Assembly: GCA_965204885.1 (NCBI GenBank)
Contig: OZ242019.1
Location: forward strand, 109,521 to 173,520
Direction: 5' to 3'
DNA from: Dehalococcoidia bacterium
Lineage (GTDB): Bacteria > Chloroflexota > Dehalococcoidia > UBA6926
Length of the DNA: 64,000 bases
Below the pieces are notes generated by a model. It had not been told where the DNA came from, searched no databases, and was given only the letters and a program-made list of their open reading frames with translations. Both the position numbers and the translations under genes were made by a program. The stretch's first letter is position 1, and the number at the start of each line of letters is the position of its first letter. Positions 1 through 64,000 of the stretch are shown here, piece after piece.

Positions 1-964
1 CAAGCAGCCGTTCCGCCTCAATTCGCGTCTCCCTCATATACGCCCCGAAGTCGAATACGCCGGGATCACGGTGCCGCTCTGTGGGTGGCTCAGGAACGCG
101 GAACACGGGCGGCGGCTGATCCAGGGCAATTGCCGCCGCCTCCGCGGCCACCATGTTCGCCACGGTCTCGTTGATCGTCGTCATATCGCCGCTCGCTGCA
201 TACCGTTGCCCCAGGGGATGGAAGAACAGGTAGTGGTGGACCCACTCATGGAGGATCGTGCGTATGGTTGAATCACGCGTTGACGTGGACTTGACCAGCG
301 CTGGATATGTTCCCATCCCGCCGATATTGACCACGAGCGCCGAGAGCCCCCTATCCGTCAGCGCTCGTTCAAGGCGGAGTATCTCTTCCGTCGAGATCTC
401 CGGTCGCAGCGGCAGCGACTCCATCAATGCGATTCGGTCACGCGGCGACACGGTCAACGCCCGCGGCAGGTCTTCCATCACAAACGAAACCGGCGGGAAG
501 ACGATCTCATCTAATATCGGCGGATCAGATACGAGGCCTGCCTCCCGCATCGTGTTCATCATCAACCCACGCAGTGCCAGGGTCGCCCGGGCTCGAATAT
601 CCTCCAGTTCCCGCTCGATAGCCGTCTCTTCTTCCAATGCCTCGAGCAGTTCAGGGTCATCCGCAGGCCGGTTTGCCAACAGCCACTCAGCCCTGCCCGT
701 CGCCTCACGGAGTCGCGCGGTTGTCTCGAAGTATTCATCGATGGCGCCGGGGTTCTCAGGAGGAGTATTGAGCGCCGCAAAGATGTCTGCAGTATGGCGA
801 AGCTCCCACACCGCGATGTTGAAGCTTTCATGCGCCGCGGACGCCCGGACTCCGGCAACGATGTCACCGGCAGGCGCGACGCACCCTGGCAACGTCAATA
901 ACGCCCCGAGGACCGCCACGGCGAGAATTGCTATTCGGAGGGGCAACGCGCGAACGAAACCCAT
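1..964 (-). CDS. Putative HExxH zinc-metallopeptidase lipoprotein (partial; runs off left edge)
   Basis: Not in the ORF track. Manual reverse translation from ATG at 964 gives MGFVRALPLRIAILAVAVLGALLTLPGC (lipobox) ... GGMGTYP ... ILHEWVHHYLFFHPLG ... INETVA, open to the window edge. Confidence 0.75.
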   Translation of the reverse strand, partial: MGFVRALPLRIAILAVAVLGALLTLPGCVAPAGDIVAGVRASAAHESFNIAVWELRHTADIFAALNTPPENPGAIDEYFETTARLREATGRAEWLLANRPADDPELLEALEEETAIERELEDIRARATLALRGLMMNTMREAGLVSDPPILDEIVFPPVSFVMEDLPRALTVSPRDRIALMESLPLRPEISTEEILRLERALTDRGLSALVVNIGGMGTYPALVKSTSTRDSTIRTILHEWVHHYLFFHPLGQRYAASGDMTTINETVANMVAAEAAAIALDQPPPVFRVPEPPTERHRDPGVFDFGAYMRETRIEAERLL

Positions 965-1071
965 GCGGCTAGTATAGGCGCGGCGCATTGAGACACCGCG
1001 CGCCCTGCCGTAGAATGGTTCGATAAATCACCCGGTCGCCACCATGCGCACCGGCAGTTGGGGGGAGGGGA

Positions 1072-3126
1072 ATGCAGAACTACTCGACATCCGACATTCG
1101 TAACATCGTGCTCCTGGGACACAACGGTGACGGCAAGACGACGCTCGCAGAGCGCCTGCTGTTTCGGTCGGGCGCGCTGAGCCGAATGGGAAAGATCGAG
1201 GACGGCACCACGGCCTCCGACTTCGAACCCGAAGAGGAGCGCCGAGGCGGCTCCGTCAACCTCTCCATCCTCCCTGTCGAATGGACAGGCAAGAAGCTCA
1301 ACGTCCTCGATACACCGGGTTACATGGACTTCCTGGGCGAGATGCTCAGCGGCCTGCTCGTCGCTGACTCCGCCCTTATCGCCGTGGATGCCTCTACCGG
1401 TCCGCAGGTCGGCACGGACGCGGCGTGGAGGAGAGCCTCAGGGCGCGGCCTCGCCCGCCTGCTTGTCCTCGCGAAGATGGATCGGGAAAACGCGGACTAT
1501 GACGCCATGTTCTCGGTGGTTCGCAGTCGTTATGGCACCGGCTGCGCCCCCGTTACTGTTCCAATCGGCGCGGGCGATTCGTTCCGCGGCGTGGTCGATG
1601 TTCTAAGCAAGAAAGCGTACCTCGAGGACGGCACGGAATCAGACGTGACTGATGACATGGGTGTGGACGTCGACTCGTACCGCGAGCAGGTCATTGAGGC
1701 CGCGGCAGAAGCGGACGATGACCTCGCCACTAAGTACCTCGAGGGCGAAGACATCACGGATGATGAGCTGCAGGCAGCGCTGCGTACGGGTGTTATGTCG
1801 GGCGATGTTTTTCCGGTGCTTGCCGCGTCAGCCCAGGCGGGCGCCGGCACGGATGCCCTGCTGAACGTCCTGGCAAACCTAACACCGAGCCCAGCGGACG
1901 TGAGCGCCCCCTCCGCCCAGACTGCCTCAGGCGAAGAGGCGACCATCACCCCGGACTCGGCCGGCGCGCTTGCCGCCCTCATCTTCAAGACCACCGCGGA
2001 CCCGTTCGTCGGCAAGCTGTCCTACTTCCGTGTGCAGTCAGGCGTGATGAACACAAACAGCCAGGCATGGAACACGGCGCAGAATCAGCAGGAGCGCGTC
2101 GCGCAGATCATCGTCCCCATCGGCAAGGAACACGCCAATGTTGACAGCCTCGCGCCGGGAGACATCGGCGCGGTCGCCAAGCTCAACGTGTCGCGCACAG
2201 GCGACACACTGTCGACACGTGAGGCAGGCATTGCCCTCCCCGCTATCCAATTTCCTGAGCCAATCTTCAGCGTGGCGGTCGAGGCCAAGACCAAGGCCGA
2301 CCAGGACAAGATGGGCCCGGCCCTCGCGAGGCTGCTCGAGGAGGATCCGAGCCTCACGATGACCCGCGAGAGTGACACGCATGAGGTTATCGTCTCCGGC
2401 CTCGGCGATTCCCATATCGACGTTGCCGTCCACAAGCTGGCGCGCAAGTTTGGCGTGGAGGTGGAGACCGGCACACCCAAGGTGCCCTACCGCGAGACGA
2501 TTCGAATCTCCACCCGCGCCGAGTACAAGCACAAGAAGCAGACGGGTGGTCACGGTCAGTACGGCCATGTCGTGCTGCAACTGGAGCCGTTGAGCCGCGG
2601 CGAGGGTTTTGAGTTCGGCGAGAAGGTCGTTGGCGGCGCCGTGCCCAAGAATTTCATCCCGGCCGTGGAGAAAGGCATCCGCGACACTCTGCCGGAGGGC
2701 GCGGTGGCCCATTTCCCCATCGTGGATGTCCGCGCCGTGCTGGTTGACGGCAGCTTCCACTCCGTCGACTCCTCGGAAATGGCATTCAAGATCGCTGCGT
2801 CCACGGCCCTCAAGCAGGGCATCCAACAGGCGCAGCCCGTTCTCCTTGAGCCGGTCATGACGCTCGAAGTGGTCACTCCTGACGACTTCACCGGCGACGT
2901 GATTGGCAACCTCAACTCCAAGCGTGCTCACGTTCAGGGCATGACGACGGAGAATGAAGTCACGACGGTGCAGGCCGAGGCCCCGATGGCGGAAGTACTC
3001 CGCTATTCGACCGAACTCCGCTCCATGACACAGGGCCGTGCCTCATACACCATGCGTTTCTCTCACTACGAGGAGGTGCCCCAGCACCTGGCCCAAAAGA
3101 TCATCGATGACAGCGCAGAGTCCTAG
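1072..3126 (+). CDS. fusA: Elongation factor G-like protein (EF-G2 paralogue)
   Basis: GHNGDGKT, DTPG and KKQTGGHGQYG motifs, with full five-domain length. The effector loop is RGGSV rather than RGITI and the gene is outside the str operon, as expected for EF-G2. Confidence 0.9.
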   Translation: MQNYSTSDIRNIVLLGHNGDGKTTLAERLLFRSGALSRMGKIEDGTTASDFEPEEERRGGSVNLSILPVEWTGKKLNVLDTPGYMDFLGEMLSGLLVADSALIAVDASTGPQVGTDAAWRRASGRGLARLLVLAKMDRENADYDAMFSVVRSRYGTGCAPVTVPIGAGDSFRGVVDVLSKKAYLEDGTESDVTDDMGVDVDSYREQVIEAAAEADDDLATKYLEGEDITDDELQAALRTGVMSGDVFPVLAASAQAGAGTDALLNVLANLTPSPADVSAPSAQTASGEEATITPDSAGALAALIFKTTADPFVGKLSYFRVQSGVMNTNSQAWNTAQNQQERVAQIIVPIGKEHANVDSLAPGDIGAVAKLNVSRTGDTLSTREAGIALPAIQFPEPIFSVAVEAKTKADQDKMGPALARLLEEDPSLTMTRESDTHEVIVSGLGDSHIDVAVHKLARKFGVEVETGTPKVPYRETIRISTRAEYKHKKQTGGHGQYGHVVLQLEPLSRGEGFEFGEKVVGGAVPKNFIPAVEKGIRDTLPEGAVAHFPIVDVRAVLVDGSFHSVDSSEMAFKIAASTALKQGIQQAQPVLLEPVMTLEVVTPDDFTGDVIGNLNSKRAHVQGMTTENEVTTVQAEAPMAEVLRYSTELRSMTQGRASYTMRFSHYEEVPQHLAQKIIDDSAES

Positions 3127-3153
3127 CGAAGATTCGTTGCCAAAACGAGATCG

Positions 3154-3182
3154 GGGCGGCCAGTTGGCCGCCCGGACTTTTT
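3154..3182 (+). terminator. Intrinsic terminator between convergent EF-G2 and etfA genes
   Basis: GGGCGGCCA-GT-TGGCCGCCC stem followed by a T-run. Confidence 0.7.
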
Positions 3183-3207
3183 GTCGTTGTGAAACTGATT
3201 GAGCCGT

Positions 3208-4206
3208 TCAGCCCTGCATCAGCTTCTGAACCTCTTCAATGAGCGCCGGCAGCACCTGCTTGTAGTCGCCGACCACGCCGAAGCGCGACTCGCTGAAGAT
3301 GTTGGCCTCAGGATCACGGTTGATAGCCACGATGTTCTTGGAGCCGGAGCAGCCCGCCATGTGCTGGCTTGCGCCGGATAGAGCAATCGCGAAGTAGACA
3401 TCCGGGGAGACAACGCGCCCCGTGATACCGATCATCAGGTCCTGATCGCAGAAGCCGGAGTCAGTTGCCGCACGTGTCGCGCCAACCGCGGACTGCGGCA
3501 ACAGGGCCTGGAGCTTGTAGAGCTCATTGAAGCCGGACTCGTCGCCCATGCCGCGTCCGCCGGTCACGACAATCGTTGCATCCTCCATGCGGATGCCCTC
3601 AACCTGCGCGTCCTCATGCTTGACGAATCGCGAGCGGACGGACGAGGCATCCAGCCCGACGTCAACGTTGACCACGTTGCCGGAGCGGCCGCTCTGCGGC
3701 TCCGCGCCGTCATACGCCTTCATGTGGACCGTTGCAATGGCGGGCATCTTCGGGAATGAAACAACCTGCCTGAACAGGCCGCCTGCCACGGATCGCGCCG
3801 CTTGCAGCTGCCCATCCGCGATGCTCAAACCGGACGTGTCGGAAGCGATGCCCGTTTGCAGTCGCACCGCGAGGTATGGCCCAAGATCGCGCCCGTTGGG
3901 CGTGTGGCCAATCAGGATGATGCGCGGGTTCGCCTGCTGGGCAATGGCGATAACTGCCGGAGTGTATGTCTCGTTCAGGTAGCTGGCGAACTGATCTCCG
4001 TCAACCAGATACACGGTGTCCGCGCCCAGATCGATGATGTCCTGCGCGCGATCACCCACGCCGCTGCCAATCAGCACCGCCGAAATCGGCTCGCCCAGGT
4101 CCGCTGACAGTCCCTGCGCCGCCGACATCAACTCGTTCGTAATCGAGCCCAGTGAACCGTCCGCGCCTGTCTCCGCAACAATCAGAATGCCGTTCTCACC
4201 GGCCAT
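3208..4206 (-). CDS. etfA: Electron transfer flavoprotein subunit alpha
   Basis: VVTGGRG, VGATRA, IGITG, ALSGASQH and AINRDPEANIF motifs. Confidence 0.95.
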   Translation of the reverse strand: MAGENGILIVAETGADGSLGSITNELMSAAQGLSADLGEPISAVLIGSGVGDRAQDIIDLGADTVYLVDGDQFASYLNETYTPAVIAIAQQANPRIILIGHTPNGRDLGPYLAVRLQTGIASDTSGLSIADGQLQAARSVAGGLFRQVVSFPKMPAIATVHMKAYDGAEPQSGRSGNVVNVDVGLDASSVRSRFVKHEDAQVEGIRMEDATIVVTGGRGMGDESGFNELYKLQALLPQSAVGATRAATDSGFCDQDLMIGITGRVVSPDVYFAIALSGASQHMAGCSGSKNIVAINRDPEANIFSESRFGVVGDYKQVLPALIEEVQKLMQG

Positions 4207-4260
4207 CTCTCGTTCTCCTTCTCGTTCTGTGATTCGGAATTGTCTCTGTTCAGGGCCGGC

Positions 4261-5052
4261 CTAAATGAGGCGTTCTTCACGCAGCCGCTGCGCCAACGCC
4301 TTGGCCGCCTCCGCCGGTGACTCACCCTCAATCATCTCCACGTTGGACGACTTCTCAGGCGCGAACAGGTCAATGACCTCCGTGAACGGGTCTGCCGCGT
4401 CCATCGCCTCAAGGTCTCCCTTGCCCCAGACTGTTGGATCTACGCGGCGGGCCGCCATGATGCCTCGCATCGTTGCGTACCGCGGCTGTCCAAGCTCGTT
4501 GGACACGGTCACCAGGGCGGGCAGTCGCGCAGCCACCGTGTCGATACCATCATCGACGATGCGGTCGATCTGCACCTCGTCTCCGGTCACCTCAACAGCG
4601 ATCGCGTTCGTGAGAACGGGAATATCCAGGATGGCCGCCAGGGCCGTCGCCACAATTCCCTGGTCAAGGTCGGATGACTGCCTGCCTGAAACAATGAGAT
4701 CAAAATCCCCGATCTTGCGGATCGCCGCCGCCAGCGCAGAGGCAACTGTCACCGGGTCGCCGTTCGGCAGATCAGGGTCCTGGACCAGGAAGAGGTCATC
4801 GGCGCCCATCGCCAGCGGCCGCTTGATCACGTCCAGCACGTGGCTCTCTCCGAGGCTCACGACGCTGACCGTTGTATCGGCATCGGCGTCCTTGATGCGA
4901 AGCGCCGCTTCCGCAGCGTAGTTGTCATAGTCGCTCACAGCTGCCGGGACGCTCGCCGCGACGGCCACTCTCTTGGCCGCCCGGTCCGCCGTGAATGAAC
5001 TCTGCGGCGCCTCCGGATCAGGCACTTGTTTAACGGTAACGATGATGCGCAT
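4261..5052 (-). CDS. etfB: Electron transfer flavoprotein subunit beta
   Basis: MRIIVTVKQVPD, LAMGAD, GRQSSD and PRY motifs; lies upstream of etfA. Confidence 0.95.
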   Translation of the reverse strand: MRIIVTVKQVPDPEAPQSSFTADRAAKRVAVAASVPAAVSDYDNYAAEAALRIKDADADTTVSVVSLGESHVLDVIKRPLAMGADDLFLVQDPDLPNGDPVTVASALAAAIRKIGDFDLIVSGRQSSDLDQGIVATALAAILDIPVLTNAIAVEVTGDEVQIDRIVDDGIDTVAARLPALVTVSNELGQPRYATMRGIMAARRVDPTVWGKGDLEAMDAADPFTEVIDLFAPEKSSNVEMIEGESPAEAAKALAQRLREERLI

Positions 5053-5263
5053 TCATACCCCCAAAAACCCGTCTTACATGGGAACGCCTCCAGCATCTGG
5101 AGGCACTAAATGTATAGCATTCTGGGTTGATTAGTGTCAAATTGCACAAACGGGGCGGGCGCCCCTCAAACGACCCTCGTCAAGCCCAAAATCCCCATAC
5201 CCCGTGCTATACTGCCCCGAATGGCGGGATGAGCAGCCGAAACTGGGCGGGAGGGGCGGTATT

Positions 5264-7417
5264 GTGATCCCTGAGAAGGAATTTCTCTGGACAATCGGCG
5301 ACCTTAAGTGGATCCTCTTCGCGCTTGCCGGCCTCACGGTCGCATACATCTTTTACCGACTCTATGAGCGTGCCCAGCTATGGAAACTCGGCCAGCCGGC
5401 TGACCGCCTCGGCAATCCCATCACACGCGGCATCGCATTCACCCGTCTCCTCGTTACCCAAGGCTACGGCCATGAGAAATTCCTGCGAGACCGCTACGGC
5501 GGCTTCATGCACCTGCTCATCTTCTGGGGCGCGTCCATGCTCTTCCTCGGCACCGCCGTCGGCACCGTTGAAGAAGAATTCCTCTACCCGCTCAAACACC
5601 GGGGAGTGTTGGAGTGGCCGATTGGCAACTGGTACCTGTACTCCTCGCTCGCGTGGGACATCGGTGGGCTCATGGCCCTCGCGGGCCTCACGATGGCCAT
5701 CTTCCGCCGTTCTGCCATCCAGAAACCCCACTCTCCCGGCCTCCTCGATGACAAGATCATCCTCACGCTCGCCATCATTCTCATCTTCCAGGGATTCGGC
5801 CTTGAAGGACTGAGGCAGCTCGGCCAGACGTCGTTCGGCATTGAATATCTCGACCATCCGGATTGGGCCATCTGGTCGCCCGGCGGCTTTGCGTTCGCCG
5901 CATTCTTCTACGAGTTTGCCGGCATCCGCGCCGACACGGCTGAAACGATCTATCGGGGCCTCTGGTGGTTCCACTCAGCCACTGTCCTCGGGTCTTTGCT
6001 GTACGCCGCCTTCACGCTCTCCAAGTTCAGCCACACGTGGATCTCCCCCGCCAACTGGTTCTTCCGCAACCTTGAGCCGCGCGGCAAGCTGCAGGCAATC
6101 CCCAACCTCGAAACTCGAGAGACGTTTGGCGCGGCAACACTGACCGATTTCACGTGGAAGCAGCTTATGGACGGCGACGCCTGCACGCGGTGCAGCCGCT
6201 GCACGGACAACTGCCCTGCCAACATCACCGGCAAGACCCTCTCGCCGATGATGGTCATCCAGAACCTCAAGGGATACGTCGGCTCCTACGGAGAAGCGCT
6301 CTACAAAGCCGGGGGCGACGAGTCCAAGGTGAATCAGTCACTTATCATGGCTCCGGCCGGTGAGGTCGTCGACGAGGAAGACCTGTGGTCATGCGTCACG
6401 TGCGGCGCGTGCATGGAGGCCTGCCCCGTCTTTATCGAACACGTCCCCACAATCGTTGAGATGCGCCGGGCGCTCGTCATGAACGAGGGTCGCTTGCCGG
6501 AGACGGCAGAGGCCGCGCTCCGCAGCCTCGAAACGCGGGGGCATCCGTGGAGCGGCATGAGCCGCACCCGAACGGAATGGGCGGAGGGGCTCGACGTTCC
6601 GCTCATATCTGAGGTCGAGAACCCGGAGGAGCTGGAAGTCCTGTATTGGGTTGGCTGCGCCGCGTCCATGGAGGACCGCTCCATGCGTATCGCCCGGGCG
6701 ACCGGACGCATCCTCATCAACGCCGGAATCAAGTTTGCGATTCTCGGTGATGAGGAATCCTGCACCGGCGACCCTGCTCGCCGCATCGGCATGGAGTACC
6801 TGTTCCAGCTCCAGGCCATGCAGAACGTGGAGACGCTGGATCGTTACGGCGTCAAGACAATCGTCACCACCTGCCCCCACTGCTTCAACACCATCTCGAA
6901 CGAGTACCCGCAATTTGGCGGCAACTACCAGGTGATGCACCACACGCAGTACCTGCAGAGCCTCGTCGCGGATGGCCGTCTAACCCTAGACCAGACCCGG
7001 CAGGGCCCGACCTTCGGCACCGTCACCTACCATGATCCCTGCTACCTCGGCAGGCACAACGGCGTGTATGACGCGCCGCGTGAGGTTGCCGACGCCATCC
7101 CCGGCATCGACAAGGTCACGGAGATGGGGATGCACCGCAACCGCGCATTCTGCTGCGGCGCGGGCGGCGGTCACATGTGGATGGAAGACGGCCCCGGTAA
7201 TGAGAAGATCAACCACCGACGAACCCGCCACGCAATTGAGGCGGGAGCCGATGTCATCGCGGTCGCCTGCCCGTTCTGCGCCCAGATGTTTGAGGACGGC
7301 GTCCGTGTCACGGGCCAGGACGAGACGATGCGTGTTCTTGATCTCTCGGAGATGATCGTCCAGACCATCGACGAGCCGGAGCCCGCCGCTGCCGCGGAAG
7401 ACTCCGAGTCCGGCTAG
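5264..7417 (+). CDS. Membrane Fe-S oxidoreductase (NarI-like TM + 2x[4Fe-4S] + 2 CCG domains), EtfD/EMO/FadF type
   Basis: N-terminal TM helices with His; CTRCSRCTDNCP and CVTCGACMEACP; CCG-domain motifs (YWVGC, TTCPHC, YHDPC, FCCGAGGG, ACPFC). GTG start at 5264 follows GGGAGGGG. Divergent from etfBA. Confidence 0.88.
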   Translation: MIPEKEFLWTIGDLKWILFALAGLTVAYIFYRLYERAQLWKLGQPADRLGNPITRGIAFTRLLVTQGYGHEKFLRDRYGGFMHLLIFWGASMLFLGTAVGTVEEEFLYPLKHRGVLEWPIGNWYLYSSLAWDIGGLMALAGLTMAIFRRSAIQKPHSPGLLDDKIILTLAIILIFQGFGLEGLRQLGQTSFGIEYLDHPDWAIWSPGGFAFAAFFYEFAGIRADTAETIYRGLWWFHSATVLGSLLYAAFTLSKFSHTWISPANWFFRNLEPRGKLQAIPNLETRETFGAATLTDFTWKQLMDGDACTRCSRCTDNCPANITGKTLSPMMVIQNLKGYVGSYGEALYKAGGDESKVNQSLIMAPAGEVVDEEDLWSCVTCGACMEACPVFIEHVPTIVEMRRALVMNEGRLPETAEAALRSLETRGHPWSGMSRTRTEWAEGLDVPLISEVENPEELEVLYWVGCAASMEDRSMRIARATGRILINAGIKFAILGDEESCTGDPARRIGMEYLFQLQAMQNVETLDRYGVKTIVTTCPHCFNTISNEYPQFGGNYQVMHHTQYLQSLVADGRLTLDQTRQGPTFGTVTYHDPCYLGRHNGVYDAPREVADAIPGIDKVTEMGMHRNRAFCCGAGGGHMWMEDGPGNEKINHRRTRHAIEAGADVIAVACPFCAQMFEDGVRVTGQDETMRVLDLSEMIVQTIDEPEPAAAAEDSESG

Positions 7418-7546
7418 CCCAGAATCCTTCAAGAGACAGGATCGGCGAGGCGTGCAAACTCCCCTACCGCGCTCCCAATCTGCTTATAATGGGGCTGTGA
7501 AAGTGTTCACTCTGTTTTTCTCGGCAAGCGCGGAGCACACCCTGTA

Positions 7547-8680
7547 ATGCGGCTTCCACGCATCATGGGCTACCAGCGGCAACCTCGCAGAGAGGGTGAC
7601 AATGAGCTCGACGAGCTTTTGCGCCCAGTGCGAGAACTTCTAGGCCGGTTGAGGGGTGGGTCAGGAAGCGGCCAGGGCGGCCCCCCCAGGCCCCCGACCG
7701 ATGCAGGCTCGCAGCGTCCTCCCATGCCCATTGCGCGCATCGGCGGAATCATTCTTGGGGTTATCGTTCTCGTGTGGCTCGGCTCCGGTATCTACATCGT
7801 CAACCCGGGTGAGGTCGCCGTCGTCCGAACATTCGGCAACTGGAACGGCGATCAGCAGACAGAGGGACTGCATTGGCATATTCCCTGGCCTGTGGAGCGC
7901 CAGGACGTCCTGAGCATTCAGCGCGTCCAGAACATGGAGCTTGGATTCCGAAGTGTCGGAGAAATCGGTTCCGGTGAGGGCCTCGTTCAGAGGCCTACTG
8001 AGTCACGTATGATCACCGGCGACGAAAACCTTGTCGATGTTCAGTTGGTTGTTCAATACCGCATTCGTGACGCCGGCGCGTTCCTCTTCAACGTCAAGGA
8101 CCCATCTGAGGGCGGACGCCCTGACGGATTCACATTGCGTGATGCAACGGCCTCCGCGCTGAGACAAGTCGTGGGACAGCGTCCCATTGACGATGTGCTG
8201 ACAACCGGCAAGGAAGTGGTGCAGGTTGAAACGCAGCAGCTCCTGCAGCGGCTGTTGGACGACTATGGCACCGGCATCATGGTCGTCAACGTGCAGTTGC
8301 AGGATGTCCAGCCGCCCGACGAAGTGCAGGAGTCCTTCAAGGACGTCATCAGCGCGCGCGAGGATCGCGCCCGGTTCATCAACGAAGGTGAGGCGTATCG
8401 GGAGGACATCGTTCCCAGGGCGCGTGGTGAGGCCGCCCGCATTGTCCAGGCTGCGGAGGCCTTCAAGGTGGAGCGTGTACGTGAGGCAACAGGTAATGCC
8501 AGCCGGTTCCTTGAGCGACTGCGAGAGTACCGCAATCACCCCGAAGCAACGCGTCGCCGCCTCTATATCGAAATGATGGAGCGCATCCTCCCCAGGGTCG
8601 AAGTTATCGTCGTTGACGATGAAATCGGCGGTAATGTTCTGCCGTTCCTGCCGCTGACTGACCAGGAGACGGGGGCCTAG
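7547..8680 (+). CDS. hflK: FtsH protease modulator HflK
   Basis: SPFH domain with MITGDENLVDV, VQPP and PRARGEA; paired with hflC. Exact start uncertain. Confidence 0.93.
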   Translation: MRLPRIMGYQRQPRREGDNELDELLRPVRELLGRLRGGSGSGQGGPPRPPTDAGSQRPPMPIARIGGIILGVIVLVWLGSGIYIVNPGEVAVVRTFGNWNGDQQTEGLHWHIPWPVERQDVLSIQRVQNMELGFRSVGEIGSGEGLVQRPTESRMITGDENLVDVQLVVQYRIRDAGAFLFNVKDPSEGGRPDGFTLRDATASALRQVVGQRPIDDVLTTGKEVVQVETQQLLQRLLDDYGTGIMVVNVQLQDVQPPDEVQESFKDVISAREDRARFINEGEAYREDIVPRARGEAARIVQAAEAFKVERVREATGNASRFLERLREYRNHPEATRRRLYIEMMERILPRVEVIVVDDEIGGNVLPFLPLTDQETGA

Positions 8681-8682
8681 TC

Positions 8683-9597
8683 ATGCAGCAACGCCAGGGG
8701 GGAGCCAACGTACAGCGACTGGTCAGCATCGCCCTAATCTTACTGGGCGGCGCCCTCCTCATTCTTCTCAGTCAGAGCGTCTATATTGTCGACGAGACTG
8801 AGCAGGTCATTATTACCCGCGTCGGAGAGTATCGCCGTGAGGCCACTGAACCCGGCCTTCGCTTCAAGGCGCCGTTCATTGAGTCAGTACACCGGATTGA
8901 AAAGCGCCTGCTGCGGTTTGACTCGGAGCCGTCCGAATTCCTCACCGCCGAGAAGAAGGCGCTCATTATCGACTCCTACGCCCGTTACCGCATCATCAAC
9001 GCCCGGCAGTTCTTCGAGGTCGTCCGCACTGAGTTGGGCGCTCGCGGCAGGTTGGAGGCCATCATCTCCTCGGAAATCCGCGAGGAAGTCGCCACTCATG
9101 ATCAGATTGAAGTCATCCGTGATAACCGTGAATCTCTCATGCGCAACGTCACGGAGCGCAGCAACGTCAAGGCACAAGAATTTGGCATGTCCGTTGTAGA
9201 CGTCCGCATCGTCGGCGCGGACTTCCCGGCTGAGGTCGCCACCAGCGTCTATGACCGGATGCGCTCAGAGCGAACACGAATCGCCAACCGCTTCCGCGCG
9301 GAAGGTGATGAGGAGAAGGCAAAGATCGAGGCTGAGGCCGACCTTGAGCGCGCCCAGATTCTCGCAGAGGCCAATGAGAGAGCGCGGACTATTCGCGGTG
9401 AGGGTGAAGCAGAGGCCATCGGCATCCAGGGCCGCGCCATCGACACCGACCGCGATTTCTACAACTTCGTCAGGACCCTTGAAGCGTATGAACTTTCATT
9501 GACGGACGGCACAACCCTTGTGGTTCCGCTCGATTCGGACTTCTATCAGTTCCTGACGGACGTTTATCCAATCGGCGACGAACGCCGCACCGACTAA
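8683..9597 (+). CDS. hflC: FtsH protease modulator HflC
   Basis: PGLRFKAPF, VYDRMRSER and FYNFVRTLEAY motifs. Confidence 0.93.
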   Translation: MQQRQGGANVQRLVSIALILLGGALLILLSQSVYIVDETEQVIITRVGEYRREATEPGLRFKAPFIESVHRIEKRLLRFDSEPSEFLTAEKKALIIDSYARYRIINARQFFEVVRTELGARGRLEAIISSEIREEVATHDQIEVIRDNRESLMRNVTERSNVKAQEFGMSVVDVRIVGADFPAEVATSVYDRMRSERTRIANRFRAEGDEEKAKIEAEADLERAQILAEANERARTIRGEGEAEAIGIQGRAIDTDRDFYNFVRTLEAYELSLTDGTTLVVPLDSDFYQFLTDVYPIGDERRTD

Positions 9598-9604
9598 ACC
9601 TCTC

Positions 9605-9631
9605 CGTCATTCCCGGGAAAGCGGGAATCCA
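9605..9631 (+). repeat. CGTC-type REP-like palindrome
   Basis: CGTCATTCCCGGGAAAGCGGGAATCCA; related copies at 23489, 38969 and 39368. Confidence 0.85.
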
Positions 9632-9650
9632 TGATCCCCGAAACGCGTAC

Positions 9651-10358
9651 TTAAGCCGTAGCGCTGCTGCCCACCGGGCACACGTCTATCAGTACACATT
9701 CGGAACACAGCGGCTTTCGCGACTTGCACACGTCCTTGCCATGCGCCACGAACAGCGCATGGTATTCGTTGAACAGCTGCACGTCCGTCGGCAGCGATTC
9801 GTGAAAGAGGGCGTGCACGGTGTCATACGAGGGCCTGGACTCTGCATCGATAATGCCCAGCCGACCCAGCACGCGGATGGTGTAGGCGTCGATGACGAAC
9901 GACGGCAGATTTCCGGCGTAGAGCAGCATTGAATCCGCCGTCTCCGGCCCAACGCCGTGGAGGCTCAAAAGCTCCTCCCGCAGTTCGTCGAGAGGTTTGG
10001 AAGCAAACAGTTTCTCAATGTCATCGCCATAGCCGGCAAGATAATCTCCCAGCGCGCGGAGTTTGCGTGCCTTGGCGTTGAAATAACCGGACGGGCGGAT
10101 CAGTGCGGCAAGGTCGTCGAGTGGCCGCGCCCGCAGCGCCTCCGGGTTCAAAGCATCGCTCTCCCGAAGCGCAGAAATCGCCTTCTCCACGTTCGTCCAC
10201 GCCGTGTTCTGCGTCAGGATCGCCCCGACCATCACTTCGAAAGGTGTTTCCCCCGGCCACCAATGCTGCTCGCCGTATGCGGCGAAGAGCCGGTCGTAGA
10301 GTTCAGACAGGCCGAGTGGTTTCTTTCGCCTCCGGGCGAGAGGTTTACGCGTTGTCAC
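9651..10358 (-). CDS. Endonuclease III-related HhH-GPD DNA glycosylase
   Basis: GAILTQNTAW, HhH motif LLSLHGVGPETAD, IDAY and C-terminal CKSRKPLCSECVLIDVC Fe-S motif. GTG start chosen. Confidence 0.88.
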   Translation of the reverse strand: MTTRKPLARRRKKPLGLSELYDRLFAAYGEQHWWPGETPFEVMVGAILTQNTAWTNVEKAISALRESDALNPEALRARPLDDLAALIRPSGYFNAKARKLRALGDYLAGYGDDIEKLFASKPLDELREELLSLHGVGPETADSMLLYAGNLPSFVIDAYTIRVLGRLGIIDAESRPSYDTVHALFHESLPTDVQLFNEYHALFVAHGKDVCKSRKPLCSECVLIDVCPVGSSATA

Positions 10359-10935
10359 TAACCAGCCTCGCGCCGAGTTCATAAGCTTTCGCTAAAGCAT
10401 CGGGCTTGCCCTGCACGTCGGTTGGGCGCACCACATCGGCAACCAGCAGGCGCTCCGCCTCCAGGAAGTGCATACTCACAAGCCAGGAGCGCGTGGCCTG
10501 CACCGCGCCGTCAAACTCCGTTGGATCGTCTCGATCAGCCGTGGCGATGATGAGCGCCCTGCCCGTTTCTTCACTACTACGCAACTGCTGCCCCATCACA
10601 TACTTTCGGACCCACATCGGCTGCGTGCGGTCGTAGAGCGCCTTCGTTTGCGCAGGCACGCCGCGGAACGTTACGGGAAAGGCAATGTAAATCAGATCCA
10701 CGGATCGCAGCTTCGCGTACAGCGCCTGCATATCGTCCAATACCGTGCAGACGCCGGTGAGTAGACAGTCTTCGGACTGCGGGCAGATGCAAGGGTTGAT
10801 GGAAAGATCGAGGAGGCTGATGAGTTCCGTGTCCGCGCCCGCGTCCCGCGCACCCGCAAGCGCCCGCTCTAACAGCGTCTCACTGTTGCCGCCGCGCCGC
10901 GTGCCACCCGCGATTCCAAGCACTGAAATAGTCAC
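10345..10935 (-). CDS. Iron-sulfur flavoprotein / NADPH-dependent FMN reductase family
   Basis: VLGIAGGTRRGGNSETL flavodoxin P-loop, a four-Cys cluster, and KALYDR. Confidence 0.85.
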   Translation of the reverse strand: MTISVLGIAGGTRRGGNSETLLERALAGARDAGADTELISLLDLSINPCICPQSEDCLLTGVCTVLDDMQALYAKLRSVDLIYIAFPVTFRGVPAQTKALYDRTQPMWVRKYVMGQQLRSSEETGRALIIATADRDDPTEFDGAVQATRSWLVSMHFLEAERLLVADVVRPTDVQGKPDALAKAYELGARLVSDNA

Positions 10936-11006
10936 AATCGGATTATAGGCGCGCCGGCTCGTGCGGTACGATGGAATACACGACGGAAAGAGGGGGCGGG
11001 AGAACA

Positions 11007-11831
11007 ATGGTAACGACGACTACGACATTCCGGCAGCGGCTGCGCGAGGCGAGTGAGCGCAACAACTCCCTGCTCTGTGTTGGCCTCGACCCCGATCCCG
11101 CCGAAATGAACGGCCGCGACATTGGAGACTTCTGCATCGCGATCATCGACGCCACGATCGACCTCGTTTGCGCCTACAAGCCGAATCTTGCCTTCTATGA
11201 GGCGCACGGCTCGGCGGGATACGCCGCGCTTGAGAGAATCGTCGACCACGTCAACGGCCGCGTACCCGTGCTCGGTGACGCCAAGCGGAATGACATCGGG
11301 AACTCTGTCCGCTTCTACGCCAAGGGGCTATTCGAGACGATGGGCTTCGATGCCGTCACCGTCAATCCGTTCCTCGGGCGAGACAGCCTCCAACCGTTCC
11401 TTGATTATGAGGACAAGGGTGTGTTCATCCTGTGCCGCACATCCAACCCGGGCGGCGCGGACCTGCAGGGCCTCAGCGCCGCCTACGACAACGCGACGAT
11501 GCCGCTTTATGAGGCTGTCGCTCACCTCAGCAACTCATGGGATACAAACGGCAACATCGGCCTCGTGACGGGCGCGACGTACCCGTCCGAAGCGCAAAGA
11601 ATCCGCGAGATTTGTCCCGATATGCCGTTCCTCGTTCCCGGCGTCGGCACGCAGGGCGGCGAGCTTGAAGCAGCCCTCTCAGCGACGCTTGATGCGGACG
11701 GCGGCGGCATCCTGGTCAACTCGTCGCGGGGAATCCTGTACGCCTCCAGCGGCCCTGACTTCGCGGATGCCGCCCGCGCCGCCGCGGAGAATCTCCGAGC
11801 CCAGATAGAGGACGCGCGCCCGTCTGCGTAG
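11007..11831 (+). CDS. pyrF: Orotidine-5'-phosphate decarboxylase
   Basis: LCVGLDP, YKPNLAFY, DAKRNDIGNS, PGVGTQGG and NSSRGI motifs. Confidence 0.95.
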   Translation: MVTTTTTFRQRLREASERNNSLLCVGLDPDPAEMNGRDIGDFCIAIIDATIDLVCAYKPNLAFYEAHGSAGYAALERIVDHVNGRVPVLGDAKRNDIGNSVRFYAKGLFETMGFDAVTVNPFLGRDSLQPFLDYEDKGVFILCRTSNPGGADLQGLSAAYDNATMPLYEAVAHLSNSWDTNGNIGLVTGATYPSEAQRIREICPDMPFLVPGVGTQGGELEAALSATLDADGGGILVNSSRGILYASSGPDFADAARAAAENLRAQIEDARPSA

Positions 11832-11841
11832 CGTCTAGTCG

Positions 11842-12753
11842 TCAGGCCGCACCCACCAGCGAAAGCACAACGGTGACGGAGGCGAGGCTCGCAAGCGTTC
11901 CAGCCACGACGATTCCGCTCGCAAGCTCGGGCCTGCCTTTGTACTGCGTCGCCAGGATAATGGTCAGCACGGCGGTCGGCATTCCGGCCACGACGATAAG
12001 CACCTTCGATGTCAGATCGTCGAATTGAAGCAACTGAACGAGTCCATAAGCGACGAGGGACGACAGCACCAGCCTAATCACAACGACGCCCGCAATCGCC
12101 CTCGCTCCCGCCATTTCCCGTGTAGACGCAAGCTGGATGCCGAGGACTATGAGCATGGCCGGAATCGCCGCGTCGCCCATGATCTGCGCGGGTTGCTGGA
12201 TGAAGTCCGGCAATTCAATCGCCAACATGCTGACGGCAAGGCCAAGAACCGCGGCGTAGCTTGTGGGCAGCTTGGCCACAGAAACGAGTGAGCCAACCAG
12301 GTTCGATTGGGCGCGGGAGGCGATGAACGCGCCGACCGTCCACGCGAGGATCGCCTGCGTCACGAAGAACACCACGGCGATGGCCAGTCCCTCGTCTCCG
12401 AACGCGAACAGCGCCACCGGCAGGCCGTAATTGCCCGCGTTCATGAACAACGCGCCAATGATAAAGGTCGATTGCGCGTCTTGCGGCACTCTCATCGCCC
12501 GAGCCGCGACGTAGGCAATGACGTACAGCGACGCCATCAAGAGCAGGCTGAACGCGGCAATGCGGGCAAGATCCTCGAGGGCGACCTGCGTGGTGGCAAG
12601 GCCGTTGAAGACAAGCGCCGGGCTGAAGATGAAGAGGATCGCCTGGCTGAGCGGCTCCGGTGAGATTGGCCTGAACCTGTGAACAAGCGCGCCGACCGCC
12701 GCCATCAGAAAGACGGGGAAGACGACGCTGATGAAGATATTCAGGAAATCCAT
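11842..12753 (-). CDS. AEC (auxin efflux carrier) family transporter
   Basis: About 10 TM segments with NAGNYGLPV and MPTAV motifs. Confidence 0.88.
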   Translation of the reverse strand: MDFLNIFISVVFPVFLMAAVGALVHRFRPISPEPLSQAILFIFSPALVFNGLATTQVALEDLARIAAFSLLLMASLYVIAYVAARAMRVPQDAQSTFIIGALFMNAGNYGLPVALFAFGDEGLAIAVVFFVTQAILAWTVGAFIASRAQSNLVGSLVSVAKLPTSYAAVLGLAVSMLAIELPDFIQQPAQIMGDAAIPAMLIVLGIQLASTREMAGARAIAGVVVIRLVLSSLVAYGLVQLLQFDDLTSKVLIVVAGMPTAVLTIILATQYKGRPELASGIVVAGTLASLASVTVVLSLVGAA

Positions 12754-13469
12754 TCAGCGTTGATGCGGTCGAGGAGGTCCGGCAGCTCCTCCAGTGAGCT
12801 GATTACGCGAGCTTCCTTGTAGCCCTCGAACACGCCATCTCTGTCAAGGAGAATGGGCAGAATGCCAACCCCCGCCGGGCCCTGCACGTCCGCAAGCGGC
12901 TGATCGCCCACATGGACAACCTCATCGGCACTTGCCCTTGCCCTCTTGAGCGCCTCCTCAAATATCGGAGCGTTGGGCTTGGCAACACCGATCTCCTCCG
13001 ATGTGACCGCAAAGGACATGAACTCAGCGATGCCAAGGTCAAGCAGCGTCTGTGCCAGGCCGCCCTCGAAATTGGTAACCACGCCGATGGAGTAGCCCTT
13101 GTCCCGGAGCACCTGCAGCGACGGCACAACATCCGGGAACATCGCGAAGCCCTGCCGCGTCTCCCAGACCCGCTCAAAGATGCGGCTCGCCGTTTCAAGA
13201 TCGACGTTCACGCCGGCCCCGGCAAGCAGCAGCATTTCGTACCGCCCCCACAGCTCCCGCACGTCCTCCGGCGTGCGCCGACTTAAGGGGAGTTGACCGT
13301 TCTCCTCCGAGAGGAATTGGTCGGCGGCAGGATAGGCGCGGAGGATGGCGTTCGTATCGACCGTGATGCCGAATTCGGCGCAGGCAGCGGCCTGTATCTG
13401 CTCGCGTCGTGGCTCAAACCTGACGATAGTGTTGTAGAAGTCCAGAGAGATTGCCCGAATGCGCGCCAT
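12741..13469 (-). CDS. HAD-superfamily hydrolase (IA)
   Basis: SLDFYNT, VVTNF, KPNAPIF and HVGDQPLAD motifs; start trimmed to MARIR. Confidence 0.88.
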   Translation of the reverse strand: MARIRAISLDFYNTIVRFEPRREQIQAAACAEFGITVDTNAILRAYPAADQFLSEENGQLPLSRRTPEDVRELWGRYEMLLLAGAGVNVDLETASRIFERVWETRQGFAMFPDVVPSLQVLRDKGYSIGVVTNFEGGLAQTLLDLGIAEFMSFAVTSEEIGVAKPNAPIFEEALKRARASADEVVHVGDQPLADVQGPAGVGILPILLDRDGVFEGYKEARVISSLEELPDLLDRINAEWIS

Positions 13470-13540
13470 AGCAGTTCTCATCCTACCATCGGCGGGTTCC
13501 GACCTACGTGGGCGAGCCCTGAAATTTGGCGTCTTTACCC

Positions 13541-13569
13541 TTGACCCCAGCACGCTCAGAACGTAGCAT
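13541..13569 (+). promoter_or_regulatory. sigma70-type promoter for SWIM-finger gene
   Basis: TTGACC-N17-TAGCAT about 110 nt upstream of the start at 13682. Confidence 0.5.
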
Positions 13570-13681
13570 GACGCAATCCGATGGCAGCGCGGGACAGGAC
13601 AATCCAATCTTTCACCCATCGATAAGATGGGATTGGCAACTTAGCGCCTGAATTGACCGAGGACCAAGGGGGTTTCAGCAG

Positions 13682-13936
13682 ATGAATTCCAGCCTGATCA
13701 GCAAGATCGAGAAGGCGCGGAAGTACGCCGAGGAGCGGGACGACCGAATCAGGTTTGAGTCGTTTCGCGCCCGAATTTCCGGCGACAACAGCGAGCACGT
13801 CGTCGAGCTTAAAGACGGCGTCTTTACGTGCGACTGCGACTTCTTCGAGGGCTGGAGTTCCTGCAGCCACGTGATGGCGATGGAGCGCATCCTCGGCGCA
13901 ACTATCCCGGAGCCGCCCGTCCCCGAGCACCGCTAG
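13682..13936 (+). CDS. Small SWIM zinc-finger protein
   Basis: 84 aa with CDC-x8-CSH (CxC...CxH) motif and a plausible RBS. Confidence 0.8.
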   Translation: MNSSLISKIEKARKYAEERDDRIRFESFRARISGDNSEHVVELKDGVFTCDCDFFEGWSSCSHVMAMERILGATIPEPPVPEHR

Positions 13937-13948
13937 TCTGCAACTGTT

Positions 13949-13981
13949 CCCTCTCCCAAGGGGAGAGGGTTAGGGTGAGGG
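13949..13981. repeat. CCCTCTCCC...GGGAGAGGG-TTAGGGTGAGGG palindromic repeat element
   Basis: 9-bp stem plus the characteristic tail; overlaps the last codons of the HIT gene. Confidence 0.7.
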
Positions 13982-14470
13982 CTCGTCAAACAGCGGCTTT
14001 AGCCGCGCGTACGTCCGGTCGAGACTTTCCGGAACAAGCTTCGTCTCGCCCACAACGGCCATGAAGTTCGTGTCGCCGCCCCACCGTGGCACCACGTGCA
14101 GGTGCAGATGCCCCGGCACGCCCGCGCCCGCCAAACGTCCGATGTTCATACCGACGTTGAACCCGTCCGGCCCATATTCCGCCTTCAAGATGCCAACACT
14201 GCGCTGAGCCAACTCCCACATCTCCGCGCCTGTCTCGGAGGACAATTCCTCAAGCGCGCCGATGTGCTCGTATGGCGCGACCATCAGGTGGCCGGTGTTG
14301 TACGGGTAGAGATTTAGAATGATGAACGAGTGTTGGGCGCGGTGGAGGATGTAGACCTCATCATCCTTGTCGAGCGTCGGATTCTCGCAGAGGAAACACG
14401 TCGGCTTGCCCTGTTCCTCGGTCTGGCCTGTCACGAATTCCGCCCTCCACGGGGTCCACAAACGCTCCAT
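13970..14470 (-). CDS. HIT-family hydrolase (Ap4A hydrolase/phosphorylase-like)
   Basis: LWTPWR, NLYPYNTGHLMV and HLHLHVVPRWGGD motifs. Confidence 0.92.
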   Translation of the reverse strand: MERLWTPWRAEFVTGQTEEQGKPTCFLCENPTLDKDDEVYILHRAQHSFIILNLYPYNTGHLMVAPYEHIGALEELSSETGAEMWELAQRSVGILKAEYGPDGFNVGMNIGRLAGAGVPGHLHLHVVPRWGGDTNFMAVVGETKLVPESLDRTYARLKPLFDEPSP

Positions 14471-14482
14471 CGCGTCCCTGCC

Positions 14483-16579
14483 CTATGGCGCAAGGAACTG
14501 GACCGTCGGCGGCGGCGCGTCAAGCTGTTCAAGGAACGCCTCAACGGATGTGACGGGCAGCATGCAGATATAGTTCTCACAAACGTAGGCCGTCGCCTTG
14601 TCGTTGATCATGGAGCGCCCTTCCAGCACGGGCAGGTCGCCCCACTCGAATGCCTCATCCGGCGTGGCGGCAACCACAATCTTGTTCGGCATGAACCGCG
14701 TATTCAGGGCGTCCAACAATTCACTCATGTCGTCCGCCGCCCTGTCGCCGATGAGCGCAATCTCCTTGGTGGAGCCGATGGCGAAATCAAGCGCGGCGAG
14801 CCAGTGGCCGACCGCTGCCGGATAGCGCTCCATGTACATGTGGACACTACGAAGCGCCCTTTCAGCGATGGCGTGATAGTTTCCGTTGCCGGTGAGTGCA
14901 TGGAGACGCAGCAGGAGTTCCGTTGCCGACGCTCCGCCGGACGGGGTGGCATTGTCCAGTACAGTGCGGGGACGAACCACGAGCGACTCCGCGTCGCTGC
15001 CGATGTCGTAGAAGATCGATGCCGCGTCATCCCAGAAGAGTTCGATGATGCTGTCTGCCAACGACACGGCTTCATCCAGCCACCGCCGATCGAAGGTGAG
15101 TTCAAAGAGCGAGAGCAGGCCGTTGGCAAGGTTGGCATGGTCTTCAAGGTAGGCGGAGATGCGGGCCTCGCCGTCCTTGTATGTCCGCAGCAAACGGCCC
15201 TCCGGCGTCCGCATAGTCTCAACCAGGGATTCCGCCTGCTTCTCGGCCGCATCTCGGTAATCGTTCCTGTCAAGCGCCCCTGCCGCTTCGGCAATCGCGC
15301 GGAGCAGCAACCCGTTCCAGCCGGTAAGAATCTTCTCATCACGGAACGGCCTGACTCTGTCTTCTCGTGCCTCAAGCAGAGCTTGCCGGGAGCGGGCGAA
15401 CGATTCACCCACGTCGTCAACGGACACGCTGTGCCGCGTGGCCAGTTCATCATTGGACGTGGCACGGTTGAGGACGGACGAGCCGCTGTTCTCAAAGTTG
15501 CCGGGCTCGGTCACACCGTAGGCCTCGCAGAACAGGGCAGCGGCGGACTCATCGCTCAGCACCGCGCTGATCTCAGCAGGTGTCCAGACATAGAATCTAC
15601 CCTCTTCCCCCTCGCTGTCCGCGTCCAGTGTCGAATAGAACCCGCCCTCCGGCGACAGCATCTCCCGCAACAAGAAATCGACTGTTTCCTCGACGACACG
15701 CCGAAAGTCATCCCGCTTGGTGAGCTGCCACGCGTGGAGATACACGCCAACCAGCAGCGCGTTGTCATAGAGCATCTTTTCAAAGTGTGGAACCAGCCAT
15801 TGCGCATCAGTGCTGTAGCGATGGAATCCACCACCAAGCTGATCGTACAGCCCGCCTGCCGCCATATGCTCCAGCGTTGTCTCAAGGATGGCTCGGGCGT
15901 TGGAATCGTCATAGTTGGCGGAGATGTAGCGCATCAGGTATTCCAGCAGCATGGGTTGGGGGAATTTCGGCGCGGCCATGAATCCGCCGTTCACCGCGTC
16001 GAACGTGCTGCTCAGCTGCGAAAAAGCCTCCGTGAACAGGTCCTTTGACAGCAGCGAGTCTTGCCCGCTCGACGCAACGGTGGCGCGGCGGAGATGGTCG
16101 ACGATGTTCTGCCCCGCCTGCTTGATCTCTGACTTACGCGCCGTGTACGCATCCAGCACGGTGGTCAGGACGCGCGGAAAACCGGGCATTCCGGGTCGGT
16201 CCTCCGGCGGGTAGTACGTGCCGCCAAAGAACGGCGAGCCGTCCGGCATCAAAAACACGCTCAGCGGCCAGCCGCCGTGGCCGGACAGCGCCTGCACGGC
16301 GTCCATATACACGGAGTCGATATCCGGCCGCTCTTCACGGTCAACCTTGATCGACACGAAATTGTCGTTGAGCAGCTTGGCCGTGTCCTGGTTCTCGAAC
16401 GACTCGCGCTCCATGACATGGCACCAGTGGCAGGACGAGTAACCGATGCTCAGGAAGATGGGCACGTCGCGTTCCTGCGCCGCCGCCAGAGCCTCCTGTC
16501 CCCACGGATACCAGTCCACAGGGTTGTGCGCGTGCTGCTGCAGATAAGGGCTTGTCTCATTGATCAGGCGATTTGGCAC
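14483..16579 (-). CDS. Thioredoxin domain-containing YyaL/SSP411 family protein
   Basis: [37 protein letters not shown] and [10 protein letters not shown] motifs. Confidence 0.92.
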
Positions 16580-16656
16580 GCTGCGCTCCCCGTTCCCCAC
16601 GGACGCCCCCGAGCGCCCCTTGTCCACCATTGCCGCCCGGAAACGGCGGCGCTTGT

Positions 16657-17412
16657 CTAGTCGCTCTCCCCCTGCGACCACTGCCAGAGGGCAGGCTTGA
16701 TGCGTTCAAGGACGAGAATGCCCTTGCGCGTATCGCTTGCCAAACGCGCCGGGTCGCTCTTTGCGACGCGCCGTTTGAACAGCCAGTACGTGAACGTCTT
16801 GTATTCGTCCAATGAGGAACGTGCGGATCCTTTGGCCTTCCGGCCCAACGCGAGGCGAAACTCTGCGCGGAGATCGCCTATTGGCGCTCCATAGAGGCGG
16901 CTCATCGCTTCATCCTCGATGAAGTTTTCGCGAGCGGCGAGATTCTGCTGCGCCTTCGCAACCTCCTCGATGTTGGCCTGCTGCAGCGCCTCTTCCACTA
17001 CGACGCCGTACAGGAAGTTCAGGTGGGCGGCATGCTTTCCGTGGCCGATGCTGCGGCGAAAGAGTTCGGCATTGATGTGGACCGGCGCCCTGCCCTCGAA
17101 CAGCAGCCGCGTCGCTTCCTGTTCAGGTATCACGTCGCCCGCCGCCTCAATCAGCCTCTCCGCCAGCAGCAGCCAATCAAAGGCCTCCCCTGCAATGACA
17201 TAGGTGTATGCACGCCCGTTCAACTCCTCGCTTGGCGCGTGCCACTCCGCGACGGCGTTGAGCAATGCCAGGAACCAGTTCTCGCCACCGCGCACGCTCG
17301 CGATGAACGAGTCGATGATCTCCAGCGTTGACCGGAGTTCGCCAGCGCCGTTGAGATGCGGAGCCTCGACGTCAACGACGGTCTGCGCGGAGGCCCGCGA
17401 CTGCGGAGTCAT
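16657..17412 (-). CDS. Hypothetical all-alpha protein
   Basis: 251-aa ORF in the secA-yyaL-HIT run, with conserved-looking blocks [23 protein letters not shown] and FTYWLFK. Confidence 0.75.
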
Positions 17413-17458
17413 GGCGATTCAGCCGACCGAATGACCGGCATCTTCGATAAGCAGCGCA

Positions 17459-20140
17459 TCAGCCGGCGGCTCCATGGCATCTCTTGTACTTGAGGCCGCT
17501 GCCGCAGTAGCAGGGATCGTTGCGCCGAATCTTCGGAGTGGCTCGGCGAACGGGGCCCCGAGCCGCCTGAGCGTCCGGCGCCTGTCCGGTGGCATCTCGC
17601 TGCTGGGAGGCCATCGGGCTTTCGGCCATCTCACCGCGACCTGCCACCGCGCCGTTTGGCGCGACACCATTGGCCGCAGCCGCGACGCGTCGGGTGGGCT
17701 GAGCGGATACGTCGAGATGGAGCACGGTGCGGACGATGCCGTTGCGCAGGCGGTCCATCAACTCCTGGAACATGCCGTGGCTTTCCTGCCTGTACATGAC
17801 CAGCGGATTGCGCTGCCCGTATGCCTGCAGTCCGGCGCTCATACGCATCTGCTCCATGGCAGTCAGGTGCTGAACCCAAAGGTTATCGAGCGTCTGCAGG
17901 AGGACAAGGCTTTCCAGTTCCCGCAACCGTTCCGCGCCAACCTCTTCTTCGATTTCGTCATAGACGGCCAGCGCGTAGTCAACCAACTCGTCCGTGATCT
18001 CCGTTCGCGTCAGGTCGAGCATCTGTCCTGCCTCGAGCCAGTCCGGGGCCGGAAAGGCGGCGCGTACGGTGGTTACAAATCCCTCGACATCCCAGTTGGC
18101 CGGATCGCGGTCTCCCAGGTGAGCGTCAACGATGGCCGCGCACTCGTCGGCAACCATCTGCCGGATGTTTTCCCGCAGATCTTCTGATTGCAGGACCTTG
18201 GCACGCTCCGAATAGACGATGGAGCGTTGGCGGTTGATGACGTCGTCGTATTCCACAAGGTGTTTTCGTACTTCAAAGTTGTTGCCCTCAACACGGACCT
18301 GCGCGTTTTCAAAGGCTCGCGAGACCATGCGGTTCTCGACAGCATCGTCATCCTTGAGGCCGGACCACGACATGATCGACTTGACCCTGTCGCCGCCGAA
18401 TCGCTTGATAATCTCGTCTTCAAGCGAGACATAGAATTGCGACGCGCCAGGGTCGCCCTGCCGTCCTGCACGGCCACGCAGCTGGTTGTCGATGCGCCGG
18501 GCCTCGTGCCGTTCGGTGCCGAGGATAAACAGTCCACCCAGGTTGAGCACCTCGTCATGCTCCCGCTGCCAGTCATCCGCGTCGCGGCCCTCCGGATTGC
18601 CGCCGAGGATGATGTCCGTGCCGCGACCGGCCATGTTGGTAGACACGGTGATAGCGCCAAGCCGTCCCGCCTGCGCGACAATCTGGGCCTCGCGATCATG
18701 CTGCTTGGCGTTCAGAACCTCGTGCTCCAGCCCCTCGCGGCGAAGCAGGGCGCTGAGGCGTTCCGACGTGTCGATGGAGGCCGTGCCCACAAGGACGGGG
18801 CGGCCCTCGTCATGCAGCTCCCTAAGAGTGCGGACGATGGCCTTGAACTTGCCGTCCTCGTTCAGGTAGATGAGGTCGGGTTGGTCCTCTCGGACGGAAG
18901 GCTGGTTGGTGGGGATAGGCAGCGGGTCCAGGTTGTAGATCTTGAGGAACTCTTCGGCCTCGGTGGACGCCGTGCCAGTCATGCCCGCAAGCCGTTCGTA
19001 CATGCGGAAATAGTTCTGGAGCGTGATGGTGGCAAGGGTCATGGACTCTCGCCGAATCGACACACCCTCCTTCGCTTCAATCGCCTGGTGGAGACCCTCG
19101 GAATAGCGTCGGCCCGGCATTAGGCGGCCCGTGAACTCATCCACAATGACCACCTGGTTCTCTCCGTCAACGACGTATTCCTTGTCGCGGTTGTAGACGA
19201 ACTCCGCCTTGAGCGCGTTTTCGAGGAAATGCACCGCCGTGTAGTGTTCCGGCGCATAGAGATTGTCGATGTTCAGCGCACGCTCGATCTTGGTGATGCC
19301 GCCCTCTGTCAGTGACACCGCACGCGTCTTGGGATCGATGGCGAAATCATCTTCCTCAGTAAGGCGGCGCGCCAGTTGCGCGAACTGGCCATAACTCTGC
19401 GTCGGCGTCTGCCCCGGGCCGCTGATGATTAGCGGCGTCCGTGCTTCATCGATGAGGATGTAGTCAACCTCGTCCACGATGGCGTAGACAAGTTCACGCT
19501 GCACGCGCTGCTCGGCTGTGAGAGCAAGGTTGTCACGCAGATAATCAAACCCAAACTCGGAATTCGTGCCATACGTGATATCCGCGGCATACGCCTCGCG
19601 TCGATGAACAGGACGCATGCCTTCATCGGACTCTTCGTTGTCGGGGTCATACAGCAGAGATTCCTCGTGCTGCAGGCAGGCAACGGATATGCCGAGTGCG
19701 TGGTAGACGGCGCCCATCCATGAAGCATCGCGTCGTGCCAGGTAGTCGTTCACCGTGATGACGTGCACGCCCCTGCCCGTCAGCGCGTTCAAATACACAG
19801 GGAGCGTGGCGACGAGCGTCTTCCCCTCGCCCGTCCGCATTTCTGCAATGCGCCCCTGGTGCAGCGTTATGCCGCCGATAATCTGCACATCGAAGTGCCG
19901 CATGCCGAGCACGCGCTTTGAGACCTCACGCACTGCGGCGAACGCCTCCGGCGCCAAATCATCCAGGGTTTCCTTATTCGCCAGGCGCTCCCGGAATTGG
20001 TCGGTCATCCCCCGCAACTCGTCAGCACTCAGACGCGCAAAGCGGCCCTCAAGAGCATTGACTTCATCCACGGCGGGCTGCATGCGCTTGACGGCGCTTT
20101 CGCTGCCATCCCCGAGAATCTTGCGGAGTTTGCTGATCAC
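17459..20140 (-). CDS. secA: Preprotein translocase ATPase SecA
   Basis: [32 protein letters not shown] and SEC-C motif [13 protein letters not shown]. The GTG start overlaps the pyrB stop. Confidence 0.97.
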
Positions 20141-21051
20141 GCCTTGCGTCCTCCGCCAATCACGGTTTGCAGGACGTATGTCATCACGCCCAACCCGACA
20201 CGGTTGCGGTGGAGATAGGCGGCGCGGTGATCCGCATCGAACCACTCCGGCAGCTCAACCGTGCGCGGCATGGGATGCAGTACAATGGCATCCTGCTTCA
20301 AGTCTTGCTGTGCCTGTTCCGTCATGATGATTGGCCTGTTTGCGGAGCCGCGCTCCGCCTGTACCCGCGTCATATACAAGACATCGGTTTCTTTAAGGAT
20401 ACCGCTATTCAGAAACTCGGTCTCTTCCAGGTTCGGAGCACTCATTCTGACGGATGATGAATCGAGCCCTGACGACAGGCGCAGACCCGGATCCGTGACC
20501 ACGGTGATGTGATTGTCGAACAGCGCAAGGGCCATGATCAGGCTGTGGATGGTGCGCCCGTGCAGCGCGTCCCCCGTCATCGTGATGTTCAAGCCGCTTA
20601 GCCTGCCGAACCGCTGGTAAATCATGGAGAGGTCGATAAGCGTCTGAACGGGATGCTCCCCCGCCCCATTGCCTGCGTTGATCACGGGGCAGGCGCTCGC
20701 CGCCGTCGCCACGGTCATGGATTCCGTGTCAGGATGGCGGAGAATCAAAGCCGCGATGCCGTAGTCGGCCAGCACACGAATCGTGTCAGTCAGGCTCTCG
20801 CCCTTGTTGACCGAGCTTGCGCTGACATCAAGGGGAATAACGTCAAGCCCCAGCGCGCGGGCGGCGAATTGGAAACCCAGGCGCGTGCGTGTGCTCGCTT
20901 CATAAAAGGCGGTGGCGACGGTGCGGCCATCTCGCGCCGTGGGCGCAACACCGTCCGGCAACGGTCTTTCGGCAAGGTCCCTGACGGCCAGTAACAGGGC
21001 CTCGGAGGACATGCCCTGCAGGGTGATGAACGATTTACCCTCGGCTAACAC
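20137..21051 (-). CDS. pyrB: Aspartate carbamoyltransferase catalytic subunit
   Basis: [24 protein letters not shown] and HPMP motifs. Confidence 0.9.
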
Positions 21052-21065
21052 CCCGGCCGCCTCCG

Positions 21066-22016
21066 CTATTGCTGGAACATCTCTCCAACAGATCGGTTGA
21101 AGTGAATGCGTCTGATGGCCTCTCCCAGGAGTGGCGCGACGGACACCACCCTGATGTTCATGCCTTCCGTGTTCTTGTTGTCGATGGGCAGCGTGTCTGA
21201 CACGACAAGCTGATCGATGACACTTCCGCGCAGGCTTTCACTGCCCGGAGCGGACAGCACGGGGTGCGTCACGGCGGCGGACACGCTCGTCGCGCCATGC
21301 TCCAAAACGGTTTCCGCCGCCGACACAAGCGAGCCGCCCGTATTGACCTCGTCATCAACGATGATCGCCTTGCGGCCTTTCACATCGCCAATCACGGTTA
21401 CGCTCTCCGAGCGGTCGCTGTTGCCAAGTCGGCGCTTCTCGATGATGGCGAGGGGCTCTCCCCAACGCTCCGCCACGTCACGCGCGCGCTTCGTGCTGCC
21501 CACATCCGGGGCGACAACCACGCCTGCAGAATCGGTATCAAGGAAATAGTCGGCAATCAGCGGCAGGGCGGTCAGTTCATCGACGGGGACGTTGAAGAAT
21601 CCCTGGATCTGACCGGCGTGCAAGTCTATGGTGAGAACACGCTCCGCTCCCGCCACCTGGATGAGATCTGCGATGAGCCGTCCCGTAATGGGAACACGCG
21701 GCTGGTCTTTCTTATCCGTGCGGCCATAAGCGTAATACGGGACGACAGCTGTGACACGGCCCGCCGAGGCGCGTTTGGCCGCATCGATCATGATCAGGAG
21801 CTCCATGATGTTCTGGTTCACGGGGCTCGAAAACGGCTGGACCAGAAAGACGTCGCGGCCCCGGATGTTCTCCTGGAAGCGCACAAAGATGTTCTCGTTG
21901 GAGAACTGAAAAACCTCAACCGCTCCGGGCTCAATATCAAGGTATTGGCAAACATCATTTGCAAGGGCTTGGTGGGCATTACCGGAAAAAATCCGCAAGT
22001 CAGAATTCTGGTACAC
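21066..22016 (-). CDS. prs: Ribose-phosphate pyrophosphokinase
   Basis: PYYAYGRTD, DLHAGQIQGFF, APDVG and IIVDDEVNTGGS motifs. Confidence 0.95.
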   Translation of the reverse strand: MYQNSDLRIFSGNAHQALANDVCQYLDIEPGAVEVFQFSNENIFVRFQENIRGRDVFLVQPFSSPVNQNIMELLIMIDAAKRASAGRVTAVVPYYAYGRTDKKDQPRVPITGRLIADLIQVAGAERVLTIDLHAGQIQGFFNVPVDELTALPLIADYFLDTDSAGVVVAPDVGSTKRARDVAERWGEPLAIIEKRRLGNSDRSESVTVIGDVKGRKAIIVDDEVNTGGSLVSAAETVLEHGATSVSAAVTHPVLSAPGSESLRGSVIDQLVVSDTLPIDNKNTEGMNIRVVSVAPLLGEAIRRIHFNRSVGEMFQQ

Positions 22017-22068
22017 CCCGCCCCCTTGCCTACCCCGATCCGTCTGCGCCGACCCAGCCTCAGTATAG

Positions 22069-23484
<1,416 letters not shown>

Positions 23485-23488
23485 GGGC

Positions 23489-23515
23489 TGGATTCCCGCT
23501 TTCACGGGAATGACG
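23489..23515 (-). repeat. CGTC-type REP-like palindrome
   Basis: Reverse complement is CGTCATTCCCGTGAAAGCGGGAATCCA; lies between convergent purA and dapA. Confidence 0.85.
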
Positions 23516-23542
23516 GAGGGGCAGCGCGCTGTAGGCTGCGCC

Positions 23543-24451
23543 CTACACCGGCAGATCTACCTCGTACTGTGAGAGAACATCCTCGATGTGAGCGCGGGTG
23601 GCGTCGTCCGCCTCTGTCAGTGGCAGGCGGGGCGATCCAACGTCCATGCCGATGGTGTTCAACATATGCTTCACCGGGATGGGATTTGCCACTACGAATA
23701 GCGCATCGATGAGTGGCAAAAGGCCGCGATGGATGGTTGCCGATTCCTCGCGCGCGCCGTCAAGGAACGCGTAAATCTTCCTCGAAATCTGCCTGCCCAC
23801 CACGTGCGCCGCCACGCTGACTACGCCGTAGCCGCCGACCGCCAGCACAGGCACGGTGTCAGCGTCATTGCCGGACCAGACATAGAAGCCGTCGTTTGCC
23901 GTCTCGATGATCCGGGCGATCTGGCCAATATCCGCGCTCGCCTCCTTGACGCCTGCGATGTTGTCGACATGGCTGAGGCGGGCGGTTGTGGCGGCGGTCA
24001 TGTTGAGGGACGTGCGGGCCGGCACGTTATAGAGAATGCCGGGGATGCCGACGGACTCCGCAATCGCGACGAAATGCCGATACAGGGAGTCCTGCGGAGG
24101 CTTGTTGTAGTACGGGACCGTCATTAGGATGCCGTGCGCGCCGAGTTTCTCGGCCTCTTGCGAAAGCTCGATACTCTCGGCGGTGTTGTAGGTGGTGGTT
24201 CCGGCGATGATATGAGCTCCGTTGCGGTTGGCCACCTCAAGCGTAGTCTCATAGAGGCGGAGTTTCTCCTCCGCCGTCAGCGTCGGCCCCTCGCCCGTCG
24301 TGCCCGTGACAACGAGCCCCTCCGTGCCGGAGTCGATGAGAGCCTGCGCCAGCTTAGCCGCCTGTTCGTAGTTGACGTTGCCGTCGCTATCGAACGGCGT
24401 CACCATTGCCGTCAGCACCCGTCCAAAGGGCGCGTCATTGCGGTCTCTCAT
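23543..24451 (-). CDS. dapA: 4-hydroxy-tetrahydrodipicolinate synthase
   Basis: GTTGE, PYYNKP, LYNVPART and VKEAS motifs. Confidence 0.95.
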   Translation of the reverse strand: MRDRNDAPFGRVLTAMVTPFDSDGNVNYEQAAKLAQALIDSGTEGLVVTGTTGEGPTLTAEEKLRLYETTLEVANRNGAHIIAGTTTYNTAESIELSQEAEKLGAHGILMTVPYYNKPPQDSLYRHFVAIAESVGIPGILYNVPARTSLNMTAATTARLSHVDNIAGVKEASADIGQIARIIETANDGFYVWSGNDADTVPVLAVGGYGVVSVAAHVVGRQISRKIYAFLDGAREESATIHRGLLPLIDALFVVANPIPVKHMLNTIGMDVGSPRLPLTEADDATRAHIEDVLSQYEVDLPV

Positions 24452-24518
24452 CGTCCTCTCCCCTCCGCGTCGGGCTGCCGTTTCCCGGGTCGATGTACGG
24501 ATTGTAGTACGTTTCGAG

Positions 24519-25310
24519 CTAGTAGGTGCGGCCGGTCGGACGGGGGCCAAAGATGGCGGTTCCAAGCCTCACGACCGTCGCGCCCTCCTGGATGGCCACG
24601 TGGAAATCGTTGGTCATACCCATGGAGAGTTCCGCCAAGGACGCGGACGGGACGGAATCATTGAGAGTGTCACGAAGTTCACACAGGCGGCGAAAACCCG
24701 GGCGGGACGCCTCCGCGTCCTCCGCCATCGGCCCCACCGTCATCAGGCCGATCACATTCAGATTCGGCAGTTCGATGATGCGCCGGGCATCCTCCATGAA
24801 TGCGCCGAGCCGCCCATCCTCCGTCGCGAGTCCCAACTTGAAACCGCCGCGGTCCGGATTGTCCGTGAAATCAACTTCGATAAGCGCATCGACCTGGCTG
24901 ATTTCCATCTGCTCCGCTCGTTGACTGATAGTCTCAGCAAGGCGAAGTGAGTCAACCGTATCAATGGCCTGAAAGATCTCTAGAGCCTGCCGCACCTTGT
25001 TCCTCTGCAGGTGGCCAATCATATGCCAGGTGGGCGGCGTGATGCCCTGCTCTTCTGCCAACGCATTGACCGCGCCAATCTTGGGAGCGGCCTCCTGCAC
25101 CCAGTTCTCGCCGAAATGTGTCAGGCCGTGACGAATCGCAGCAATGATGCGCTCCGGTTCGACGCCCTTTGTCGCCCCATGCAGCGTGACGGACTGTGGG
25201 TCGCGTCCGGCTGCCGCGGCGATCTCGGCCATCCGGCTCTGCAGCCGTGTGATGTTGTCGCCGATGGTTGCGGCTCGCTCCTCTATGGACGCGGCCTCTT
25301 GTGTCTGCAT
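24519..25310 (-). CDS. yggS: YggS/PROSC PLP-homeostasis protein
   Basis: FGENWVQE, WHMIGHLQRNK, LSMGMTND and VRLGTAIFG motifs. Confidence 0.93.
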   Translation of the reverse strand: MQTQEAASIEERAATIGDNITRLQSRMAEIAAAAGRDPQSVTLHGATKGVEPERIIAAIRHGLTHFGENWVQEAAPKIGAVNALAEEQGITPPTWHMIGHLQRNKVRQALEIFQAIDTVDSLRLAETISQRAEQMEISQVDALIEVDFTDNPDRGGFKLGLATEDGRLGAFMEDARRIIELPNLNVIGLMTVGPMAEDAEASRPGFRRLCELRDTLNDSVPSASLAELSMGMTNDFHVAIQEGATVVRLGTAIFGPRPTGRTY

Positions 25311-25314
25311 CGCG

Positions 25315-26352
25315 TCACCTCGCGGCGGCGACGGAGGCATTGCTTGCCAGGAGCTCGGCGATCTGAATGGTGTTCGTCGCCGCGCCCTTGCGGATATTGT
25401 CGGAGACCACCCACATGGAGATGCCGTTGTCCAGCGCGGTGTCGCGGCGAATCCGCCCCACGAACACCTCATCTTTGTCCTGTGCGTCGATTGCCATTGG
25501 GTAGGCGCTTGTCGCGGGATCATCGGTCACAATGACGCCCGGCGCGGCTGACAGAATGTCGCGCGCATCGGACGGTGAGATGGGGTTGGTGAACTCCACA
25601 TGGACGGCCTCGGAATGGGCGAACGCGGCAGGGATGCGCACGCAGGTAGCCGAGACCGCAATCTCCGGCGCGTGCATGATCTTCTGCGTCTCCCGCACCA
25701 TCTTTATCTCTTCCTTGGTGTAGTCGTCCTCTTCAAAGACGTCAATCTGCGGGATGGCGTTGAAGGCGATGCGATGCGGAAACGCGCTCGGCTGCGCCTC
25801 TTCGCCGTTCAGCACGCCACGCGACTGCTCCAACATCTCTTCGAGCGCCAATCGCCCCGCGCCGGACGCCGACTGATACGTGTCAACGATGATGCGCTTG
25901 ATGGGGTTCTCGCGGTGCAGCGGCCACAGCGCGACAACCATCTGGATGGTCGAACAATTGGGATTGGCGATGATGCCGTTGTGCTTGAGCGCGTCGTCCG
26001 GGTTGACCTCCGGCACGACAAGCGGCACATCAGGCTCCATGCGCCACGCGGACGAATTATCGACGACAACCGTCCCGCGCTTTGCCGCCTCGGGCGCGAG
26101 CTGCTTGCTGGTGCCACCGCCCGCCGAGAACAGCGCAATGTCAACGTTCTCAAAAGCGTCCGGCGTCGCCTCGATGACCTCATGCTCGTCGCCCATCGCC
26201 TTGAGGCGCTTGCCCGCTGATCGCGCAGACGCCATGAGCGTCAGGGACGCCATGGGAAAGCCGCGCTCCTCAAGCACGTTGATGAACGTCTCACCCACAA
26301 GCCCGGTTGCGCCGACGATTGCGACGCGGGGCCGATCACTGTTCGCCATCAT
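25315..26352 (-). CDS. asd: Aspartate-semialdehyde dehydrogenase
   Basis: GATGLVG, NPNCST and DNIRKGAA motifs. Confidence 0.96.
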   Translation of the reverse strand: MMANSDRPRVAIVGATGLVGETFINVLEERGFPMASLTLMASARSAGKRLKAMGDEHEVIEATPDAFENVDIALFSAGGGTSKQLAPEAAKRGTVVVDNSSAWRMEPDVPLVVPEVNPDDALKHNGIIANPNCSTIQMVVALWPLHRENPIKRIIVDTYQSASGAGRLALEEMLEQSRGVLNGEEAQPSAFPHRIAFNAIPQIDVFEEDDYTKEEIKMVRETQKIMHAPEIAVSATCVRIPAAFAHSEAVHVEFTNPISPSDARDILSAAPGVIVTDDPATSAYPMAIDAQDKDEVFVGRIRRDTALDNGISMWVVSDNIRKGAATNTIQIAELLASNASVAAAR

Positions 26353-27164
26353 TCCCCTTTCTGTTCCGGCCACAGCAGCGCGCCGAGGCCATACGTCAGT
26401 TGTCCGTGCCGGTTGCCCACCTCGCGAATCGCGAGCAGAACACCCGGCATATAGCTTTCCCTATCTATTACATCATGGCGGAGCGTCAGCGTCTCGCCCG
26501 GTCCGCCGAGAAGCACTTGCTGATGCGCCATCAGGCCCGGCATCCGCACGGAGTGAATGGCAACGCCGCCGATGTCACCGCCGCGGACATCGTCCACATT
26601 GACCACCTTCGACTCAGCGTTCGTGAACGCCCTGCCATCTCTTCCTTCTACCATCGTACGCGCGGTGGCCATTGCTGATCCCGAGGGCGCGTCGGCCTTG
26701 CCCGCGTGGTGCATCTCGATAATCTCCGCGTGGTCGAAATGCCGCCCGGCTTCCCGTGCCACGCGCTCCAGGACCACAGCACCGAGGCTGAAGTTGGGGC
26801 CAACCATCACGCCGATGTTGTGCCCGGCGGCGATGGATCGCAGTTCCTCAAGGATTTCAGGCGTCAGTCCGCTTGTGCCGGTGACAAAGTCGGCATTGTG
26901 CTGAGCCGCAAGCCGCGCGGCGGGAAGAACGGCCTCCCGAATGGTGAAGTCCACCACAACATCCGGCGCGGTTTCGCGGAGCAGGGAGTCAAAATCCCCG
27001 TGTTCGGTCACATCGTTGTTTGGCGCGTGGGCACGGAAACCAGACCTGCTAACCGAAGCAACAAGCGAAACGTCGTCAGCGTTGTCTATGGCGTTCAGTA
27101 GGACGCGCCCCATGCGGCCGGTGGCGCCGTGAACGGCGACTGTGATGCCGGGTCGCGCTGCCAT
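26349..27164 (-). CDS. dapB: 4-hydroxy-tetrahydrodipicolinate reductase
   Basis: GATGRMG and EMHHAGKADAPSGSA motifs. Confidence 0.95.
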   Translation of the reverse strand: MAARPGITVAVHGATGRMGRVLLNAIDNADDVSLVASVSRSGFRAHAPNNDVTEHGDFDSLLRETAPDVVVDFTIREAVLPAARLAAQHNADFVTGTSGLTPEILEELRSIAAGHNIGVMVGPNFSLGAVVLERVAREAGRHFDHAEIIEMHHAGKADAPSGSAMATARTMVEGRDGRAFTNAESKVVNVDDVRGGDIGGVAIHSVRMPGLMAHQQVLLGGPGETLTLRHDVIDRESYMPGVLLAIREVGNRHGQLTYGLGALLWPEQKGE

Positions 27165-27172
27165 GGTTTTGC

Positions 27173-29458
27173 CTACATACGGCGGCGAGGAGGTCGATCG
27201 CCCTCAGGGCGGCGCGGGCGGTCACGGTCACCGTCCGGCCTGCGCCGCGGCGGGCGTCCATTGCCACCGGGGCGTGGCCCGCGGTCTCGGTCGCCAAAGC
27301 GGCGTCCGCCTCCATCGTTACGGTCCTGCCGTTGATCGAATGGCGCGCCGGTATTCACTTCCGCGCCCTCCGGCGGCGTCTCCGCGTCCGGTTCAATCAG
27401 CGCGCGGCGGGAGAGACGTATGCGGCCTGTCGGATCGATGTCCGTCACAAGAACTTCAACCTCATCGCCCACCTTGATAACATCCTCGACGCTGCCGACG
27501 CGGTAGTGCGCCAACTCAGAGATATGCACCATGCCGTCCCGCCCCGGCGCGAGTTCAACGAACGCGCCGAAATCGGTCGTGCGAACAACCTTGCCCTTGA
27601 ACGACTCGCCAACCTCAATGTCCTTGGTCAGCCGCTCGATCATGCCGATGGCCCTGTCCGCAATATCGCCGTCAGACGCGCCGACGAACACCGTGCCGTC
27701 GTTCTCCACGTCCACGGTGGCGCCTGTCTCTTCCACGATGCTGCGGATGGTCTTGCCGCCGGGGCCAATGAGCGCGCCGATGCGCTCCGGGTTGATCTGG
27801 ATGCGCGTCATGCGCGGCGCGAACGGGCTCATCTCAGTCCTGGTCTCGGCAATCGTCTCGCTCATGTGGGCAAGCAGCTCAAGCCGGGCGTCCTTCGCCT
27901 GTGCAAGGGCGCGCTCCATGATCTCATCCGTGATACCGGTGAGCTTGATATCCATCTGCAGGGCCGTCACGCCCTCGGCGGTGCCCGCCACTTTGAAGTC
28001 CATATCTCCCAGGTGGTCCTCAAGGCCCTGGATATCGGTCAGAACGGCATACGCGCCGGTCTTGTCCGTCACGAGGCCCATTGCAATGCCGGCCACCGGC
28101 GCCTTGATCGGCACGCCGGCATCCATCAAGGACAACGTGCTGGAGCAGACACTCGCCATGGAGGTGCTGCCGTTGGAGCCGAGCACATCAGAGACGAGCC
28201 GCAGTGTGTACGGGAACTCCATCTCGCCGGGGATCACGGGCAGCAGCGCCCGCTCCGCGAGCGCGCCGTGGCCGATCTCCCGGCGGCCGGGCGTGCCCAC
28301 CCGACGCGCCTCTCCTACCGAGTACGGCGGAAAATTGTAGTGGTGTAGATAACGCTTGGTATCGACCGGCGTGAGCGAGTCGATCTTCTGGGCGTCCGCG
28401 AGCGGGCCGAGTGTGGTGACGTTGAGCACCTGCGTCTCACCCCGCTGGAACAGCGCGGAGCCGTGTGCTCGCGGCAGCACGCCTACCCTGCTCGTCAGCG
28501 GTCGAATCTCCGTATGCGTTCGTCCGTCCGGGCGTTTGCCGTTCAAAATGCTGGAGCGAACGGCGTCCGTGAAGACATCTTCAAAGACGTGGCTGAGAAC
28601 GGCGGCATCATGCTCCCCGGAGAGCTGCCAAAGCGTCTCATCGAGCAACGCCTGCGTGGTCTCATTCCGCTCGTGCCTGCCCAGTCCCGCCGCCGCTTCA
28701 AGAAGCCGCTCGCCGACGAGCGCCTCAATGGCGTCGCGGACGGCGCTGTTGTCGTCGGGCTCACTGAGCACAGCCTTGGGCCTGCCGCACAGAGCCTGGA
28801 GCTCCTCTTGCATCTCGATAACGATGCGGTTGGCCTCCTGCCCTGCTTGCAGCGCCTGCCGCAGCACGGACTCATCAACCTCGTTCGCGCCCGCCTCAAC
28901 CATGACAATGGCGTTCTGCGAACCGGCAACGACCAGATCAAGATCGCTGGCGTCACCATCCGCATATGTTGGATTGATGACAATCTCGCCATTGATGTAG
29001 CCGACGTGGCAGCCGCTGACGGGCCCTTCAAATGGCGCGTGCGAAATGGTTAACGCAGCGGATGCGCCGATCACGCCGAGCGTATCGAGGGGGTATTCGC
29101 GATCCGATGAGAGCACGGTGAGAATGATCTGCACCTCGTTCCGCAGTCCCTTGGGAAACAGCGGGCGGATGGTGCGGTCCGTGATGCGACCTGCGAGGAT
29201 GGCCTCCGACCCCGGCCTGCCCTCCCGTCGGAAAAAGCTGCCGGGGATCTTGCCGATGGCGTAATGGCGCTCCTCCATATCCACGGTGAGTGGAAGGAAG
29301 TCAATGCCCTCGCGGGCGGTGGGGGCCATAACAGCCGTGGCGAGGATGATATTGTCGCCGTAGCGGACGGTAACCGCTCCGCTTGCCTGTTGGGCGAGTT
29401 CGCCCGTCTCGATGGTAAGTGTGCGTCCTGCGAGCTCTCGCTCGACTTTGTGAATCAT
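27173..29458 (-). CDS. pnp: Polyribonucleotide nucleotidyltransferase
   Basis: RREGRP, RREIGHG, SNGSTSMAS and GDMDFK motifs, plus KH and S1 domains. Confidence 0.97.
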   Translation of the reverse strand: MIHKVERELAGRTLTIETGELAQQASGAVTVRYGDNIILATAVMAPTAREGIDFLPLTVDMEERHYAIGKIPGSFFRREGRPGSEAILAGRITDRTIRPLFPKGLRNEVQIILTVLSSDREYPLDTLGVIGASAALTISHAPFEGPVSGCHVGYINGEIVINPTYADGDASDLDLVVAGSQNAIVMVEAGANEVDESVLRQALQAGQEANRIVIEMQEELQALCGRPKAVLSEPDDNSAVRDAIEALVGERLLEAAAGLGRHERNETTQALLDETLWQLSGEHDAAVLSHVFEDVFTDAVRSSILNGKRPDGRTHTEIRPLTSRVGVLPRAHGSALFQRGETQVLNVTTLGPLADAQKIDSLTPVDTKRYLHHYNFPPYSVGEARRVGTPGRREIGHGALAERALLPVIPGEMEFPYTLRLVSDVLGSNGSTSMASVCSSTLSLMDAGVPIKAPVAGIAMGLVTDKTGAYAVLTDIQGLEDHLGDMDFKVAGTAEGVTALQMDIKLTGITDEIMERALAQAKDARLELLAHMSETIAETRTEMSPFAPRMTRIQINPERIGALIGPGGKTIRSIVEETGATVDVENDGTVFVGASDGDIADRAIGMIERLTKDIEVGESFKGKVVRTTDFGAFVELAPGRDGMVHISELAHYRVGSVEDVIKVGDEVEVLVTDIDPTGRIRLSRRALIEPDAETPPEGAEVNTGAPFDQRQDRNDGGGRRFGDRDRGPRPGGNGRPPRRRPDGDRDRPRRPEGDRPPRRRM

Positions 29459-29510
29459 GCCGTTCTACTCTCCTGCGCTCGCGCGCCGGAGGAAGACGGA
29501 GCCGTATCGA

Positions 29511-29774
29511 CTATCTACGCAAGCCGAGTGACGCGATAAGGGACTGGTATCGTCCTACGTCTTTTCGGCGGAGGTATCGGAGCAACCTGCGCCGCTGGCC
29601 AACGAGCATCAGCAGGCCTCTCCTTGTCGCATGGTCGTGGCGGTGGACTTGTAGATGCCCGGTCAAATCGCTAATTCGTCTGCTCAGGACTGCGACCTGG
29701 ACCTCAGTAGAACCGGTATCAGTCGGATGTCCCCTATATTCTTCAATGATCTGGGACTTGGTCTGCCGATCCAA
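29511..29774 (-). CDS. rpsO: 30S ribosomal protein S15
   Basis: [10 protein letters not shown] and [10 protein letters not shown] motifs; TTG start after GGAGG; upstream of pnp. Confidence 0.96.
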
Positions 29775-29909
29775 ACTGCCTCCGCCGCGGGCTATCGCCG
29801 TTCCTCTGTTCTTTGTCTTCTCTATTCCATCCGAGTATAGCAGAACGGATAGAAAATCGGACGGCACGTGTGGAAACGGCCTTCCGCTGCCTGTACTGAA
29901 ACCGTTCAT

Positions 29910-29955
29910 TGCAGAGAGGGGTCAGCGGCCCAGGTAAACCGCCGACCCCTCTGCA
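29910..29955. terminator. Long hairpin downstream of the zinc-binding lipoprotein gene
   Basis: TGCAGAG-AGGGGTC-AGCGG pairs imperfectly with CCGC-CGACCCCT-CTGCA; no clear U-tract. Confidence 0.4.
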
Positions 29956-29985
29956 GCGAGGAGGATGCTGCTACTTTTACGTTGC

Positions 29986-32340
29986 CTAGCTCAAAGCCTC
30001 TGCAATGATTTCAACGTTGCTGCGGACCATGGTGAGGTACGTGTCCGCACCGCTGCCCACCGCTCCAAGTGAGCCGGAGTAGAGGCTATAGAACCCCGCC
30101 CCCGTTTCCTCGGCAACCGCCCGCGCAATGCGTTCAGAAACGGTCGTCTCTCCGAAGATGGCCTGCACGCCCTCGTGCTCAACTATCTCAATGAGCTCAG
30201 CAAGCTGTTCCGCGGACGACTCAGTCTCGGTCGTCCCGCCGGGAATCACCGTGCCAACCACCTCGAACCCATAAACGACGGCGAAGTAGCTGAGGCTGTC
30301 GTGCGAGGTTACGAGGATGCGACGCTCGTTGGGAAGCCCACTGAGTTGCTCAACGGTCCACGTGTGGAGTTCCTCCAACTGGGCCACGTAGGCCGTGGCA
30401 TTTGCGGTGTAGGTCTCAACGCCTGCCGGATCCAATGTGGCAAGTTGCGTGGCGATGTTGATGACCGCCTGACTGACGCGAGTCGGGTCGAACCAGAAAT
30501 GAGGATCGAGCGGCCCATGGCCGTGGTCGGCGTGGCCTCCACCCTCATCCTCTTCGACGCCCAGCCCGACAAACGCGAGGCTGCGAGGCTGGCCGGCGAT
30601 GGCCCACTCACGCTCAATCTCGCCCTCTTCAAGGCTGAACTCGATGATCCGGCCGCCTACCCTATCAGACAGGTAGAGCAGCTCGCCAACGACGATGAAC
30701 GATGGAGAGGTGTCACTGTCGAACGCTTCTACCAGTTCGTAGGTTTCCTCGACTTCACCCTCCTCGGGGTGGATGACGTTCAAGGCGCCGTCGTAGGTCA
30801 GGACGAACAACTCCTCGCCGTGAGCGTCAAACGCGGCGCTCCGCACGCGCTTCTCCTCAGTTGGAGGCAAGATGAGCGACATTTCGCCGCCCTCGGCGTC
30901 AATCCTCCAGAGGCCGCCGTTAACGCGAGTGCCTCCCTGGTCTCTGTACGAGGCTGAGCCAAAGAAGTACTCAGAGTCATCATGGCCCCAAAGTGTGCCG
31001 ATGCGGGCCGCAGCGTTCATGTCGGCATGGTTCTCAATGAACTCATACTCGTATTCGCCGTCATGTCCCTCAATGAAAAGGACACCACCGGTGCAGCCAA
31101 ACGCCACACCATGCGCGTTGGCGGCCTCACCGTGGAGGCCCGGGCACGCGTTGGACGCCTCGTCAAAGACGACTTCGCCGTCGAGCGTCCAGACCTCTGC
31201 GCCCAGGGGCAGGCTGCTGACACCCTCGCCCGGATAGTCCGGGTTGTTGGTCGTCACCAGGACGTAGCCCTCGCCCAGTGCGACTCCCGCGCCGTGCTGC
31301 AAGCCTGCCTCCAACCAGACCGGTTCGTACTCGTTGAGCTCTTCCTCAAGGTCATGTTCCTCAAAGAGGGCGATACGGCCGGATCCGTCATGGAAGATTG
31401 CCGTCCAGCCACTGTGCCGGCTGAAGTGGATGGGCCGGTTGTCAGTTGTTTCCACGGTCAGCCGCGAAACAGGGTCTGTGACCAGGTCAAAGTGATCGCC
31501 GTGTTCCTCAAGGTAGACGCCGCCATCGAAGATGTGGACGCGGTCATCAGCAGCGGCATCATCTCCAGGACCGCGCGCCAGAGCAAAGGCAAAACGTCCG
31601 CTTGGGCTCGTATAGAGCGTTGCCGCAGGCGCCGCCACCGGGAGGCTGAGCTCATCGAGCTGATCCGTCGTAAGATCCAGGACGGACAGCGCAGCCGACT
31701 GGCCATCCGCGATGAGCAGCCGACCGGTCAACTCCTCATGCTCCATCTCTCCCATTTCTTCTTCCTCGTCGTGATGACCGCCGGTTTCCGCGAATTCAAT
31801 TGGATTCACAGCGCCGCCGAGCGCCACGATGCGCGACTCATCTGCGCTTGCGTTGTGGATGAGTTCCTCAAGCCAGGCGCCCTCGAGGCCGAGGCCAACG
31901 GTCAGGACGAGGTCGGCATCCACAATCTGCGCGACGTCTCTCGCGCCGGGCTGGTACGTATGCGGGTCGCCACCGACCGGGAGGAGGCTTGTCACCTCGA
32001 CACGGTCACCGCCGATATTCTTGACCCAGTCGGCGACGATATTGGACGTGGCGACCACCTGGAGCGGTTCACCGTCCATCTGGGAATCACTGGACGACCC
32101 AGTCTGTGACGATCCGGTCTCTGATGAGCCAGTCTGGGAGGTGCCGGATTCCGTGTTTGATGTCTGCGTCGTCTGCTCTGTACCGGATGATGATCCTCCT
32201 GATGAGGGTGTCTCCGTGGAATCATCCTCGCTGTCGCACGCCGCAGCAGCCAGAACCAGAATAAAGGTCAGTGCGAGGGTTATAAGAAGAAGGCTAAGCG
32301 CCTTTACTGAACCTCGCCTGCGTGATGAAATTGCGTTCAT
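29986..32340 (-). CDS. Cluster A-I (ZnuA/AztC) metal-binding lipoprotein with inserted AztD-like beta-propeller
   Basis: Lipobox AAAC. SBP motifs VVATSNI, DPHTYQP, DPHFWFDP and VTSHDSLSYF are split by a ~385-aa insert containing HGDH, RPIH, QHG, CPGLHGEA and FGCTGGVL. Confidence 0.85.
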   Translation of the reverse strand: MNAISSRRRGSVKALSLLLITLALTFILVLAAAACDSEDDSTETPSSGGSSSGTEQTTQTSNTESGTSQTGSSETGSSQTGSSSDSQMDGEPLQVVATSNIVADWVKNIGGDRVEVTSLLPVGGDPHTYQPGARDVAQIVDADLVLTVGLGLEGAWLEELIHNASADESRIVALGGAVNPIEFAETGGHHDEEEEMGEMEHEELTGRLLIADGQSAALSVLDLTTDQLDELSLPVAAPAATLYTSPSGRFAFALARGPGDDAAADDRVHIFDGGVYLEEHGDHFDLVTDPVSRLTVETTDNRPIHFSRHSGWTAIFHDGSGRIALFEEHDLEEELNEYEPVWLEAGLQHGAGVALGEGYVLVTTNNPDYPGEGVSSLPLGAEVWTLDGEVVFDEASNACPGLHGEAANAHGVAFGCTGGVLFIEGHDGEYEYEFIENHADMNAAARIGTLWGHDDSEYFFGSASYRDQGGTRVNGGLWRIDAEGGEMSLILPPTEEKRVRSAAFDAHGEELFVLTYDGALNVIHPEEGEVEETYELVEAFDSDTSPSFIVVGELLYLSDRVGGRIIEFSLEEGEIEREWAIAGQPRSLAFVGLGVEEDEGGGHADHGHGPLDPHFWFDPTRVSQAVINIATQLATLDPAGVETYTANATAYVAQLEELHTWTVEQLSGLPNERRILVTSHDSLSYFAVVYGFEVVGTVIPGGTTETESSAEQLAELIEIVEHEGVQAIFGETTVSERIARAVAEETGAGFYSLYSGSLGAVGSGADTYLTMVRSNVEIIAEALS

Positions 32341-32410
32341 TGTGCCCCCTTACTGCACTGTGCTGTGATACCCGACGGCCTCTAAAAGTCGTGTTGGGCC
32401 GTTTTTCTTC

Positions 32411-32425
32411 TGATATTCAGTATCA
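32411..32425. promoter_or_regulatory. Fur/Zur-family 7-1-7 operator (copy 1)
   Basis: TGATATT-C-AGTATCA, in the leader of the zinc-binding gene. Confidence 0.6.
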
Positions 32426-32520
32426 TCTGCCTCGGTCATTCACTCTCCCCAGCTTTATGAAGGTGTTCGCTGTATTTCTGTGTGACAGGTGCCTATCGTT
32501 GCGCCTACCGCACGGGCTCA

Positions 32521-32543
32521 GTTATGATACTCAGTATCATGAC
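32521..32543. promoter_or_regulatory. Fur/Zur-family 7-1-7 operator (copy 2)
   Basis: GTTATGATACT-C-AGTATCATGAC, a near-perfect 23-bp palindrome whose core differs from copy 1 by one base. Confidence 0.65.
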
Positions 32544-32582
32544 TTGCCATGGCCTTACGCCCTTTCAGGAACGGGACTAAGC

Positions 32583-32612
32583 AGGATACCCAAGGCGCGA
32601 AAGAGGTGTCAA
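32583..32612 (-). promoter_or_regulatory. sigma70-type promoter for the zinc-binding lipoprotein
   Basis: TTGACA-N18-TATCCT on the minus strand. Confidence 0.5.
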
Positions 32613-32762
32613 CTTTATTGAGATTGGCATGCTTGTGGAGTCTCAATAACAGTGCGATTCGCGAAACAGCTTGTGCTGGATGGTAGGCTGATATTGCAAG
32701 AGCTTCCCGGCTCCATTTGGCGCCGACCGTGCGCCGAAATCGGTCACAGAAAGGACAGTTTC

Positions 32763-34061
32763 GTGCTCCGGCTGATACCCCCCGCCCCGCATCGGTTTGC
32801 GCGAAATCACCTGAGCATCGGAATTCTTCTAGCTGCGTCGATTGCTCTCGCAACACTCCTTTCCGGGTGCGCGGACGGTGGAGGCGACAACGCAGCAGCT
32901 ATCGATGCGCCCAGAAGTCAGCCCGCCGCATACACGCAGGCATATGTGCAGGCGGCTATTGATCGGTATGAGGATGACGGGCTTGACGACACCATCGACT
33001 ACTACAACTCAGACGAGAGTGTGGACGGCCAATGGTACATGTTCATCGCGGATGAGAATGAAAGCCTAATCGCGCACGGCGCGAATCAGGACCTTGTCGG
33101 AGTGCCCCTCAGCGACGTCAGAGGCGCAAACGATTACCCATCCGGCCAGATTGTGGCAGATGACGCGGATGAGGACGGTGAATGGTCCGTGTACATTTTC
33201 TTCAATCCGACGACCGGTCGTTCGCAGACGAAGCATTCATGGCTCGTTCGACATGACAATTTGATCTTTGGCTCCGGCTGGTATGAGGATGGCCCTCGCA
33301 AGTCCGAACAACCGGCCTACACGCAAGAGTATGTCCACCAAGCGATCAATCTCTACGACGCCTCGGGCCGTGATGTGCTTGTTGGCTATTACAACGATCC
33401 CGTCAGCGTTGACGGTCAATGGTACATGTTCATCGCCGATGAAAGCGGGCGCCTCATCGCGCATGGCGCAAACCAAGATCTCGTTGGCGTGCCGCTCGCC
33501 GATGTCGTCGGAGCGAATGGCTATCCGTCGGGTCGGATAGCGCATGACGAGGCGGATGAGGACGGCGAGTGGTCCGTATACACCTTCTTCAATCCTGCTA
33601 CGGGCCGCTCACAGATCAAGCACTCCTGGCTTGTCAAACATGATGGACTCATCTTCGGTTCAGGCTGGTATGAGGACGGCCCGCGCAAGTCGGAACAACC
33701 CGCCTATACGCAAGCTCTGGTTCAACAGGCTATGAATCTGTATGACTCTTCCGGTCTTGATGCGACACTCGAGTATTACAACGACCCCATAAACGTGGAC
33801 GGGCCGTGGTACGGAATCGTCATCGATACCGAGACGGGCAAGACCATTGGCCACTACCGCCCCGAAATACGGGATCGTGACCCTTCTGAACGCGTCGATT
33901 CAACAGGGTATTTCTACGGAGATGATCTGCTGGGCGCAACGGAAGAGGGTCGGTGGGTCCGGTATGTATTCAGAGATCCTGCGACCGGAGAAGAGCGCGC
34001 CAAGCACACGTGGGCCGTTCTGCACGACGGCTACATCTTCGCGTCCGGCTGGTACGAATAG
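32763..34061 (+). CDS. Lipoprotein made of three tandem single-Cache domains
   Basis: GTG after AGAAAGGA; lipobox LLSGC; three ~129-aa repeats (WY.F/I...H...Y.F.NP..G....KH.W...HD..IF.SGWYE); no TM or output domain. Confidence 0.8.
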   Translation: MLRLIPPAPHRFARNHLSIGILLAASIALATLLSGCADGGGDNAAAIDAPRSQPAAYTQAYVQAAIDRYEDDGLDDTIDYYNSDESVDGQWYMFIADENESLIAHGANQDLVGVPLSDVRGANDYPSGQIVADDADEDGEWSVYIFFNPTTGRSQTKHSWLVRHDNLIFGSGWYEDGPRKSEQPAYTQEYVHQAINLYDASGRDVLVGYYNDPVSVDGQWYMFIADESGRLIAHGANQDLVGVPLADVVGANGYPSGRIAHDEADEDGEWSVYTFFNPATGRSQIKHSWLVKHDGLIFGSGWYEDGPRKSEQPAYTQALVQQAMNLYDSSGLDATLEYYNDPINVDGPWYGIVIDTETGKTIGHYRPEIRDRDPSERVDSTGYFYGDDLLGATEEGRWVRYVFRDPATGEERAKHTWAVLHDGYIFASGWYE

Positions 34062-34075
34062 CGCCTGCGGGTTCG

Positions 34076-34330
34076 TTAGTTCAGGCCCAGGGCGGCGCTG
34101 AGTTCCTTATCGGAGGGTTCAGCAAGAACGCGTCCGCCGGGCAGAACGATTGTCGGAACAACCTGCATCCCGTTGTTCAGGTGTCGCACCGTGTCCGCCG
34201 CCTCCGGCACTTCCTCGATGTTGATCCAGGTGTACTTGACGTTGTGCTTATCAAGCAGGCGCTTTGAACGCGCGCAGTCCGGGCACCACGTCGTCGCATA
34301 CATCAGGATTTCCGCTTCGGTTTGCGTCAT
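34076..34330 (-). CDS. Mycoredoxin/NrdH-like glutaredoxin
   Basis: MYATTWCPDC and NNGMQVVPT motifs. Confidence 0.88.
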   Translation of the reverse strand: MTQTEAEILMYATTWCPDCARSKRLLDKHNVKYTWINIEEVPEAADTVRHLNNGMQVVPTIVLPGGRVLAEPSDKELSAALGLN

Positions 34331-34395
34331 TTAGGGTCTCCTTGTTGGCTTGGGTTAGTGCGTCGTACGTACTCAGTGTATTGGGGGCAGCAACC

Positions 34396-35343
34396 CTAGA
34401 TATCCATTTGCTTCCCTCTGCCCTGTTCCAATGCAGCGCGGTATACGTGCGTCGCCAGCGCAACATCCCACAGCCCGATGCCGTGCGACTCAAAGAGCGT
34501 GATGTCGCTGTCCGAACCGCGGACGGATTGGCCACCTGCAACAACATCTCCAAGCTCAGGCAGCCTGGCCAAATCAACGATCCCCCGCTCGATGGGCTCC
34601 TGGAGGTCGCCGCTCTCCAGCGCAGTCTGCTCACGGTCATCAACGACTATGGTGTCCGCCCTTGTGACGGCCTCCAAATCAATCTCACGGCGGAGCAGCG
34701 AGTTGGAGCCGATGGCATTCACATGAGCCCCTGCCCTGAGCCACTCGCCTTTCAACACTGGCGAAGACGCGTTCGTCGCCGTAATCACGATGTCGGCCTC
34801 GCCGGCAGCTTGGGCATTGTCCACCGGCTCCACCGGAACCCCCACCCGCTCACCCATCCGCTCCGCGAACGTTGTGCGCCTGTTCTCATCTCGCCCGTAA
34901 GCGAACACACGGGACACGTTTCGAACGGCGCACACCGCTGACACCTGCGTCCGCGCCTGCGTGCCCGTTCCGATAATTCCGACGGTCTGGGCGGCATCCT
35001 TCCGCGCCATGTACTTTGTCGCGACGCCGCTGGCCGCGCCGGTTCTCAGCGTGCCGAGCCAATTCGCCTGGATGATTGCCGCGAGTTTGCGTTCATTCAT
35101 ATCGTAGAGGAGAACATGGACTGCACCGGCAGCGTAGAACGCCGTCTTGAATCCCAGGAAACCGGTTTCAGCGTCCCCGCCCGGCATGATAGCGACGGCC
35201 CCGTGCGGAGCCCGGAGGCGACGGCGTGGATCGTTTACCGCCCTGCCCGCCCCCTGGTTCCTGTGGGCGCTTTCCAGCGCGTTGATCGCGTCCTCCATCG
35301 ACGCAAGATCACGGACATCCTGTTCAGTTAGCAGCAGCGGCAC
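34396..35343 (-). CDS. Ornithine cyclodeaminase/mu-crystallin family protein
   Basis: LRTGAASGVA, GTGTQA, HVNAIGS and FESHGIGLWD motifs. Confidence 0.9.
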   Translation of the reverse strand: MPLLLTEQDVRDLASMEDAINALESAHRNQGAGRAVNDPRRRLRAPHGAVAIMPGGDAETGFLGFKTAFYAAGAVHVLLYDMNERKLAAIIQANWLGTLRTGAASGVATKYMARKDAAQTVGIIGTGTQARTQVSAVCAVRNVSRVFAYGRDENRRTTFAERMGERVGVPVEPVDNAQAAGEADIVITATNASSPVLKGEWLRAGAHVNAIGSNSLLRREIDLEAVTRADTIVVDDREQTALESGDLQEPIERGIVDLARLPELGDVVAGGQSVRGSDSDITLFESHGIGLWDVALATHVYRAALEQGRGKQMDI

Positions 35344-35358
35344 GCAACACCTCCTCTT

Positions 35359-35384
35359 GCCATATGGAGCGCAGCGAAGAATCT
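35359..35384 (+). repeat. Degenerate GTCATTCTGAGCGCAGCGAAGAATC-type repeat
   Basis: Shares GAGCGCAGCGAAGAATC with the copy at 62885-62910. Confidence 0.6.
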
Positions 35385-35508
35385 ACCTGTTTCCTGTATG
35401 GTACGCGGACTGGCCGCCAAATTGACACGCTCGAACGGCGAACGGACAATGGGGCAACGCCCTACCCGACGGCGGGTGGCGCGGATCACAAGGCGGGGGA
35501 GGCAGACA

Positions 35509-36903
35509 ATGGCGCAAGCGAAGACGATCGGGGAACTCAGGCAGAGCGAATACCGTGTCCTGAACGTCAAAGACGAGCTTCGCAAGAACCTCGTGGGGCG
35601 GATTCGGTCCGGCGAGGAACTGTTCCCTGGCATCGTTGGCTATGAGGAAACGGTTCTGCCGCAGATCGAGAACGCCATCCTCTCCGGACAGGACATCATC
35701 CTGCTTGGCGAGCGGGGGCAGGCCAAGACTCGCATCATCCGCGCGCTCGTCGGCCTCCTCGATCCCGAAGTGCCAGTCATCGAGGGCTGCGAGATCAATT
35801 GCAGCCCCTACCATCCCACCTGCAGCTCTTGCCTTGTACGTGTGGCGGAGGATGGAGACTCTGCCTCTATCGCGTGGCTGCCCCGCGAGCGCAGGTACGG
35901 TGAGAAACTCGCCACTCCGGACATCACCATTGCAGACCTCATCGGCGAGGTCGACCCAATCAAGGTGGCGGAGGGACGCTATCTCTCGGACGAGTTCACC
36001 ATTCATTACGGCCTCATCCCACGAACCAATCGCGGCATCTTCTGCATCAACGAGCTGCCTGACCTTTCGGAGCGCATACAGGTCGGCATGTTCAACATCA
36101 TGGAAGAGCGCGACGTGCAGATTAAGGGGTACAAGGTGCAGCTTCCGCTGGACCTGTTCCTGATTGCGAGCGCGAACCCGGAGGACTACACCAACCGCGG
36201 GCGGATCATCACCCCGCTCAAGGACCGGTTCGGCGCGCAGATTCGCACCCACTATCCCAAGACGCTCGAGCATGAGATTGAAATCATGGACGCAGAGCGC
36301 GAACCGATTGCAGACGTCGGCGTGACGCTGACCATGCCGCATTTCATGAAGGAAACCGTCGCCGAGTTTACTAATCTTGCCCGCAAGAGCGGCGACGTGA
36401 ACCAGCGCTCCGGCGTCAGCGTGCGCGTATCCATCGGCAACTATGAGACCATCTCCTCCAACGCCGTGCGCCGCGCCCTCCGTCTCAAGGAGAAAGAGGC
36501 CGTGCCGCGCGTCAGCGACATGTCTTACTTCCTCACGTCGACGGCGGGCAAGGTTGAGCTGGAAAGCGTGGAAGAGGGCCGTGAGCCGCGCATCATCGAG
36601 GAGTTGACCAAGCGGGCGGTTCTCAACACCTTCAACAGCCATTTCTCCGTCAACGAGTTCGACGCCATCATCAGGCGCTTTGACGAGGGTCTGTCCATCG
36701 ATACGGGCGACATGATTCCCTCCAAGAACCTGGCCGGCTGGCTCAAGGACCTGCCGGAGCTGAAGGACGCGGCGAATCGGCTTGACGTCAAGCGCTCGGT
36801 AGCGGCGCAGGCGTCGGTCGTGGAGTTCGTACTGGACGGGCTGCACCTCAGCAGGAAGATCAATAAAGACCGACACGAAGGTGGCTACCGCTATCGCGGC
36901 TGA
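35509..36903 (+). CDS. Mg-chelatase-like AAA+ ATPase (Rv0958 type)
   Basis: GERGQAKT, INELPDL and SANPEDYTNRGRIITPLKDRFG motifs; adjacent to a VWA gene. Confidence 0.88.
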   Translation: MAQAKTIGELRQSEYRVLNVKDELRKNLVGRIRSGEELFPGIVGYEETVLPQIENAILSGQDIILLGERGQAKTRIIRALVGLLDPEVPVIEGCEINCSPYHPTCSSCLVRVAEDGDSASIAWLPRERRYGEKLATPDITIADLIGEVDPIKVAEGRYLSDEFTIHYGLIPRTNRGIFCINELPDLSERIQVGMFNIMEERDVQIKGYKVQLPLDLFLIASANPEDYTNRGRIITPLKDRFGAQIRTHYPKTLEHEIEIMDAEREPIADVGVTLTMPHFMKETVAEFTNLARKSGDVNQRSGVSVRVSIGNYETISSNAVRRALRLKEKEAVPRVSDMSYFLTSTAGKVELESVEEGREPRIIEELTKRAVLNTFNSHFSVNEFDAIIRRFDEGLSIDTGDMIPSKNLAGWLKDLPELKDAANRLDVKRSVAAQASVVEFVLDGLHLSRKINKDRHEGGYRYRG

Positions 36904-36911
36904 GGCAGCTC

Positions 36912-38960
36912 GTGGCGCCCATCTACCGGTTTTCTCGTTGGGACGGCACTCAGCTGCTGGACGAAGCAGCCGATGAAGCTTTACTGAACGAGCTAATGGA
37001 CGATGTTCTCGCTCGTGGAGACATCGACTCATCCCTCCGATCAATCATGCGGAGGGGCACGCATCCGCGTGACAGTGACGTCGACGTGCAGGGCATGGAC
37101 GATATGCTCCGCCGCCTGCGTGAACAACGGCAGGAAATCCTCCGCAAGCACGATCTCGGCAGCCTGTTGGACGATCTCCGCAACAGGCTAAAAGAGGTCA
37201 TCGACACGGAACGGCAGGGCATAGAGGAACGGGTGGCGGCGGCTGAGTCGGCGATTGAGAATCCCCCGGCCGGCATAGACCCCGAAACCGCGGCCCGCCT
37301 CGCCGAACGCGTCAAGGACATGGCGCAGAAGAATGAAGCGACGCTGAATGCCCTGCCCGACAACCTCGGCGACGCCGTCCGGGAACTCAACGATTACGAG
37401 TTCATGGAGCCGGAGGCGCAGCGCATGTTCGAGGAGCTGAAGAGCCTCATCCAGCAGCAATTCGTCGACCGGCAGTTCTCCGACCTCCGCGAAAACCTTG
37501 AGAACATCACACAGCAGGATCTAGACGCCGCCGCGCAGATGATGCGGGAACTCAACGGCATGTTGCAGCGGCACATCCGCGGCGACGAAGACACGGGGTT
37601 CGACGAATTCATGGAGCGATGGGGAAATGCTTTTGGCGAATCGCCGCCGCAGGACATTGAGCAGCTCATCGACCAACTCCAGGAACAGGCCCAGCAGGCG
37701 CAGTCACTGATGAGCAGCCTCTCGCCGAATCAGCGCCAACAGCTGCAGGACATGATCTCCGGCATGTTGGACAACCCTCAACTGGCCCAACAGATGACCG
37801 AACTGCAAGCAAATCTTGACATGCTGCGCGTTGGCGGAGAATTCGGAAGGCAGTTCAGGTTCAGCGGCGATCAGCCCGTCGCCCTGCAGGATGCCCTCAA
37901 CCTGATGGACGAGCTGAACCGCATGGACAACCTTGAGGACGATCTCAAGCGGGCGCTGTACGGCGGAGGCAGCATCGACCAGGTTGACCCGCAGCAGGTC
38001 AGTGAAATCCTGGGCGAGGACGCGGAGCAGTCGCTGGAAAAGCTGCGGCAGTTGGCGGAGCGTGCCGTTGAAGAGGGGCTGCTTCGGACGTCGGAAGACG
38101 GTTCGCACGAGTTCACGGCACGCGGCATCCGCAAGATCGGCGAGAAGGCGTTGGCTGAGATATTCGGCTACCTCAGGCGCACCTACACCGGCCGGCATGA
38201 CGCGCGTATCCAGGGACGCGGTGGAGAGGCGACCGAAGCCACCCGGCCTTATCAATACGGCGATGAGTTCAACGTCGATCTGCGCCGCACTGTGCAGTCG
38301 GCGGTCATGCGCAGTGGCAACGGGGTGCCTGTGCGCCTTGAGGCGGACGACTTCCAGGTCCGCGAGACGGAGGACATGGCGCAGGCATCCACGGTGCTGC
38401 TAATCGACCTCAGCCTGTCCATGGCGATGCGCGGAAACTTCGTGATGGCAAAGAAAGTCGCGTTGGCGCTGGACACGCTGATTCGGACACAGTTCAGCCG
38501 AGACAGCCTGTACGTGGTGGGATTCTCAACCTATGCGCGGGAGATGAAGCCGGAGACCCTCGCCTACCTGAGCTGGGACGAGTTCGAGCCGTACACGAAC
38601 ATCCAGCATGGGCTGGTCGTGGCCCAAAAACTGCTGGCACGGCACTCAGGCGGCAACAAGCAAATCATCATGGTCTCAGACGGGGAGCCGACGGCGCACA
38701 TCGAGAACGGCCGCATCTTCCTGCAATACCCGCCAAGCCCGCGCACCATCCAGGAGACGCTGAAAGAAGTGTCGCGCACCACGCGGGCGGGCATCTCCAT
38801 CAACACGTTCATGCTGGAACAGAACCCGTACCTGATGGAATTCGTGGACCAGATCACGAGGATCAACAAGGGGCGCGTCTTCTACACGTCGCCGGAGCGG
38901 CTTGGCGAATACATCGTGGTGGACTACTACACCAACCGCCGCCGCTCCATCATCTCTTAG
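36912..38960 (+). CDS. VWA-domain protein (Rv0959 type)
   Basis: YRFSRWDGTQ N-terminus, a coiled region, and MIDAS residues DLSLS, TN and SDGEP. Confidence 0.88.
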   Translation: MAPIYRFSRWDGTQLLDEAADEALLNELMDDVLARGDIDSSLRSIMRRGTHPRDSDVDVQGMDDMLRRLREQRQEILRKHDLGSLLDDLRNRLKEVIDTERQGIEERVAAAESAIENPPAGIDPETAARLAERVKDMAQKNEATLNALPDNLGDAVRELNDYEFMEPEAQRMFEELKSLIQQQFVDRQFSDLRENLENITQQDLDAAAQMMRELNGMLQRHIRGDEDTGFDEFMERWGNAFGESPPQDIEQLIDQLQEQAQQAQSLMSSLSPNQRQQLQDMISGMLDNPQLAQQMTELQANLDMLRVGGEFGRQFRFSGDQPVALQDALNLMDELNRMDNLEDDLKRALYGGGSIDQVDPQQVSEILGEDAEQSLEKLRQLAERAVEEGLLRTSEDGSHEFTARGIRKIGEKALAEIFGYLRRTYTGRHDARIQGRGGEATEATRPYQYGDEFNVDLRRTVQSAVMRSGNGVPVRLEADDFQVRETEDMAQASTVLLIDLSLSMAMRGNFVMAKKVALALDTLIRTQFSRDSLYVVGFSTYAREMKPETLAYLSWDEFEPYTNIQHGLVVAQKLLARHSGGNKQIIMVSDGEPTAHIENGRIFLQYPPSPRTIQETLKEVSRTTRAGISINTFMLEQNPYLMEFVDQITRINKGRVFYTSPERLGEYIVVDYYTNRRRSIIS

Positions 38961-38968
38961 CCCTCACC

Positions 38969-38995
38969 CGTCATTCCGGCGAAGGCCGGAATCCA
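38969..38995 (+). repeat. CGTC-type REP-like palindrome
   Basis: CGTCATTCCGGCGAAGGCCGGAATCCA. Confidence 0.85.
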
Positions 38996-39027
38996 TCCCG
39001 CCGCCCGAAAGGACGGCCTAGACCCCC

Positions 39028-39342
39028 CTAAGGCAGCGGTGAGAACGGCAGCGGGTTCAGGATGTGGTTCGTGATGTGGGAGACCGTTTCGCCGTACTTC
39101 TCCATCGACTTGGGCCATTCGGAGTCGGCGTAGAACGCAGCCCACGCCGCCTCTCGCGCCTCCCAGCTCTCCCACGCAAGCAGGTAGATCACCCGATGTG
39201 GAATCCCCACATCCTCTCGCCAATATCCGACGGCGCGAAAGCCGTGCTTCTCAAACATACCGGTCGTCACGTTCGCGAACCTGTCGATCAGATCGTTTAT
39301 CCGTGATGTATGCGCCTCGTACTGCCGCAATTCATAGAACAT
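39028..39342 (-). CDS. NIPSNAP family protein
   Basis: MFYELRQY, YLLAWES..AREAAW and LNPLPFSP motifs. Confidence 0.88.
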   Translation of the reverse strand: MFYELRQYEAHTSRINDLIDRFANVTTGMFEKHGFRAVGYWREDVGIPHRVIYLLAWESWEAREAAWAAFYADSEWPKSMEKYGETVSHITNHILNPLPFSPLP

Positions 39343-39367
39343 CTCTAAACGGGCCTCCTACCCTCCC

Positions 39368-39397
39368 CGTCATTCCCGTGCTTGACACGGGAATCCA
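39368..39397 (+). repeat. CGTC-type REP-like palindrome
   Basis: CGTCATTCCCGTGCTTGACACGGGAATCCA. Confidence 0.85.
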
Positions 39398-39420
39398 CCA
39401 CGAGTCAACACGCACTGCAA

Positions 39421-39846
39421 TTAGTCCCCGCTTGGATCAACTGGCAATCCTGCGCCGGTGGCGACTTCCCACAGGAATCCGTCCGGGTCTGCAAAGTAGC
39501 CGGAATAGCCGCCCCAGAAGACCTCTTCCGCCGGCTTGACGATGCGCGCCCCGGCTGATTCGGCAAGGCGCAGAACTGCATCGACTTCCTCGCGCGATGC
39601 AACGTTGTGAGCGATGGTGAATCCGTGCAGGGCCGGTTGGGGTGTCCCCTTCAGTTCCGGGCGGCCAATATCCTCGGCCAGGTCGTCACGTGAATACAGG
39701 GAAAGCATGATGTCGTTCAGTGCAAAGAACGTGATCTCATCCCCGCCCGCCTCATGCACGGGAAAGCCCAGCCCGTCCCGGTAGAAAACCGTTGAGCGCG
39801 CCAGGTCCGAGACGCCGAGAGTGATGATGCTGATTCTGGGTTCCAT
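39421..39846 (-). CDS. VOC/glyoxalase family protein
   Basis: ISIITLGVSDL and FWGGYSGYFADPDGFLWEV motifs. Confidence 0.9.
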   Translation of the reverse strand: MEPRISIITLGVSDLARSTVFYRDGLGFPVHEAGGDEITFFALNDIMLSLYSRDDLAEDIGRPELKGTPQPALHGFTIAHNVASREEVDAVLRLAESAGARIVKPAEEVFWGGYSGYFADPDGFLWEVATGAGLPVDPSGD

Positions 39847-39918
39847 CCGACTGTGTCCTCCGTCATTGGTCTTTTGCTCACGTGAGCGTATAGCCGCATG
39901 GTTCAGGGCTGCAAACTG

Positions 39919-42369
39919 CTAACCGCCGGACATTGGATCCACGTCCACTGTCCAGCCGGGGGGCAGGGCAATCGTTTCCAGCAGCTCCGTCGGCTCATCG
40001 GCAATGATCGTAACTTGCCAGCGGTAGCGTCCGCGCAGCCGCTCCCACGGAGCAGGTGCGGGGCCGATGACCCGGGTGTTCATCATGCCGCGCGAGCGAA
40101 TCTCAGCACGCAGCGCCCGCGCCAACTGTCCCGCGGCCTCCTGCGCGTCTCGTCGCGATGTTCGCACGCACGTCAGCCGCGCCATGCGGCTGTACGGCGG
40201 GTAGCGCAGCTGCCGCCGGAACTGTGTTTCCTCCAGGTAAAACTGTCGATAATCCTGTGCCGCCGCGGCCTGTATTGCCTGGTTCTCCGGCTCATACGTC
40301 TGGACGATTACGCGGCCAGGCGCATGGCCTCTCCCCGCCCTGCCTGCCACTTGACAGAGCAGCTGAAAGACCCTCTCCGAAGCACGAAAATCCGGCGCGT
40401 GCAGCCCGATATCCGCGTTCACCACGCCGACGACCGTGACACCGGGGAGATCAAGCCCCTTGGCAATCATCTGCGTGCCGACAAGGATATCGGCGCGCCC
40501 ATTCGCAAATTCCCCGAGGATCGGCTCATGTCCCCGCGCCTCAGTCACCGCATCTCGATCCCACCGGATGACGCGTGCCCCCGGAAATGCCGCAACCGCC
40601 TCCTCGGCGACACGTTCCGTGCCCACACCGATGGCCCGGATGGTGTTGCGCCGGCAGCTTGGGCAACGGGTGGGGGAGCGCCGTCTGTCGCCGCATAAGT
40701 GGCACACGATGCGCTCATCCGCGTGGTATGTCATCACCGTCGTACAGCGGCGGCACCGCATCGTATGGCCGCATGCCCGGCACTGCACGGCCTGCCCCGC
40801 CCCGCGCCGATTCACGAACAGGATCGCCTGCTCTCCCCGCCCCAAGGCATCGTTCATCGCTACCCGCAGCGCTCGGGAGAAGATGCTGCGGTTGCCCTCC
40901 ATCAGCTCCTGCCGCAAATCGACAATGTCCACGTCCGCAAGGGGCCGCTCCGTCCATCCTGTGTCGCCGCCGTCCTCAGCCGCCGTAATTCGTCCGGGGA
41001 GTTCCAGCAGGGTGATCTCAGTCCGCAGAGCGGCGTACATCGTGCCAACGTCAGGCGTCGCGCTGCCAAGCACTACTACGGCGTTCTCGCAGCGAGCACG
41101 CTCGATGGCCACATCGCGGGCGTGGTAGCGGGGAGCGGGCGACTCCTGCTTGTACGTCCACTCCTGCTCCTCGTCCACGACAATCAGGCCGACGTCCGGC
41201 ATGGGGGCAAGAGCGGCGCTCCGCGAGCCGATGACGATATCGAACTGCCCCTCTGCGATGCTGCGCCATTCGTCATACCTCTCCCGCAGCGTCAGCCCGC
41301 TGTGGAGGACGGCAACACGACCGGGGAATCGTTCCCAGAACCGACCGATCGTCTGCGGCGTCAGCGCGATCTCCGGCACGAGCATGATGCCCCGCCTGCC
41401 CTTCTCAATCACGTGCCGGAACGCCTGCAGGTACACCTCCGTCTTGCCGCTCCCCGTCACGCCGTGAAGCAGATAAACGTCGGACCCACCGTCATTGATG
41501 CTCGCCGTCACGTGATTCAGCGCGTCTTTCTGGTGAGGAGTGAGTTGGAAATCAGCCACCGGAGAAGCCGCCTCCCGCGCAGCGAGAGGGTTACGCCGCG
41601 TCTCGCGCTGCTCCAGGGTGATGACACCTGTCTCCGCAAGCGCATCCCATGATCTGCGCGACGCTCCGGAAACGCGGCGCAGGTCTGAAAGGCTCTCACC
41701 CCGGTTGGCGGCGAGCGCCTCCAACGCATCCGCTTGCCGAAACGCCCCAGACGTTCGCAACTCCTTTGCCTTTGTTCTCAACTGATCCAGTGGAATTGCC
41801 GCCTCGACAAAAGTTTCCATGCGTGGAGAGATGCGCGGCCCTTCCCATACCTCGGATGCGTCGAGATAGCCCCTGCCCGTCAGCGCCGTCACGTCGCGAC
41901 CCGCGCGCGCCCCGAACTCGTCTCGGATGGCGGCGGTGGTCGTCTCACCGGCGTCCAGAACGAAATCCAGTATCTCCGCGCGCCGTGGTGAAACGTTCTC
42001 GATTGCGTCCCGCCCCGCCTCCGTCACCCGCACGATGATCGTCTGCCGCTGCTCGAATGCCGGCGGCAGCATGAGACGGTAGGCCGTATAGAGATCGGTA
42101 TGGTAATAGGCTGCCATCCACTCACCCAGCCCGATGAGCGGCTCTGCGATAACCGGGGAATCGGCGACAAGTGACTCGATAGGGCGCGTTCGGGAATACC
42201 CCGGTTCGTCCGTGATTTCCAGCACGATGCCCTGGAACGTGTGCCGACCGAACGGGACGATGACACCGTGCCCCGCCTGCACGCGGTCGGCAAGCTCATC
42301 CGGTATCGAATAACTGTAGGATCGCCGCCCCGCGCCCGGCGCGTTCACCGCTACCTTCGCGTACGCCAC
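39919..42369 (-). CDS. priA: Primosomal protein N'
   Basis: GVTGSGKT, VPEIALT, four CxxC pairs, QMIAKG and QVAGRAGR. Motif II is DEEQ rather than DEEH. Confidence 0.95.
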   Translation of the reverse strand: MAYAKVAVNAPGAGRRSYSYSIPDELADRVQAGHGVIVPFGRHTFQGIVLEITDEPGYSRTRPIESLVADSPVIAEPLIGLGEWMAAYYHTDLYTAYRLMLPPAFEQRQTIIVRVTEAGRDAIENVSPRRAEILDFVLDAGETTTAAIRDEFGARAGRDVTALTGRGYLDASEVWEGPRISPRMETFVEAAIPLDQLRTKAKELRTSGAFRQADALEALAANRGESLSDLRRVSGASRRSWDALAETGVITLEQRETRRNPLAAREAASPVADFQLTPHQKDALNHVTASINDGGSDVYLLHGVTGSGKTEVYLQAFRHVIEKGRRGIMLVPEIALTPQTIGRFWERFPGRVAVLHSGLTLRERYDEWRSIAEGQFDIVIGSRSAALAPMPDVGLIVVDEEQEWTYKQESPAPRYHARDVAIERARCENAVVVLGSATPDVGTMYAALRTEITLLELPGRITAAEDGGDTGWTERPLADVDIVDLRQELMEGNRSIFSRALRVAMNDALGRGEQAILFVNRRGAGQAVQCRACGHTMRCRRCTTVMTYHADERIVCHLCGDRRRSPTRCPSCRRNTIRAIGVGTERVAEEAVAAFPGARVIRWDRDAVTEARGHEPILGEFANGRADILVGTQMIAKGLDLPGVTVVGVVNADIGLHAPDFRASERVFQLLCQVAGRAGRGHAPGRVIVQTYEPENQAIQAAAAQDYRQFYLEETQFRRQLRYPPYSRMARLTCVRTSRRDAQEAAGQLARALRAEIRSRGMMNTRVIGPAPAPWERLRGRYRWQVTIIADEPTELLETIALPPGWTVDVDPMSGG

Positions 42370-42408
42370 TACACCGACCCCGCGTGCACAGTAGTAATGC
42401 TTGGCCGG

Positions 42409-42942
42409 TTATTCCCACATGCCAAAGCCGGCAGACTGCGCCTCGGCCTGGTCCGCCCGCAGCTCGGCGACATAGCATGGGTTGAGTTCAAGCGAGAATT
42501 CATAGGCTGTGGCGAGGCCGGCGGATACCATCTCCCGGTTGACGTGAGTATCGTCGACGAAGATGTGCCGCAACAGTCGGCCATACCGGTCAGCCTCCTC
42601 GATACATTTCTCAAGGCGAACGCTCTGCCCCTCCGCAAGCTGCTCTGCAAACACCTTCGCCTCATCGAACAGCGGTTCATCGCTTTCCGGAGAGTCGATG
42701 CCGAGCAGGCGGATACGTGCCTCAGGGCAGCATACATCCACAGTATCGCCATCAATGACGCGCGTGACAGTCACGGAGCGATCAAAACGCGGGACAACTG
42801 TCTCAGCGGCTACGGAAACAGGTGTGGGCGTTGGTTCAGGTTCCGAGCAGCCCTGCAGGATCAGCGTCAGACAGAGAACGATGACAAAAGCAACTGGGGG
42901 AAGAACTCTGTGGCAGGAGCGAACAAGATGGAAGATTGGCAA
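42409..42942 (-). CDS. Thermonuclease (SNase-like) lipoprotein
   Basis: Lipobox LQGC, with VIDGDT, IRLLGIDSPE and DRYGRLL motifs. Confidence 0.88.
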   Translation of the reverse strand: MPIFHLVRSCHRVLPPVAFVIVLCLTLILQGCSEPEPTPTPVSVAAETVVPRFDRSVTVTRVIDGDTVDVCCPEARIRLLGIDSPESDEPLFDEAKVFAEQLAEGQSVRLEKCIEEADRYGRLLRHIFVDDTHVNREMVSAGLATAYEFSLELNPCYVAELRADQAEAQSAGFGMWE

Positions 42943-42974
42943 ACCGTATAAGCGGGAACGGACGAGTAGAAGCT

Positions 42975-43628
42975 CTAGCCCTCTTTGTTCTCAGACTCCT
43001 CGGAATCCGTATCATCGGACGAATCTGCGGATTCCGTGTCGTCGGACGATTCTTCGGACTCCACGGCCTCGGACGTCTCAGGCGCCTCTTCAGATTCTGC
43101 GGTCTCAGACGCCTCGGGAGCCTCTTCGGTTTCTGCTATAGCCTCGGCCTCCTCAGCCTCCGCTACAACGTCATCCTCGACCTCAATAGCCTCATCCTCA
43201 ACCTCGTCTTCAACGATGTCATCCTCGACCACCGCAACCGGAGCGTCGGCCTCAACAACAGCACCATCCTCGATGATGCGGCGGGCGCGCGTGCCGGTCT
43301 TGATGCGGGCGCGGCGGCCGGTCCGGCCACGCTGGTAGTACAGGCGGGCACGGCGCACCTTGCCCTGCCGAACCACGTCGATGCGTTCAAGACGCGGTGA
43401 GTTCAGAAGAAATGTGCGCTCAACGCCGACACCCTGGATCACACGGCGGATGGTGATGTTCGCGTTCGGGCCGCTGCGGGTCATCCACATGACCACGCCC
43501 TGCAGCTGCTGCGTGCGTACGCGCTCACCCTCAACAACCCGGTAGTACACGCGGACGGTATCGCCCGGGCGGACGTGCTGATAACGGTGCTGCCTGGGAA
43601 TTGAGGTCAGCAGATGGCCGACGTCCAT
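42975..43628 (-). CDS. rplS: 50S ribosomal protein L19 with long acidic C-terminal tail
   Basis: RPGDTVRV, GVGVERTF and GKVRRARLYY motifs; downstream of trmD. Confidence 0.93.
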   Translation of the reverse strand: MDVGHLLTSIPRQHRYQHVRPGDTVRVYYRVVEGERVRTQQLQGVVMWMTRSGPNANITIRRVIQGVGVERTFLLNSPRLERIDVVRQGKVRRARLYYQRGRTGRRARIKTGTRARRIIEDGAVVEADAPVAVVEDDIVEDEVEDEAIEVEDDVVAEAEEAEAIAETEEAPEASETAESEEAPETSEAVESEESSDDTESADSSDDTDSEESENKEG

Positions 43629-43784
43629 GATTCAAGCGCCTTTCCTGAGTGTTTCCACACGGAAACACATGACAAATCTGTGATTGCTCCTAATAGTTGG
43701 GGCGCCGCCCACTACACGCGTCGGCGGCAGCATTAGTGAGTATACGACCAAGCCCCGTCCAATAGCAAAAACCGCCCGTTTGCC

Positions 43785-44531
43785 TCAGCCCTCCCAGCCC
43801 TGCTCCCTCAAGAACAGCACGTCGGCATCGGAAAGAGCCGCGTCATTCAACAGATCCGGCCTTCTCTGCAGAGTCCGCAGCAATGATTGCTCCCGACGCC
43901 AGCGATCCACGCGAGCATGGTCGCCGGAGAGCAGAATCTCCGGAACAGCACTGTCCTCCCACACAGCGGGGCGAGTGTACTGTGGATGCTGCAATAGGCC
44001 GGATGCGAATGAGTCGGCCTTGCCGGAATCCTCGCCCCCAAGTACGCCAGGGACTCGACGCGCGACGGCCTCGATGAAGACCATGGCGGGCAGTTCTCCG
44101 CCCGTCAGGACATAGTCGCCAATGGAAATCTCATGCGTGATGAGCCGTTGGCGGGCGCGCTCGTCGATTCCCTCATACCGTCCTGAGATGATGATCATGT
44201 CATCCAGACCGGCGAATCGATCCACTACGCTCTGAGTCAGCCGCTCACCCTGCGGGTCCATGAGGATGACGGGCAGCTCATTCGCCGCTGTCCTGCCTGC
44301 GCCTTGCCGGGCTTCCCTGATGGCTGCGGCCAGCGGACCGGCCTTGAGCACCATGCCGGGGCCGCCGCCAAAAGCCGCGTCATCAACAACGTTATGCGGC
44401 CCCTCGCCGTAGTCGCGGAGATTGTAGAGAAACAGTTCAATAGCGCCGCTGTCCAGCGCGCGCCCGATGATGCTCTCACCCAACGGGCCGGGAAAAAGGC
44501 CGGGGAAGAGTGTGACGACGTGGACCTTCAC
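43785..44531 (-). CDS. trmD: tRNA (guanine-N1)-methyltransferase
   Basis: [28 protein letters not shown] and PQYTRP motifs. Confidence 0.96.
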
Positions 44532-44539
44532 CGGAGCGG

Positions 44540-45046
44540 TTACGCCTGCTGCGTCGGGTGCTCGTCCGTGCGGGGCTGCGTGAGCACCTCAAGAACGTGT
44601 GGCAGAATCGGCATCAGGACGTCAAGGCACTCCTGCACAGCCTTTGGACTGCCGGGGAGATTGATAATCAGAGTCTGCCCGCGAATGCCGACGACCTGTC
44701 GCGATGCCATTGCCATCGCTGTCTGTGTGACGGTCTGCGCACGCATCTGTTCAGCCATGCCGGGCACTAGACGATCCACTACATCGAGTGTCGCCTCAGG
44801 AGTCACATCCCTCGGCCCAACACCCGTTCCGCCCGTGGTCACGATGAGCGCAACGTCGCCGTCATCCGCCCAAGAGCGGAGTTGGGCGGCGATAACGGCT
44901 CGATCATCCGGCGTAATGACATTTTCGGACGCGATCCAGCCCGCCGCGGTAACCAACTCTTCTATCAGTTTTCCGCTTCGGTCTGCCCTATCACCGGCAG
45001 CGCCTGAATCACTCGCAACAAGGACGGCAACACGAATATCGCTCAT
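44540..45046 (-). CDS. mog: Molybdopterin adenylyltransferase MogA/MoaB family
   Basis: [17 protein letters not shown] and NLPGSPKA motifs. Confidence 0.9.
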
Positions 45047-45117
45047 ATCAGCAGTCTAGCGGGCTCTGGCATGCCTTGCACGGAACTGACGGGCGGCTCA
45101 GCCTGACGTTTCCACCT

Positions 45118-45930
45118 TCAGAGCATCCGGGAGTTGGTGTCATCGATGGTTGGATAGGTTATATCGAGGAGAGAGGAAAAGGCCACCTTGAGCTTTTCGC
45201 GGTCTGCATTCGTCCACGATTGGCCGTCCTTGGGCAAAGCCTCAAGCACCCCGAGAATGGCCGGATGTATCCCATCCTGGCGAATAACGGCGTTTTCGTT
45301 TATCGGTAAGGAATTTTCGGGAATAATTTCCTTTTTCGGCGCTTCAGTCTCTTTTTCGGCTTGTCTAGCCGAATCTTTTCGATTATTCGTGGTCTTGCGC
45401 CGTGTTCTTGTCCCCTGGCTCCGCCCGAAAAGTCCTGGGTGCAGTTCTTTTCCGGCTTCATTCGCAAACGCAACGAAAAAGGTGACGGCTTTCTCGGAGG
45501 TCTCAGGGCCGGATCCGGCGCTTTGGAACGCCGTCTTGATCTGTCCACGAGTCGCCCGGGGCAAGTCGATTCCTTGAAGCAGCGGCGCATACCTCTCGTC
45601 AAACAGCGCTGCAAGAAGCTGCCGTTTCATCTCTTCGCTTGCCGGTCGAGTAAGTGTTTCAAGCCGCCGATCGGTATTTCCCTGTGCATCCATTAGGCCC
45701 AAAAAGAGTAGAGCGCCCTGGATGGCAGATCGGGTTGAACCTGAAAACGGCGTGTTACGCCACACGCTGGTGTCCAGCTGGTCCGGCAGCGGATCGAGAT
45801 CTGTCTTCACGAAAGCGATGAATGTCTCCCAGCTCTTGTATGAGCCGTAAGGAGGCGCCACACCACGCGACCTAGGACTACTTGTCACTTGTCCACCGCT
45901 CCGAAACCAGTTTTTCGCTGGTGCAATCAT
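45118..45930 (-). CDS. DUF5343-like protein (putative winged-helix DNA-binding)
   Basis: PPY...LP...ALLFLGLMDAQG...YAPLL...FF..FANEAG pattern, a basic linker and a small C-terminal domain. Visibly more AT-rich than its neighbours. Start may be GTG at 45888. Confidence 0.65.
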   Translation of the reverse strand: MIAPAKNWFRSGGQVTSSPRSRGVAPPYGSYKSWETFIAFVKTDLDPLPDQLDTSVWRNTPFSGSTRSAIQGALLFLGLMDAQGNTDRRLETLTRPASEEMKRQLLAALFDERYAPLLQGIDLPRATRGQIKTAFQSAGSGPETSEKAVTFFVAFANEAGKELHPGLFGRSQGTRTRRKTTNNRKDSARQAEKETEAPKKEIIPENSLPINENAVIRQDGIHPAILGVLEALPKDGQSWTNADREKLKVAFSSLLDITYPTIDDTNSRML

Positions 45931-46130
45931 CCACCAATTTTTCGCCCGCTGTCAACATCACAATTTCGTCCATGAATCGAGATGTTTTTCGTTCAGTGGA
46001 CACGGCGTGACAAATTCTTGAGACTGCTTTCATTTCGGTAGACGATTGTTCGTGCGACGGGGAAAAGGGACGCGCGGGAATACGCATCGAGCGTCCTTGA
46101 AAGAAAAGGATCGGGAGCAAGGAGGGAGTC

Positions 46131-47072
46131 ATGGTGGCGAATTCGCATATCTACCATGTCCCTGCCCTATTGGACGAAGTCATTGAAACGCTTCAGCCGT
46201 ATGCCGGTGGGAAGTACATTGACTGCACGCTCGGCGAGGGGTCCGTCACTGAGGCGCTCCTTTCCGCAGGCGCGCAGGTGCTCGGCATAGATGCTGATCC
46301 GGAGATGCTTTCGTCGGCGGCGCGTCGTTTGGGGGACCTGCCGAATGCGCAATACACGCTGGTGCAGGCGAACTTCGCGTCCCTTAAAGAGGTGGCAGTC
46401 GCACACGGCTTTACGGAGGCGCAGGGAATCATCATGGACGTTGGCCTGTCTTCTCGGCAGTTGCAGGCCATACGTCGCGGCTTCACATTCCAGGACAATC
46501 AGCCACTGGATATGCGGTATGACCCTCGGCAAGACGTCACCGCCGCAGACCTGGTGAATGATCTCCCGGAGCAGGAGCTTATCGACCTCCTCAGAACGTA
46601 CGGTGAGGAGGACGCGTGGTCGGCCCGGTCCATCGCGAGGACAGTTATGGGGAGGCGGCCACTCAGTACGACACGGGAGCTCGTTGAATGTATCGAGCTC
46701 GCAGTCGGGCAGCGCAGCGCGGCGCGAATACACCCGGCCACCAAGGCGTTCATGGCGCTTCGGATGGTGGTCAACGCAGATCTCCAGGCCTTGGAGTCGG
46801 CCCTCCCGCAGGCACTGGATCTGTTGGCTCCCGGCGGCAAATTGGCCGTCATCGGATACCAGAGCCTGGAGGATCGCCTCATCAAGCGATTCCTTCACCA
46901 GGAGGCAAAGGACTGCCTCTGCCCTACTGCCCAACTGGTCTGCACGTGCCAACACACGGCGACGGTCAGGCTCCCACGGCGGCAGGGAATCACTCCTTCC
47001 ATCGCTGAGATTGCGCGCAATCCCGCAAGCCGGTCGGCCCGGTTGCGGATCGCGGAGCGCGTCGCAGCGTGA
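46131..47072 (+). CDS. rsmH: 16S rRNA m4C1402 methyltransferase RsmH (MraW), divergent
   Basis: HVP.L, DCTLG, PLDMR, YGEE, HPATK, SLEDR and NP.SRSARLR motifs. Confidence 0.9.
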   Translation: MVANSHIYHVPALLDEVIETLQPYAGGKYIDCTLGEGSVTEALLSAGAQVLGIDADPEMLSSAARRLGDLPNAQYTLVQANFASLKEVAVAHGFTEAQGIIMDVGLSSRQLQAIRRGFTFQDNQPLDMRYDPRQDVTAADLVNDLPEQELIDLLRTYGEEDAWSARSIARTVMGRRPLSTTRELVECIELAVGQRSAARIHPATKAFMALRMVVNADLQALESALPQALDLLAPGGKLAVIGYQSLEDRLIKRFLHQEAKDCLCPTAQLVCTCQHTATVRLPRRQGITPSIAEIARNPASRSARLRIAERVAA

Positions 47073-47179
47073 CCGGAGGATCGGACAGTCAGGCAGTGCA
47101 GCGCGGGGAAAGCACAGGTACGAGAGGACAGCGGGCAGCGTAGCGCGGGAAGCAGTGAGAACGTGGGGAGTGGCGAGAG

Positions 47180-48529
47180 ATGGATCGGATAGTCGCCGGC
47201 ATCGAACTCGGTGAGAGGAAACTTCGAGTCGCCGTTGCACGGCATCGACCGGGATCTACCCGGATGCTCACGGGTATCGAGGCGCCCTCGGCAGGCATCG
47301 AAGACCAGAGAGTCGTCGATGCGCGTGAGTTGGCGGCCGCCCTGGACGGCATCTCCCGGAAACTGCGGACATCCGTCGATTTCCCTCTCGAGAACGCCGT
47401 GTTCGTCGTTCCCACCGGCCAGATCCAAATCCACGAGACTGAAGCAAGCATCCGGCCATCCGGCTCCCGGGGAACAGTGACAGAGGAGGACGGCGAGCGG
47501 CTGTTGGATAAGAGCCGCCCCGCCTTTCCGCGTAATGACCGCCACCTGATCCATGTCATCCCACAGGCGTACTTGCTGGACGGCAAGGAAACGGAGCGGC
47601 TGCCGGTTGGCAAGACAGGCCAGGACCTTCGAGTTCTCTCTCTGTCCGTCTCATGTGAGGCTGATACAGCGGCAAACATCCGCGAGGCCGCGCAGTTGGC
47701 CGGAAGCGACAGGGTTGCCGTAATGGCCGGGCCGATGGCGGAGAGTCATGCAGCGCTGACCGACACAGAGCGGGAACGCGGCGCTGCCGTTCTTTCCATC
47801 GGCGAGCGGATTAGCACGGTTACCATCATGCATTACGGTCAGTATCTTGGTTCGGCGAAGATCGGTATTGGTGCTCGGCATTTCACCAATGATCTCTCAA
47901 TCGCCCTCAATCTGCCCTACCCCACCGCCGAAGCTGTGCTGGAACAGGTTGCAACCTTTTCAAACACCGTGGGGCCATCACGCGCCGCAATAACGGTCGC
48001 TGATGAGGGCATCGACATTGACCGAGTGGAGATGGTGGCAACGCTCCGTGACCGAGCCGAAGAGCTCTTCTCTCTGACTGAGGACGCTATCGAGAGCATC
48101 GCAGGAGATCGCGAGTTGCCGGGCGGTCTGGCCATCGCCGGCCAGCCGATCTTGCGTGACGGGCTCTCCCAACTGGGACGTTCCGTGATCTCCATGCCCA
48201 TTCACTGGGCAGCGCCGCGCGGCATCGAGGGCATACCCCTCGCTATCTCAAATAACGCGGCGTGGGTACCGGCCATTGGGCCTCTCGTCTGGGCTGGAAC
48301 TATCAAGGATCCCCTAACACATCCGGCATTCCATTCCGAACCGGGCAGCAAGTCCGGCGGCATTCTGCGTCGCTTGACCGGTAGGTTCGGCGGACGAAAC
48401 GGAGCGAAGCCCCCTTCAACTGAAACATCGACTAACGACAATTCAGAGCGAGCCGCGCGCAGGAAGAATGCGTCGGTTGCTCGGGGTACCGGCAAGCGGG
48501 AAAGAAGCCGGGAAATAGCGCGGGTTTAG
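47180..48529 (+). CDS. ftsA: Cell division protein FtsA, degenerate nucleotide-binding motifs
   Basis: Lies immediately before ftsZ. 1C-domain motif IHVIPQAYLLDG, L...E.E.G, G..HFTNDLSIAL, and C-terminal amphipathic GILRRLTGRF. Confidence 0.82.
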   Translation: MDRIVAGIELGERKLRVAVARHRPGSTRMLTGIEAPSAGIEDQRVVDARELAAALDGISRKLRTSVDFPLENAVFVVPTGQIQIHETEASIRPSGSRGTVTEEDGERLLDKSRPAFPRNDRHLIHVIPQAYLLDGKETERLPVGKTGQDLRVLSLSVSCEADTAANIREAAQLAGSDRVAVMAGPMAESHAALTDTERERGAAVLSIGERISTVTIMHYGQYLGSAKIGIGARHFTNDLSIALNLPYPTAEAVLEQVATFSNTVGPSRAAITVADEGIDIDRVEMVATLRDRAEELFSLTEDAIESIAGDRELPGGLAIAGQPILRDGLSQLGRSVISMPIHWAAPRGIEGIPLAISNNAAWVPAIGPLVWAGTIKDPLTHPAFHSEPGSKSGGILRRLTGRFGGRNGAKPPSTETSTNDNSERAARRKNASVARGTGKRERSREIARV

Positions 48530-48559
48530 AGGAAACGGCAGAAAGGGAGGAAAACGGAT

Positions 48560-49627
48560 ATGTCACTGCCTGAAGATGTAGATGGGTTGGTTCGCATCAA
48601 GGCGTTCGGCATTGGCGGCGGCGGCGGAAACGCGGTCTCCAGGATGGCTCGAGAGGCCGTCCCGGGCATCGAGTACATCGCCGTGAACACGGACGCGCAA
48701 GCCCTTGCGCGCTCGGACGCGCCTTATCGCCTTCGCATTGGCGACCAGATCACCCGCGGCCTGGGCGCGGGCGGCAACCCTGAGATTGGCCGACAGGCCG
48801 CAGAGGAAAGCCGGGACGACATCTATGAGGCCGTCAAGAATTCTGACATGGTCTTCATCGCAAGCGGCATGGGCGGCGGCACCGGCACCGGCGCAGCCCC
48901 TGTTATCGCCTCAGTTGCCCGGGAAACCGGCGCGCTCACCATCGGAATCGTCACGCGACCCTTCGCTTTTGAGGGCACTCACAGGGCCCGACAGGCTGAA
49001 GAGGGAATTGCCAGCCTGCACGGCTGCGTTGACAGCCTAATCATCGTTCCGAACGAGCGGCTCCTTGCCGTGGCCGGAACGGAAGCCTCCTGGCATGATG
49101 CGTTCCGCATGGCTGACGATGTTCTGGGACAGGGCGTCCACGCCATCTCCGAGCTCGTCACCGTCCCCGGTGAGATCAACCTTGATTTCGCGGACGTGCG
49201 AACCGTAATGTCCATGTCCGGTCAGGCCCTCATGGCCATCGGTAACGGCCGCGGCAGCACGCGAGCAACGGACGCAGCGAAGGCTGCCATCCAGAACCCG
49301 CTCCTTGAAATCGATATCACAGGCGCAACCGGCGTCCTGTACAACATCACTGCCGGTTCCGACCTCTCGTTGGCGGAGATCCATGCAGCCTCGGACATCA
49401 TTTCCCAGGCCGTTGATCCCAACGCCAACATCATCTTCGGCGTCGTCTCCAACCGTGCCAGCGACGGTGAGGTCCAGTTGACCCTTATCGCCACGGGCTT
49501 TGAGACCGAGCAGGAAACCTTCGAGGATGACGAGGTTGTCGATCAAATCCTGCGCGACGCGCTCGGTGACGGAGACCTCGATCTCCCGCCGTTCCTGCGC
49601 CGCAAGTCGAGGAGGGTTGCTCGCTAA
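48560..49627 (+). CDS. ftsZ: Cell division protein FtsZ
   Basis: [23 protein letters not shown] and C-terminal LDLPPFLRR motifs. Confidence 0.97.
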
Positions 49628-49682
49628 GCCCCTTTAGGGCTCCAAAAAAGAACTTCTAGCACCCAGTCTTCCCCTACCCCCA

Positions 49683-49736
49683 GGGAAGCGCAGGCCACCC
49701 GAACTATCGGATCTTCGGCCTGCGTTTTCCTTTTTT
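49683..49736 (+). terminator. Intrinsic terminator after ftsZ
   Basis: GGGAAGCGCAGGCC...GGCCTGCGTTTTCC stem followed by T6; lies between convergent genes. Confidence 0.7.
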
Positions 49737-49743
49737 AAGCTCT

Positions 49744-50700
49744 TTAACTCGCTCGCGCCCCGGTGAGTTCCCGCGGCAACAGGAATGTGACGTTCTCTTC
49801 CAGCGCCTTCAGCGTCCGAACGTCCTCCACTCCCGCGGCCATGAAATGCGCGATAACCTCTTCCACGAGGGAGTCCGGAGTGGACGCCCCGGAGGTGATG
49901 CCCACTGACTGCGCGCCCTGCAGCCAGGACTCATCCAGGTCCACCAGGCTGTCCATCAGATACGCCCTGCACTGCCCTGTATCCGCCACTTCTCGCAGAC
50001 GCTGAGAGTTGCTGCTGTTCTCGGCGCCGAGAACCAGGACCACATCCGCTTCCTGCGCCAACAGCTTCACGGCGTCCTGCCGGTTCTGTGTTGCAAAGCA
50101 GATATCGGAGCGCGCAGGCATTCGGATCTTGGGAAAGCGCATCTTGAGCGCATCCACGATGTCCTTCGTCTCATCCACGCTCAGGGTTGTCTGTGTAACG
50201 AGCGCCACGCGCTCTTCATCCGGGACGCTGACCGTGGCCACATCATCCATATCCTGGACCAGGATGATGTCGTCAGGCGCCTCGCCCATCGTGCCGATGA
50301 TCTCATCATGGCCCGCGTGGCCGACAAGGAGAACCTTGTAACCGTCCCGAACGTAGCGGACGGCCTCCACGTGCACCTTTGTCACCAGCGGGCACGTGGC
50401 GTCGATGACATCAAGCTCGCGTCCCTTCGCCATCTCCCGCACGATGGGCGCGATGCCGTGCGCGCTGAAAATCATGCGCGCCCCCACGGGCGCCTCAGAC
50501 ACCTCTTCAACGAACACCGCGCCCTTCCGCTCCAGATCCCGCACCACAAAGAGGTTATGGACGATCTGCCGGCGCACGTATATCGGCGGGCCGTACTCCG
50601 CCAGGGCGAGCTCAACTGCCTCGATGGCGCGGATCACGCCGGCGCAGAAGCCACGCGGCTCGGCAAGAATAACTCTCTCGATCGACAGTGATTTATTCAT
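49744..50700 (-). CDS. ispH: 4-hydroxy-3-methylbut-2-enyl diphosphate reductase
   Basis: RGFCAGV, DATCPLV, ICFATQNRQ and SSNS motifs. Confidence 0.96.
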   Translation of the reverse strand: MNKSLSIERVILAEPRGFCAGVIRAIEAVELALAEYGPPIYVRRQIVHNLFVVRDLERKGAVFVEEVSEAPVGARMIFSAHGIAPIVREMAKGRELDVIDATCPLVTKVHVEAVRYVRDGYKVLLVGHAGHDEIIGTMGEAPDDIILVQDMDDVATVSVPDEERVALVTQTTLSVDETKDIVDALKMRFPKIRMPARSDICFATQNRQDAVKLLAQEADVVLVLGAENSSNSQRLREVADTGQCRAYLMDSLVDLDESWLQGAQSVGITSGASTPDSLVEEVIAHFMAAGVEDVRTLKALEENVTFLLPRELTGARAS

Positions 50701-50891
50701 ATCGTCTATTACAACTCGTCTGTTACAACTTACTACTACCTGCTCTAATCATACACGGAGGCCGTCAACCTTTTCTCATTTGCAGCTCCATCTTGGAGCA
50801 TGGGCAATGTTGTTATAGTGGAGATGGCGCGGAGAGCGGCTATGCCGTATAGTTTGCGATTCACGCGCCCCAACACCACCGGAGGTGGCTT

Positions 50892-51824
50892 GTGAAAGAC
50901 ATTCGTCTTCACCGAGAGATTCCCCGAAACGTCCGCACCATCATCATGGCGTTCTTTGGATGGTCCGATGCCGGCGATGCCGCCACCGGCGCCGTCGATT
51001 TCCTCGGGCGCGCGCGCAATGCCGAGCTCGTCGCCGAGTTCGATCCTGACGAGTTCTTCAACTTCACGGACTACCGCCCTATCGTCAACGTCGACGACTC
51101 CGGCGTGCGGTCTCTCACGTGGCCGCAGAACCGCTTCTATCTCGCGCCGGGCACGGACGCGACGGAGCCGCTTCTGCTCTTCTCCGGTATTGAGCCGCAC
51201 CTGCGGTGGAACCAATTCAGCGCACAGTTCGTTGACTTCATTCTTGAATGTGGCGTCGAGCACATAATCTCATTCGGCGCGCTGCTAAACGCCGTGCCCC
51301 ACACCCGCAAACCGTTCGTCAACGGCAGCAGCAGGACGCCGGAGATCAAGGCGACCATGGAACGCCTCGGAATCGCACGCGGCGGCTCTTACAACGGCCC
51401 GACCGGTATCTCGTCCGTCATTGCGGAGGCGTGCCAAAAGCGCGGCATCGGCTCCTCCAGCTTCTGGGGTCATGTGCCGCACTACATCCAGACATCGCCG
51501 AACCCCACCATCATCCACGCCATCCTGGACACCCTGCGACAGTCCATGGGCATCGGCGCAGACCTCCGTGAACTGGAGGGCGAGTCGGCGGCGTTCTACG
51601 AGCAATGCGAAGAGGCCATTGAGGAAGAGCCGTCCATGCGGCAGTACGTCCGCAAACTGGAGCAGTACTACGACGAAACGGAGGCGGAACAGCAGCCCGG
51701 TCGACCGAGCAGCACGGGCATCATCACCCCCGGCTCGCCGGAGTTCCCGGACGCGCAGGACCTCGTCGATGACCTCGAAGACTTCCTTCGCCGCCGCCCG
51801 CCCTTCAACGGCAACTCGTCCTAG
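50892..51824 (+). CDS. PAC2 family protein
   Basis: AFFGWSDAG, GIEPHLRW, VPHTR, GPTGI and VPHY motifs. Confidence 0.88.
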   Translation: MKDIRLHREIPRNVRTIIMAFFGWSDAGDAATGAVDFLGRARNAELVAEFDPDEFFNFTDYRPIVNVDDSGVRSLTWPQNRFYLAPGTDATEPLLLFSGIEPHLRWNQFSAQFVDFILECGVEHIISFGALLNAVPHTRKPFVNGSSRTPEIKATMERLGIARGGSYNGPTGISSVIAEACQKRGIGSSSFWGHVPHYIQTSPNPTIIHAILDTLRQSMGIGADLRELEGESAAFYEQCEEAIEEEPSMRQYVRKLEQYYDETEAEQQPGRPSSTGIITPGSPEFPDAQDLVDDLEDFLRRRPPFNGNSS

Positions 51825-51861
51825 GCTCGTACTCCCTACCCCGCGCTAGAATGGGTTTAGA

Positions 51862-51935
51862 CGGGGCGTAGCGCAGCCCGGCAGCGCGCCTGCTTTGGGA
51901 GCAGGAAGTCCCCGGTTCAAATCCGGGCGCCCCGA
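51862..51935 (+). tRNA. tRNA-Pro(TGG)
   Basis: Acceptor stem CGGGGCG/CGCCCCG, D-arm TAGCGCAG, anticodon arm CCTGC-TTTGGGA-GCAGG, T-loop GGTTCAAATCC. CCA is not encoded. Confidence 0.95.
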
Positions 51936-52013
51936 CTTTCTTCACATTCGCGCAGACCTACGCCTTTAGAAGAAGGCGGCACTCCGCGTTCCCGCACTAG
52001 TGGTCACCGATGT

Positions 52014-53285
52014 TTACGCGGTCGTTTGCCTACGAACTGAGCCTATCCCCCGCGCCATGGCAACAAGCGTGAACAGGATCATTGTTGCGGCAACGATGCC
52101 GGCCACTGCATATGGCCAGCCGGTGGGCGCAGTGGTGGTCAAATCAGCAATTACTCCACTCACCACATCACCGATGGTTATGCCAAGCGAGTACGCGCCA
52201 TAGAAGATACCGAAGGCCAGACCTCGACGGACCGGTCCGCTGGCATCTGCCACGAGCGCCGTAGCCGTGGGCAGGAGCAGTCCGAATCCAAAACCGATGA
52301 CAGCCATTCCCGCATAGACAGCCCAGAGTTCCTGGGTTGCCGCCATCAGGAACAGACCGGCGCTGAAGAGCGCGAGTCCGACGCTCAGGAAAGTAAGTCT
52401 TCCGAAACGGTCACCGATGATCCCAATGACGCCAACCATCATGATCAGCGCAGTCAGCGCGAACAGGGTGAAGGCATTCCCGGATGTCCTTGCAGCTTCT
52501 CCGATATCTTCCACGTGGAGCGGCAAATACGTGGTGAGTGTTCCGATCCCGATTGTCCACGAGATGGCAACGATTGATGCCAACACCAGCCAATTGATGC
52601 GAAGCGGCGTTTCTCCTGTCACCGCAGTAGGTTGCGGCCCTGCCTCCGCATCCGGTTCTGCGCCATCGGGAACCCGGGTGTCGCGAGAACCCAGGATATA
52701 GATGACGGCTGTAATCGCCATTAAGCCCGCCATCATGAGGAAAACGGTCTCGTAGCCAAGCATTCCCTGGAGAATACCGGCGGATGCCGGTCCCAGGACC
52801 GCGGCGATGGCAATCACAACAGCGCTCCTGCCCATCGTCCGCCCACGCGATCCCGCCTGGCTGGAGTCCCCGAGCATCGCGAATGCGCCGGGCGTAAGCA
52901 CGGCAGCGGCGAGTCCGTGCAGCCCCCTTACGGCGAGCAACATTTCCGCGCTGGTCGCGGCAGCGTATCCTGCAAGTGCCAGCGCGGTGACCACCAAGCC
53001 CATCGTTATGGGTAACCTTCGACCGAACCGATCCAGGAAATAGCCGGCGACGATGTTGCCAGGCAGGTTCGTTATCGAATAGGCGGCAACGATAACACCC
53101 ACCAATGTTTCGGCCGCGCCTAGTTCTCTCGCGTATGTTGGAACCAGCGGCAGTCCGGCGAAGAAATCAAGGAACGCAACAAAGACGACGAGGGTGGCGA
53201 GTTGAATTCCCCGCCTGCCCGCCAGGCCGGATGGGATGGCCACCTGTTGAGGCGCTGTCAATTCCGACTTTCCTGTGTTACCCAT
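52014..53285 (-). CDS. MFS transporter
   Basis: About 12 TM segments; motif A as GYFLDRFGRR and GDRFGR. Confidence 0.92.
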   Translation of the reverse strand: MGNTGKSELTAPQQVAIPSGLAGRRGIQLATLVVFVAFLDFFAGLPLVPTYARELGAAETLVGVIVAAYSITNLPGNIVAGYFLDRFGRRLPITMGLVVTALALAGYAAATSAEMLLAVRGLHGLAAAVLTPGAFAMLGDSSQAGSRGRTMGRSAVVIAIAAVLGPASAGILQGMLGYETVFLMMAGLMAITAVIYILGSRDTRVPDGAEPDAEAGPQPTAVTGETPLRINWLVLASIVAISWTIGIGTLTTYLPLHVEDIGEAARTSGNAFTLFALTALIMMVGVIGIIGDRFGRLTFLSVGLALFSAGLFLMAATQELWAVYAGMAVIGFGFGLLLPTATALVADASGPVRRGLAFGIFYGAYSLGITIGDVVSGVIADLTTTAPTGWPYAVAGIVAATMILFTLVAMARGIGSVRRQTTA

Positions 53286-53379
53286 CTGCGAAACGTAGCA
53301 ATAAAGTTGCCCTAATACCGTATCACGCAGTGGTCTCAGGATATGATTTGCTCAGGTGTGCACTTGAGAGGGGGTAATC

Positions 53380-53745
53380 GTGGCGTCAGTCCGCTATATC
53401 GTGCAAGACGTTGAGAAATCCGTTGAGTTCTATACGTCTCTGTTGGGTTTCTCGGTGGCCGAACAGTACGGCCCTGCAATGGCAATTGTGACGCGCGATG
53501 ATCTGAGCCTCTGGCTCGCAGGCCCGCGCGCGTCCGCGTCCCGCCCCATGCCGGACGGCCGCCAACCTGAGCCGGGCGGCTGGGCGCGCATTGTTATTGA
53601 AACCGACGATATCGAGTCTACCGCCACCGCGCTGCGTGACGCGGGCGCGGCTTTCCGCAACGACATCATCAGCGGCCCGGGCGGCAAGCAAGTCATCGTC
53701 GAAGATCCCTCCGGCAACGCAATCGAGATATTTCAGGCAGGCTGA
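53380..53745 (+). CDS. VOC/glyoxalase family protein
   Basis: VRYIVQDV..SVEFY and EDPSGNAIEIF motifs. Confidence 0.88.
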   Translation: MASVRYIVQDVEKSVEFYTSLLGFSVAEQYGPAMAIVTRDDLSLWLAGPRASASRPMPDGRQPEPGGWARIVIETDDIESTATALRDAGAAFRNDIISGPGGKQVIVEDPSGNAIEIFQAG

Positions 53746-53797
53746 CTGCGCAATCCCAGTACTATGAAAGAAGCAACTGCCAACTGGAGGAACAACA

Positions 53798-54595
53798 ATG
53801 CCCGGCTTACATGAATTCAGCCTCGATGGAAAAACGGCAATCGTCACTGGCGCGGGCCAGGGGATTGGCAAGGGCATAGCGCTCGCGTTGGCCGAGGCCG
53901 GGGCGGACGTTGTCGTCGCCGGCATCACCGTCGCGGACCGCTCGCGTTCCGAGGCCGACCTCGAAGCAACGGCGGATGAGATCCGTCTCCTTGGGCGCTC
54001 TGCCCTGCCCGTCGTCGCGGACGCCCGCGACAGCGCTGATGTGCGCGCGCTAATCGAAGCAACGCTAGGTGAGTTTGACCGCCTGGACATCATGGTCAAC
54101 AACGCGGGCGGCAGCTTCTACGCCCGTTTCCCGGACATCAGCGAGGGCGGCTATGACGCCGTCGTCCGAAACAATCTCAAGTCCACGTTCCTCTGCTGCC
54201 AGGCCGCGGGAGCCGTCATGCGAGAGCGTGAGACCGGCGTGATCATCAACCTCTCGTCCGGCGCGGCCTTCGCCGGGTCCATCGCCCAGCCGGTCTACGC
54301 CGCCACGAAAGCGGGCATCACGAACCTGACCCAGACCTTGGCCGCTGAGTTCGCTCCACACGTCCGCGTCGTAGCCATCGCCCCCGGCCTCACAGACACC
54401 GTTGGAATGAGAGCCGGCTACGGCGACGAGGCCGATGCGCGCGTCGCGGCACAAGCGCAGACCATGGCCGCCAAACGCCTTGCCACGCCACGTGACATGG
54501 GACTGGCAGCCGTCTTTCTCGCGAGCGAAGCCGCGTCCTATGTCAGCGGCATCACCCTGCGCGTCGACGGCGGCGGACGCGCAGCGGACGACTAG
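53798..54595 (+). CDS. SDR family oxidoreductase
   Basis: TGAGQGIG, NNAG and YAATK motifs. Confidence 0.92.
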   Translation: MPGLHEFSLDGKTAIVTGAGQGIGKGIALALAEAGADVVVAGITVADRSRSEADLEATADEIRLLGRSALPVVADARDSADVRALIEATLGEFDRLDIMVNNAGGSFYARFPDISEGGYDAVVRNNLKSTFLCCQAAGAVMRERETGVIINLSSGAAFAGSIAQPVYAATKAGITNLTQTLAAEFAPHVRVVAIAPGLTDTVGMRAGYGDEADARVAAQAQTMAAKRLATPRDMGLAAVFLASEAASYVSGITLRVDGGGRAADD

Positions 54596-54628
54596 AAGAC
54601 CCACGAGTCCGCTAAGGGCACGACGGTA

Positions 54629-55852
54629 ATGACCCTCGACGATACCCTTTCTGAGGAGTTCCGCCTCCTGCGCCATTCCGTACGTGAGCTTGTCCGTGAC
54701 AAGGTTGCCCCCCGAGCATGGCAAATCGACCAGGATCGCGAGTATCCGGAGGACATATTTGACGCCTTTCGCGATCAGGGCCTATTTGCCCTGGCGCTCT
54801 CCGAGAACGAGGGCGGCACAGGCGCGGGAACGATGGAACTCGCCATCGCCATTGAAGAGGTTGCGCGGGCCTGCGCCTCGTCGGCGCAGATGCTCATCCT
54901 CTCCGCTCTTGTCACATGGCCCATGCGTCTCTTCGGCACGGATGACATGCGGGGAAACTACGTACGCGCCGTCGCGGACGGCAGCAAACGCGGCTCCTTC
55001 GCCCTTACGGAGCCCAACGCATCCTCGGATCTCGGTTCCATGGTGACCCGCGCCGAGAAAGACGGTTCCGACTACGTCCTCAACGGCGAAAAGGATTTCA
55101 TCAGCGGCTCTCCGCAGGCGGATTTCTTCATTGTCTTTGCCGGCGCGGGCGACAACGGAGACATGCGCGAAAGCATGTCGGGCTTCCTTGTTGATGTCCC
55201 GCAGCCCGGCGTCATCTTTCTCCGACGCGATGAGGGCATGGGACTCAAGGGCATGCCCCACTGCGATTGGTCCTTTGACGGATGCCGCACGCCGGAGTCC
55301 CACTTGATTGGAGACATCGGACAGGGAGAGGAAATCGCCCGCCTGAGCATGAACGCCATCCAGCCGCTGCTAGCCGCCCGCGGACTCGGCGCGGCGGAGG
55401 AGGCGCTGGCATTCACACGCGACTATGCCAACACACGCCGCATCTACGGCGGGCTGCTGGCTGACCTGCAGACCACCCAACTCCATCTCGCTGAAATGAC
55501 CGTCAACGTCGAGGCGACACGGCTGCTGACGTACCAGGCGGCGCGCATGGTGGACGAAGGCCGATTCCACGACGAGGGCGAAGCCGCCTACCTGAACGCC
55601 GCCAAGCTCATGTCCGCCCGAACCGCCGTCCACGCCACCGACCACGCCATGCAGGCAGTCGGCGGGCACGGCTACATGGAAGTCCATCCGCTGGAGCGCA
55701 TGTACCGTGATGCCCGCCACCTGAGCCTGTACATGGGAACGAGCGAGGTGCTCAGCCTGCGTGTGGCCCGCACAGTCTTGGACGGCGCGCTCGGTTATGG
55801 GCCGTCCGTCTCACGCCAATCAACGGAAGAGCGTTCCAGACGGCAGACCTAG
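54629..55852 (+). CDS. Acyl-CoA dehydrogenase family protein (no canonical catalytic Glu)
   Basis: FALTEP..SSD, LNGEK.FI, GGHGY and YRDAR motifs; YEG is replaced by YMG. Confidence 0.88.
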   Translation: MTLDDTLSEEFRLLRHSVRELVRDKVAPRAWQIDQDREYPEDIFDAFRDQGLFALALSENEGGTGAGTMELAIAIEEVARACASSAQMLILSALVTWPMRLFGTDDMRGNYVRAVADGSKRGSFALTEPNASSDLGSMVTRAEKDGSDYVLNGEKDFISGSPQADFFIVFAGAGDNGDMRESMSGFLVDVPQPGVIFLRRDEGMGLKGMPHCDWSFDGCRTPESHLIGDIGQGEEIARLSMNAIQPLLAARGLGAAEEALAFTRDYANTRRIYGGLLADLQTTQLHLAEMTVNVEATRLLTYQAARMVDEGRFHDEGEAAYLNAAKLMSARTAVHATDHAMQAVGGHGYMEVHPLERMYRDARHLSLYMGTSEVLSLRVARTVLDGALGYGPSVSRQSTEERSRRQT

Positions 55853-55946
55853 TCCCTCCCCTGCCCCAATTTGACCCTCCAACCCCGCCGTTCCTACAAT
55901 TGCGCCACACAGCGGCCAAACGACGGCGCCGCTCTTGGGGGGTGGG

Positions 55947-56822
55947 ATGTCCGAATTCACGATGCGGGTCGGTGACGCTGAGATCATCGCAGTGACGGAC
56001 ATGAACATCATCTATCCCCGCCCCTTGCCGGAACTGTTCCCTGCCGTGCCGGTGGAAGCGTGGGACGAGTATCGCGACGACTTCGCCGACACGTTCGCGG
56101 GCAACCACATCCGGCTTGAGATTGGGTGCTACGTCGTGCGCTCACAGGGGCAGACCATCCTTATCGACACTGGCTACGGCCCCGGCCCAATCGAGGGCGA
56201 ACTGGGCCAGCTCATGGATAATCTCTCCGCCAGCGGGGTTGAGGCTGCGGATGTGGATGTTGTCTTCTTCTCCCATCTCCACCCTGATCACACGGGTTGG
56301 AACATGGTCTGGGGAGAAGAGATTCCCACCGAGCCGACCTTCCCAAACGCCCGTTACGTCGTCCATTCGCTTGACCTTGAGCACTTCCGCAAGCCGGAGG
56401 TGCAAGCATCAATGTCGTTCCCCTTCATGCACCGCGATGTCGAACCTCTCGACAAGCTCGGAATACTCGACACGATCGACGAGGACACGGATCTCACACG
56501 GGACGTGCGGGCCGTCCACACTCCCGGCCATACCCCGGGTCACATGAGCGTTGTCGTTGCGTCCAGCGGCGAGGACGCCATCATCCAGGGCGATGTGTTC
56601 ATCCACCCGGCGCAGGTGGTTGAAGACGACTGGAATTGCATCTTTGACGTCGATTGGCCGCTGACGACTGAGACGCGGCGCAAGATGCTGGACGAGGCCG
56701 CCGACAACGGCACGCCGCTCATCTCCTGCCACTTTCCCCTACCGGGTTTCGGCCGAATAGGACGCAGACGCGGCAAGAGATACTACCAGGTTGGCCTTGA
56801 TGTAATCCCGACGAACGATTAG
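55947..56822 (+). CDS. MBL-fold metallo-hydrolase (lactonase/MPH-like)
   Basis: HLHPDH, TPGHTPGH, GD and HFP motifs. Confidence 0.9.
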   Translation: MSEFTMRVGDAEIIAVTDMNIIYPRPLPELFPAVPVEAWDEYRDDFADTFAGNHIRLEIGCYVVRSQGQTILIDTGYGPGPIEGELGQLMDNLSASGVEAADVDVVFFSHLHPDHTGWNMVWGEEIPTEPTFPNARYVVHSLDLEHFRKPEVQASMSFPFMHRDVEPLDKLGILDTIDEDTDLTRDVRAVHTPGHTPGHMSVVVASSGEDAIIQGDVFIHPAQVVEDDWNCIFDVDWPLTTETRRKMLDEAADNGTPLISCHFPLPGFGRIGRRRGKRYYQVGLDVIPTND

Positions 56823-56833
56823 AGGAAATCGCC

Positions 56834-58090
56834 ATGACTAATGACATGAACTCCGCAGAAGCCCAGCGCGTTCTGGACGCCGTCAACACTGAAGAAATGG
56901 TGAGCCTCGCGCAGGAGCTTGTCCGTGTGCCGAGCTTCAAGACGGAGGAGACGGAAATTGCGCGATTCCTGGCGACCTACCTCTCCGACCGCGGCTACGA
57001 GGTGCAGGTGCAGGAGGTGGAGCCGGGGCGATTTCAGACCATCGCCATCCTTCGCGGCACAGGCGGCGGAAAGTCGTTCATGCTCAACGGCCACACCGAC
57101 ATCGATCCGCTTGCCATGGGATGGAAACGCGATCCATGGTCGCCCAGCGTCGAGGATGACCGCATCTACGGCGCGGGCATCCGCAATATGAAGGCCGGCG
57201 TCGCCTCCATGATCACCGCCGCGGAGGCGCTGCGAACCTCGGGCGTGGAGCGGCGCGGCGATATCGTGGTCGCCTGCGTTGTCGGCGAGCTGCAGGGCGG
57301 CGTCGGGACGATCTACCTCTGCGAGAACGGCCCGCTCGCAGACATGGCTGTCATCCCGGAGCCGCATGGCGCGAACAACATCCTGACCACCCACGCCGGC
57401 GTCGTCGAGCTTGCCGTCCACATCATCGGCAACTCCCGGCACATCGTCCGCAAGGATGAGGCTATCGACGCCATCGCCAACCTGGCGAAGGCCATCCCCG
57501 CCCTCAATGCCGTCGAGTTCACCCATACGCCGCGTGAGGATCTCCCCGGCCTGCCGCGCATCAACGTCGGCGCAATCATCGGCGGACGCGGGCGCGACTA
57601 TGACCTGCGCGGGCCCAACTGGGTCTCGGACTTCTGCACCGCCCTTGTTGACGTGCGTTTCCTGCCCGGTATGTCATCTGAATCCGTCAGGGCGGACATC
57701 AAGCGTGCCCTGGACGCTATCAAGAGCGACGATCCCGATTTCGCGTATGAGATCGAGATGCCGCCTGATCCGAAACACCGCGTGTTCACACGAGTGATGG
57801 AGCCGTTCGATCTGCCGAAGGACGAATACATCGTGGATGCCGTGCTCCGTAGTTTCCGCGCCGTGACGGGGCGGGAGCCTGATGGGTTCGGAACGGTCCT
57901 GCCCGGCTCGTACACCGGCGACGACACCACGCACCTCTGGCGCGCGGGTGTCCAATGCCTGCTCTACGGCCCCGCGGGCGCGTCCGAATCAGAGACTATC
58001 CCGGATGAATACGTCCGCATCCCGGATATGGAGCAGGTCGCCCGCGTCCTCGCCCTCACCGCCCTGGACGTGACCAACCTGCCCAACTAA
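56834..58090 (+). CDS. M20/ArgE-DapE family hydrolase with altered metal site
   Basis: NGHTD, GAGIRNMKAG, VGELQG, PEP and YGP...DEY motifs. Confidence 0.85.
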   Translation: MTNDMNSAEAQRVLDAVNTEEMVSLAQELVRVPSFKTEETEIARFLATYLSDRGYEVQVQEVEPGRFQTIAILRGTGGGKSFMLNGHTDIDPLAMGWKRDPWSPSVEDDRIYGAGIRNMKAGVASMITAAEALRTSGVERRGDIVVACVVGELQGGVGTIYLCENGPLADMAVIPEPHGANNILTTHAGVVELAVHIIGNSRHIVRKDEAIDAIANLAKAIPALNAVEFTHTPREDLPGLPRINVGAIIGGRGRDYDLRGPNWVSDFCTALVDVRFLPGMSSESVRADIKRALDAIKSDDPDFAYEIEMPPDPKHRVFTRVMEPFDLPKDEYIVDAVLRSFRAVTGREPDGFGTVLPGSYTGDDTTHLWRAGVQCLLYGPAGASESETIPDEYVRIPDMEQVARVLALTALDVTNLPN

Positions 58091-58110
58091 CAGACGACGC
58101 CCACCCCCAA

Positions 58111-59667
58111 CTACATCATGCGGGCATCGTCCGGGCCCATGCCGGGCGGCGGGCTCTCCTCGTGGGGACGCAAATCGGAGCGTACCCGCATCCAGCGCGG
58201 CAGCGGCGCGCGGACGGGCCGTTCTTCATCGGCTGCCGCGGGTGCGGCCTTCGTCTCAGGCCTGTGACGCGGAGGCGGATACAGTTCACGGATGTTGGCC
58301 CAGATCGCGCGGAGCTGCCCGACATCCTCTCCTGACGGCGGGATGCCGCCGTAGCGCGCCCGCACGAACGAGTCGGTGAAGATGCCGATGTCCTGCCCGA
58401 CAAAGAGTCGGCTGAGTTCCGGCTGAAACTCCTGCGGCGTCTCCCACCCCTCCCGTGCAACGCCATGATCGTCGGCCAGCGCCACCAGCCCTCTGTATGC
58501 CCCAAGCGCGACGGAAACAGGGTTGTTCGGGTCAAGGTCAGCCGTAATCTCGTCATGTTTAGGTGAACGTCGGAATCGCGCGGCAAGGGCGGACAAAGCG
58601 GACGAGAGGTCTTCAACAATCGTCGTCTCGCCCTGCAGTCGCTCTCGTTCCTCGCCCATCTCCTGCTGGGAACGCCGGCCCCGGAACCCGCTGAACAACC
58701 GCCACAGGAACCACGCAACGCCAACAACGGCCGCCGTCACAGCCGCCCAGCCGAATATCCGGGACAGCCAGTACAGGAACCTGTTCTCTTCCTCGTCACG
58801 CGTGAAAATCTGCTCATAGTCCGGCGCCGACGGCAGTTGGAACTCGACACTTTCCCCCTCTGTGGCGAAGAATCGGATCACCTCAAAGAACGCCCAGACG
58901 AAGGCCTGGATGACGATCTCGAAGATCCAGCCAATCACAGCCAGAACGGGCAGGAACAGTCGTCCCCCGAACCCAAACACCGTCGCCGCGACCCGCCCCA
59001 GTTCGCCCTCTGCCAGGACTGCCAGCAGGACGCTGCCGATGAGGATGCCCCCCACGGTTAGCGCCATCATGCGGGGCCAATCTCGCAGCCCGGCGCTCTG
59101 CTCCGGATCCATCGACGTGATATGAATCAATGCAAACGATGCAATACCCATCCCAAAGAAGAGGAAGGTGGGGATTGGCGTGCCGGAATAGCTATCGATC
59201 AAGACGTCTATAACAACTCCCACCACCACAACGGCAACGCCGATGCGGAACGACTGCGCCAGGTTGTTGACCCAGACGAGTTCCTGCCCCAGGTGGGTGC
59301 CGCGCCACCAGAACACGCCGAGCATGATGCCGCCGACGATTGGGTGGCGTCCTTCCTGCCAGTCCTGCCAGAACCACAGCGGCCATGAGAAGTCCCACCC
59401 CACCTGCGGCAGCATGGCAATGCCGAGATAGATAACGATGACGCCGCCCCCGGCCACAATGCCTCGCGCCGCTGCTATGGTCGCGCCCGCGGGAACAATC
59501 CAACGGGTGAGAATATACCCGGATACGGTGACGACTAACGCCAGCCAGACGGGCACCAGGCTCTCACCGGCCCCGATCATCAGCAGCGCAAGAGCGCCCG
59601 CAATGGTGATCCACGCCACCTCCATCGTGAGGCGCGCTCCCTCCAATGCCAGCGGCGCCCACCTCAT
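58111..59667 (-). CDS. Polytopic membrane protein with C-terminal DUF4129-like domain
   Basis: Many TM segments, then AY.....R..WETP.EF....F..ARYG; translationally coupled to the DUF58 gene. Confidence 0.75.
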   Translation of the reverse strand: MRWAPLALEGARLTMEVAWITIAGALALLMIGAGESLVPVWLALVVTVSGYILTRWIVPAGATIAAARGIVAGGGVIVIYLGIAMLPQVGWDFSWPLWFWQDWQEGRHPIVGGIMLGVFWWRGTHLGQELVWVNNLAQSFRIGVAVVVVGVVIDVLIDSYSGTPIPTFLFFGMGIASFALIHITSMDPEQSAGLRDWPRMMALTVGGILIGSVLLAVLAEGELGRVAATVFGFGGRLFLPVLAVIGWIFEIVIQAFVWAFFEVIRFFATEGESVEFQLPSAPDYEQIFTRDEEENRFLYWLSRIFGWAAVTAAVVGVAWFLWRLFSGFRGRRSQQEMGEERERLQGETTIVEDLSSALSALAARFRRSPKHDEITADLDPNNPVSVALGAYRGLVALADDHGVAREGWETPQEFQPELSRLFVGQDIGIFTDSFVRARYGGIPPSGEDVGQLRAIWANIRELYPPPRHRPETKAAPAAADEERPVRAPLPRWMRVRSDLRPHEESPPPGMGPDDARMM

Positions 59668-60950
59668 TCCATCACCGCCTGTGCCGGAACGGCGTGCTCA
59701 ACTCGACGAGTCACCCCCGGTCGGAAGACCGCCTCATGCTCCAGCTGCGCCATTTGATGCCCGATCTCATGCACGATGATGTCCGGATCAGACAACAGCG
59801 GTGACGGAGTTTCGGAAGTCCAGACCACGCTTGGCCTTGCCCCCGCCCGCCGCAGGCTATGCAGCGCGTCAATGGTCTCCTCGTCAATCACGCTCGTGAC
59901 CAACACAACAGTTGCGCCAACCGGCAAGCGCCGTGTCTGTTCCAACAGGAACTGCCCCATCGCTTGTCGCCCCAGAGGTGTCACGACCGCGAGGCTCTCT
60001 AATACTGTCGTTAGTTGCTCGCGCGTGCGATTCGGCAGCACGCGGATCGGCTCGTCCGTCAGCGGCGAGACGCTGTTCGTCATCAGCCCGAATGACATCT
60101 TTCGCCCATAGGCCCACTCAGCGATGGACGCCGCCGCCGTCACTCCCCGCTCCAGCAGCAGTGGTGAATAGCCCCACTGCCCCTCTGCAGCCGTCAGCGT
60201 CTGCGCGTTCAGGGCAAGGATCATCGTCTCCGAGACGGACGGCGAGAAGAGCCGCACCGTCAGCGCCTGTGAACGCGCCGTCGCTTTCCAGTCCACGCGC
60301 CTCAGGGCATCACCGGGTTCATACGGCCGCAGACCACGCAGCCTGCTGGGATCTTCGTGATACGGCTGGCCGCCGCGCTGTTCGCCGAAAGGACGCCGCG
60401 CCGGAATGCCAAGCGCGGGCAAGGGCAGCGTCTGCGGATAGACGATGACGTGATCCCACTGCGGCTCAAGACGCTCCGAGAAGAAGAACCCGAACACGTC
60501 CCCGCTTGTCACGCTTGCCGGGCCGAATCGATACAGTCCCCGCTTTTTGCACTCCATCGTGAAATGCCACGTCACTCGCTCATACCGGGCCAGTGAAGTG
60601 GAGCGAGTCGTCGTGTACGATCCCTGCTCCACGCGGATCGTGCGTGGCTTATCCGCCTCCTCGAGCCCGGACGGAAATTGGTCCTCAAGCGTGACCCACG
60701 GCATGGGGATTGCCTTGCGGTTGGTCACACGCAGGTTAACGGTCACGTTGTCGCCGACAAACGCGCGCGTCTCGGAGAGAGACCTCTCAAACGTCACGCG
60801 CGCCAGCGAAACGCGGTTCCACCCGTATGCGACAAGGTACGTCAGGATAATGAGGGCGCCCAATCCGACAAGCAGACCCTGCCCGGTCGCAAGGCCGATG
60901 ATCATCAGCAGGCCAAATGTGGCTACCCAGCCCCCGGTGAGCGTGAGCAT
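59664..60950 (-). CDS. DUF58 domain protein
   Basis: N-terminal TM, RGLY.FGP...GD.FG and LRPYEPGD.LRRVDWKATAR motifs. Confidence 0.9.
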   Translation of the reverse strand: MLTLTGGWVATFGLLMIIGLATGQGLLVGLGALIILTYLVAYGWNRVSLARVTFERSLSETRAFVGDNVTVNLRVTNRKAIPMPWVTLEDQFPSGLEEADKPRTIRVEQGSYTTTRSTSLARYERVTWHFTMECKKRGLYRFGPASVTSGDVFGFFFSERLEPQWDHVIVYPQTLPLPALGIPARRPFGEQRGGQPYHEDPSRLRGLRPYEPGDALRRVDWKATARSQALTVRLFSPSVSETMILALNAQTLTAAEGQWGYSPLLLERGVTAAASIAEWAYGRKMSFGLMTNSVSPLTDEPIRVLPNRTREQLTTVLESLAVVTPLGRQAMGQFLLEQTRRLPVGATVVLVTSVIDEETIDALHSLRRAGARPSVVWTSETPSPLLSDPDIIVHEIGHQMAQLEHEAVFRPGVTRRVEHAVPAQAVME

Positions 60951-60952
60951 GT

Positions 60953-61951
60953 CTAGTGGTCCGCGGCCACTCCTTCGGCCACGGCATCGTCCTCAGGCTG
61001 CCCGCTAATCGGCACGGGCACGGTGCGGAGAACGTCGTCCACGACATCGAGGGACGTGAGACCGCGCAGCCGCGCCTGTGCATTCAGGATGACGCGATGT
61101 GTCAGCACGTATGGCGCAAGACGCTTCACGTCGTCCGGCGTCACGTAGTCCCGCCCCTGCTGAAGCGCCAACGCCTGCGACGTATGGTGAAGCGCCAGCG
61201 ACGCCCGCGGGCTCGCGCCGAGATCCAGTGAAGGATGGTCACGCGTGGAGTGAACGATGCCGATGATGTAATCCTCCAGCGCCGGCTCCACCCGCGCAGT
61301 CGCAATCTGGTCCTGCAGCGACAGGAGTTCCTGGGTCGAAAGAACAGGCCGCACGTGTTTCAGCGGGTCGTCCGCGTTGAATCGATGGATCATCCGAATC
61401 TCTTCTTCTGCAGAGGGAAAGCCGAGGCTCAGCCGCATCAGAAACCGATCCAACTGCGCCTCCGGCAGCGGAAACGTTCCTTCGAGCTCAATAGGGTTCT
61501 GGGTGGCCATCACCATGAAGGGCGCAGGCAGCGGCAGGGTTTCTCCTTCAATGGTCACCTGCCCTTCCTGCATCGCTTCAAGGAGAGCCGATTGCGTCCG
61601 CGGTGTAGCGCGGTTCACCTCATCGGCCAACAGGACCTGCGAGAAGATCGGCCCGTTGCGGAGTTCAAAATCGCCGGAACGCTGATTGTAGTAGTTGATG
61701 CCCGTGATGTCCGCCGGCATCAGGTCGGGTGTGAACTGCACGCGACTGAACGTGCAGCCCAATGAGGCGGCCAACGCCTTGGCCAGGGTCGTCTTGCCGC
61801 TTCCCGGCACATCCTCAAAGAGAAGATGCCCGCGGCACAACAGCGCGGTGACGGCCAACTCAATGACGTCATCCTTGCCGACGATGACGGAGGCCACGCT
61901 TTCCGCCACACGCTGCGCGGCCTCTTGAACAGTTAAGGATTGGTTAGCGAT
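60953..61951 (-). CDS. MoxR family AAA+ ATPase
   Basis: EDVPGSGKT, RVQFTPDLMPADITG, DEVNR and ATQNPIELEGTFPLPEAQLDRF motifs. Start uncertain (ATC 61951 or GTG 62029). Confidence 0.92.
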   Translation of the reverse strand: MANQSLTVQEAAQRVAESVASVIVGKDDVIELAVTALLCRGHLLFEDVPGSGKTTLAKALAASLGCTFSRVQFTPDLMPADITGINYYNQRSGDFELRNGPIFSQVLLADEVNRATPRTQSALLEAMQEGQVTIEGETLPLPAPFMVMATQNPIELEGTFPLPEAQLDRFLMRLSLGFPSAEEEIRMIHRFNADDPLKHVRPVLSTQELLSLQDQIATARVEPALEDYIIGIVHSTRDHPSLDLGASPRASLALHHTSQALALQQGRDYVTPDDVKRLAPYVLTHRVILNAQARLRGLTSLDVVDDVLRTVPVPISGQPEDDAVAEGVAADH

Positions 61952-62129
61952 TTGCCCGCCCCCTCCCGTTGGTTCACACAAGTCTACGGGCTGCCCTGCC
62001 AAGCGGCAAGGAACTGCGTCTCTCTTCACACTATCTTGCGCGACTGCTACGATGGGGCGTGGTGGGGGACTATCCGCGTGTAGCGCGGCTGCCCACGCAA
62101 GAAGCAGAATCTAATTGGGGAGGACACAA

Positions 62130-62792
62130 ATGCCGGACACGATTGTCTCTCACGACGTTGACCTGGTGAAGGGGTATGCGGCTCATCCTATGGCGGAGGG
62201 CAAGTACCCGGGCATCGTCGTAATCCAGGAGTGGTGGGGCCTCGATGAGCACATCCGGGACGTCACCCGCCGATTCGCGCGACAGGGCTACACCGCCATC
62301 GCGCCTGACCTGTTCCACGGCGATGTCGTGAATGAGCCTTCCGAGGCACAGAAGCTGGCGATGGGCCTCGATCGTGGGCGCGCAGTGCGCGACACCCGCG
62401 CGGCCATCGACTACATCAAGAGTTCCGAGCTTTCAAACGGCAACGTAGCCGTCATCGGCTACTGCCTCGGCGGGGGCGTTTCTCTGCTGACCGCGACGGA
62501 AGATGACGGCGTTTCCGCGACAATCGTCTACTACGGCGGCATCCCTGATCCCGCCGACCTGCTGAACAACGTGAACTCCCCGGTGCTCGCCGTCTACGGC
62601 AGCGACGAGGCGGATCGCGCGAATGAGTTGGAGAGCGAGTTGAACGCGCGCGGCAAGTCCGTCGAGAAGCACATCTACGACGGCGCGACGCACGGTTTCT
62701 TCAATGACTCCGGCCAGGGCCACCACGCCGAGGCCTCCGCCGACGCATGGGAGAAGACTCTCGCCTTCCTCAAGGCAAACGTCCCGGCGTAA
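62130..62792 (+). CDS. Dienelactone hydrolase family protein
   Basis: QEWWGL, GYCLGG and HGF motifs. Confidence 0.92.
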   Translation: MPDTIVSHDVDLVKGYAAHPMAEGKYPGIVVIQEWWGLDEHIRDVTRRFARQGYTAIAPDLFHGDVVNEPSEAQKLAMGLDRGRAVRDTRAAIDYIKSSELSNGNVAVIGYCLGGGVSLLTATEDDGVSATIVYYGGIPDPADLLNNVNSPVLAVYGSDEADRANELESELNARGKSVEKHIYDGATHGFFNDSGQGHHAEASADAWEKTLAFLKANVPA

Positions 62793-62814
62793 CAGCCACG
62801 AAACCGCAAAAAGG

Positions 62815-62845
62815 AGCGGGGCGGGTCAATGACCCGCCCCGCTTT
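62815..62845. terminator. Likely bidirectional intrinsic terminator
   Basis: AGCGGGGCGGGTCA-A-TGACCCGCCCCGCT, flanked by A and T runs. Confidence 0.75.
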
Positions 62846-62846
62846 C

Positions 62847-62910
62847 GTCATTCTGAACCACCTCTGTCATTTTGAGCCACACTTGTCATTCTGAGCGCAG
62901 CGAAGAATCC
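62847..62910 (+). repeat. REP-like GTCATTCTGAGCGCAGCGAAGAATCC preceded by two 19-bp partial tandem copies
   Basis: GTCATT(C/T)TGA occurs at 62847, 62866 and 62885 (period 19). Confidence 0.75.
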
Positions 62911-62923
62911 AACCTCCCCTGTT

Positions 62924-64000
62924 CTATTCAACTATCAGGAACTGCCCCATCATGCCCAGGTCCTCGTGATCGAGAACGTGGCAGTGGAACATATACGGAA
63001 TGTCTTCAGCGGCGTACGTGTTGAATCGGGCGGCGATAACAACCTCACGCCCGGTATCTACTAACACGGAGTCCTCCCAGCCTGATTCCTCCGGCGGGGG
63101 AGGTTCGCCGTTGATTGCCAATATCTGAAACTGTATCTGGTGGGGATGGAAAACATGCTGGCCGTCGTCGCTGGAGAGAGTCCAGCGCTCGGTATCTCCC
63201 AGTTGCACCGTGACGTCGATCCTGTTCATGTCGAACTGCGCCCCATTGATTGCCCAGGTTGGGTCGAATTCCCAGAAATTACGCGCGTCTCCCATGCGGA
63301 AGCTCCGATCTACGGTGATCTCCGACTCGGGAATACGCTCTATGGTGGCGAGCTTGTCCGGAAGCGCACCCGTGCCTAAGGCTGACTCATTCGGGCGGAG
63401 CTCCAGCACCCGGCCGAACGCGCTGTCAACCAATGCGGCGGATTCAGTCCCAATGTTGACGATGATCTCGGCCCGGTCCCCGGGCGCGAGTACAAGCTGC
63501 TCGAGTTCGACAGGACCGGCCAGGTAGCCGCCGTCGGAGGCGATCTTGACCATTTGGGCTCCCTCGACGCCGAGGTTGTAAATTCGCGCTTGACTGCCGT
63601 TCAACAATCGGAGTCGAACCAACCCTCCAGGCACCTCGACGTATGGGTCGATTGTGCCGTTCGCTGTCAGCGTGGCATAGAACTTTCCGTCGTCGTCTTC
63701 GTCGATGGCGAAATCGAGTTGGCCATCCTCGGTGAAGTCCTTGTCCTGGATGATGACCGGAATGTCATCAACGCCGTAGGTTGCCGGCAGCGCTGCGGCC
63801 GCAGGGTTGTCATCTTCGATGATTATCAACCCTGCGGCGCCCCGGTAGACGTGCTCGGCTGTCGTTCCATGGGCATGAGGGTGATACCAGAGGGTGGCTG
63901 CAGGCTGGATGACCTCAAAGTCGGCCACCCAGGTTGCGCCTGGCTCAATCAGGCTATGTGGGCCGCCGTCATCCTCTGCCGGAAGGTCGGCGCCGTGCCA
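62924..64000 (-). CDS. Multicopper oxidase (CueO/SufI-like), 5' end outside window
   Basis: Frame is open to the edge (WHG..P...DGGPH), with WYHPH, HVFHPH and HCHVLDHEDLGMM motifs. Confidence 0.92.
   Translation of the reverse strand, partial: WHGADLPAEDDGGPHSLIEPGATWVADFEVIQPAATLWYHPHAHGTTAEHVYRGAAGLIIIEDDNPAAAALPATYGVDDIPVIIQDKDFTEDGQLDFAIDEDDDGKFYATLTANGTIDPYVEVPGGLVRLRLLNGSQARIYNLGVEGAQMVKIASDGGYLAGPVELEQLVLAPGDRAEIIVNIGTESAALVDSAFGRVLELRPNESALGTGALPDKLATIERIPESEITVDRSFRMGDARNFWEFDPTWAINGAQFDMNRIDVTVQLGDTERWTLSSDDGQHVFHPHQIQFQILAINGEPPPPEESGWEDSVLVDTGREVVIAARFNTYAAEDIPYMFHCHVLDHEDLGMMGQFLIVE

Follow-up and report, generated by a model that had tools for sequence, protein, structure and literature searches.

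A sole FtsA with an altered nucleotide pocket, kept under selection in a genus of Dehalococcoidia

Results

The division locus and the identity of its middle gene

The window, that is, the whole stretch of 64,000 nucleotides analysed here, comes from a Dehalococcoidia genome (G000) of 1.85 Mb in a single contig, 92.8% complete, whose relatives at 85-93% identity are Dehalococcoidia or Chloroflexota MAGs. It carries a reduced division cluster with the gene order rsmH-ftsA-ftsZ, all on the + strand (Table 1). The open reading frame between rsmH and ftsZ encodes a protein of 449 aa (P0001) and is intact, as a preliminary description of this DNA had stated. P0001 does not reach the curated equivalog score for FtsA (TIGR01174, 144.4 bits for a cut-off of 175.85), while the profile of subdomain 1C (PF02491, SHS2_FTSA) matches residues 81-152 with 43.6 bits, above its cut-off of 25.4. 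The AlphaFold2 model, built from a 30-row alignment, has a pLDDT of 82.5, falling below 50 from residue 382 on, and predicts an actin-like fold with subdomain 1C, which had been described as kept and is so. Its best structural matches are all solved FtsAs (target TM 0.75-0.86, with 7Q6G, 7Q6D and 7Q6F at 0.85-0.86), and PilM comes next. A PilM or MreB identity was rejected, since both scores are below cut-off (25.9 of 133 bits for PilM and 16 of 293 for MreB) and the division-cluster context speaks against it. The gene stands directly before ftsZ, in the slot that a canonical ftsA fills in relatives, and it is the only copy: the possibility of a second, canonical ftsA elsewhere was checked by a local profile search of the 10,327 six-frame ORFs of the genome, which found none, and the one weak scorer as a second ftsA or MreB, a DnaK-sized ORF of 634 aa (E=0.001), was discarded. 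Descent, fold and position make P0001 an FtsA, but it fails the motif and score tests.

Table 1. Coordinates, within the window, of the division genes and of the features of FtsA and FtsZ
Feature	Position	Strand	Remarks
rsmH (mraW), at the start of the reduced division cluster	46131..47072	+	Profile matches
ftsA with altered nucleotide pocket	47180..48529	+	P0001, sole ftsA of the genome; TIGR01174 144 bits; structure matches
Phosphate-1 motif, residues 7-14	47198..47221	+	E9, G11 and K14 as in E. coli; T17 to E12
Subdomain 1C, about residues 81-160	47420..47659	+	Pfam; D149 aligned with E. coli R153; two species lack residues 87-153
Phosphate-2 motif, residues 204-212	47789..47815	+	D210 to S206, G213 to E209, G214 to R210, T215 to I211
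G236 to A232, and E-x-x-K motif with K258 to L254	47873..47941	+	Alignment; nucleotide-side role presumed
Subdomain 2B residues D238, R292, E295 (E. coli D242, R300, E303)	47891..48064	+	Kept; FtsZ-site role presumed
Adenosine motif, residues 318-323	48131..48148	+	G321 kept, G337 to Q322, then Pro
Predicted amphipathic membrane-targeting helix, residues 394-404	48359..48391	+	Hydrophobic moment 0.61, charge +3; omega 0.105; low pLDDT
Basic purine-rich C-terminal tail, 45 aa	48392..48526	+	Weak constraint; G009, G012 and G014 have a short or different tail
Canonical ftsZ	48560..49627	+	TIGR00065 398.6 bits; omega 0.02
Conserved C-terminal peptide of FtsZ with its basic end (+6)	49574-49624	+	Within ftsZ

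At the place usually taken by mraZ lies a divergent gene (45118-45930, - strand) that matches DUF5343 weakly (E=0.01), and the same arrangement is seen in G022 and G024; MraZ had no match in 4/4 family genomes tested and one weak match in G026. The spacers flanking ftsA (47073-47179 and 48530-48559) are strongly purine-rich (73% and 87%).

The amphipathic helix and the basic tail of about 45 aa behind it were both correctly described. The helix is predicted, is internal and not terminal, and has a moment and charge within the range of canonical relatives, on the hydrophobicity scale that we assumed. The tail evolves at omega 0.32-0.50 and its last 28 codons are 65% purine; because its end is purine-rich like the spacers around ftsA, its composition suggests that it arose through read-through into spacer DNA. 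We rejected the tail as a key element given its weak constraint, its spacer-like composition and its absence or difference in three genomes. Within subdomain 2B, D238 and R292 occur in all genus sequences and E295 in 96%, and the corresponding D242/R300/E303, which we take to be the FtsZ-binding site of FtsA, are also retained in the independently decayed proteins of G096 and of G048 and G123. The 2B helices as a whole are unremarkable, with 37-48% of random windows equally or more conserved, and an omega of 0.007 for 13 hand-picked 2B codons was discarded as evidence, the set having been chosen after the alignment was seen. A complex prediction of FtsA 1-378 with FtsZ 318-355 scored 0.00; it gave no answer and counts neither way.

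Which pocket residues have changed

Residue equivalences were read from the gap-free segments of an alignment with E. coli FtsA (7Q6D) and are, with P0001 first, E9=E14, G11=G16, E12=T17 and K14=K19 in phosphate-1; S206=D210, G208=G212, E209=G213, R210=G214 and I211=T215 in phosphate-2; and A232=G236, E251=E255, L254=K258, G321=G336 and Q322=G337 further on. The telling changes, in E. coli numbering, are T17E, D210S, G214R, G236A, K258L and G337Q. The preliminary description had called all three motifs degenerate, quoting them as GIELGERK, VLSIGERIS and AIAGQP, and here it was right about the decay but partly misread it. The phosphate-1 motif has a glutamate for T17, but E9, G11 and K14 match E. 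coli; D210 and G214 are truly replaced in phosphate-2, but its G-E is also found in an ATP-bound FtsA from S. aureus; and in the adenosine motif the second glycine has become glutamine, followed by proline, but the first is kept. The changes at G236 and K258 had been missed. We presume that G236, E255, K258 and G337 contact the nucleotide.

The substitutions are genus-wide, all 22 of 22 genus genomes being non-canonical. Each of five states (E/D12, S206, R/H210, L/M254 and Q/R/L322) is shared by 26-27 of the 27 distinct genus sequences but by 0 of 154-155 reference FtsAs, a set picked by profile score that leans canonical by construction; A232 is found in 25/27 versus 3/155. The references (n=155) were the top profile-search matches among 50%-identity representatives, 380-480 aa in length, plus 14 relatives' loci, and the comparison excluded L016, P0076 and P0088, three proteins with only part of the changes. 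Of the references, 137 are canonical at all 10 pocket sites scored, 13 deviate once and 5 twice, as against 5-7 deviating sites in the genus and 6 in P0001, which does not have the phosphate-1, phosphate-2 and adenosine motifs intact. At position 9, P0001 and E. coli (E14) have Glu, but 154/154 references have Asp. E14 and D210 are described as active-site residues of E. coli FtsA, in which D210A neither complements nor forms rings (PMC10213515).

The pocket has not been lost significantly more than the rest: 10/15 pocket columns and 28/62 other conserved columns are gone (Fisher p=0.16), and five thresholds gave p=0.09-0.57. Judged from the alignment, it is for this reason the whole protein that has diverged, and not the pocket alone. 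This bears on a different reading of the changes, namely that the pocket is remodelled and not dead, still binding ATP or ADP (perhaps without hydrolysis) in a divergent but ordinary FtsZ tether. We consider it unlikely, even though it would account for the lack of pocket-specific loss, for the constraint on the pocket codons (omega 0.097) and for the persistence of E9, G11, K14, G208 and G321 in most of the genus. It could also draw on S. aureus FtsA, whose phosphate-2 motif is G-E-D-V-T and not GGG and whose structures were solved with ATP and AMPPNP, and on T. maritima and S. pneumoniae FtsA, for which a preprint states that ATPase activity was not observed (10.1101/2023.08.29.555414). However, S. 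aureus FtsA retains D210, K258 and the TGG motif, whereas here six changes coincide, among them K258, present in 99% of references, and G337, present in 100%, and some genus members have additionally lost G11, K14 or E251.

Selection and history

Across the genus the whole ftsA gene has an omega of 0.133-0.159. Codon models on 21 sequences gave 0.140 for ftsA, 0.023 for ftsZ and 0.088 for rsmH; with 19 sequences, the two most aberrant being left out, omega was 0.133, with lnL -10243 versus -11046 when fixed at 1. The core of ftsA (residues 1-375) has an omega of 0.127, compared with 0.020-0.186 for nine neighbours (14-16 close loci), near trmD (0.100) and rsmH (0.092). That the copy might be decaying neutrally beside a canonical ftsA elsewhere had been named as grounds for dismissing the whole idea. 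We regard a neutral remnant, whether the cell has another functional ftsA or can do without one, as very improbable and largely refuted: a fast genus stem branch, a 1C deletion in two species and the loss of ftsA in the sister genus are what it would predict, but neutrality is rejected by about 800 log-likelihood units, there is no internal stop in the 22 genus genomes and there is no second copy. At the sequence level, nucleotide-binding residues have been lost from a protein that is under selection, as in a pseudo-ATPase, and the earlier proposal of a pseudo-ATPase FtsA was a fair one, given the sole copy, the genus-wide changes, the selection and the lack of matches to mraY, murG, SEDS, PBP and mreB.

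In an RpoB tree of 28 genomes the genus groups with a second lineage, g3 (support 98), and the sister genus g2 falls outside. On the RpoB topology (25 genomes) the genus stem branch measures 1.00 substitutions per site for FtsA versus 0.105 for RpoB and 0.121 for FtsZ, and the stem common to the genus and g3 measures 1.12 for FtsA versus 0.237 for RpoB; the outgroup FtsA/RpoB ratio is about 1.9. The g3 FtsA has only T17E and G214R/K among the pocket changes. From these long FtsA stems and the few changes in g3, constraint on FtsA appears to have been relaxed early, in the family ancestor, with most pocket changes fixed on the genus stem and now maintained. P0076, a 447-aa FtsA of unknown source, has intermediate pocket changes (E12, E206, R210, R322) and is a possible step between g3 and the genus.

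Partial deletion of 1C, loss of ftsA and the class-wide pattern

All 22 genus genomes carry a below-cut-off ftsA with an open frame. In one of them (G012; L051:1219-2289, P0024) a clean in-frame deletion has removed residues 87-153, the greater part of 1C, leaving a protein of 348 aa, and a second species has the same deletion in a protein (P0023) 88% identical to it; both have also lost most of the tail. The sister genus g2 has no ftsA match in 3/3 genomes (93, 69 and 62% complete), and in the two examined (L056:3550-5721 in G022 and L057:2292-4424 in G024) rsmH ends 22-40 nt before ftsZ. SepF was found in 0/41 genomes and in 0/5 in a further test, and MinD exceeded its cut-off in 0/5, whereas ClpX, which reads the FtsZ tail in E. 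coli (PMC5256927), is present in 5/5 genomes tested. The FtsZ next to P0001 does keep the conserved C-terminal tail peptide that the preliminary description pointed to, but we reject this peptide as evidence of tethering by FtsA, because the same tail core, with the same +6 end, persists in G022 and G024 where ftsA is gone, and because a known reader of the tail is present.

These ftsA-less relatives also raise the possibility that FtsZ in this family is anchored without FtsA, by its own basic tail or by an unknown partner, and that the altered FtsA has been retained as an accessory regulator with a different interaction to serve. The sister genus, with neither ftsA nor SepF and with its +6 FtsZ end, and four further genomes with no ftsA beside ftsZ (G046, G072, G168, G179) fit such an arrangement, for which M. 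genitalium FtsZ, binding liposomes via its own helix, provides a precedent (10.1101/2023.08.29.555414). Still, we think it improbable: the sister genus branches off before this one and may have a solution of its own, relatives whose FtsA is canonical can have a basic FtsZ end (+5) as well, and FtsA retains its helix and D242/R300/E303.

Among 251 class genomes at least 90% complete (G225 enters only this tally), ftsA scores above its cut-off in 207 and is without a match at 1e-18 in 26. We took 19 class genomes, selected because they scored low or to represent canonical members of the families. The number of deviating pocket sites is 8/10 in G096 and 4-5 in G048 and G123; the five f30 genomes fetched have all lost K258; the FtsA of G261 is missing much of 1C; and in G046, G072, G168 and G179 rsmH abuts ftsZ. 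Each of five ftsA-less genomes tested has 2-3 FtsZ-family matches. Because a FastTree of FtsZ+RsmH (41 genomes), whose deep nodes are weak, places the decayed or lost cases in different clades, next to canonical relatives, pocket decay is, by sequence comparison, recurrent in the class.

In G048 and G123 (loci L102 and L104) the phosphate-2 motif reads G-L-D-A-G-T-T and K258 is M, with mraY kept in the dcw cluster. In ftsA-less G046 and G179 (L119, L120) the dcw FtsZ is without the conserved tail motif and has basic aromatic ends, which might bind membrane. In G077 (L098) ftsZ matches only from profile position 190, and in G151 (L109/L116) ftsA is split over two frames; these breaks are frameshifts or assembly errors.

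Cell-wall genes

Profile searches of the genome gave no match to mraY, murG, SEDS, PBP/transpeptidase or SepF, and MreB stayed below its cut-off, in line with the division without peptidoglycan that had been supposed. Loss of dcw genes with mraZ-mraW-ftsA-ftsZ still adjacent has been described in Dehalococcoidales and SAR202 (PMC10608941, PMC11994032). Wall loss does not, however, explain the decay of the pocket. Seven Dehalococcoidia (G025, G026, G033, G034, G036, G038 and G039) have no mraY over cut-off yet a canonical pocket, so wall loss is not sufficient; G048 and G123, of one genus, have a decayed pocket with mraY about 8-9 kb upstream of ftsA (G048 also with a murG match), so it is not necessary. 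On this comparison of sequences we rejected it as a cause in both senses.

Discussion

From its sequence and predicted model, and with moderate confidence, we read P0001 as most likely a nucleotide-independent adaptor keeping FtsZ at the membrane. An acidic residue in phosphate-1, the absence of the Asp from phosphate-2, the exchange of a phosphate-loop and an adenosine glycine for Arg and Gln, and the loss of K258 would together abolish productive Mg-ATP binding; subdomain 2B, through D238, R292 and E295, would still grip the FtsZ tail; the amphipathic helix would insert in the membrane; and the ATP- and FtsN-regulated switching of filaments would be gone. Historically, relaxation in the family ancestor would have been followed by the pocket changes on the genus stem, with ftsA deleted in the sister genus. 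Consistent with lost filament switching, 1C could be deleted in two species and P0001 has Asp at the R153 position; this D149 is one half of the E. coli mutant M96E R153D, which forms no double filaments (PMC7613929, PMC11323482). Several points count against an adaptor. The constraint on the new pocket residues would be expected of a remodelled site no less than of a plugged one, and D242/R300/E303 could be structural, 2B helix conservation being unremarkable. Residual nucleotide binding is possible, given the pocket residues that are kept and the S. aureus precedent. Moreover, ATP enhances FtsZ recruitment by FtsA in E. coli (PMC8897712), so a nucleotide-free tether would need compensating changes.

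In a sponge metatranscriptome, a 3.7-kb contig of a relative (about 93% identical) spans rsmH-ftsA-ftsZ at a depth of 44, compared with 1-4 for the upstream gene; this is a weak hint of expression, as contigs cannot show transcription or its level. In runs X1 and X3 only the ends of ftsA are covered, and such coverage holes prove nothing.

P0001 resembles known FtsAs (TIGR01174; PF02491, PF14450; PDB 7Q6D, 7Q6F, 3WQT, 1E4G, 4A2A) in its predicted fold with 1C, its place before ftsZ, its D242/R300/E303 residues and its C-terminal amphipathic helix, at about 21-27% identity, but differs from them in several respects: (i) it scores below cut-off (144 versus 176 bits); (ii) six pocket residues are replaced and Asp stands at R153; (iii) a 45-aa tail follows the helix; and (iv) no FtsW/FtsI-type genes were found in the genome. 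PilM and GspL/EpsL are actin-like scaffolds with the same FtsA-like fold, and GspL/EpsL reportedly has no ATP site; however, these proteins serve pilus or secretion assembly, whereas P0001 scores far higher as an FtsA (144 versus 26 bits for PilM) and lies in a division cluster. The E. coli mutants D210A, E14R and M96E R153D (PMC10213515, PMC8897712, PMC7613929, PMC11323482) are instructive, as D210 and R153 are naturally changed here (S206, D149); those mutants fail, whereas the altered P0001 is the only FtsA of its genome and is under selection.

The nearest precedent, as far as its main-text portions go, is a survey of mycoplasmas (10.1101/2023.08.29.555414). In that wall-less lineage, too, the dcw cluster is reduced to the order mraW-ftsA-ftsZ (see also PMC8475190), FtsA is divergent and unannotated and ftsA has been lost recurrently, with FtsZ only in 10/113 species; the gene in the ftsA slot is dispensable in M. 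genitalium (PMC8475190). In contrast to the mycoplasmas, FtsZ is here a canonical protein whose tail is intact, mraZ is absent, and the change maps to the pocket, whose motifs those portions of the preprint do not discuss. The parts of PMC10608941 and PMC11994032 on Dehalococcoidia peptidoglycan do not mention FtsA motifs either, and no report of a pocket-less FtsA was found in the open-access literature, which leaves subscription papers mostly outside this coverage.

More tentatively, and with the balance somewhat against it, the Dehalococcoidia may preserve a repeated series of reductions of the Z-ring anchor: a canonical FtsA, an ATP-blind FtsA, an ATP-blind FtsA of 348 aa that without 1C would be a minimal monomeric tether, and finally the absence of FtsA, SepF and wall synthases alike, where FtsZ would be self-anchored or have a new anchor. 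The role of the FtsA ATP cycle beyond passive anchoring has been described as unclear (10.1101/2023.08.29.555414). Mycoplasmas already provide examples of a divergent or absent FtsA, the loss of the wall is here neither a necessary nor a sufficient condition, and the pocket loss is read from sequence. If the ATP-blind forms are real, the nucleotide cycle and filaments of FtsA would be dispensable for holding a working Z-ring. The pocket-altered FtsA, the form without 1C, the canonical wall-less relatives and the FtsZ-only relatives with neither FtsA nor SepF form a comparison set for reconstitution, one that bears on the division of wall-less Chloroflexota and on minimal division systems.
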